Made by a program: the position numbers and the translations under genes | Part shown: positions 1-32,000 of the stretch, piece after piece | How the letters are laid out: the number at the start of each line of letters is the position of its first letter | Numbering within the stretch: position 1 is the stretch's first letter | Notes under the pieces: model-generated | Seen by the model: only the letters and a program-made list of their open reading frames with translations | The model's database searches: none | Told to the model about the DNA's origin: nothing | Assembly (NCBI RefSeq): GCF_900232105.1 | Contig: NZ_LT934425.1 | Coordinates: 2,040,001-2,072,000 of the forward strand | From: Candidatus Kuenenia stuttgartensis | GTDB taxonomy: Bacteria > Planctomycetota > Brocadiia > Brocadiales > Brocadiaceae | DNA: 32,000 nt | Direction: 5' to 3'

Positions 1-73
1 TGCGTTAGGGAGTTTTTCGATATGTTCGTTATTCGATATCATATTTTATTAATAATACGATTTATTTGTTAAT

Positions 74-97
74 ATAGGAATAGGGCTATTCCTATAG
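74..97. repeat. Perfect inverted repeat TATAGGAATAG-gg-CTATTCCTATA in AT-rich non-coding DNA at the left edge of the island
   Basis: Arms 74-84 and 87-97 are exact reverse complements (read directly). The 2-nt spacer is too short for an RNA hairpin loop, so it looks more like a dimeric protein-binding site. Confidence 0.5.
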
Positions 98-225
98 ATT
101 TATTGATCTTATACATTGTTTAACCTGAAATCAAGGATTGAGTATTGAAGAGAAATTAAAAAAAACACAAAAGCAAAAATCAATTATTACGAAAAATTTG
201 ATGGAATATTCCAATGAAATAAAAC

Positions 226-570
226 TTATTCTTTGTCTTCGTCTTCGTCTTCGTCTTCAAGTTCTTTGCCCATGCGGTATTAATATCATAGTTGATACCT
301 TGTCCTGAGCCAAGCCGAAGGAATGAAGTCTAATTCCTCATCGGTGAAACCGTAGTGGCGAGCTAAACCGCAAACAAGCTGTTATTTAATGGAATGCGCC
401 AATTCAATTTTAGAAAATGCTTTCATTAACATTCCTTCTATGTTTACAATGAACAATCCCATGGCAAAAGAAGTCCGTTGGGCTTTGGCACAAGTTTTTT
501 GCAACGTGTTATCTGCCGGTGCAAACACATTTTCTAATAGAAGGACAAATTTATAATCTTCCGACCACAT
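226..570 (-). pseudogene. Decayed 3' portion of a second N6-adenine DNA methyltransferase, paralogous to the 3933..7364 gene
   Basis: Minus-strand nt 366-258 align with the last ~100 nt of the intact methyltransferase gene (4031-3948). This includes 32 identical nt (ATGAAGTCTAATTCCTCATCGGTGAAACCGTA on the + strand). The copy has a 26-nt replacement (297-322) and a 1-nt deletion that create in-frame TGA and TAA stops. Conceptual tail is ..ARHYGFTDEELDF..YRMGKELEDEDEDEDKE* versus ..AQHYGFTDEELDFIINYDIKYRMGKELDVED* in the intact gene. The 62-aa ORF 382..570 is in the same frame and separated from this tail only by a single TAA (382-384). Confidence 0.6.
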
Positions 571-578
571 ATCGTCTT

Positions 579-809
579 CTAGTTTTCCCTCCTAAAATTA
601 TCCTCAATCTCATTTAGTCTTTCCCGGCACTGATTTATCATGTGTAAAACACATTTAGTACAGTAGAAAGAATCCTTGTACATACCATCTTTGACCTTAA
701 GAACGAGTTGACCCTTCTGGATAGAATGGGCATCATCGTGATAGCATTTTCGCTTTCTGCCAGCGACATCAACCGAATGAGTCTTAAGCATGCTTTTGTA
801 TTTTGCCAT
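579..809 (-). CDS. 76-aa Cys/His-containing small protein (possible zinc ribbon), last gene of the defence-type operon
   Basis: The ATG at 809-807 lies 1 nt after the helicase stop (813-811) and is preceded by GGAAGG. Residues KC-Y-H (22-24) and YC-TK-C (50-53) could ligate a metal. The longer 121-aa version (start 944) would overlap the helicase by 134 nt. Confidence 0.45.
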   Translation of the reverse strand: MAKYKSMLKTHSVDVAGRKRKCYHDDAHSIQKGQLVLKVKDGMYKDSFYCTKCVLHMINQCRERLNEIEDNFRREN

Positions 810-810
810 T

Positions 811-3003
811 TCAGTTACCTTCCATTTTTTTTCTAATTTCAGACACCAGTTTATCAATAATTTCATCCATGTTGTCATGAGCATTTTTGAGTTGGTTTTC
901 CGTGAGTAAATCTCGTTCCCGTGAGCAAACATGCAAGTATTCAAGGACTGCTCTATTAATTAAAATTATTGCCGCCGGAAGATTAGCAGATGCAGTTGTT
1001 GATGGAAAATGCTTTGGGAGGTCTAATCCACCAATCTTCAACTGAAGTTCATTTAATAGTTGCTTTGCTGCAGAACGTACTCTCTCATCAAGACGCCGCC
1101 TTGCTGCCTTTCTCGCTTCTTGTGGGGACACCTGAAGTTTACTGAGAGTTCCTCTTTTTTGTGCTTGTAAGTATGATTGCATGAGCTTAGTCTCTAATTC
1201 CTCACGAGACAAACCAAAAACTTCAAAATCAATCCCTCGCATTTGCATTGTCTGAATTAAGTCCTCGACAGCTATTCTGGTGTCTTCTGGTACAAAATGA
1301 TCCTGAACAAAATGTACGATGGCCTCTTCAATTACCTCCATTTCAGGTCTGAAGCGTTTGCGACTTGGAGCAGGGTCTTTTTCACTGCTTTTATGAAGAA
1401 TGAACTCATGCTTACCAAATGCAAGTTCTGCAAAGAATGCCTCATCATCTTGGTCAAATTCCTTTAACTCATTCCACCACCGGTCAACATTGAGGCCAAC
1501 ATGAGAAACAACAAAACCACGATTAGCTGGATGACCAGGAGCGTTTTGTTTAATAACACGCATTACACGACCCACGAATTGAACGTATGGCATCAAATGC
1601 CTGTAAGGCCTGAATATCGCAGCTACGCTTAAGTTTGGATAATCTGCACCTTCACCAAGCATTTGGACTTGTACTATTGCATCAATACTTTTTGTTTGTA
1701 GCTTATTTCTAACCTTATATTGTTCTTCTTCTGGCAGATTACTGTGTATAATTTCTGTTCGAATGTTCCTCTCGGTGTATAAAGCCCTAATTGAATTTGC
1801 ATGGTCAATTGAGCATGCAACGGCTATTATTTGGTGCACTTCCCCACTTTCTTTCAATTCTTGCAGGCTTTGGATGGAAGCATCAACAATGCTTTCGTTA
1901 CATTCACGAGACAGTGCTACGCCTTTACTAAACCAATCTTTTTCCCGTAACATCAGGACGTCGTTTAGCCCAACTTTTCGGTTCTCGCCTTTGTAGGTAA
2001 AATAGATTTCTTGAGGCTCTAGCATACGAGAGGCAATGTCCTTGATGTACCCATCTCTTATCGCTTTCGCGATAGGAAAACGGTAGATTCTTTCTCCCTC
2101 AACCTTCTTCCCATCGGCTCTGAGTGGTGTTGCTGTGAAACTGACCTTCTTTGCATCGGGAAACTTGTTTAGCACTTCTTGCCAAGTCGGGGCAACATTA
2201 TGGTGTGCCTCATCGATAAGTATCATATCAAAGAAATCTGGCGCAAGCATTTTAATCCATTTCTTTGAACTTTTGGTTGTAAGCTGCTGAATGTTAGTAA
2301 CTACGATATCAGCACCATCGCAGTCGTGTATGCTAGCCTCGCTGTCGAGGTAGGCACAGGTAGGGCCATACCCGTTTGAGAGAACACCAAATCTCCGAAG
2401 AAAACTGCCACCGCAACTATAATCAAAATTGTCGTGTAGATTTCTTCTAATTTCAAGATTCGGCGCTATTGCCAAAACGCGCCCAGAACTTACGTGAAAG
2501 GGTAGCAAAGACATTGCCCCCGTTTTACCACACCCAACTGGAAGTTGAATTATCGCATGGTCGGAATAAGATTCGAAGTACCTCTTCGCAGCATAATATG
2601 CTTCTTTCTGCGGTACCCTAAGCCTATCGTTCTTCTCAATATTCGGTGCTAGCGTTTGAAAAGGGTTGGCTCTCAATGTTACTGCAGGAATTCGTGTTAG
2701 CTCTTTCTCAATCCATTGTTTGGTATCAGGTAAAGTGGAGAGTGATAATGCATGCCTAAATACCTTTACTGCTTCAGAATAACGGCGGGAATCACAGAGA
2801 CAACTAGCCTGGCTAATGAAATTGATAACTGCATTTTCCACTTCACCTTTAGTCAAATATGCTCTGGCTATGATAGCCTCAAATACCGCAACTTCAGAAC
2901 CTAGGTGGAAGATATCGCGATTATTTTTACTGAGCTTTGCATACTCAAGGGCAAGGAGTTTAGCATTTTTTTCTTTCTTGAGTTCATTTAGGTCCATTGT
3001 CAC
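811..3003 (-). CDS. Superfamily 2 DEAH-box helicase (ResIII / type III restriction-enzyme Res-like core) with N-terminal helical-repeat-like region and ~250-aa C-terminal extension
   Basis: Motif I LPVGCGKTG (nt 2540-2517), motif II LIDEAHH (DEAH at nt 2214-2203), motif III SFTATPLR. C-terminal helicase lobe has QMLGEGADYP and VQFVGRVMR. A GTG at 3003 overlaps the upstream stop (GTGA). An ATG at 2997 with GAGGAG 5 nt upstream is an equally good start. Confidence 0.9.
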   Translation of the reverse strand: MTMDLNELKKEKNAKLLALEYAKLSKNNRDIFHLGSEVAVFEAIIARAYLTKGEVENAVINFISQASCLCDSRRYSEAVKVFRHALSLSTLPDTKQWIEKELTRIPAVTLRANPFQTLAPNIEKNDRLRVPQKEAYYAAKRYFESYSDHAIIQLPVGCGKTGAMSLLPFHVSSGRVLAIAPNLEIRRNLHDNFDYSCGGSFLRRFGVLSNGYGPTCAYLDSEASIHDCDGADIVVTNIQQLTTKSSKKWIKMLAPDFFDMILIDEAHHNVAPTWQEVLNKFPDAKKVSFTATPLRADGKKVEGERIYRFPIAKAIRDGYIKDIASRMLEPQEIYFTYKGENRKVGLNDVLMLREKDWFSKGVALSRECNESIVDASIQSLQELKESGEVHQIIAVACSIDHANSIRALYTERNIRTEIIHSNLPEEEQYKVRNKLQTKSIDAIVQVQMLGEGADYPNLSVAAIFRPYRHLMPYVQFVGRVMRVIKQNAPGHPANRGFVVSHVGLNVDRWWNELKEFDQDDEAFFAELAFGKHEFILHKSSEKDPAPSRKRFRPEMEVIEEAIVHFVQDHFVPEDTRIAVEDLIQTMQMRGIDFEVFGLSREELETKLMQSYLQAQKRGTLSKLQVSPQEARKAARRRLDERVRSAAKQLLNELQLKIGGLDLPKHFPSTTASANLPAAIILINRAVLEYLHVCSRERDLLTENQLKNAHDNMDEIIDKLVSEIRKKMEGN

Positions 3004-3560
3004 TCCTCACTTCTCTGGTAATACCATAGCCTTGCCTTTGAATCTTTGTATATGGCCACACAGACATACCCTGGTCTGCGAAATGGATTCTCAAGTAACT
3101 GCACAGATTTTTTTGCGCATATTTCTTCAATGTCGCCGTTCTGCTGACCACTTACTTCAATCATTTCTTCTCTTTCTCCGATCCAATAGTCGGCTTTTTC
3201 TCCTCGACGAGTTACCTCCGTGATTTCTCGATTGACGTTCAAATGCAAGAGTATACAACTGAGGCCAAGAGTCGCGAACTCAGTGATAACTGGTTCTTGG
3301 TAGGTGTTAATGCATTTATTATAGTCATCTCTAAGTCCTGACCAATTTAAATTAACATCCGTCTCAGTAGCCTCTAAGGCTGATGACCGGTAACTATTTC
3401 GCAAAGTTTTATGCCCATCTGTATAACGTTCTGTTCCTAAGAGTCTTCTGACTAAAGGAGAACGAAAATCCTCTGCACGAATTCTCGGATGATGATTGTG
3501 CAGTTCGTTCACATTAACTACGTTGTTATTGTCAGGGTCTAAAACATTTCGTCGATTCAT
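3000..3560 (-). CDS. 186-aa hypothetical protein, translationally coupled to the helicase; weak PD-(D/E)xK-like pattern (E..ATLG..., KADYW, IEVSG) but the canonical Lys is absent
   Basis: ATG preceded by AAGGGAG. The stop overlaps the helicase start by 4 nt. The start abuts the stop of the 74-aa ORF. No family recognised by eye. Confidence 0.7.
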   Translation of the reverse strand: MNRRNVLDPDNNNVVNVNELHNHHPRIRAEDFRSPLVRRLLGTERYTDGHKTLRNSYRSSALEATETDVNLNWSGLRDDYNKCINTYQEPVITEFATLGLSCILLHLNVNREITEVTRRGEKADYWIGEREEMIEVSGQQNGDIEEICAKKSVQLLENPFRRPGYVCVAIYKDSKARLWYYQRSEE

Positions 3561-3785
3561 TTACGCTCCCTTGAAGTTATCTTGAAATTTAATACGGTCT
3601 TTATTTGCAATAAATGATACATGGTCGTTTATATCTATACTCAACGTTTTCATATCTTCGCTCACACGAACAAATAACTCGTTTGTATCCGAAATACTTC
3701 GCTTTTCGTCCACTTTTTGGATGATATCCGAAGTATTTCTAACATTTACAAACTGGTTGAAGACTAAAGGCTCTTGCCTTGACAA
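3561..3785 (-). CDS. 74-aa hypothetical protein (TTG start, weakly supported)
   Basis: Open frame whose stop is immediately followed by the 186-aa ATG. The only start is a TTG, and the nearest AGGAGG is ~19 nt upstream, which is far. No recognisable motif. Confidence 0.35.
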   Translation of the reverse strand: MSRQEPLVFNQFVNVRNTSDIIQKVDEKRSISDTNELFVRVSEDMKTLSIDINDHVSFIANKDRIKFQDNFKGA

Positions 3786-3932
3786 TTTATGGCACTTTTA
3801 ATTTCCTCCTTTCTTCCTCTCTTCCTCGCTCATAACCTCATGCTGAACTTGATTCAGTATCCGTTTGTGAACGCAATTTCTGGTAAACCACTTGCTTTGT
3901 CTGAAACAGAGTTTAGAAACCCCTATGCAATC

Positions 3933-6900
3933 TCAATCCTCTACGTCCAGTTCTTTGCCCATACGGTATTTAATGTCGTAGTTGATGATGAAGTCTAATT
4001 CCTCATCGGTGAAACCGTAATGTTGGGCTAATACTTTGTCTATTTCGTCTATGATGGGTTTTGAGAGCCTTGGATAAAATTCTTGATAAGTAATGCTTCC
4101 TGTTTTTGCTGAGACCTTTTCCTTGAATTGACTATTATTTTTGTAGTCAACCATTAATTCATCACAAAGCTTCGAAAGCATTTTTAAATTCTCTGGTTTT
4201 AAATCAGCAACTGAAAATGGAAATTCTTTTAAGTCGCTTGGATTCAAATCTCTACAATTAGTTGTAAGAATAAAGTACCAATAAAATAGACTACTACTCA
4301 ATATTGAAATAATTGCCTTTTTATTAGACTCTGACTTAAAAAATAAATAATTTTCTCGACTTGAGATAGCTTTGACTCCATTCAAAATGAAATTAGGGCT
4401 AAAATCCGTAAATATTTTCCAATATCTACCGCCACCTATTCGATAGAAAATTTTATGTTGCCCTTCTCTTTGTAAATCAAAAGCTAATATTTTCCCCCTC
4501 TTCTTTAATTTTTTTAAAATATCATTCTCAATTTTGTAACCGATTTTAGGAATTACGTAATCTTTAGCCTGCAATGAATTTTCACTATAAATGAGTTTTT
4601 CGAACAAAATCGATCTCTCTTCGGACTTCCATTTTATAAAAAAAGTCGTATGGATTGATTCAAAGTTTTTCTTAGGTGAAATAATGAAAATTGTAAGCAA
4701 GACTTCTGCTCCAGTAAATAGTTTACTTGGACGTTCGGCAAAGTTGCTCAACCAAACTTCTTTTGAATCAAAAGACAGTTTTTGTATACACTCCATCCGT
4801 TGTGTACAAATAACACTTATTGGTACAATAAGGCTAAAATAACCTTTTTCGGAAATTATTCTTCTTGACCTTTCACAAACAAAGCCAAATAAGTTTCCGC
4901 ATTCCTGAACACTATAATTGTTTAGGGTGTAATCTTTTCTTACTTTTGAATACTCCACATACGGCGGATTGCCAATAACCACACCGAACCCGCCTTTTTC
5001 TTGTATGGTTTCATAAAATTCCGCAAACCAGTGGAAGGGTTGATGGCTGGCCTTCCATTTTTCAAGGTCCTTTGGTTTCCCCTCTATATCAATTTTATAG
5101 AGCTGCGCGAGATAGATATTTAACGTATCATTTAACTTTCTCAACCGCTCCTCTAAATCCTTCTTTGCGCCGCTCATTGCGGGACTGTCAATTATCACCT
5201 GTGAATTTTTAAAATTCTCGTACGCCATTTTTATCATTTCTGCCTGTTCTTTTATCGATTCGATTTCCTTCTTTGAGAAAAGACGGCCTTTTGCCTTTTC
5301 CACTTCTTCAAGTCTTGCAAAGCCCACAAGCGTATTGCCTGACCGGATATTGAAGTCAATATCAGGCAGCGGCTCTAATCCCAGATTCGGCTTTTTATAG
5401 TCCACGTCCACCGTTGCCACCAGTTTCAGGAATAACCTCAGCTTGGCAATTTCTACCGCCTCATGCATGATGTCAACGCCGTAGATGTTTTTTAAAATGA
5501 TGTTCTTATAAATGAAATATTGGAGACTGGGGTGTTCGAGTGATTTAACTGCCGCTAAGGTTTCCTGGAAGAATTTGTATTTTGACACACCCTTTTGCCC
5601 CTTATCAGGAGTAGAATTTTTGGCATCTGTCATAAATGCCTCCATACGCTGAATGCATGCCTCGTATAACGGTTCAAGGATGTTGATTGCGGCAAAAAGG
5701 AAAGCGCCTGAACCGCAGGTGGGGTCAAGTATGGATATGTTTGTTAAGGCTTTATAAAAGTGTCTGATTAATTCAGGATCATCAGTGCTTTCGATTACAT
5801 CCTGAGCAAATTGCCGGATGTTAAGGTTGTATGTGATAAGGTCGTTTATCTCGTGTATTTCACCGTTTTCAATCTTTTGCGTTGTCTCTGCATAACGTTT
5901 CCTTCGTTCAACCACCTCACGCCATATTTCAGTGGGAAGTCCATATTCCGGCGGGGTGGGTTTATTCCATGCTGTGCGTTTGGAAACGTCATTCAGTCCG
6001 GCAGCAATTTCAGATGGCAACGGTAATTGTGGTGGTAATGGTAGGGGCGAAGCATTCTCTGGTGTGTGCGATGGTTGTAGAGAATCGTTCCGCTGTTCTG
6101 CGGATAAATGTTGTGCGGGTTGTGACAGAGAATGCTTCGCCCCTACGGGAATAACGATGCCGTGTTTTACAGCATCATACAGGTATTTATCAGGTTCTGT
6201 TTGCAGGAATCTCCATATTTCGGCATCGGGGTTTAGCGCTTTGGGATAAGTTCTTTTTACCTCATCGAACAGGTAAGGGATTACGCAGTTTTTACTGATG
6301 TAGTCCGTAATGTCCTCTTTGGTATAATATGCCCCCATAGATGCCCGGTCGTTGATGTATTTTTCAAATATGTAACCAATTACATCGGGATTTATGTCTT
6401 TACCTGTGGCGGTAATGCGTGTATCCAGGTGCCATTCATACTGGTCAAAGAAGCTGAATACCTGCTCAAATGCCTCATCTGCTATCTCAATGTTGTCATA
6501 GTTTTGCTCTATGTGGTGAACATCAAACAAGCCGCCGTTGAGATACGGCACAATGCCGATTTCATTGGTGATCTCTGGCGTTCTTTCATACGAACCCAGT
6601 CCCTTATGGAAAAGGATGAGCAGGAAGTTTCTATAAAATGAGTAAAACCTATTCTTGCCCCTTTTCTCCTGTGTGGCTTTCAGCCTGTTTTTCAGGTAGT
6701 CTTTGTCATTATCTAAAAACCCTTTTTTCTGGATAAAGTAGATGAACATCAGGCGGTTCAGCATCAGGGATGCATACCAATCCTTATCTACATTTTCGCT
6801 GATGCCCTTGATGAAATCTAAAAATGAGGTGTGTTCTTTTTTGAACTGGTCGTAAAAACGCTTTGTAACTTTTTCGGCATTGGCGTTGAATTGCTCTTGT

Positions 6901-7364
6901 ATGAGGGATTTAACGTCCACGATGCGGATCTTTTCCTCATCATCTATGGAAAAGAAAAGGCCCTTGAGTTTCTGGAACAATAGTTCCGGTTCCTGATGTA
7001 TGTAGTAATGCGTCTCCCTTACAGCCAATGGTTTTCCTTGTTCACGGATTACCAGTTGCCAGATTTGGTGTTTTTGAGAAAGATCGCTAAAGATGATGAG
7101 GTGTTCAAAATAGAGTTTGGTAATGGCGCTGTCTATTTTTTTTCTGATGTGATAATCGGGCATCTTGCCATGATTACCTGGAAAGCAGGCAAAGATCACA
7201 AAGCCTTTTTTTTCTGCCACGGCCTCCAAATTGTACGTTTCGTTTTCAACGACTACAGATTCTTTTTTCCGTACATTGTCCCACCCCAGTTCATTAAAAA
7301 GCTCTTTGAATTGATAGTTTTTTATGAGATGTTTAAAACGTGTTTTGTCTATGGAGGTATTCAT
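3933..7364 (-). CDS. Large gamma-class N6-adenine DNA methyltransferase of the Eco57I / type IIG / PglX / DrmMI-like kind; no nuclease motif seen
   Basis: SAM motif I ILDPTCGSGAFL (nt 5726-5700), catalytic motif IV GNPPYVEY (GNPPY at nt 4973-4959). Also DIDFNIRSGNTLVG, and the WYASLMLNRLMFIYFIQKKGFL helix typical of this family. Long C-terminal region consistent with a target-recognition domain. Confidence 0.9.
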   Translation of the reverse strand: MNTSIDKTRFKHLIKNYQFKELFNELGWDNVRKKESVVVENETYNLEAVAEKKGFVIFACFPGNHGKMPDYHIRKKIDSAITKLYFEHLIIFSDLSQKHQIWQLVIREQGKPLAVRETHYYIHQEPELLFQKLKGLFFSIDDEEKIRIVDVKSLIQEQFNANAEKVTKRFYDQFKKEHTSFLDFIKGISENVDKDWYASLMLNRLMFIYFIQKKGFLDNDKDYLKNRLKATQEKRGKNRFYSFYRNFLLILFHKGLGSYERTPEITNEIGIVPYLNGGLFDVHHIEQNYDNIEIADEAFEQVFSFFDQYEWHLDTRITATGKDINPDVIGYIFEKYINDRASMGAYYTKEDITDYISKNCVIPYLFDEVKRTYPKALNPDAEIWRFLQTEPDKYLYDAVKHGIVIPVGAKHSLSQPAQHLSAEQRNDSLQPSHTPENASPLPLPPQLPLPSEIAAGLNDVSKRTAWNKPTPPEYGLPTEIWREVVERRKRYAETTQKIENGEIHEINDLITYNLNIRQFAQDVIESTDDPELIRHFYKALTNISILDPTCGSGAFLFAAINILEPLYEACIQRMEAFMTDAKNSTPDKGQKGVSKYKFFQETLAAVKSLEHPSLQYFIYKNIILKNIYGVDIMHEAVEIAKLRLFLKLVATVDVDYKKPNLGLEPLPDIDFNIRSGNTLVGFARLEEVEKAKGRLFSKKEIESIKEQAEMIKMAYENFKNSQVIIDSPAMSGAKKDLEERLRKLNDTLNIYLAQLYKIDIEGKPKDLEKWKASHQPFHWFAEFYETIQEKGGFGVVIGNPPYVEYSKVRKDYTLNNYSVQECGNLFGFVCERSRRIISEKGYFSLIVPISVICTQRMECIQKLSFDSKEVWLSNFAERPSKLFTGAEVLLTIFIISPKKNFESIHTTFFIKWKSEERSILFEKLIYSENSLQAKDYVIPKIGYKIENDILKKLKKRGKILAFDLQREGQHKIFYRIGGGRYWKIFTDFSPNFILNGVKAISSRENYLFFKSESNKKAIISILSSSLFYWYFILTTNCRDLNPSDLKEFPFSVADLKPENLKMLSKLCDELMVDYKNNSQFKEKVSAKTGSITYQEFYPRLSKPIIDEIDKVLAQHYGFTDEELDFIINYDIKYRMGKELDVED
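6041..6146. repeat. Palindromic repeat element inserted inside the methyltransferase CDS and read through in frame
   Basis: Perfect 20-bp arms GTAGGGGCGAAGCATTCTCT (6041-6060) and AGAGAATGCTTCGCCCCTAC (6127-6146). The termini match the intergenic GTAGGGGCGAAGCATTTGCC family. Encodes aa 407-441, VGAKHSLSQPAQHLSAEQRNDSLQPSHTPENASPL. Confidence 0.85.
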
Positions 7365-7397
7365 TTTCTTGATTTATTATAATTGCCGTATCTGGTA

Positions 7398-7508
7398 TAG
7401 GGGCGAAGCATTTGCCTGCGTATGGTTTAACTCGTTCAACAGAGTGGAGTCGGCGCGTGTACCGTATTTACATCCTTATCTTCTATGCAGGCAAATGCTT
7501 CGCCCCTA
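7398..7508. repeat. Palindromic element (22-bp perfect arms) filling the SNF2-methyltransferase intergenic gap
   Basis: TAGGGGCGAAGCATTTGCCTGC (7398-7419) is the exact reverse complement of 7487-7508. The right arm ends 4 nt from the SNF2 stop codon (7513-7515). Confidence 0.9.
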
Positions 7509-7512
7509 CGTT

Positions 7513-10500
7513 TTAGGGTTGTTTTTTAATTAGCCCTAAAGAACAAATAATTTGAGGTTCTTTGTATGTTTTTTCCTCTTCTTTTGTATTACATAATTTA
7601 TCTTCATCTCTCAGTGATACGACCAGGTTTGCCAGGTCTTCATCAGATATGCCCGCCTTTAACTGCCTGTTTAATGTTTCCCGTGCGAATTCTTTCAGCG
7701 GGAATTTATATATATCGTCTATAGCCCTTTTCATTGCATCATTTACAAACAGGGTACCTTTGTATTCCTCATAATGGCGGTTCAATCGCATATATGTTCT
7801 ATATCGGGCGCTTGATTTTTTGCCTAACTGGCCGCCAATGGTGCTCTCAACTTGTATGATATGCTCTATTCCTTTTTCCACCAGCTTGTGATGATTATCC
7901 AATTTAAATAATGGCGTTGTATCAGGATTGCATTCTGCCGCCCTTAGAATAACAAGTTGCGATTGTGTAATAATTTCACCCTTTCTGTCTACCCATATTA
8001 AAACATCATTGTCATCTGCCGTTCTTGTGTAAACAACAACCCCGTCATCTATTTTCTCATCTTCGTGTTTCAGTGATTTCGTGGCATAGATTACATGAGG
8101 CAAATCAGGGATTGTTTTTTTCAAGGTTGGGTCGGCATCGGTGGCATTTTTCCATATCTGATAAGCATAGGACGCCAAATCAACTTCTGTATCGTCTTCT
8201 TCATCGAGTATGCCCTGTTTTTCGTTATAAAAGTCGTGAATTCTAACCGGGTCACCGTCAAAAAATACCTCATCAGAACCAACCACCTCAGCGTTTTCCT
8301 TTATTCTCTTTCCAAGCCTGCCTCTTAATTTTATAATTTTTTCTATACCATCCTCAGGTAAAAATGAATAGCAGAGTATTTTGTCTGACTTCTGCCCGAT
8401 TCGGTCTACCCTTCCTGCCCTTTGAATAAGCCGGATTATAGCCCAGGGCAGATCATAATTGACGATGATATGTCCGTCCTGCAGGTTTTGACCTTCACTT
8501 AAGACATCGGTTGTTATTAAAACCCTTATCTCATCGCGGGCATTTGCGATTTCTTTTTTGTTATTGCTTACCGGGCTAAATCTATATGCAAACGTTGTAG
8601 GGTCTTCACTATCGCCCGTAACACATTCTATTTGATGTACGTTTCTCTTTTTCAATTCATCATGTAAGTAATATGCGGTATCTGAGAATTGTGTGAATAT
8701 CAAAAGTTTTCCTTTCGGATATTTATTTGCGCAAAGATCATATAATGCGTTTAATCGCCTGTCATCAGCGGGGTTCCAGTCCTTGCCTATCTTTAATATT
8801 TTTAGAATTTCTTTACTGTCATTGATTAATATATTTTTCAATGTATTTTCAAAGAAACCGCTTCTGATCCAGTCAAAACGGTTATGATAGTTGGTTTCAT
8901 ATAATGTATAAATCTTCTTAGCCTGTGCATAGTAACCCTCTTCATCAAGTAAAATCTTCATTGTGCCTTCGTTTGTGCCTGCATTATCGAAGTCAACATC
9001 ATCCAGAAATTCATCAAGCATATTTGCTTCCTGAGCGCCTATTGGGAGCAGCAGGTTGTTCTCTAATGCATAAACATAAATATAATTACGCAGAATATGG
9101 CGGCTTAATGATACCAGAAAAGAATAACCACTGCTTTCTAACCTTTTAAAGAGATTTGTCCTGCAAAAGCCCATGAGCCGCCTGCCTGCATGAGATAGAT
9201 TATCCTGTATAACTGTTTCTTCTTTTGTTGGTTTAAGGGTGGTCTTTTTATCAAGATAATTACCCAGTCCGTATCTCGGAAGATTTAGACTGTTAATGGT
9301 ATCTACAACTGTGTCAGAATATAATTTTGCATATTGGTCTTTCGGGTCGTTGTGGTTAAAATCGTATTCAACCTTTTTCGGTACCCTGTCGGGGAAATAG
9401 GAACGACTGCCGTCTGAAAACAGGAGATATTTCCTGCCGTTGACAGGGTCTGTTTCCGCATAATTCTGTTTAATAAAACTTCTTGGCCTTCTTACCATAT
9501 ATAACCGCATCAGTTCCCGCCAATCATCAGCGTAGGAGCTTTTTTCGAATGCGGGTAATGTTGTTGCAGAGTACTGATATTTAGCCATAAATTGAACCCT
9601 GCCGCCTATACTTTCGATAAACTTTTCGGGGCTGATACCTAAATCTTTATCTTCCTGAATAAAAAGGCGAAGTTGATTGGATAAATCAAGGTACGTTTTA
9701 TTATACGGTGTAGCAGAAATCATAATGACTTTGCTCTCGTTAATCTGGATGTATTCCTGAATAGCCCTGTATCGTTTGCCTTCCCTGTTTCTTAAATTAT
9801 GGCTCTCGTCAATGATGATTAATCGGTATCTTCTTAGTTTTGGCAGAACAGACTGGACTTGTGTAATGGGCAAGACCTTTGCCCGTAATTGGTATGTATG
9901 CGCGTAATCCTCCCACATGTTTGTCAGGTTTTTCGGGCAGATTATAAGCGTTTCGAGGAAAAAGTCTTCTTCGAATATCTTTGCCAAAGCCGTTGCTGTA
10001 AGGGTTTTCCCAAACCCAACAACATCGCCAATTAAAACGCCGTCTCTTTTGTTCAGGTAATGCGCGGCGATTGAAACAGCCTTTTGCTGGAAGCTATGTA
10101 ATTTCTCTTGAAGTATCTTTGGGATTTTAAATTCTGTTAACCCCGCACGCGCCTCACGGGATAAGTGGTAGGCAATTTTTAGATAGATGTGAAAAGGCGA
10201 AACCAATCTGTCAGCAGCCCAGCTATTATCAATTATCTCTGCTAATTCTCCGGATATATCTATGCACCATCTGTCATTCCATCTGTCTTCAAACCATTTT
10301 GTCAGCTTTAATGCTGCATCTTGTTCCAAAACGTCAACATTTAATTCACCCTGATGAAGCAGTCCGGCAAGGGTTAAATTGCTGCTGCCCAGGTAACCGA
10401 TAATGGGACTTATTTTGTCGTCTCTGAATAATAGGTATAATTTGGCGTGTAATGTGTGTCTTAGAAAAAGTTTAACAAGTACCTTTTTGTCTTTTATCTG

Positions 10501-10860
10501 TTGAGATAACCTTCTTAAACCAATCTCGTCTTCATCTGTGGGAATGCCAATGGTTAATTGATCTTTAAATTCCTGCGCTAATTTCTTCCTTATGGTGGAT
10601 GCCGTCTGATTGTCAATAATAGCATGTTCAGCTTTACAGAAATACTCCCGTATGATTTCAAGCGGAGGTTTTTGCATCCCTATGAGCAACCTGCAACAAT
10701 TCCCCTCATCCCCTTTTAAATTGTCTATATGAACTGCAACCTGTTTCCACCCTCTTAAATTGAAATAACCAACACAAAAGTCGCCCCTGTAAGACACCTC
10801 CAGGGTATTGTTTAATCCCTGAACTAAATGGTTTTCGATGTTATCAAATATTTTTGGCAA
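7513..10860 (-). CDS. Fusion protein: N-terminal phospholipase-D-family (single HKD) nuclease-like domain + SNF2-family (SF2) helicase/translocase
   Basis: HKD motif LHAKLYLL..x..GYLGSSNLT (H138-A-K140 = nt 10449-10441). SNF2 motifs GDVVGFGKT (GFGKT at nt 10017-10003), IIIDESHNLRN (DESH at nt 9810-9799), ISATPYNK. C-lobe has TDVLSEGQNLQ and QRAGRVDRIGQ. TTG start; the N-terminus is MPKIFDNIENHL. Confidence 0.9.
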   Translation of the reverse strand: MPKIFDNIENHLVQGLNNTLEVSYRGDFCVGYFNLRGWKQVAVHIDNLKGDEGNCCRLLIGMQKPPLEIIREYFCKAEHAIIDNQTASTIRKKLAQEFKDQLTIGIPTDEDEIGLRRLSQQIKDKKVLVKLFLRHTLHAKLYLLFRDDKISPIIGYLGSSNLTLAGLLHQGELNVDVLEQDAALKLTKWFEDRWNDRWCIDISGELAEIIDNSWAADRLVSPFHIYLKIAYHLSREARAGLTEFKIPKILQEKLHSFQQKAVSIAAHYLNKRDGVLIGDVVGFGKTLTATALAKIFEEDFFLETLIICPKNLTNMWEDYAHTYQLRAKVLPITQVQSVLPKLRRYRLIIIDESHNLRNREGKRYRAIQEYIQINESKVIMISATPYNKTYLDLSNQLRLFIQEDKDLGISPEKFIESIGGRVQFMAKYQYSATTLPAFEKSSYADDWRELMRLYMVRRPRSFIKQNYAETDPVNGRKYLLFSDGSRSYFPDRVPKKVEYDFNHNDPKDQYAKLYSDTVVDTINSLNLPRYGLGNYLDKKTTLKPTKEETVIQDNLSHAGRRLMGFCRTNLFKRLESSGYSFLVSLSRHILRNYIYVYALENNLLLPIGAQEANMLDEFLDDVDFDNAGTNEGTMKILLDEEGYYAQAKKIYTLYETNYHNRFDWIRSGFFENTLKNILINDSKEILKILKIGKDWNPADDRRLNALYDLCANKYPKGKLLIFTQFSDTAYYLHDELKKRNVHQIECVTGDSEDPTTFAYRFSPVSNNKKEIANARDEIRVLITTDVLSEGQNLQDGHIIVNYDLPWAIIRLIQRAGRVDRIGQKSDKILCYSFLPEDGIEKIIKLRGRLGKRIKENAEVVGSDEVFFDGDPVRIHDFYNEKQGILDEEDDTEVDLASYAYQIWKNATDADPTLKKTIPDLPHVIYATKSLKHEDEKIDDGVVVYTRTADDNDVLIWVDRKGEIITQSQLVILRAAECNPDTTPLFKLDNHHKLVEKGIEHIIQVESTIGGQLGKKSSARYRTYMRLNRHYEEYKGTLFVNDAMKRAIDDIYKFPLKEFARETLNRQLKAGISDEDLANLVVSLRDEDKLCNTKEEEKTYKEPQIICSLGLIKKQP

Positions 10861-10971
10861 GGTATTTATATCCCGAATGACAATGAATGATAAAATGATA
10901 GGAAATTGCTTTTTCTCTGTGGGGGGGATATTAAAACAAAAATGATTAATAAAGCAAGTATTTTATTCTTT

Positions 10972-11121
10972 GTAAGAGTGTAGTTTTTTGAAAAATTCCA
11001 ATAATAGCGATGTTTGCCTAATAGTGTAGGAGCGAAGCATTTGCCGTAAATTGTCATAAATGCCTTCATACCCAAACGGGCAAATGCTTCGACCCTACTT
11101 TTTCAAAAACTAAAGTGTTAC
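10972..11121. repeat. Nested composite repeat: outer TIRs (GTAAGAGTGTAGTTTTTTGAAAAA / TTTTTCAAAAACTAAAGTGTTAC) enclosing an inner GTAGGAGCGAAGCATTTGCC...GGGCAAATGCTTCGACCCTAC palindrome
   Basis: Inner arms are 11026-11045 and 11078-11098. The outer ends match elements at 29745-29886 and 30435-30556 and parts of 23116-23370 and 25562-26090. It lies directly upstream of the SNF2 gene, at the right edge of the island. Confidence 0.8.
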
Positions 11122-11372
11122 CAATATTCAATTCTACAGAAATAAGGATATGCGGGGTATTCCCGGCAAAGTAATTGAATGGGATGGTTTTACTGTAAAA
11201 ATCAAATACAATCATATATATTTAATTGACATTTTCAATTCCTGGAAAGTTCTCGAAAATCTACTAAAAAATATTGGATTAGAAAAACCACACCCAGGGC
11301 AATCCAGCTGGCCACAAAAAGCTTGGCGGCCAATTTATTCGTTATGCAAAACCTTTTTAATGTCGGGTCACA

Positions 11373-12248
11373 ATGAACGGACTGATTAAATTGCTCATCA
11401 AATCCCTATCCCTTACAGTAGTGTTGGTGTTTGTAGGAATTTCCCTATCACATGCTGCTGAGTTGCAGAAACTCACTAATGCCAAATTGATAAATAACCC
11501 GGCAAATGATGGCGATAGCTTCTTTGTGGAAGCTGATGGAAAACCTCTCCATATCAGGCTTTATTTTGTTGACTGTCCTGAAACTTCAGCCGGCTCTAAA
11601 AGCGATGCGCAGCGAGTAAGGGAACAAATGCGCTATTTCGGATTGCCTGGCGTAGAACGCACTATTCATTTTGGCAATGAAGCAAAAATTTTTGCAGAAA
11701 GTATCCTTGCGAAACCTTTTACTATTCATACAGCCTTTGCAAGTGCCTTGGGAAGGTCAGCCAAAGGCCGCATATATGGGTTCATCACTACATCCGATGG
11801 AGATGATTTTGCGAGTCTACTCGTTAAAAAGGGTTTTGCCCGCACTTATGGTATAGGCAGAGAAACACCCGATGGAGTATCACGTGCTGAAATGATTGAA
11901 AGACTTCGGGATCTTGAGATTTCGGCCATTTTGAAACGTGTTGGTATTTGGTCGGTTTGTGACCCGGATCAGATTGCTGAACTTCGTTCAAAGCAACGTA
12001 GTGAAGATCAGGAATTAAAGGAATTACAAGGCCAGGTTAAAAAAGCACTCTCCCCCCAAAGCTTGCTTGACCTAAACACTGCCAGTAAAGAAGAGCTTCA
12101 ATCTATCAAAGGAATCGGTCCTGTTCTTGCAGAAAGAATTATAGCCGGTCGCCCCTATAGAGCCGTAGATGATTTGCTAAAAGTGAAAGGAATTAGCACT
12201 AAAACACTTGAAAAGATTCGTCCTTATGTTGCGGCAGGTAAAGAGTAG
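11373..12248 (+). CDS. Secreted staphylococcal-nuclease-like (SNase/thermonuclease fold) protein fused to a C-terminal ComEA-type helix-hairpin-helix DNA-binding domain
   Basis: Signal peptide MNGLIKLLIKSLSLTVVLVFVGISLSHA-AE. SNase-like N-terminal core DGDSFFVEADGKPLHIRLYFVDCPE. C-terminus LDLNTASKEELQSIKGIGPVLAERIIAGRPYRAVDDLLKVKGISTKTLEKIRPYV matches the ComEA HhH pattern. Confidence 0.75.
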   Translation: MNGLIKLLIKSLSLTVVLVFVGISLSHAAELQKLTNAKLINNPANDGDSFFVEADGKPLHIRLYFVDCPETSAGSKSDAQRVREQMRYFGLPGVERTIHFGNEAKIFAESILAKPFTIHTAFASALGRSAKGRIYGFITTSDGDDFASLLVKKGFARTYGIGRETPDGVSRAEMIERLRDLEISAILKRVGIWSVCDPDQIAELRSKQRSEDQELKELQGQVKKALSPQSLLDLNTASKEELQSIKGIGPVLAERIIAGRPYRAVDDLLKVKGISTKTLEKIRPYVAAGKE

Positions 12249-12285
12249 AGGAAAAACAGTCCCCAGTCTTCAATCTGCCGACTGT

Positions 12286-12324
12286 ATTAAAAATTTTGCC
12301 AAAAAATGCAAAGAAATTACTGAT
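12286..12324. repeat. 39-bp fragment (ATTAAAAATTTTGCCAAAAAATGCAAAGAAATTACTGA) of the mosaic intergenic repeat, between convergent genes
   Basis: Near-identical to 16966-17004, and to the ends of 23116-23370 and 25562-26090 apart from an internal insertion in those copies. Ends at the vWA gene stop codon. Confidence 0.75.
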
Positions 12325-14429
12325 TATGGTATCCATTCAACGGCATTTCCAACGGAAATGATGGTAGAAAAATCTTTTGACTGAGATCTTTTCCCCTCCT
12401 CATGAAATACTTGCCCCATATCATAGATTGAATTATCCAATTTAAAAGGAATGGCAAATCCTTTCTCATTAATATCGGCAACCACTATCTTACAAAGAGT
12501 TCCGAAGTCTCCAAATTCAAGGTTATAGCGGGGGTCTGTTTTGTCCGGGGATGATAGACGGTACCAGCCATCAGGATCTTTGCTTAATATCCAATTTTGG
12601 CAGAGTCCACCATCATAAGATGATGTAAGTATCACGTTATAAGGCTTCTCCAGCCCTATCCAAAAGCGAAATTCATTGATATACCTTGGTACATGTTCGC
12701 ACCATATAAATATTTCTGCCTGATTATATTTAATAACAGAAGGTGTGGAAAAGCGTATGATTCCTTCTATAGTCCTCCCAAAGATAGAAGAAGGTTCTAC
12801 TTCGTCATGCAATAAAGGTGTGCCGGTAATGCCACCGTAAGTAATTTCGTTTTTTACAATAAATTTTCCATCCTCCGGTTTTTTGGGAGTAATATATTTT
12901 ATTTTATATTGACCTTTTATATCTTTGATTGTTTGTTTAAATCTTTCTCGGAATACGGCTATATTTTCAGCATGAACATAAGTACCTCCGGTTTCCAGTG
13001 CGATATTTTTTAACACCTCCTCTTCGCTGCCTCTCCCTATTCCCAGTATATAGATGTGAACGTCCCTCTCTTTTGCCAGGGATATAACATTACCGGGAGT
13101 ATTAAAACTGCTATTGTCAAATCCGTCAGATAAGAATACGAGGGTTTTAAAAATATCTGGGTCTGGTTTTTCCGGGAATTGTTTTAATCCTTTTAGCACC
13201 GCATCCCAGCAACTCGAAAAATCCCGGTAAATCTTGCCGGAACTAAACTGGCTAACGGCTTCTATGGCGGCATTCTTATACGTCGTAAAATCTTGTAGAA
13301 TTGCAGGAGGTTCATCGGGTCTATGGAACTCAACCACACCTACCTGATGTGTATCATTAAGACTTTCTATTAAATCTTTAGCGCTTAGTGCCATCCGGGT
13401 AATATCCCCGTTCTTTTCATACATTGATGCTGAATAGTCCAGAACTATCATAACCTGTAATTGAAAATCGTCTTGTGTGTAAAGAAGTGCATGGCTCTCC
13501 AGATAATCAATCTCCGTTCCGTTTTCCCAAATCCTTATGTTTTTCCGGACAACTTTATTAGGGTCAAATAAAATAGCGTGATTGCTCTGGTCTCTTAATG
13601 AGAATATAAATTGTATCGTGTTGGGAATCTGATGGTCTGTTGTTTGATTTAATATCTTTATATTCCGAACAGGCTGTAGGATCTTTATGGGACGGACTTC
13701 ATCAAATAATGCCGGATTTCCGGCATCTTCTACCCGAATTGCATAATCATCCCCCTCCCGGATAAAATCATCAACTTTCCAGAGAAATGATCCTTTGGAA
13801 GTATCATCTTTCCTGAAATTATAATTGTCCGCAATGGTTCCAATTTTTTCTTCTTTTGAATAGAGAAAAATGTTTACACTTTCGCTTACGCCTGAAGTTG
13901 CCGTCCATTCTATTGACCTGTTATCACCTACGGATAATGAAGTGCTTGCTGCCGGAGATATAAGGGTTAATCTTTCTTCACTTTTTTGCACTAGTATTCG
14001 AACTTTAGCATCCCCTGCATTTGTGAAAATCCTTAATTCATCCATAGAACTACCATAGGACATCAAGTTTCTATCTATCTTTACGCTAATTTTTCCCGGG
14101 GTTTCCTTTATAGCGCCGGTTACAGGTTTAATGGTAAGCCAATGGGGGGTTTTTTTGTTCTCGATTTCAAAATTTAGATTTTTAACGTCCGGACGAAAAA
14201 AACCTTCAGCCTTTGCCGTATTTTTAATAGTAAATTCCATCTCTGTTTGTTTGTCTCCAAAATTCAAACTGATTGGAGAGATTTCAAGTATTGGCGGTGC
14301 ATCTCTGCGCAACAAAATAATCAGTATTGCAATAAATATTAAAGCAATGGTAATGTAAATAAATTTTTTTTTCTTCTTTGTCCTATATGGTTTTTTCTTT
14401 TCGCTATTATCTTTCGGTATATATGACAT
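12324..14429 (-). CDS. Membrane-anchored protein with beta-sandwich repeats and a von Willebrand factor type A (vWA) domain
   Basis: Lys-rich N-terminus plus TM helix FIYITIALIFIAILIILL. vWA MIDAS-like motif VMIVLDYSASM, with downstream VFLSDGFDNS and ETGGTY. Confidence 0.75.
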   Translation of the reverse strand: MSYIPKDNSEKKKPYRTKKKKKFIYITIALIFIAILIILLRRDAPPILEISPISLNFGDKQTEMEFTIKNTAKAEGFFRPDVKNLNFEIENKKTPHWLTIKPVTGAIKETPGKISVKIDRNLMSYGSSMDELRIFTNAGDAKVRILVQKSEERLTLISPAASTSLSVGDNRSIEWTATSGVSESVNIFLYSKEEKIGTIADNYNFRKDDTSKGSFLWKVDDFIREGDDYAIRVEDAGNPALFDEVRPIKILQPVRNIKILNQTTDHQIPNTIQFIFSLRDQSNHAILFDPNKVVRKNIRIWENGTEIDYLESHALLYTQDDFQLQVMIVLDYSASMYEKNGDITRMALSAKDLIESLNDTHQVGVVEFHRPDEPPAILQDFTTYKNAAIEAVSQFSSGKIYRDFSSCWDAVLKGLKQFPEKPDPDIFKTLVFLSDGFDNSSFNTPGNVISLAKERDVHIYILGIGRGSEEEVLKNIALETGGTYVHAENIAVFRERFKQTIKDIKGQYKIKYITPKKPEDGKFIVKNEITYGGITGTPLLHDEVEPSSIFGRTIEGIIRFSTPSVIKYNQAEIFIWCEHVPRYINEFRFWIGLEKPYNVILTSSYDGGLCQNWILSKDPDGWYRLSSPDKTDPRYNLEFGDFGTLCKIVVADINEKGFAIPFKLDNSIYDMGQVFHEEGKRSQSKDFSTIISVGNAVEWIP

Positions 14430-14492
14430 TTTTTCAAAACTCCTTTTCTTGTATCAATTTTTTAAACAATTATTCAAAATTATTGAATCATT

Positions 14493-14772
14493 GTAACTAT
14501 TCAGCGTAAACATTACGGCTGCACCCCCGCTTGTTCTCAAACCCTGTGTTGAGCCTGCCGAATTATCAGTTTGGAAACACATTTATCTGGGAAACTCCGG
14601 TTTTTCATACGGGTTAAGGCTTGCAAGCCATGGTTTAACGTTTAGGAATTTCAAGGTTAGGACTGAAAGGCTGTTAGTGTATATAGCCAGGGGTGCAGTC
14701 CTGGTTATATGCTTTCTGCTCTTCAGGCCTGTTGTATTTCGGTTGCTTAATATATTACTAATGAATAGTTTC
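14493..14772. mobile_element. Older, degenerate copy of the GTAACTATTCAGCGTAA-TIR MITE
   Basis: The left end GTAACTATTCAGCGTAAAC is identical to the copy at 25675. Interior blocks are shared (CAGTTTGGAAA..., GAAACTCCGGTTT). The right end is degenerate, TTACTAATGAATAGTTTC (14755-14772). Flanks GAATCATT / GAATTGTT match at 6 of 8 positions, as expected for an old target-site duplication. Confidence 0.55.
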
Positions 14773-15403
14773 GAATTGTTTTATATTCAATATTAAGCTT
14801 GTGCCAAACAATATGGACAATAGCCACTCTCTATCAAATAATATTAAAAATATCATCTATCCCTCAATATACCTGTATAGGCTCTGTTGAAAAATCCATA
14901 GTTGCCAAAATTTTTAAAAAATTCTATTTAACCATACTAACAACTTATGGCACATGTTTTTTTTAAACTGCGGAAATTTCGACGTTATCAATTGAGTTCG
15001 CCATTGTAATTATTAATCATAAATTCTGCAATCGATTTTTAAGGAGCAATAATCCGCCATTTACAATGTCCCCGGCTGACAAAAAACAATGGAAAAAATC
15101 GGAATTACGCATTTCCATCATGGTTGCTGCTAAATCAACATCGATAAACTTCTCTTTAAGCCTGTGTTCTGAAGTTAGGTTGCTTTTGGCAGTAATTTTT
15201 TAGAGATAAAACAAATTTTGGGGTCAAGATAAAAAGAAGGCGAATCGGTGTTCAAAGAAACGGCATGATGAATTAGAGAGTGGCAATGCAGAATAGGCAA
15301 TAAAGGCTGTAAGGATATTGTTGTCTTATACTCCATGTTCCGGAAAAAAATTACTAAGTAAATCGTAAATCAAATGCTGTAAATGTTCACGTTGGGTTTC
15401 GAT

Positions 15404-16801
15404 CTAATTTGCCGGAGCATCTAATCCTAATGACACCACCCTTTCTTTTGGGGACTTCATCCGTCTGAAATAATCCTTCGCAAGAGAAGCAACTACAGGG
15501 GAAAGCACCGTAAGCGCTATAAGATTTGGCGCTGCCATAAGGCCGTTCATAGAATCACAGAAATTGATAATGGGGTCTATTTTCACAGTGGCGCCAAGGA
15601 GGATGAATCCAAGGTAGCTTATGCGGTACAGATGAACGGCCTTCTTTCCAAAAAGGTAGTCTGCTGCACGGTCGCCATAATACGACCACGAAATCAGGGT
15701 GGAAAACGCAAAGAATATGATGCTTGCGGCGACAAACTTCGCGCCTATATTGTTGCCAATGCCCATCGAAAACGCCATGCCGGTTAATTCACCTTTTACA
15801 TGACATACCTCATGGGCGCCTGTTACAATGATAACGAGTGCCGTCATGGAACAAATACAAATAGTATCAATAAACGGGCCAAGCATGGCGACAAGCCCCT
15901 CCCGGATAGGTTCCTTTGTCCTTGCCGCCCCGTGCGCAATCGCGGCGGAACCAAGTCCCGCTTCGTTAGAAAAAAGCCCCCTGGAAACTCCGGAGCGAAT
16001 CACACTTCCAAGTATACCTCCCGCTATCGACTCAGGGGCGTGGAAGGCATAATAAAATATCGTATACAATCCGGAGGGAACTGCTGAATAATGTATGCCT
16101 AAAATAATAATCCCGCCGATAACGTAAAAGATACACATAAATGGAACAATCTTTGAGGCCACACGTCCCACACTTTTAATACCGCCGATAATTACAAGAC
16201 CCACCAGTATCGCAATAATAAACCCCACAATGATATTAAACAATAGGTTTGGCTCGCTGCTGCCACGAATAAGTTCGTTCAGGCTTACCACAACATTATT
16301 GATCTGAAACATATTTCCGCTGCCAAAACTTGCCATAATCGCAAAGAAGGCAAATAACACCGCAAGCCATTTGAATTTTGCTCCCATGCCAATCTCAATA
16401 AAATGCATGGGTCCCCCATGCGCCTCTCCGTTTTCATCAATACGCCTGAAATGCACGGCAAGCGAACAGGAGGTAAACTTTGTCGCCATGCCGACAAGTG
16501 CGGTAATCCACATCCAGAATACGGCGCCAGGCCCTCCCATCAATATTGCTGCAGCTACTCCGACAATGTTCCCGGTGCCAATGGTCGCGGAAAGGGCTGT
16601 GGCAAGCGCCTGAAAGTGGGTAATTTCCCCCGGATCCCGCACATCATCATAGTTACCCTGAAGCACTTTTATTCCGTGAGTGAACCCCCTGAGCTGAACA
16701 AACAATAACCGAAACGTTAAATACAGTCCTGTCCCCACTAGGAGCGCCATAAGAGGTAAGCCCCATACATAACCGTTAAACGTCTCAAGGCATTTTCCCA
16801 T
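15404..16801 (-). CDS. Alanine/glycine:cation symporter (AGCS family, sodium:alanine symporter-like)
   Basis: Multi-TM protein with the family signature GGPGAVFWMWITALVGMATKF and the GNIVGVA motif. GAGGAG Shine-Dalgarno upstream of the ATG. Confidence 0.85.
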   Translation of the reverse strand: MGKCLETFNGYVWGLPLMALLVGTGLYLTFRLLFVQLRGFTHGIKVLQGNYDDVRDPGEITHFQALATALSATIGTGNIVGVAAAILMGGPGAVFWMWITALVGMATKFTSCSLAVHFRRIDENGEAHGGPMHFIEIGMGAKFKWLAVLFAFFAIMASFGSGNMFQINNVVVSLNELIRGSSEPNLLFNIIVGFIIAILVGLVIIGGIKSVGRVASKIVPFMCIFYVIGGIIILGIHYSAVPSGLYTIFYYAFHAPESIAGGILGSVIRSGVSRGLFSNEAGLGSAAIAHGAARTKEPIREGLVAMLGPFIDTICICSMTALVIIVTGAHEVCHVKGELTGMAFSMGIGNNIGAKFVAASIIFFAFSTLISWSYYGDRAADYLFGKKAVHLYRISYLGFILLGATVKIDPIINFCDSMNGLMAAPNLIALTVLSPVVASLAKDYFRRMKSPKERVVSLGLDAPAN

Positions 16802-16812
16802 TGTTCACTCCT

Positions 16813-17004
16813 CATCCTAAGCTGGCATAGCCAGCACCAAAATAAGCAAAAAATATGAAATACGAAACAAATTCCAAAATCCTTCCCCCTTATCGCCTCC
16901 AAAGGGAGACAATGTCCCACGCTGGCTGGGGTGCAGAGGGTGGATTCGTATTTTCGGATTTCACCATTAAAAATTTTGCAAAAAAATGCAAAGAAATTAC
17001 TGAA
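16813..17004. repeat. Copy of the mosaic intergenic repeat abutting the symporter ribosome-binding site; contains the palindrome GCTGGC-ATA-GCCAGC (16821-16835)
   Basis: Both ends match the repeats at 23116-23370 and 25562-26090 (..CTGGCATAGCCAG.. end and ..TGCAAAGAAATTACTGA end). The interior differs. Confidence 0.7.
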
Positions 17005-17014
17005 GCACAGGGTT

Positions 17015-17070
17015 AGCGCGTGTACAACATTTTACGTCCTTATCTTCTATGCAGGCAAATGCTTCGCCCC
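17015..17070. repeat. Half copy (right arm plus interior) of the 7398-7508 palindromic element
   Basis: AGCGCGTGTAC..TCCTTATCTTCTATGCAGGCAAATGCTTCGCCCC matches 7453-7506. No left arm is present. Confidence 0.75.
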
Positions 17071-17304
17071 CCCCTGCCTGGATGTTTTCATTGTGTTTTT
17101 AAAAGGAATATGGTAAAAGTCCCTAATTATTAGTTATTTTATTATAATTTGCAAAAATAACTAAAAAAAATTTGCGTATGCGTATGAATCGGGTCAATGC
17201 CTCATCCCCTGAAACCAGGCTGACTATAAATAATTTCTGTTTACGCGTTCGTTTTTATAAAAGCAATGCGTAATCGCCTCAACCCTTTCTAAACACAATA
17301 AACC

Positions 17305-18189
17305 ATGAAGATAGAATGGATTAAACGTATAACTCCTTGCCTGCCAATAATTTTTATTTTTGGTTGCAGTGCTTTGCAAAAACAAAGCATTTATGATGAA
17401 ACGCGGTCACAGATGCTGGAAAAAAGAATGAATGATTTGTCCAAATCCGTCACCATTCTCGTTAAAGATGTAAACATGATACATAATGAAATAGAGATAC
17501 TCGCAAACAGCCAGGATGCTCTTATGCAAAAAATTAGCTCCGTGGAAGAGGGAGTTGCTTGCCTCAGCAAGAGCTTTCCAGACTCTTCAGACACAAGTGT
17601 CGGCGGTTCAGAACATAATCAAATTTCCGGAGGACGAAAGGAAGCAGATGTTAGTTACAATGATAACGCAGGGCACAGGCGCACATCTGCCCCTGACGGG
17701 AGTATCCATGACGAAACAATTCATGCCGTTGTCAGAAACATTGCCGCGGGTTTCTGGGACGCATTGTTAGAAAATAACCTTGACACCGCAAAGACTTTTG
17801 CAACCATGGCAAGCGGGAAAAATTTGACCATCAACAAAAATATAGATGACAGTAGCAACCATGTAACTTTTGGAGATATCGTTGCTGACAATGATAAGGC
17901 AACAATAGAAACCATGTTGAATACACAAAAGGATGGATCCCAAATAAGTATTCCACTGCAAACAATCCTTGTTAAAGAAAAAAATCAATGGAAAGTGGAT
18001 GCCGATCTTACCATGATGTCTGTTTTTGGAGGCGCTATGGGAGAAGTCATAGAAGGCATTGGAGAGGCAGTGAAAAATAGCGGTGAAGGTATGGGCAGGT
18101 CTCTTGCTGAAGGCATGTCAAAAGAATTAGAAGATATGGCAAACGGCAAAGAAAATATGGGGCAACAGGGCGCAACGCCGGCACCTTAG
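17305..18189 (+). CDS. Putative lipoprotein, function unknown (C-terminal half looks like a small NTF2/DUF4878-like domain)
   Basis: Signal sequence with lipobox-like IFGC at residues 18-21. No catalytic motif recognised. Confidence 0.6.
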   Translation: MKIEWIKRITPCLPIIFIFGCSALQKQSIYDETRSQMLEKRMNDLSKSVTILVKDVNMIHNEIEILANSQDALMQKISSVEEGVACLSKSFPDSSDTSVGGSEHNQISGGRKEADVSYNDNAGHRRTSAPDGSIHDETIHAVVRNIAAGFWDALLENNLDTAKTFATMASGKNLTINKNIDDSSNHVTFGDIVADNDKATIETMLNTQKDGSQISIPLQTILVKEKNQWKVDADLTMMSVFGGAMGEVIEGIGEAVKNSGEGMGRSLAEGMSKELEDMANGKENMGQQGATPAP

Positions 18190-18277
18190 TCGGCAACAAC
18201 AGTCGGCAAATTGCAGATTGAGGATTGCAGACTGAAAACTGTTCTCATGCCTGCTTCTGGCGTGCCATCTTATAGGG

Positions 18278-18365
18278 GTAAGAGGCATTTGCCGGGAATA
18301 GTGTCGCGGGTTGCAGTATTTTACGAGGTTCCCTTGTCCATACCGGCAAATGCATTGTCCCTTAC
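18278..18365. repeat. Diverged member of the GGCAAATGC palindrome family
   Basis: Arms GTAAGAGGCATTTGCCGG (18278-18295) and CCGGCAAATGCATTGTCCCTTAC (18343-18365) are imperfect reverse complements. Confidence 0.6.
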
Positions 18366-18467
18366 ACAGGTCTGTAAAACTTTGTTCTTATGGAGATATT
18401 TCAAAAAACGAAGTGGGTGTCACAATCCCGCTCTCCGTATTTCTTTTGCCTTTACAACCAGCCTACA

Positions 18468-19127
18468 TTACATCCATGGCGCGAAATAATCAATATGATA
18501 CACATCAATTATCAACCAAAACAGCTTTGTCCATGCGGTAGTAAATTTCTGTAGTTTTTCCGGTTCACTTTTATATGCCTCTGCCAAAAGGTTAAACAAG
18601 TATTGATGAATGTACCCCCAGAGTGCCAGGTTTAGTCTCATGGGTATGTACAAATCCTCATTTCCAAAGATCGGAACATGCACTGCGCCAACCCATCTCA
18701 CATAATTCCAGAATTCCTCATCCCACTTGCATTCAACGATTTTCAGGATAAATATTTTTTGTCTTGCCCTTCGCACCTTTACGTATTCATCAGAGATATT
18801 CCCTGTTTCATCCATAAACCATCTTGACAACCATGGGTCATTAACCAGTTTTTCCCAATAGATATGATCAAGGATTTTCTCCAGATTTGGCGCAACAAAT
18901 TCCTCTACCGATTGCTTAATCGCCGCAGTATCCTTGTCATTGAAATCCAGGCATTTCGACATATATTCAAATCGCTTCATTATATCCATACTCGTATCCC
19001 TGTAAATATTCCATGCATTATTAAATGCCGGCACATCCAGGATACGGGATGATTTGCCTGTCGATCTTTTATTTTTTGCTTCCATTGGAAAAGTCTTCAT
19101 CCACGCTTCTGCCATTGCTGTTGCCAT
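18468..19127 (-). CDS. Stand-alone protoglobin-like (globin-coupled-sensor-type globin domain) protein
   Basis: Pattern LDFNDKDTAAIK..(helix)..LEKILDHIY..., RRARQKIFILKIV...WDEEFWNYVRWVGAVHVP...YIPMRLNLALWGYI resembles the protoglobin family, with a candidate proximal His in VGAVH. Recognised by eye only. Confidence 0.5.
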   Translation of the reverse strand: MATAMAEAWMKTFPMEAKNKRSTGKSSRILDVPAFNNAWNIYRDTSMDIMKRFEYMSKCLDFNDKDTAAIKQSVEEFVAPNLEKILDHIYWEKLVNDPWLSRWFMDETGNISDEYVKVRRARQKIFILKIVECKWDEEFWNYVRWVGAVHVPIFGNEDLYIPMRLNLALWGYIHQYLFNLLAEAYKSEPEKLQKFTTAWTKLFWLIIDVYHIDYFAPWM

Positions 19128-19440
19128 TACGTTACGCTCCTTACAACTAAGTTAAAAAAGTAAATAGTCCAAATAATCTCAAATAACAAAATAACCTTTC
19201 CACTGAATCTCTTCCCACTGCACCTCCTGATTAGTCTAAAATGTAATATAAATACGATATCTGCGTTTTGTAATAAGCAATCATCGTGCCTAAAAAAATC
19301 CATATTTTTGCCGATTTCTTAACTTAATAGCTACAAAAGATTTACGGATGTAATCCTCTTATGGCAGGCATAGTTGATTATTTAAAACACCTAGGGGAAA
19401 AACAAAAGAATCGAAATTTTTTCGGAGAATGCATTCCGGG

Positions 19441-19467
19441 ATAAAAAAACAGCGAAATAATTTCGCT
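19441..19467 (-). terminator. Possible intrinsic terminator on the minus strand (AGCGAAA-TTA-TTTCGCT followed by GTTTTTTTAT)
   Basis: 7-bp stem at 19451-19467 with a T-run (A-run on + at 19441-19449). Lies just downstream of the 60-aa minus-strand ORF 19480..19662. Confidence 0.3.
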
Positions 19468-19812
19468 ACTCCTGCCTTCTTAATTGGTGCTGTTTTCATA
19501 GGGTACTTTTTCGGTTTTTTGAAAAAAGGCAATTAGTGAATATTTGTAACAATTTAGTTTTTTGAAAAAGGCATGAGATTTTGATGTTTTTATGAAAACG
19601 CATGAATAAACTTTTGATACGTGCTGGATTTTGTTAACATTTAAAGCAATTGAAAAAGGCATTTTGCTTTACCAGCGGTTCTTATATCAAAATAACGACC
19701 CACAGAAAGGTTGCATGGCGTTTTCCTGCAAAGGTATCATAAAAAGCATGGAAACATTCTTTCTCCGTTTTTTTAGGAGAGTAAATAGAAAACGGAAACG
19801 GGAAATAATAGG

Positions 19813-20286
19813 GTGCTTGAAACGGTATATATTGCTTTAGGTGCGAATTTGGGCAATAGGGAGAGAAATTTAAGGAACGCTTATGAGTATATGAGTGCGT
19901 CTGAAGATATTCACACCTTAAAAATTTCGCGCTTTTATGAAACAGCCCCTCTTGGGGGACCTCTACAGCCGATGTTTTTAAATGCGGCTCTTGAATTGCA
20001 AACATCACTAACACCCCACCAATTGCTGGAAAAACTTCAGCATATAGAATTGCGTATGGGCAGGATACGTAAGGAAAAATGGGGACCTAGAACCATAGAT
20101 ATCGACATCTTGCTTTTTGGCGACAGAATTGTGGAAGATGATCAACTAAAAATTCCTCATCCCTTGATGCATGAAAGAATATTTGTGCTGGAACCTCTCG
20201 TTGAAATAGCGCCAGATATGGTACATCCCGTTTTAAAAAAAACAATACTTCAGATATATCAGGAGTTTAAAACTTTTAACCAATAA
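19813..20286 (+). CDS. folK: 2-amino-4-hydroxy-6-hydroxymethyldihydropteridine diphosphokinase
   Basis: N-terminus VYIALGANLGNRERNL, GPRTIDIDILLFG, KIPHPLMHERIFVLEPL. GTG start. Confidence 0.9.
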   Translation: MLETVYIALGANLGNRERNLRNAYEYMSASEDIHTLKISRFYETAPLGGPLQPMFLNAALELQTSLTPHQLLEKLQHIELRMGRIRKEKWGPRTIDIDILLFGDRIVEDDQLKIPHPLMHERIFVLEPLVEIAPDMVHPVLKKTILQIYQEFKTFNQ

Positions 20287-20289
20287 GGT

Positions 20290-21375
20290 TTGCGAAATTA
20301 CATGTTTTCAAGGCTGGACAGATACCTGTTAAAAGCGTTTTTCCCAACATTTTTTTTGTGTCTCCTCATTATTTCAGGCACATATGTTATTATTGACCTT
20401 CTTCAAAAGCTGGATGATTTTTTGGAGATGGGAATAAATTCATTTGGCGTTGCATCGCGTTATTATGCCTACCTCTTTCCGGTGATAATCACGCAATTTT
20501 TTCCTGCCATTACTTTAGTTGCGGTGGGCATTGTACTGGTCAGACTATCCAGAAACAAGGAAATACTGGCGATGCAGGTTGCGGGAATTTCACTATACCG
20601 AATATTGCTGCCCATATTTGTCGTGACGGTGTTTATGGGGTTTGCGTCGTTTGGCGATCAGGAATGGATTGTTCCCCGGTTTGCTGAAAAATTGGAGGCT
20701 ATGCAGCAAAATACCTTTGATAGCGACGTTCAACGGAACCTGCTTGTGCATGATGATGAAAACAATGCATTAATCAGAATATGGAAATATAGTAATAAAA
20801 CGCAAAAAATGGATTCTGTGTTTATCCTTTCGCGGGATGAAAATGGAAAGAAAAGATTCACCCTTAATGCAAAGAAAGCGGAATGGATTGGAAATAACAC
20901 GTGGGTATTAAGCAAGATATTAAAACATGTTTATGACGAACGGGGGAGATGGGTGGCTCCGGTTCATCGGTTGGATACGCTTGAGTTCGTATCCTCCGTA
21001 ACTCCATTAGAACTTGGAAAGAAAAAATTAGATTCCAGTTTGTTAAGCCTTGAACAGTTAAATGAATTATGCGAAAAGGAACCCGATAATCCGAAGAATA
21101 AGGTATTGTTTCATTCAAGAATTGCCTATACGCTTACGCATATTGTGTTGCTTTTTTTGGGAATACCTCTTGTTGTTGGGTTTGAAAGAATGAGTAAAAA
21201 CATTTTTTTGCGCGTAAGTTTGTGTATCCTTGCCTGTGGGGTGTTTTATGCGGTGTCTTTTATTTGTTCCAATCTTGGCAATACGGGAATGGTTCACCCC
21301 GTATTGGCGGCATGGATGCCCATTGTACTTTTTGGGTCTGTGGGAATATTCTTTTTTGATATGATGAATGCTTAA
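20290..21375 (+). CDS. LptF/LptG-family (YjgP/YjgQ) lipopolysaccharide export permease
   Basis: FSRLDRYLLKAFFPTFFLCL N-terminus, three N-terminal TM helices, a periplasmic beta-jellyroll-sized middle region and three C-terminal TM helices. The ATG at 20302 (MFSRLDRY) is a likelier start than the TTG at 20290. Confidence 0.8.
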   Translation: MRNYMFSRLDRYLLKAFFPTFFLCLLIISGTYVIIDLLQKLDDFLEMGINSFGVASRYYAYLFPVIITQFFPAITLVAVGIVLVRLSRNKEILAMQVAGISLYRILLPIFVVTVFMGFASFGDQEWIVPRFAEKLEAMQQNTFDSDVQRNLLVHDDENNALIRIWKYSNKTQKMDSVFILSRDENGKKRFTLNAKKAEWIGNNTWVLSKILKHVYDERGRWVAPVHRLDTLEFVSSVTPLELGKKKLDSSLLSLEQLNELCEKEPDNPKNKVLFHSRIAYTLTHIVLLFLGIPLVVGFERMSKNIFLRVSLCILACGVFYAVSFICSNLGNTGMVHPVLAAWMPIVLFGSVGIFFFDMMNA

Positions 21376-22117
21376 TGCGATTAATAATTATGTACAGGCA
21401 TTATTAGACGTATTCTATCCGCGGATTTGCCTCTATTGCAATAGGAATATAAATTACCATTGCGAGCAGTATATTTGCGGTACATGCAGGAAAAATATTC
21501 CATTTGTAAATGAGAGACATTGTATTCGGTGTGGGAGTGTTTTAGGGCAGTATTCCGTCGCGTCTGAGGTAAAAGGCTGTGCTTTTTGCCGGTCAGAGCA
21601 TCTTTACCATGATTCATTAACGGCAATTGCATATTATGATGGTGCGATTAAAGCTTTAATACATAAATATAAATATGAAAGACAGCGTTTCTTATATAAG
21701 GCAATAGGGGACTTTCTGCGGAAAAACAAAAAACTTGGGGAACTTATGCGGGAAATAGATATTATTGTACCGGTACCCCTTTATTGGCGAAAGAAATTGC
21801 AGAGAGGCTTCAATCAATCAGAGCTTATAGCGCGTGAAATTCATCGGGCTTTTTTAACGCCTTTCTCCGTAAATAACCTTATCAGAATCAAAAACACTAC
21901 TTCACAAACAAGATTATCTAAAAGCAAAAGATATTCAAATGTCCAAAAGGCGTTTTTTATTAAAAACCCGGCAATAATGAAGGGAAAAAGGGTATTATTG
22001 GTGGACGATGTTCTCACTACTGGCTTAACCATGCGTGAGTGCGCAAAAAAACTGAAAAAAACAGGGGCCAAATCCATACATTTGTTTGTTTTTGCAATTG
22101 CAGAGTATAAGAATTAG
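21368..22117 (+). CDS. comF: ComF-family protein (phosphoribosyltransferase domain with N-terminal Cys-rich zinc finger)
   Basis: N-terminal C-x2-C...C-x2-C...C-x2-C pattern. PRTase motif VLLVDDVLTTGLTMREC. Overlaps the preceding gene by 8 nt. Confidence 0.8.
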   Translation: MLNAINNYVQALLDVFYPRICLYCNRNINYHCEQYICGTCRKNIPFVNERHCIRCGSVLGQYSVASEVKGCAFCRSEHLYHDSLTAIAYYDGAIKALIHKYKYERQRFLYKAIGDFLRKNKKLGELMREIDIIVPVPLYWRKKLQRGFNQSELIAREIHRAFLTPFSVNNLIRIKNTTSQTRLSKSKRYSNVQKAFFIKNPAIMKGKRVLLVDDVLTTGLTMRECAKKLKKTGAKSIHLFVFAIAEYKN

Positions 22118-22212
22118 GTATTCTGCTTTAATTTCCTTGACGGAAAGTCTTATATCAGTAAAATGTAAAGGTTTTAAGTGAATATTTTTTATTTAAAGAA
22201 AGGAATTGTGCT

Positions 22213-22572
22213 TTGGATAATATAACAATAGTTGCCAGACATTTGGATATTACGGAAGCAATAAGAAATTATGCCTTGCAAAAAGCTGAAAAAATAAAAA
22301 AATTTTTCGAATGGATTTTGCATGTACAGGTAACGCTTGACATAGGGGGGGATAGCAGCCATCTTGTCGAAATGGTTGTCAATGTTTCAAGAGGACCCAC
22401 GATTGTGGCAGAGGCGTCAAATACAGACATGTATCGTTCTATAGATATTGTTGTGGATAAAGTAGTTGCGCAATTGAAAAAACACAAGGGGAAAATAGAA
22501 TCTAAAATTGTTCGTCAAAAGAAGCATTCTATTGGAGAAGTCGCAGAATCTGAAGGCAAACAAGAGGTATAG
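22213..22572 (+). CDS. hpf: Ribosome hibernation-promoting factor / RaiA family (short form)
   Basis: ITIVARHLDITEAIRNYALQKAEKIKKFF and DMYRSIDIVVDKVVAQLKKHKGK fit the S30AE/HPF pattern. TTG start. Sits in the classic hpf-ptsN context. Confidence 0.85.
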   Translation: MDNITIVARHLDITEAIRNYALQKAEKIKKFFEWILHVQVTLDIGGDSSHLVEMVVNVSRGPTIVAEASNTDMYRSIDIVVDKVVAQLKKHKGKIESKIVRQKKHSIGEVAESEGKQEV

Positions 22573-22608
22573 AGGTATAAAAGAATACTTATTGGGGGTG
22601 CAAGGGTA

Positions 22609-23079
22609 ATGAAATTAACTGATTTTATTGTATCTGAGGCGATTATAACAGAAATACAGTCCGTTGAAAAAGAAGCAGTCATCAGGGAGATGGTATGTGC
22701 TCTTCGTGATGCGAAAAAAATCGATGCAAAAGATGTTGGAAGGATTATTGAAGCCCTTATGAAAAGGGAAGAATTAGGAAGTACGGGCATAGGCAAGGGA
22801 GTGGCCGTACCCCACACAAAGCATGAAAGTATAAAAAATGTTATAGGTTCTGTGGCCCGTTCTGCAAAAGGGGTCGATTTTAATGCATTGGACGGCGAAC
22901 CAGTATTCCTGTTTTTTTTGCTGCTTTCCCCCACCGATTCCACCGGGTCACATCTCGCCGCTTTAGAGAAAATATCTACCGCAATCAGAGATGATGATTT
23001 CCGTCGCTTTATGCGTGAAGCAAAAGGCATTGAAGGGATGGTAGATACACTGAAGGAAGTAGACGGTATTCAGGTGTAA
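22609..23079 (+). CDS. ptsN: PTS EIIA(Ntr)-type nitrogen regulatory protein
   Basis: EIIA-2 fold pattern with the phosphorylatable His in GIGKGVAVPHTK. Follows hpf. Confidence 0.85.
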   Translation: MKLTDFIVSEAIITEIQSVEKEAVIREMVCALRDAKKIDAKDVGRIIEALMKREELGSTGIGKGVAVPHTKHESIKNVIGSVARSAKGVDFNALDGEPVFLFFLLLSPTDSTGSHLAALEKISTAIRDDDFRRFMREAKGIEGMVDTLKEVDGIQV

Positions 23080-23115
23080 TACTCAGCAGGGTGCTTTTAT
23101 TCCTCAATACCCACG

Positions 23116-23370
23116 CTGGCATAACCGGAACCAAACAAGTACTAAATAAAAAATACGAGGCACGAGGCACGAAGCACGAAACAAATTCCAAAATACAAAA
23201 TCCCAATGAACAAAACCGTAACACTTTAGTTTTTTGAAAAACCGGGTTTTTAAATAGTTGAAATTTAGAATTTGTTTAGAATTTCGTATTTAGCTTTCGG
23301 GTTTCACCATTAAACATTTTGCCAAAAAGCACGCACTGACGAATGGAAGTGTGCAAAGAAATTACTGATA
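23116..23370. repeat. Left copy (L) of a ~255-bp mosaic repeat, inverted relative to 25562-26090
   Basis: The reverse complement of 23116-23370 aligns end to end with 25562-26090 once the MITE at 25675-25932 is removed. It has 3 rather than 4 copies of a 7-nt unit (CGTGCTT-like, about 23155-23177). Confidence 0.85.
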
Positions 23371-23520
23371 AGCTATTATGGCGAACGGCTGTCGGACTAA
23401 TTTTTTGCATGGCGACGGACAAGCTATCGCAAGAGTGAAAGAGCATTATTCTCCTGTTTTTCAAGCATTACCATTTATTTAGATACAGTATTTTATTGTA
23501 GTTTTGTAGAGAAGCGTATA

Positions 23521-25557
23521 ATGGATTTTTTCTTTGTAAACTCCAAAATATCTGAACGGAAAGTGAAGATATGGAATTCAAATGGCCTGCACGCGCGGCC
23601 TGCAACCAAATTTTCCGAAATTGCCAATAAATATACTTCTGAGATACGCGTGGAAGCAAAGGGTAAAAATATTGATGGCAAAAGCATCATTGAGCTTTTA
23701 ACGCTTGGTGCGGAAAATGGCACGGAGTTATTAATAAGTGCGAAAGGGGTGGATTGTGCAGAAGCGCTGGACGCTCTGGAAGAACTGGTGAATAGCAAGT
23801 TTGAAGAAGAATTTATGGAAATCCGAAAAGGCATAGCCGTTTCACCGGGGGTTGTGATCCGGCAGGCTTTTTTGTTTGAGAGCGAAGGCTTCCGGATACC
23901 ACGCCACGTCATAAAAAATGAGGCAGTTGAAGATGAGGTTTGCAGACTCGAAAAAGCGATCGATGCCTCTAAAAAAGAAATAGAGGATTTGGAAAAGAAG
24001 GTTTCTGAGAATTTAGGTTCTGAAATAGGGTCCATTTTCGGCACTCACAGAATGGTTTTGCAGGATGCACGGTTGAAAGATGAAATTATAAAACGGATTC
24101 GGAAAACCAACTTTACGCCTGAATTTGCAGTTTCTCTCGCCTTGCGTGTATATATCAGGAAATTTCAGGATATTAAAGATTCATACCTGGCGGAAAGGGT
24201 AACAGATATCTTTGATGTTGAACGCCGTCTTTTAAGAAATTTGTTGGGTGAAAAGAGGGAAGAACTTAAAAATCTTGAGGAAGAAGTAGTTTTAGTGGCG
24301 CACGACCTTACCCCTTCCCAAACGGCCATGCTTGATCCTCAAAAAGTGAAGGGTTTTGCCACCGATGGCGGAGGACGTACTTCTCATACGGCAATCGTTG
24401 CGCGTGCATTGGGGATTCCTGCAGTGGTAGGGCTTGGCACTGTTACCTCGGATGTTTTTGGAGGTGATATCGTAATTGTAGACGGAAACCGGGGATTGGT
24501 AATTGTCAGGCCAGACGATGAGACGTTAGCAACGTACCAAAGTAAGGTAAAGAGTATCGATGTTTTTGAGAAAAAACTGGCGATAGAACTAAAAGACCAA
24601 CCTTCCACCACGGCGGATGGAAGACATATTTCCATTTTCGGCAATATTGAATTTCCACGGGAAATAGGTGTAAATTTAAACTACGGTGCGGAAGGGATAG
24701 GCCTTTACAGAACGGAGTTTCTCTATTTGAATTCTCCAACGCCTCCGACAGAAGAGCAGCATTTGGAGGCATACACTACCGTTGTTCAGGAACTAAAGGG
24801 AAGACCTGTTATCATCAGAACGCTTGATTTAGGTGCAGATAAGCTGCCATACCTGGAACATAGAAAAGAGGGAAATCCTTTCCTTGGGTGTCGTTCTATA
24901 CGTTATTGTTTTGAAAACCCTTCCATATTTAAAATACAGCTTAGAGCCTTGCTGAGAGCCTCTGCTCTGGGAGAGGTGAAAATATTGTTTCCCTTAATTT
25001 CATCCATCCAGGAACTGAGACGGGCAAAACAGATGGTGTATGAGACGATGGAAGATCTGGACAAAGAGAATATTTCCTTTGATAAAAACGTCAAAATGGG
25101 AACGATGCTGGAAGTCCCCTCTTCTGTTATGATTTCAGACATGTTGGCAAAAGAATGCGATTTTTTTAGCATAGGCACAAACGATCTTATCCAATATTCT
25201 TTGGCGGTTGATAGAAACAACGAACGGGTGGCATATTTATATTGTCCTGTACATCCGGCGATTTTAAGGTTTTTGAAATTTGCGATAAAATCTGCACATG
25301 AAAATGATATTCCTGTTGGAATTTGCGGCGAAATGGGAGGGGAACTGGAATATACGATCCCCCTTGTAGGGCTTGGTCTGAAAGAGTTTAGCGTCGCTCC
25401 CGCAACAATCATACCCGAGATGAAAAAGATTATCCGGTCTGTTTCTTTTGAAGAAGCCAGGGAAGTGGCGGAAACTGTATTTAAGTTTGACAATCCGGAA
25501 AAAACCAAAAAATATCTTAATGATTTTGTAAGAAAAATTTTACCGGAAGTATATTAA
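23521..25557 (+). CDS. ptsI: Fusion of HPr/NPr phosphocarrier domain (N-terminal ~95 aa) with PEP-protein phosphotransferase Enzyme I
   Basis: HPr motifs NGLHARPATKF (active-site His) and DGKSIIELLTLGA. There is no stop before the EI N-terminus IRKGIAVSPGVVIRQAF. EI active site is GGRTSHTAIVARALGIP. PEP-utiliser C-terminus has IGTNDLIQYSLAVDR and CGEMGG. Confidence 0.9.
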   Translation: MDFFFVNSKISERKVKIWNSNGLHARPATKFSEIANKYTSEIRVEAKGKNIDGKSIIELLTLGAENGTELLISAKGVDCAEALDALEELVNSKFEEEFMEIRKGIAVSPGVVIRQAFLFESEGFRIPRHVIKNEAVEDEVCRLEKAIDASKKEIEDLEKKVSENLGSEIGSIFGTHRMVLQDARLKDEIIKRIRKTNFTPEFAVSLALRVYIRKFQDIKDSYLAERVTDIFDVERRLLRNLLGEKREELKNLEEEVVLVAHDLTPSQTAMLDPQKVKGFATDGGGRTSHTAIVARALGIPAVVGLGTVTSDVFGGDIVIVDGNRGLVIVRPDDETLATYQSKVKSIDVFEKKLAIELKDQPSTTADGRHISIFGNIEFPREIGVNLNYGAEGIGLYRTEFLYLNSPTPPTEEQHLEAYTTVVQELKGRPVIIRTLDLGADKLPYLEHRKEGNPFLGCRSIRYCFENPSIFKIQLRALLRASALGEVKILFPLISSIQELRRAKQMVYETMEDLDKENISFDKNVKMGTMLEVPSSVMISDMLAKECDFFSIGTNDLIQYSLAVDRNNERVAYLYCPVHPAILRFLKFAIKSAHENDIPVGICGEMGGELEYTIPLVGLGLKEFSVAPATIIPEMKKIIRSVSFEEAREVAETVFKFDNPEKTKKYLNDFVRKILPEVY

Positions 25558-25561
25558 TACT

Positions 25562-26090
25562 TTATCAGTAATCTCCTTGCACACTTCCATTCGTCAGTGC
25601 GTGTTTTTTGGCAAAATATTTAATAGTGAAACCCGAAAGCTAAATACGAAATTCTAAACAAATTCTAAATTTTAGTAACTATTCAGCGTAAACGATACAC
25701 GGCTCGTTCCCAAACTCCAGTTTGGGAATGCATTTGTTCGAGAAACTCCGGTTTCTCGCCTGTTTGCTGATAGATAGGGAATAAAATCACAGGGTTAAGA
25801 CAGTTTGTAATTCGTCAAGTCTGACACGCACTGGAAACAAAGTTTCCAGTGCAATTGTGTTCCCAAACTGTGGTTTGGTAACGAGTTGCGCTCTGATCTC
25901 CGGTAGTTTAATAAATTACGCTGAATAGTTACAAATTTTAACTATTTAAAAACCCGGTTTTTCAAAAAACTAAAGTGTTACGGTTTTGTTCATTGGGATT
26001 TTGTATTTTTGAATTTGTTTCGTGCTTCGTGCTTCGCGCTTCGTGTTTCGTATTTTTTATTTAGTACTTGTTTGGTCCTGGCTATGCCAG
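25562..26090. repeat. Right copy (R) of the mosaic repeat, interrupted by a MITE
   Basis: See 23116-23370. Contains 4 units of the 7-nt tandem (26021-26050) and ends in CTGGCTATGCCAG. Confidence 0.85.
25675..25932. mobile_element. 258-bp MITE with 17-bp perfect terminal inverted repeats GTAACTATTCAGCGTAA and an 8-bp target-site duplication AAATTTTA
   Basis: TIRs read directly. AAATTTTA occurs at 25667-25674 and 25933-25940. The uninterrupted paralogous site in repeat L (23259-23266, reverse complement AAATTTCA) is the empty site. No ORF inside. Confidence 0.9.
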
Positions 26091-26786
26091 TTTAAGAATG
26101 TATATCTTTACGGTAAAGTTGTTTTTTTCACCTCACTGTTTTATGAAGGATGGCTGGCCATAGGAGAAAAAATACGCATTCGTTTTTCCAAATCGGGGGA
26201 TATTCGGTTTATTTCCCATAATGATTTGATGAGAACCATTGAACGGATAATACGAAGAGCAAATATCCCCATCGCAATGTCCAAAGGTTTTAATCCTCAC
26301 CCAAAAATATCCATGCCGTTAGCGCTTGGTGTTGGCATGAGCGGAGAAGATGAAATTTTGGAATTGGAGTTGCTCCATCATGAACCGCTTGAGTTACTGG
26401 CGGAACGGTTCCGGAGGCAATTGCCGGAAGGGATTCGCATTGTTTCGGCCCGGCAGATACCGCTATCGGAAAGAGGCGCTGTTGATAATGTGACATATAA
26501 GATTATTTTTAAAAATAAAGATATTCTGCAAACCTTAAAAATTGAAGATTTCTGGAATGAACATTCTATCGTAATAAAACGCATGAAAAAAGAGGTGCAA
26601 AAATCCGTAGAAATCAGATCTTCTGTTCAAAAAATCTGGCGGGAGAACGAAGCCCTGTTTTTAACTTTCCGATTGACGCCGGATGGTATGCCGAGGCCTG
26701 AAGAAGTCGTAAGTGCCCTTGGGGTCGATATAAATAACGAGCTTTTTGAAATTATCAGGACGGAAGTGGATATCTCTTCTGTATAA
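26022..26786 (+). CDS. TIGR03936/DUF2344-like radical-SAM-associated protein (commonly linked to RNase E/G genes); start codon uncertain
   Basis: The conserved core starts at KIRIRFSKSGDIRFISHNDLMRTIERIIRRANIPIAMSKGFNPHPK (about nt 26169). The only upstream in-frame GTG codons (26022, 26043) lie inside repeat R. Confidence 0.7.
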   Translation: MLRASRFVFRIFYLVLVWSWLCQFKNVYLYGKVVFFTSLFYEGWLAIGEKIRIRFSKSGDIRFISHNDLMRTIERIIRRANIPIAMSKGFNPHPKISMPLALGVGMSGEDEILELELLHHEPLELLAERFRRQLPEGIRIVSARQIPLSERGAVDNVTYKIIFKNKDILQTLKIEDFWNEHSIVIKRMKKEVQKSVEIRSSVQKIWRENEALFLTFRLTPDGMPRPEEVVSALGVDINNELFEIIRTEVDISSV

Positions 26787-26789
26787 AGA

Positions 26790-28319
26790 ATGGAAAAAAC
26801 AACGAAAACGAAAACAAGGATGCTTATAAATGCGATTGAACCTGAAGAGTGTCGTATCGCTATATTAGAAAACAACATTCTTGAGGAATTGTATATTGAA
26901 AGAAGCTCACGTGAGCAGATTGCAGGGAATATTTACAAAGGAAGAGTGGTTAATATAGAACCAAACCTGGAAGCGGCATTTGTTGATATAGGGCTCAAAA
27001 AAAACGGATTTCTCCATGCTTCGGATGTGTTGGTTCCGTCAGAAGGAAAGAATCAGGGAGAAGAAGCGGATCCCCCCCCTGTAAGACACCATCGGATACG
27101 CGATGTTTTGCAACAAGGTAAGGAGATACTTGTTCAGGTAACAAAGGAAAGCCTTGGGACAAAGGGACCCAGTTTGACCACCTATATAAGTTTGCCGGGC
27201 AGATATCTGGTTTTAATGCCGGAAGTAAAGCGTTACGGCGTTTCCAAGAAAATAACCGAGGAAGAAGAGAGACAAAGGTTAAAGAAAATCCTTGAAAGCT
27301 TAAATCCCCCGAAGAATATTGGTTTTATAGTTCGAACCGCCGGTGTACAACAAACAAAGAGAGAACTACAGAAAGATTTTCATTATCTGTTGAAACTATG
27401 GAAGAATATCTGTAAAAAGTCGAAAGAGATTGACGCGCCAGGCGTAATTTATCAGGAAAGCGACCTGGTGATTCGCGTAATTCGTGATATATTTAGCCAG
27501 GATATAAATGAAATCATTGTAGATTCAGAATCTGTTTTTAAGAGAACACGAGAGTTCCTGCGGATAATAATGCCTAAATATGAAAAACAGCTTAAATTCT
27601 ACAACAAAGAGAAGCCATTATTTCATAATTTTGGAATTGAAAATGCCATTGAAGAAATAAACTCGCGAAAAATTCCGTTGCTGCATGGCGGATCAATCGT
27701 TCTTGAACAGACAGAAGCATTAGTTGCGATTGATGTGAATAGCGGTAAATATAAAGGGAAATGCGATCCCGAAGAGACGGCGTTCAGGACGAATATGATT
27801 GCGGCAAAAGAAATTGCACGCCAAATAAGACTGCGGGATTTAGGGGGAGTAATTGTTATTGATTTTATCGATATGCGGAATGAAAAACATATCCAGGCGG
27901 TTGAGAAGGCAATTGCGGATTCGTTGAAGAGGCATCGCGCAAGAACAAAGATGCTGAAAATGTCAAAATTTGGTACAATTGAAATCACCAGACAGAGAAT
28001 CCGGCCAAGTCTGAGAGACGTTTTGTTTGAAGAATGCAAATTTTGCTGCGGAACAGGCTACGCAAAAACAGTAGAATCTCTGTGTTTAAATATCATGAGA
28101 GATGTAAAATTTGCTTTACATTTACCTCAAGTCGTAAGGATTGAAATAACTTCAAATAATGACGTAGTCGATTATTTACAGAATCAGAAAAGAAAACAAA
28201 TGGCGGAGATTGAAGATGCGTATAACAAAAAAATAGTTATTTTTACCGATACAGCAAATGAATATGGCAAAATAGATATTCGTTATTTTGATAATAAGGG
28301 TGAACCCGTTACCGTATAA
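26790..28319 (+). CDS. rng: Rne/Rng-family ribonuclease (RNase G-like, 509 aa)
   Basis: S1 domain GNIYKGRVVNIEPNLEAAFVDIG..KNGFLH. Catalytic motifs LVAIDVNSGKY and GGVIVIDFIDM. Zn-link-like CKFCCGTG. Confidence 0.9.
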   Translation: MEKTTKTKTRMLINAIEPEECRIAILENNILEELYIERSSREQIAGNIYKGRVVNIEPNLEAAFVDIGLKKNGFLHASDVLVPSEGKNQGEEADPPPVRHHRIRDVLQQGKEILVQVTKESLGTKGPSLTTYISLPGRYLVLMPEVKRYGVSKKITEEEERQRLKKILESLNPPKNIGFIVRTAGVQQTKRELQKDFHYLLKLWKNICKKSKEIDAPGVIYQESDLVIRVIRDIFSQDINEIIVDSESVFKRTREFLRIIMPKYEKQLKFYNKEKPLFHNFGIENAIEEINSRKIPLLHGGSIVLEQTEALVAIDVNSGKYKGKCDPEETAFRTNMIAAKEIARQIRLRDLGGVIVIDFIDMRNEKHIQAVEKAIADSLKRHRARTKMLKMSKFGTIEITRQRIRPSLRDVLFEECKFCCGTGYAKTVESLCLNIMRDVKFALHLPQVVRIEITSNNDVVDYLQNQKRKQMAEIEDAYNKKIVIFTDTANEYGKIDIRYFDNKGEPVTV

Positions 28320-28359
28320 TTTTTAATTCAGTTTTAAGACAAGGAGGAGAAATAAAGAG

Positions 28360-28674
28360 ATGTATGCTATTATAAACGACAGGGGCAAACAATATAAGGT
28401 GAGAACCGGAGAACAGTTTTGTATTGATTTAAAGGCGGATGCCAAAGTTGGAGATGATCTGGAGTTTGACAATGTGCTGGTTTGTTCAGATGAATCCGGA
28501 AATGCAACATTTGGAAGCGCTGCAAATGCAAAGGTCGTTGCGGAGGTAAAAGGTGTAATAAAAGATAAAAAATGCGTGACGATAAAGTTTCGAAGGAGAA
28601 AAGCGTCTATGAGAAAACGCGGACATCGTGAGAGATACACAAAGATCAAGGTAAAAGAGATAATTGCCGGGTAG
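28360..28674 (+). CDS. rplU: 50S ribosomal protein L21
   Basis: MYAIINDRGKQYKV N-terminus. AAGGAGG Shine-Dalgarno upstream. Confidence 0.95.
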   Translation: MYAIINDRGKQYKVRTGEQFCIDLKADAKVGDDLEFDNVLVCSDESGNATFGSAANAKVVAEVKGVIKDKKCVTIKFRRRKASMRKRGHRERYTKIKVKEIIAG

Positions 28675-28807
28675 CAATCCGGGAAATAGTGCAGATACTA
28701 TTTTAATACACGGGAAGTACATTTTGTATAAACGTAGTTTTTCAGGGTGGCGCGGACAACATGTTTGTCCGTGTCTGCCCGTATGGTTAATTTAAGAGGA
28801 GAAAAAA

Positions 28808-29056
28808 ATGGCACATAAAAAAGGACAAGGTTCTTCAAGGAATGGAAGAGACAGCAACCCCCAAATGAGAGGCATTAAAAAATTTGGCGGCCAATCCGTG
28901 ATAACCGGCTCAATCATAGTTCGTCAATGCGGCACTAAATTCAGGCCAGGCAAAAATGTGGGACTTGGGAGAGATTATACGATTTTTTCCATGATAGAAG
29001 GCGTGGTGAAATTTGACACGAAACGCCGTATAAGTGTATATCCTGCCACTAATTAA
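28808..29056 (+). CDS. rpmA: 50S ribosomal protein L27
   Basis: [36 protein letters not shown] Shine-Dalgarno upstream. Confidence 0.95.
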
Positions 29057-29223
29057 ATAGGCTGTTTATTTTCACCATAAAATCAATTTCTCCATTTCTT
29101 TTAGATTTGGAGTGGTAATATAGTATTACTCTGTAAAAACGTACTTTCTTGATAATAGTTTGCCCACCCCTAAGCTGGCAAGCATGAAATCCGAAACAAA
29201 TTCTAATGACGAACTGATTTTCG

Positions 29224-29259
29224 CACTCGTTCCCAAATGCTACAGCTTGGGAACGAGTG
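29224..29259. repeat. Perfect 13-bp-stem hairpin CACTCGTTCCCAA-(10 nt)-TTGGGAACGAGTG, a solo copy of the hairpin module found inside the MITE
   Basis: Arms 29224-29236 and 29247-29259 are exact reverse complements. The same CTCGTTCCCAAA / TTTGGGAACGAG motif occurs in the MITE copies at 25675 and 29393. Confidence 0.8.
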
Positions 29260-29392
29260 TTTAAACAAGCACGAAATCCGAAAGAAGTATTCGTTTAGCA
29301 TTCCAAATAAATTCCCTGAAAAACAGTGACCATATCATATCCACTTCCGCGATTATCATAATTAATCACTTGGGCACTTTTTGACAAAAAAG

Positions 29393-29519
29393 GTAACTAT
29401 CCGGCGCGATTTATTAAATTACCGGAGATCAGAGCGCAACTCGTTCCCAAACAGATACTTCACTAAGTTCAGTACAAGGTTTGGGAACGAGCCGTGTATC
29501 GTTTACGCTGAATAGTTAC
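29393..29519. mobile_element. 127-bp internally deleted copy of the same MITE (opposite orientation) with a perfect 8-bp target-site duplication CAAAAAAG
   Basis: Both ends are homologous to the two ends of 25675-25932. The right TIR is perfect and the left TIR matches at 13 of 17 positions. CAAAAAAG occurs at 29385-29392 and 29520-29527. Confidence 0.85.
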
Positions 29520-29744
29520 CAAAAAAGGCACTTCAGCCGTTCTGGATTTTAGTTCGCAGGATTAAAGTAAAGTGTCCCTGGAATTACCTTCCCATACTGG
29601 TCACGGACTTTACGGTATCCACCATTTCATTTCTTTTTTATTGTTAACGGGCATTTTTTTTCTCAAAAAATTCATCTTTTAAAAAAATCCATTAAAATGG
29701 TATACTTCTAACAATTAAAATTAAGATGCAAAATATAATTGTAA

Positions 29745-29886
29745 GCAACGCCTCAGTTTTTTGAAAAAAACCATTAATAGCGATGTTTGCCGCAATAATG
29801 TAGAGGCGAAGCATTTGTTATAAATAAGTTCATACCCAAACGGGCAAATGCTTCGCCCCTACTTTTTCAAAAAACCAAATTGTTGC
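29745..29886. repeat. Nested composite repeat of the same architecture as 10972-11121
   Basis: Outer ends are GCAACGCCTCAGTTTTTTGAAAAA / TTTTTCAAAAAACCAAATTGTTGC. The inner palindrome is GTAGAGGCGAAGCATTTG (29800-29817) / GGCAAATGCTTCGCCCCTAC (29843-29862). The interior TAATAGCGATGTTTGCC is shared with 11003-11017. Confidence 0.8.
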
Positions 29887-29934
29887 AATTGTATTTGATC
29901 TCCTGACAAATTAACTCTGTATTTTGGGGGAAAA

Positions 29935-30426
29935 ATGGTAAATGAGAAAAGCGATGTATTGAAAAAAATACTCGAAACTGCTATTGTGCAGGAAAACAAA
30001 TCTAAAAAATTTTATTTGAAAATGCGGGATCAAATACAAAATGAAGATGCCAGAAAGCGTTTAAAGCTGATGGCTGACTCAGAACAAGAACATGAAGAAA
30101 TAGTTACTTCCTGGTATGAAGAGGCATATGGAAAAACATTTGATCCTGAAAGTACCACTTCGCATGAAAACAGACTTGATGTACAAAAACTTGACGACAA
30201 TGCAGCGCTCATTGATGTTGTACGGCTTATTGCGAAGGCGGAAAATAAGGCATACCAATTTTACAAAAATGCCGCTTTTACCGCCAAAACACCGGAAGAA
30301 AAAAAATTATTTGAAACCCTTGCCAGCGCTGAACAAATGCATGCAGATCAATCTTTGACCGAGCTGGATATGCTTGCCGGCGAGGAATTCTTTTTTTCAG
30401 ACGAGGAGATCCCCTGGGAAATATAA
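29935..30426 (+). CDS. Ferritin-like / rubrerythrin-family four-helix-bundle di-iron protein
   Basis: Two E-x-x-H metal-ligand motifs (ADSEQEHEEI and ASAEQMHADQ), each preceded by E-containing helices (ENKSKKFY, ENKAYQFY). Confidence 0.65.
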   Translation: MVNEKSDVLKKILETAIVQENKSKKFYLKMRDQIQNEDARKRLKLMADSEQEHEEIVTSWYEEAYGKTFDPESTTSHENRLDVQKLDDNAALIDVVRLIAKAENKAYQFYKNAAFTAKTPEEKKLFETLASAEQMHADQSLTELDMLAGEEFFFSDEEIPWEI

Positions 30427-30434
30427 AACAATCG

Positions 30435-30556
30435 TGACACTTTAGATTTTTGAAAAACGCAAGAACGCAAGAACGAGAGGCAAGGATGTCCGCCGTCCCT
30501 ATATCGGGCGGCAAACATCGTTAGTATTGGAATTTTTCAAAAGACTAAAGTGTTAC
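30435..30556. repeat. 122-bp member of the GTAACACTTTAG-TTTTTGAAAA TIR family with a different core (central hairpin CCGCC..GGCGG)
   Basis: Ends are GTGACACTTTAGATTTTTGAAAA / TTTTCAAAAGACTAAAGTGTTAC. The interior GGCAAACATCGTTAGTATTGGAATTTTTC is the reverse complement of the segment seen at 10989-11017. Confidence 0.75.
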
Positions 30557-30637
30557 GTATTTTCGGTTTTTTCCGGCAAAGAGCAAAATGATTCTTTGCC
30601 ATCAACTATTACCACTAAAGTTAAAAGGTTTGCAACT

Positions 30638-32000
30638 ATGCCCAGAGATATTCCCGTTGGAAACGGATCATTATTGGTGACCTTCGATTCAAGCTATTCG
30701 GTTCGGGATTTTTACTTCCCTTATGTTGGAAAAGAAAACCATACCAGGGGTTATCCATGCCGGTTTGGGCTATGGACACAGGAAGGTTTTTCGTGGATTA
30801 ATCCCAAAGAATGGAATATTTCTTTGGGGTATCTTGATGAAACGTTGGTGACTGCTGTGTTCCTCCGTCATGAAAAGCTGTGCCTTCAACTCATGTGTAA
30901 CGATGTAGTTGATTTTGAGAAAAATATTTATTTGCGGAAAATGATAATTAAAAACTCCGCCCCAACAGAAAGAGAAATACGTCTTTTTTTCCATCAGGAT
31001 CTGAGTGTTATGGAAAATGAAATTGGCGATACGGTGTTTTACGACGCAAAACAAAACTGCCTCATTCATTATAAAGGTCCCCGTTACTTTTTAATCAACT
31101 GTTCGGCCGGAGACGTGTGGGGGGTGCGCGAATACGCTACCGGCATAAAACGGCACCAGGGGGCGGAAGGCACCTGGCGTGATGCGGAAGACGGCATTCT
31201 GGGAGGTAATCCAATTGCCCAGGGATCTGTAGACTCGACAATCGGCATTTCCCTGAAAATCCCTCCTTTCGGAGAATCGGTTGCATACTATTGGATTGCC
31301 GTCGGCAGGACGTATGCCGAAGTAAATTTGTTAAATAATATTCTTTTAAGCGAAAAGCCGCAAGCCATACTCGACCGTACTGCAAGCTACTGGAAACATT
31401 GGGTCAATAAAGAGGAATTTAATTATGGGAACCTTCCGGCTGAAGTAATTAATCTCTTTAAACGCAGTTTGTTGGTGCTTAAAACACAGATCGACAACGG
31501 CGGGGCAATTATTGCTGCAAATGATTCGGATATCCTTCAATACGCAAAAGATACCTATAGTTATATGTGGCCAAGGGATGGTGCTTTAGTTGCCCATGCG
31601 CTCATGAGCGCTGGCTATAGCACTGTCTGCAGAAAGTTTTTTGACTTTTGTGCGAACGTGGTTGCTCCGTACAACTTTTGTGCAAGTGTTATGGTCGAAG
31701 ACGGCTTTTTATTGCACAAATACAACCCTGACGGTTCATTCGGCAGTTCGTGGCACCCTTGGGTAAGAGGAGAAGAAATACATGTGCCTATCCAGGAAGA
31801 CGAAACAGCCCTTCTTCTCTGGGCGATTGGGCAATATTATGACATGTATCGGAAAATCGATGTAATACGCCCGCTATACCATTCGTTTATTGAAAAGGCC
31901 GCAGATTTTCTTGTAAGCTACAGAGATGATGAAACGGAATTGCCCCTCCCTTCGTATGATCTTTGGGAAGAAAGACGCGGTATTTTATCGTTTACAGTAG
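30638..32000 (+). CDS. Glycoside hydrolase family 15 protein (glucoamylase / trehalase-like), 3' end beyond the window
   Basis: The frame is open from the ATG at 30638 to the window end (checked codon by codon); it is missing from the ORF track because it has no stop in the window. N-terminus MPRDIPVGNGSLLVTFD. Motifs YSYMWPRDGA, IQEDETALLLWA, LPLPSYDLWEERRG. Confidence 0.85.
   Translation, partial: MPRDIPVGNGSLLVTFDSSYSVRDFYFPYVGKENHTRGYPCRFGLWTQEGFSWINPKEWNISLGYLDETLVTAVFLRHEKLCLQLMCNDVVDFEKNIYLRKMIIKNSAPTEREIRLFFHQDLSVMENEIGDTVFYDAKQNCLIHYKGPRYFLINCSAGDVWGVREYATGIKRHQGAEGTWRDAEDGILGGNPIAQGSVDSTIGISLKIPPFGESVAYYWIAVGRTYAEVNLLNNILLSEKPQAILDRTASYWKHWVNKEEFNYGNLPAEVINLFKRSLLVLKTQIDNGGAIIAANDSDILQYAKDTYSYMWPRDGALVAHALMSAGYSTVCRKFFDFCANVVAPYNFCASVMVEDGFLLHKYNPDGSFGSSWHPWVRGEEIHVPIQEDETALLLWAIGQYYDMYRKIDVIRPLYHSFIEKAADFLVSYRDDETELPLPSYDLWEERRGILSFTV

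Follow-up and report, generated by a model that had tools for sequence, protein, structure and literature searches.

The window analyzed here (the whole stretch of DNA, 32 kb long) carries a gene for a DNA methyltransferase and, within the coding sequence of that gene, a palindromic repeat that also occurs between genes. The upstream partner of the methylase is an HKD(PLD)-SNF2 helicase, and the two genes adjoin each other in every related locus for which methylase-upstream DNA could be obtained. The features, in window coordinates, are the following:

3933..7364, minus strand: host gene, a 1143-aa PglX/BrxX-like, type-IIG-class N6-adenine DNA methyltransferase with Eco57I/MmeI_Mtase Pfam domains
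6021..6158, minus strand: entire loop segment that insertion-free homologues lack, comprising residues 403-448 (IVIP, the element, then PLPPQLP)
6041..6146, minus strand: REP/REPIN-type palindrome of 106 bp with "double-foot" GTAG...CTAC ends, which encodes residues 407-441 in frame plus 1 nt
6126..6146, minus strand: 5' arm on the gene strand, GTAGGGGCGAAGCATTCTCTG, translated VGAKHSL; GTAG foot, 16-nt conserved core and 5-nt lineage-specific stem extension
6041..6061, minus strand: 3' arm on the gene strand, CAGAGAATGCTTCGCCCCTAC, translated (P)ENASPL
7397..7509, unstranded: intergenic copy of 113 nt with 25-nt arms, in the space that separates the helicase stop from the start of the methylase, beginning 3 nt past that stop codon
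7513..10860, minus strand: HKD(PLD)-SNF2 helicase, the upstream partner gene
11026..11098, unstranded: intergenic copy of 73 nt, followed by TTTTTCAAAAA
about 17016-17073, unstranded: truncated copy of the 113-nt variant, reduced to its right half and lacking the left arm
29800..29862, unstranded: intergenic copy of 63 nt, nested within a second palindrome at 29745-29886

Judged by its sequence, the host protein has what is expected of a gamma-class N6-adenine DNA methyltransferase: an intact motif I (DPTCGSGAF) at residue 547, an intact NPPY (motif IV) at residue 799, and the full-length architecture. Foldseek aligned it over its full length with BrxX/PglX structures (9ewz, 8c45; E = 1e-14 to 1e-13), and a sequence search with the methylase against PDB chains returned no match. 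The PADLOC model REase_MTase_IIG scores 1051 bits in a match of two stretches, the better of which resumes at residue 448, just beyond the insert. A near-identical public allele, P0001, has a separate 32-aa deletion beside NPPY.

The two arms of the palindrome are each 21 nt long, 100% complementary and 64 nt apart; an earlier, sequence-only reading of this DNA had the 106-bp size right and made the inverted termini one nucleotide too short, at 20 bp. The architecture is GTAG-GGGCGAAGCATTCTCTG...CAGAGAATGCTTCGCCC-CTAC, with both the GT[AG]G foot and the 3' C[TC]AC of a double-foot REP. When folded as RNA, the element reaches -49.2 kcal/mol (z = -10.2 against shuffles). On the gene strand, its first nucleotide is also that of codon 407, and it supplies 35 codons plus 1 nt, read as VGAKHSLSQPAQHLSAEQRNDSLQPSHTPENASPL. 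The earlier reading had placed its start at this codon, with 35 stop-free codons, upstream of SAM motif I, and had described the stretch as Pro/Ser/Gln-rich, all of which agrees with the translation (P+S+Q is 40% in the insert versus 12.5% in the remaining protein). Stop codons are absent from two of the three frames that run through the arms. The proposed in-frame insertion stands insofar as the element is read in frame, but a 106-bp palindrome (3n+1) does not by itself preserve a reading frame; in the shortest orthologous form (locus L129), the additional DNA amounts to 108 nt, or 106 plus 2. The loop of the window protein exceeds the 18-aa baseline by 42 aa, the residues beyond the element being IVIP ahead of it and the Pro/Leu-rich PLPPQLP behind.

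The repeat family and its transposases

The 16-mer GTAGGGGCGAAGCATT, allowing up to 3 mismatches, matches the 32-kb window 10 times, compared to 0.22 expected. The copies comprise three full and one truncated intergenic hairpins and the intragenic element; a further match at 7007-7022 was rejected as chance, having 3 mismatches and no partner arm. The earlier count of at least five intergenic copies is therefore correct for arms and too high for hairpins. Its central observation, an intergenic-type palindromic repeat lying within the methylase frame, was borne out, with arms that match a family dispersed in the window and in many genomes. An Rfam scan of the whole window found no family at the gathering threshold and only noise near the element.

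Approximately 100 hairpins with the family core were found in the fetched loci, mostly 69-75 nt long, a typical length that the 106-nt methylase copy exceeds. Stem positions 1-3 and 5-16 are paired in 89-100% of cases. Positions 17-20 show 90, 91, 82 and 55% Watson-Crick pairing, respectively, versus 42, 38, 39 and 27% when shuffled, and use three to four pair types. The identical 16-nt core is present in at least eight phyla, with hosts among the Planctomycetia, Cyanobacteria, Chloroflexi and others; GTAG REPs have been reported in Cyanobacteria, Chloroflexi and Planctomycetes (Di Nocera et al. 2013, PMC3733652). The same REP is also read in frame in a LarC gene (L050) and an nSTAND NTPase gene (L041). 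Seemingly in-ORF copies in five GC-rich loci (L014, L017, L020, L038, L060) were left uncounted, as they look like spurious open frames. In L001, the stop codon of the methylase is the TAG of a REP, and GTAG is known to supply TAG stop codons often (Di Nocera et al. 2013, PMC3733652).

A literature search with the arm sequence gave unrelated primer matches only. The REP sequence is absent from the main texts of Di Nocera 2013 (PMC3733652) and Quentin 2018 (PMC6006769) and appears only in Table S1 of the latter, where subclass 2.4 lists the REP of the Anabaena cylindrica RAYT AFZ56567.1 as GTAGGGGCGAAGCATTGGCTCG...CGCCAATGCTTCGCCC. The core of the methylase element, GTAGGGGCGAAGCATT...AATGCTTCGCCC, is identical to this entry. 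RAYT genes, recognized by Pfam Y1_Tnp matches, lie in four related loci (coordinates are those of each locus):

L003, 7676-8419
L130, 6636-7406
L025, 6484-7011
L093

In L003 and L130, the Y1/HUH gene contains the REP, is flanked by it and sits directly downstream of the orthologous methylase; Y1/HUH genes with the REP also occur in L025, from Chloroflexi, and in L093. Most of the 120 best RAYT homologues encode RGEAF/VGAKHS...NASPL immediately after the HUH motif. The 32-kb window has no RAYT gene, so the cognate transposase is demonstrated in relatives only. The RAYT also has a weak, suggestive match to E. coli TnpA_REP in the PDB (4ER8, E = 0.32), with the HUH and Y regions aligned; the assignment relies on the Pfam matches and not on this one. 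In sequence terms, the 106-bp palindrome is a GTAG-foot REP/REPIN-type element, a "double-foot long REP" of the kind tied to subclass-2.4 TnpA_REP (RAYT) HUH/Y1 transposases. Both double-foot REPs and in-frame REPs have been described (Quentin et al. 2018, PMC6006769).

A probable single insertion and its fate

Residues 407-441 are not unique to this protein, a point the earlier reading had left to an alignment: the orthologues L001, L002, L003, L124, L129, L130 and L131, which are 68-85% identical, carry a homologous element. At the same codon in eight loci, the element is 106 nt long (112 nt in L124), with interiors 58-74% identical. The insert is present in 13 of 74 scorable homologues; most relatives have no insert and a loop of 18 aa, the modal length, and this empty site is known at the protein level only. 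The protein segment without its nucleotide palindrome, which the earlier reading had named as evidence against an inserted repeat, is seen solely in the decayed copy of L125, which keeps the left arm but no longer has the right arm or the bulk of the interior.

Independent insertions per lineage at a hot spot were considered and rejected because the interiors are homologous and the unusual 106-nt length is common to the copies. Other lineages carry unrelated inserts of 5-40 aa at the same site, including a different palindrome in L127; by sequence comparison, the loop is a site permissive to insertion. The "GAKQS" of the Ignavibacteriales orthologue L126 is not claimed as a REP remnant, since its relative P0118/L128 has a different, longer insert and no palindrome.

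The explanation that best fits the whole, and one that is very probably correct, is that a RAYT-associated REP entered the methylase gene in a single old insertion and has since been carried as a tolerated, disordered loop. One copy would have entered once, in the ancestor of a PglX/type-IIG-like methylase clade of anammox-type (Brocadiaceae-like) genomes. The route was probably RAYT-mediated cleavage and ligation of single-stranded DNA, by analogy with the published E. coli biochemistry of TnpA_REP and with IS200/IS605 chemistry. The element would have landed in a solvent-exposed linker of variable length that joins the N-terminal domain (ending near residue 400) to the helical/methyltransferase module (starting near residue 451), and two extra nucleotides, making an insert of 108 nt, would have preserved the reading frame. 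Translated as a disordered loop rich in Pro, Ser and Gln, the element would have left the enzyme functional and been inherited. Its interior would then have drifted neutrally, the arms staying near-invariant and complementary.

The behavior of the arms can be read in another way. Between orthologues they are identical at 34-38 of 38 positions, compared to 55-75% at 4-fold degenerate sites and 58-74% in the insert interiors, and third-codon positions are conserved inside them. In the coding-sequence copies, changes at positions 17 and 20 restore pairing. Five loci have C:G at position 17, and two (L003, L130) have T:A. At position 20, four loci show a C.A mismatch, the window, L002 and L129 have a T:A pair, and L124 has C:G. 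Selection could thus be preserving the hairpin here for a function as DNA or RNA structure, either as a stem in the mRNA that adjusts methylase translation or stability within the HKD-SNF2/methylase module or as a site that a RAYT still binds or processes, which would make it a domesticated intragenic REP. The arms are nearly invariant where neutral sites have changed by 25-45%, pairing and third positions are kept, the stem has high stability when folded as RNA (-49 kcal/mol), and RAYT genes adjoin the module in L003 and L130. However, L125 has lost its right arm and most of the interior with the gene still conserved (dN/dS 0.09-0.18), the insert is missing altogether from most family members, and template switching at quasi-palindromes restores pairing without selection. 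Moreover, the 16-nt core is conserved throughout the REP family whatever its context, so a role in the methylase gene is not required to explain it. Selection of the hairpin at this locus is possible and on balance doubtful.

A broader version can be offered tentatively, as a conjecture that is probably wrong: the arms may be actively kept in the frame, by hairpin selection or ongoing RAYT action, as a domesticated feature of the HKD-SNF2/methylase defense module, and the REP-RAYT pair, with the REP inside the RAYT frame, may spread between phyla as a self-contained unit. If so, a unit moving between phyla would account for the identical core in at least eight of them.

The earlier reading had set a tolerated loop insertion beside an inactivating or modulating lesion. 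An insertion that cripples the methyltransferase would make the gene a pseudogene in the making and leave its nuclease/helicase partner unchecked. At 42 extra residues, the insert is sizeable; its composition is unlike that of the remaining protein, it sits ahead of the catalytic domain, and the P0001 deletion indicates that damaged alleles of this methylase may exist. Against this, the frame of 1143 codons is intact, motifs I and IV are both retained, and the insert-bearing orthologues have been under strong purifying selection over a dS of about 0.35-0.9, with dN/dS of 0.08-0.24 in the flanking domains versus 0.5-0.8 in the insert, whose interior changes at a neutral rate. AlphaFold pLDDT is 27-30 for residues 407-445 versus about 90 on either side, a low value that in part reflects alignment gaps, and the segment is predicted to be disordered. 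The insert would therefore lie within a disordered linker between well-predicted domains, and other lineages tolerate their 5-40 aa at the same site. Since the gene is under purifying selection, the interior is neutral and the loop falls below a pLDDT of 50 between confident domains, the insert is, on sequence and model evidence, a tolerated loop, and methylase activity is predicted. Of the two alternatives in the earlier reading, the loop is thus favored, also once mapped onto the predicted structure, and the lesion, given that orthologues share the element, is very unlikely.

That the element is a MITE or RPE-type repeat, with terminal inverted repeats mobilized by a DDE enzyme and a target-site duplication (as in Rickettsia palindromic elements or Nezha), is most improbable: its perfect inverted termini, length of around 100 bp and in-frame lifestyle recall such elements, but the termini bear REP-typical GTAG/CTAC feet, the identical sequence is catalogued as a subclass-2.4 RAYT REP, it lies both within and on either side of RAYT genes, Rickettsia elements are classed as CGTC-tagged (Di Nocera et al. 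2013, PMC3733652), and no target-site duplication was found at the coding-sequence copy (flanks ccc and cat), nor a consistent one among about 100 other copies.

Significance and relation to known systems

In-frame REPs in genes, including RAYT genes, are already published, and the methylase copy is a further example. It offers a clean, dated case of a RAYT-type REP absorbed by a protein: one insertion, a permissive linker, a neutral interior and intact arms. For annotation, it is a warning that protein stretches of the form VGAKHS…NASPL or RGEAF…NASPL are translated REPs. The worry over a broken methylase in a defense module would also be removed, as far as sequence and structural models indicate. 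The conservation of the arms inside a gene, together with the cross-phylum core, could be used to test whether REPs are kept by selection or by RAYT activity, and to test exceptions to the rule that REPs are species specific.

The closest relatives are the double-foot GTAG REPs of subclass 2.4 (Quentin, Siguier, Chandler, Fichant 2018, PMC6006769), with which the family shares the 5' GT[AG]G and 3' C[TC]AC feet, the GGG/CCC at the bottom of the stem, hairpins of about 70 nt and an identical core. The methylase copy differs in its length (106 nt versus the usual 69-75 nt), in its place in a defense-system methyltransferase of a Planctomycetia (anammox-type) genome, and in its history as an old insertion shared by vertical descent, whose arms are conserved; the 16-nt core, which is cross-phylum here, is given for a single genome in the published table.

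REPINs (Bertels and Rainey 2011, PMC3116915) likewise have two inverted, invariant 16-mers around a spacer of lower conservation, preserve their hairpin by compensatory changes, and are associated with a single RAYT. They have been described as extragenic and largely lineage-specific, whereas one copy here is translated and the core crosses phyla; the unit is also shorter here, and a single arm is not itself a REP hairpin.

With the intragenic GTAG and CGTC REPs (Di Nocera, De Gregorio, Rocco 2013, PMC3733652) and with RPEs, the element shares the property of being an in-frame palindrome in the ORF of a probably functional protein. The main text of that paper makes no mention of a PglX-like methylase as host gene. 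RPEs are, according to the same source, specific to Rickettsia and CGTC-tagged, whereas the element here is tagged GTAG/CTAC, unlike the Rickettsia type, and its family has Planctomycetia, Cyanobacteria, Chloroflexi and others as hosts. The comparison with Rickettsia drawn in the earlier reading thus holds as an analogy for in-frame palindromes, a lifestyle common to both, and not as an identity, the element being a GTAG-tagged RAYT-type REP.

The host protein resembles BREX PglX/BrxX and the type IIG methyltransferases in its full-length fold match and in its gamma-class order, motif I ahead of NPPY. It differs from BREX in the company it keeps, an HKD-SNF2 helicase in place of the BREX genes, and in the loop that a REP encodes.

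The palindrome and its host gene

The methylase gene is an open reading frame of 1143 codons (3933-7364, minus strand) whose product carries the Pfam domains Eco57I and MmeI_Mtase, SAM motif I at residue 547 and NPPY at residue 799. The palindrome that a sequence-only reading had placed within it is real: it covers 106 bp (6041-6146), its arms (6041-6061 and 6126-6146, 21 nt each) are 100% complementary, and its RNA fold reaches -49.2 kcal/mol (z = -10.2 against dinucleotide shuffles). As that reading also held, it starts on the gene strand at the first base of codon 407, upstream of motif I, and its translation, VGAKHSLSQPAQHLSAEQRNDSLQPSHTPENASPL, is rich in Pro, Ser and Gln (40% of the insert vs 12.5% of the remaining methylase). 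The 35 codons are followed by one leftover base; the reading frame is open through the element, but since 106 nt is 3n+1, the palindrome by itself does not preserve the frame.

With up to three mismatches, the core GTAGGGGCGAAGCATT has 10 matches in the window vs 0.22 expected. The claim of at least five intergenic copies is right for arms but not for elements, of which there are three complete hairpins and one truncated copy; one further match is probably chance.

Core-matching elements in the window
6041-6146, minus strand: palindromic copy in the coding sequence
7397-7509: complete intergenic hairpin
11026-11098: complete intergenic hairpin
29800-29862: complete intergenic hairpin
about 17016-17073: truncated copy

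The immediate upstream neighbor of the methylase is an HKD(PLD)-SNF2 helicase gene (7513-10860), and the pair is present in all related loci with recovered sequence upstream of the methylase. The PADLOC model PDLC03628 (REase_MTase_IIG) matches the methylase with 1051 bits, split into two stretches, of which the better spans residues 448-1140 and thus resumes directly past the insert. The AlphaFold2 model (alignment of 73 sequences) has a mean pLDDT of 81.5 and a pTM of 0.85, and Foldseek aligns this entire predicted structure with the BREX methyltransferase BrxX/PglX (9ewz, 8c45; E = 1e-14 to 1e-13), a likeness of fold over the whole model.

The window methylase matches a public protein from the Planctomycetia MAG HS127 (P0001) at 100% identity, except that the latter has a 32-aa deletion directly after NPPYVEYSK (window about 4845-4943, residues 808-840) with short AAAAG repeats at its bounds. 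This difference may reflect damage to the allele, strain variation or an artefact of assembly. The methylase ends in the peptide FT(D/N)EELDFIINYD(I/L)KYRMG (window 3951-4013), which also terminates a neighboring transposase and several small ORFs in related loci fetched from other genomes (L numbers) and looks like a shared tail module.

Copies of the C-terminal peptide
L003: 7454-7519, and the transposase C-terminus
L124: 3461-3526, 4573-4665, 5253-5336
L002: 10987-11052

The GTAG REP family and its transposases

Scanned as an exact 16-mer in genomes, one per species, GTAGGGGCGAAGCATT was found in at least 119 stretches (loci L005-L123), with at least eight phyla among the matches listed. 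Hosts among these include Cyanobacteria (many genera), Chloroflexi, Brocadiaceae, Calditrichia, Armatimonadetes, Latescibacterota, Thermoanaerobaculia, Deltaproteobacteria and others. A typical copy is a 69-75 nt hairpin (72 nt in Brocadia) of the REP type, in the order GTAG foot, invariant core, three to four covarying stem pairs, variable loop and mirror arm with a terminal CTAC. Stem positions 17-19 are 82-91% Watson-Crick vs 38-42% after shuffling, with three to four pair types. The literature describes REPs as species-specific; the identity of the 16-mer across at least eight phyla suggests horizontal spread of the REP together with its linked Y1/HUH transposase (RAYT, or TnpA_REP), or an unusually strong constraint.

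In L003 and L130 the orthologous methylase is closely followed by such a transposase gene, with element copies on both sides of it and one in-frame 72-nt copy directly after its HUH motif; the Chloroflexi locus L025 and the locus L093 likewise have a Y1/HUH gene with flanking and in-frame copies.

Y1/HUH transposase genes with an in-frame REP
L003: 7676-8419 (REP 7977-8048)
L130: 6636-7406 (REP 6937-7008)
L025: 6484-7011 (REP 6734-6802)
L093: about 1050-1430

These RAYTs, with the same REP just after the HUH motif, come from different phyla, and JGI names the transposase homologues "REP element-mobilizing transposase RayT." After PNHxH, the majority of the best 120 RAYT homologues read RGEAF…NASPL, VGAKHS…NASPL or RGEAS…DASPL, peptides that are the palindrome arms translated in the two open frames. 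A REP embedded in the RAYT ORF is already known for TnpA_REP subclass 2.4, with in-frame REPs described between HuH and Y (Quentin et al. 2018, PMC6006769).

In-frame copies of the same REP also occur in a LarC nickel-insertion protein (L050 5725-5799, Microcoleaceae) and an nSTAND1 NTPase (L041 3658-3712, Anaerolineales). In L001 the methylase stop codon is the TAG of a downstream REP's GTAG foot (REP 9495-9565, gene end 9498), as already noted for GTAG REPs (Di Nocera et al. 2013, PMC3733652). A small DprA-like gene (PF02481, DNA_processg_A) lies a few genes 3' of the helicase-methylase pair in L002, L003, L125-L128 and L130, with the RAYT in between in L003 and L130; no DNA_processg_A match was found among the window ORFs tested.

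Other repeats occur in the window. The family TTTTTCAAAAAACTAAAGTGTTACG has five copies (19545-19569, 23217-23241, 25958-25982, 30433-30457 and 30533-30557) vs 0 expected, and TTTTTCAAAAA often abuts REPs, here and in Brocadia loci. A large nested palindromic region (25660-25947), intergenic between a PtsP-like gene and DUF2344, has arm pairs of 45 nt and 32 nt and small internal hairpins, e.g., GTTCCCAAACTCCAGTTTGGGAA; the fetched loci hold no copy of it.

Age and tolerance of the insertion

The insertion site could be scored in 74 of the best 120 methylase homologues. Their modal state is an 18-aa loop, e.g., VELELPAEIAKGLDDVSK, and 13 of the 74 carry the VGAKH…ENASPL insert, including a truncated protein (P0015) with the VGAKH half only. 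Several others have unrelated inserts of 5-40 aa at this site, and P0083, which matched the pattern through "GAKQ," is not taken as a copy. The insert is thus not unique to this genome. Orthologous elements of 106 nt (L001, L002, L003, L129, L130, L131) or 112 nt (L124) start in identical codon phase and have mutually alignable interiors. Because these homologous interiors share an unusual length, compared with the typical 69-75 nt of free copies, the alignments point to one ancestral insertion rather than repeated hits. L129, the shortest form, has exactly 108 nt of extra DNA, made up of the 106-nt element and 2 nt more; the Pro/Leu-rich tail PLPPQLP in the window is a later elaboration. In the L125 gene (5001-8318, encoding P0015) the left arm and the first part of the interior survive, and deletion has removed the right arm and the greater part of the interior; its element is therefore a decayed derivative.

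The sequence-only reading had left two alternatives, a tolerated loop or an inactivating lesion. Against insert-bearing orthologues (dS about 0.35-0.9), the window gene has a dN/dS of 0.08-0.15 over residues 1-398 and 0.11-0.24 over residues 458-870, so the flanks are under purifying selection, and the insert itself has 0.5-0.8. Mapped on the predicted structure, residues 407-445 (pLDDT 27-30) have no secondary structure between segments of about 90. In another lineage (L127), a different strong palindrome, ACGGCAAATCCCCC…GGGGGATTTGCCGT, occupies the same loop. Taken together, these results indicate that the insertion is a translated surface loop, predicted to be disordered, within a permissive linker; neither dN/dS nor the predicted structure gave any sign of inactivation. 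The L127 palindrome is in frame (PPFEKVGSEN...KGDLGGF; gene 3001-6498, P0029; loop equivalent to window residues 403-452), and the whole loop segment between conserved flanks folds at -78 kcal/mol.

Arm conservation and known systems

Between orthologues, 34-38 of the 38 positions in the two 19-nt arms are identical, and interior identity, at 58-74%, equals that of the flanking gene's 4-fold degenerate sites (55-75%). Five loci have a C:G pair at position 17, where L003 and L130 have T:A. At position 20 four loci show a C.A mismatch; the window, L002 and L129 have a T:A pair there, and L124 a C:G pair. L124 also has one G.T pair, and L129 the family-typical G/A variation at foot position 4. 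Given this arm identity and these pair changes beside an interior evolving at the neutral rate, the arms are under constraint as nucleotide sequence or subject to repeated correction. Selection could act on a DNA or RNA hairpin, a RAYT could still interact with the arms, or template switching within quasi-palindromes could correct them. Purifying selection persists on the L125 gene, which is kept with the right arm lost, so retention of the gene does not depend on the hairpin. Arms conserved within a coding region and a REP core identical across phyla go beyond the textbook picture.

The route of insertion may have been cleavage and ligation of single strands at the GTAG foot by a RAYT-type reaction, if E. 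coli TnpA_REP and IS200/IS605 are taken as analogues. It would be translated as a loop without effect on methylation, and the stem might have some regulatory role.

Rfam has no family matching the element, and its identity as a Rickettsia-type palindromic element was rejected. The element is an in-frame, translated GTAG REP belonging to a subclass-2.4 RAYT, and a fresh instance of a known phenomenon: GTAG REPs have been described in Cyanobacteria, Chloroflexi and Planctomycetes, also within ORFs (Di Nocera et al. 2013). It agrees with the published description of the "double foot" REPs (GTAG 5', CTAC 3') of subclass-2.4 TnpA_REP, for which GTAGGGGCGAAGCATTGGCTCG…AATGCTTCGCCC is entered for an Anabaena RAYT (Quentin et al. 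2018, Table S1).

Follow-up and report, generated by a model that had tools for sequence, protein, structure and literature searches.

A non-coding MITE nested in a mosaic repeat of Kuenenia stuttgartiensis and a resident IS66-family insertion sequence with matching tips

Results

The window studied here is a stretch of 32,000 nucleotides (G000:C1:2040001-2072000) of a genome that consists of one contig of 4,406,153 bp with 41.1% G+C. Between the HPr-EI gene and the DUF2344 gene in this window lies block R, a mosaic repeat interrupted by a 258-bp element (Table 1; positions are those of the window unless given as genome positions). An earlier note, made from the letters of the window, had described this element as non-coding, with perfect 17-bp TIRs and 8-bp flanks, and a direct reading of 25667-25940 confirms each of these features. 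The element is short and has no transposase, its longest ORF being 35 amino acids. When folded as single-stranded DNA, it reaches -58.8 kcal/mol (z = -8.6 against shuffles). A known RNA family was ruled out as its identity, because an Rfam search with the 258-bp element returned no match. The element is a real non-coding MITE. One other copy in the genome (at 3136715) is 100% identical with it, and two others differ by a single nucleotide.

Table 1. Features of the window and of the partner insertion sequence. Positions are those of the window, except for the partner IS, which is given in genome positions.
Feature	Positions	Strand	Remarks
Block R	25554-26091		Mosaic repeat of about 272 bp with nested MITE and duplication; missing in three congeneric species
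MITE, A-type ends	25675-25932		258 bp, non-coding, strongly self-complementary
Left TIR GTAACTATTCAGCGTAA	25675-25691	+	17 nt; first 14 nt identical to one resident IS66-family IS tip
Right TIR TTACGCTGAATAGTTAC	25916-25932	-	17 nt; perfect reverse complement of left TIR
Left 8-bp target-site duplication AAATTTTA	25667-25674		Single copy in two element-free public assemblies
Right 8-bp target-site duplication AAATTTTA	25933-25940		Perfect match to left copy
Uninterrupted paralogous target AAATTTCA in repeat L	23259-23266	-	L continues through the site
Short-form MITE	29393-29519		127 bp; 8-bp duplications CAAAAAAG at 29385-29392 and 29520-29527
Decayed copy, B-type end-subfamily	14493-14772		Flanks GAATCATT / GAATTGTT, 6/8 match
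Solo hairpin CTCGTTCCCAA...TTGGGAACGAG	29227-29258		11-bp stem; same palindrome as in the MITE
Intact partner IS (three copies)	249734-251457; 3091273-3092992; 2867059-2868775		1717-1724 bp, single ORF; 8/8 duplications

The empty form of R was reconstructed by removing the 258-bp element and one duplication, and was BLAST-searched against the genome. It aligns with repeat L in one block of 270 bp at 91.9% identity that spans the junction. The claim that the element interrupts R at a site through which L reads is thus borne out, and the homology of L, on which that claim depended, holds on formal alignment. In some strains the target in L reads AAATTTTA instead of AAATTTCA, owing to a SNP at 23260. 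The modules that make up L and R recur across the genome as dispersed repeats (more than 100 matches), and several of the other copies are also uninterrupted at the target. The HPr-EI and DUF2344 genes are only 0-35 nt apart in all three congeneric species (G001, G002 and G003), so block 25554-26091, the repeat together with its MITE, is species-specific; its absence was also aligned base by base with G002. Against the background of these three species R counts as an insertion too, which makes the MITE a nested one. Where L lies, G002 shares just the outer parts of the repeat, and the 82 nt between them differ.

Repeat R seems to have arisen later than the mosaic repeat L, as an inverted copy of it, and the edges of R (25554 and 26091) possibly carry a short duplicated TTAA(T/G)A. 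A 7-nt tandem unit of the GCACGAG/CTTCGTG type, found at 23155-23161 in L and at 26019-26025 in R, varies in copy number among strains. Elsewhere in the window, about 160 bp (29067-29225) that include a module found in the mosaic repeats, CTAAGCTGGCA...GAAATCCGAAACAAATTC, are missing in G002, and this stretch ends exactly at the conserved solo hairpin.

The 17-mer TIR has 46 exact matches on one strand of the genome and 43 on the other, rising to about 100 per strand when up to three mismatches are allowed. Using the sub-terminal 41-74 nt as queries, we have identified 152 distinct MITE termini of two end-subfamilies (48 A1, 47 A2, 32 B1 and 25 B2), which form 46 nearest-neighbour pairs of 70-4577 bp. 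The flanks are identical at 8 of 8 positions in 24 pairs, at 7 of 8 in three and at 6 of 8 in five. When the flanks of the same pairs were displaced by 10-50 bp as a control, none of the 230 comparisons reached 7/8, which excludes chance as the source of the 24 perfect pairs. The copy search proposed in the earlier note has thus returned TIRs and duplications that are consistent genome-wide, and the length of the duplication is constant across many independent sites. The duplications are richer in A+T than the genome (76.5% versus 58.9%), and position 2 is an A in 21 of 25. The insertion signature is not universal among the 127-bp copies, many of which lack matching flanks (0-6 of 8).

The copies fall into size classes of 126-129, 227-258, 280 and 302 bp, along with larger ones. 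The 22-bp steps from 258 to 280 to 302 bp reflect short versus long loops in two hairpin modules. Four copies of the 258-bp form are 0-2 nt apart, and a fifth differs by 9-11 nt. Two large TIR pairs of 2294 and 2864 bp were considered as autonomous elements and rejected, because the IS5-like and Tn5-like genes inside them belong to foreign ISs nested in MITEs. One ORF of 743 amino acids (L011 892-3123; genome 2191931-2194162) is nested in a B-type MITE with a perfect 8-bp duplication and joins an N-terminal DruA (Druantia) domain to the DNA-binding, DDE and dimerisation domains of a Tn5-type transposase. We further noticed an 80-bp mini-element (genome 249558-249637) with two A1-type ends and unmatched flanks, located 97 bp from an intact partner IS.

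A search of 38 Brocadiaceae genomes gave full-length MITE matches in the four genomes of this genus and in no other. Outside the genus there is one MITE fragment of 175 nt (G010:C93:593-776), in another genus of the same family, which is 90% identical; the housekeeping genes that flank it reach only about 74% identity. Between MAGs of Kuenenia and Brocadia, the partner transposase has 82-93% identity. The identity of the fragment as against its flanks, together with that of the transposase, suggests that horizontal exchange may take place among anammox genera.

A second MITE-like family, with GTAACACTTTAGTTTTTTGAAAAA ends, occupies 10972-11121, about 29742-29886 and 30434-30556 of the window, and solo ends of this type lie near 19546, 23218 and 25958. 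These ends match one tip of an IS66-family element of about 2.29 kb, distinct from the 1.72-kb IS described below and present in four copies that are 99.8% identical (genome 830576-832863 and others).

Two further copies of the MITE family and a solo hairpin lie in the window. The 127-bp copy has its own perfect 8-bp duplication, as had been noted, and its left TIR is degenerate, with 13 of 17 positions matching and all four changes being transitions. Its description as an internally deleted 258-bp element did not hold. The 127-bp form has one perfect hairpin with a long loop of 27 nt, as in the 280- and 302-bp forms, and this loop is missing from the 258-bp form. A simple deletion of the 258-bp form was therefore rejected, and the short form is related to the 280/302-bp forms. 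This copy is present in every K. stuttgartiensis-level contig examined and is precisely missing in G002, which has a single CAAAAAAG between flanks that are 91-97% identical. The decayed copy does have flanks matching at 6 of 8 positions, as first reported, but belongs to the second end-subfamily and not to that of the 258-bp element. It is present in all strains examined. At its site G002 lacks about 360 bp and keeps GTAA(CTAT), with a CTAT microhomology at the junction. This pattern is suggestive of an old insertion that was imprecisely deleted at a later time rather than of an empty site. The occurrence of one hairpin module by itself, previously placed at 29224-29259, was likewise seen. 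This solo hairpin is conserved at the orthologous place in G002, and the palindrome has six further solo copies in the genome, each more than 400 bp from any MITE end.

We then compared the MITE site among strains. The HPr-EI protein has exact matches in many assemblies, and ten places were read at the site. Eight of the ten contigs encoding the identical protein have the MITE at the same position, and two have an empty site: CAADGZ010000022.1 (GCA_900696675.1) and WYAV01000054.1 (GCA_011525635.1). Among the contigs with the identical protein is CP049055.1, which is Ca. Kuenenia stuttgartiensis strain CSTR1 (PMC7709395). In the two empty contigs, ...CTAAATTTTA is directly followed by ACTATTTAAAAACCC; they are exactly 266 bp shorter, keep one AAATTTTA and have flanks 99.6% identical to those of the filled site. 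The empty allele should be real and not an assembly artefact, since assemblers do not collapse repeats as short as 8 bp. Filled and empty sites thus exist among strains for the 258-bp copy and between species for the 127-bp copy. Of the three sites at which presence or absence had been proposed for comparison, 25675 is polymorphic among strains and 29393 among species, and 14493 is occupied in all strains and not cleanly empty in G002. The strain polymorphism and the 258-bp copies only 0-2 nt apart uphold the earlier view of a recently active non-autonomous element.

The polarity of this polymorphism was judged from neighbouring SNPs. Two downstream SNPs (27860 and 27879) separate the groups: here the empty strains agree with the outgroup G002, and every filled strain has the other, derived state. 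These SNPs, by placing the empty strains with the outgroup, favor the insertion as the derived state at 25675-25932. The upstream side groups the strains differently: a 7-nt indel and several SNPs are common to the two empty strains and three of the filled ones, so that a simple tree needs either loss or recombination. The two empty strains could accordingly be read as having lost the element precisely, by slippage or recombination between the 8-bp duplications, with no recent insertion behind the polymorphism. Given the upstream SNP grouping, recombination between strains must be assumed, and the polarity argument is blurred. Precise loss between 8-bp repeats is nevertheless a rare event, the two downstream SNPs unite all filled strains against it, and the 100% identity of the window copy with another copy argues for its youth. 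We consider precise loss quite unlikely, and recent insertion remains the preferred reading.

Other copies were also compared among strains. The 258-bp copy at genome position 3557981 is fixed in all strains examined. A neighbour-protein look-up for the copy at 3136715 found nothing to compare, and for the copy at 1958492 the sole match was a contig that breaks inside the MITE. On one metagenome contig (L134, near 1145; ENA ERZ27309507 k141_4147), homology to the locus in the studied genome begins within the target duplication of the 3557981 MITE, and what lies upstream is a ParE/RelB pair; either the locus was rearranged at the MITE edge or the contig is a chimera of the assembly.

A cognate transposase with the same TIRs had been predicted to exist elsewhere in the genome, and three intact copies of such an IS were found. 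A PF03050 profile search of the genome gave 14 matches. The intact ISs encode one ORF of 473-484 amino acids that matches PF03050 (DDE_Tnp_IS66) with 174-176 bits over profile positions 2-283 of 284 and also contains DUF6444. Only one other ORF of at least 60 amino acids lies on the transposase strand (66 amino acids, without Pfam match), and no ORF of tnpA or tnpB size is present. Among the three, one pair is 99.4% identical, and the remaining copy has 94% identity with each member of that pair. Their duplications are AAATTTTG, GACAAAAG and CAAATTTC, and 8/8 flanks (ACAAAAAG and GAAAAAAG) are also retained in at least two more copies that other insertions have interrupted. The tips read GTA(A/T)CTATTCAGCG (GTAACTATTCAGCG / GTATCTATTCAGCG; GTAACTATTCAGCGAAAATA and GTATCTATTCAGCGTATTTT). 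An IS66 (TnpC)-type DDE transposase, a single ORF, GTAA tips and 8-bp repeats are the features of the ISBst12 group, and the partner IS has all of them.

The MITE shares 14 exact nucleotides with one tip of this IS and 17-18 of the first 20 with each, a likeness confined to the terminal 14-20 nt. For want of any interior similarity between the two, a derivation of the MITE from the IS by internal deletion was rejected, and only the tips link the MITE to the IS. The MITE TIRs are in this way shared with transposase-encoding elements of the same genome, the three intact PF03050 ISs. All own transposases between GTA(A/T)CTATTCAGCG tips are of the PF03050 type; the Tn5-like and IS5-like genes inside the two large TIR pairs belong to nested foreign ISs. 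Among the families named in the earlier note as makers of 8-bp duplications, IS66 therefore stands, and ISL3 and IS256-like elements drop out, no such transposase lying between these tips. In at least five phyla (Planctomycetota, Gammaproteobacteria, Desulfobacterota, Bacteroidota and Chloroflexota), homologues that are 40-97% identical to the transposase also lie between GTA(A/T)CTATTCAG tips, which are thus a conserved trait of the transposase clade.

The MITE might instead have been moved by another transposase, either that of a different resident IS66-family element or one whose element was lost or resides in a co-resident bacterium. At least two other groups of IS66-family elements are indeed resident (PF03050, 132-135 bits). 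Moreover, the MITE tip (...GCGTAA) resembles IS copies of other bacteria more than it resembles the resident ISs: ...GCGTAA(T/A)TT matches tips of homologous ISs in Gammaproteobacteria and Bacteroidota MAGs at up to 19 of 20 positions, and the resident value is slightly lower. The other resident IS66 elements have tips (GTAACACTTTAGTTC... and GTAACCGTTCAC...) that are clearly unlike those of the MITE, and among the resident elements the GTAACTATTCAGCG tip is found in the 1.72-kb IS alone, of which three copies are intact. Another transposase is therefore very unlikely to have moved the MITE, and the resident 1.72-kb IS remains the favored partner.

Discussion

What is directly observed is the anatomy of the element, the family of copies to which it belongs, an IS with matching tips, sites without the element and the polymorphism among strains. 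Taken together, these observations make it very probable that the 258-bp element is a non-autonomous MITE mobilised in trans by a resident single-ORF IS66-family (ISBst12-group) DDE transposase, and that it was recently inserted into the older repeat R. Judging from the tips, the transposase would be that of the 1.72-kb IS specifically, and the cutting would proceed as follows. The transposase may recognise the GTAACTATTCAGCG tips common to IS and MITE and cut AT-rich targets (about nAWTWWTn) with a stagger of 8 bp; repair of the gaps would then give the 8-bp duplication. Mosaic repeat R is the older of the two: the K. stuttgartiensis lineage would have gained it downstream of HPr-EI before the MITE recently entered it. 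That these repeats are instead REP/BIME-like structural palindromes dispersed through recombination or gene conversion, as their strong self-complementarity and the palindromes found alone might suggest, is already refuted by perfect 8-bp duplications of otherwise unrelated sequence at at least 24 sites, by the clean empty sites and by tips identical to those of a transposase-bearing IS.

The element is a well-documented and very clean case of ordinary mobile DNA, and conceptually it is nothing new for transposon biology. The ISBst12 branch of IS66 has been little studied, and the element provides for it a clean, fully documented pair of a MITE and its partner IS; the host is an environmentally important bacterium not yet obtained in pure culture. 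The polymorphic MITE sites could serve as strain markers in anammox reactors, and the repeats account for some breaks in short-read assemblies. A comparison of Kuenenia strains attributed rearrangements and plasticity to more than 200 transposase genes and did not discuss MITEs (PMC7709395). Our literature search found no paper linking Kuenenia with MITEs. It is a rather doubtful but wider reading that the MITEs, at least one more IS66-derived family and the mosaic repeats together form a major undescribed source of strain variation in Ca. Kuenenia stuttgartiensis, and that the palindrome CTCGTTCCCAA...TTGGGAACGAG is a functional REP-like or terminator module. If this were true, MITEs would distribute palindrome modules between genes, and an insertion such as the one separating the HPr-EI gene from its neighbour would alter transcription.

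Among known systems, the partner IS resembles the ISBst12 group (ISBst12 and ISDge4) in its size of about 1.7 kb, its single DDE_Tnp_IS66 ORF of about 450-480 amino acids and its 8-bp duplication. ISDge4 of Deinococcus geothermalis, a laboratory-active member of the group, has the tips GTGACTACTCAGCA / GTAACTGCTCAGCA, an 8-bp direct repeat and a transposase of 449 amino acids (PMC12898284). The tips of the partner IS begin with GTAAC and resemble GTAACTGCTCAGCA. The MITE has the same tips and duplication length as the group but, unlike its members, lacks a transposase or an IS-like interior, and is a non-autonomous passenger. Like other bacterial MITEs that resemble their parent IS only in the TIRs, it is small and intergenic, has TIRs, a target-site duplication and a hairpin-rich interior, and occurs in many copies with size variants and nesting. 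It differs from them in being a specific sequence family and in carrying a palindrome that also exists alone. With the classical three-ORF IS66 elements (tnpA-tnpB-tnpC; IS66 and IS679), the partner IS shares the Pfam family of the transposase, the GTAA tips and the 8-bp duplications, but it differs from them in being 1.72 kb long with one 473-aa ORF and no ORF of tnpA or tnpB size.
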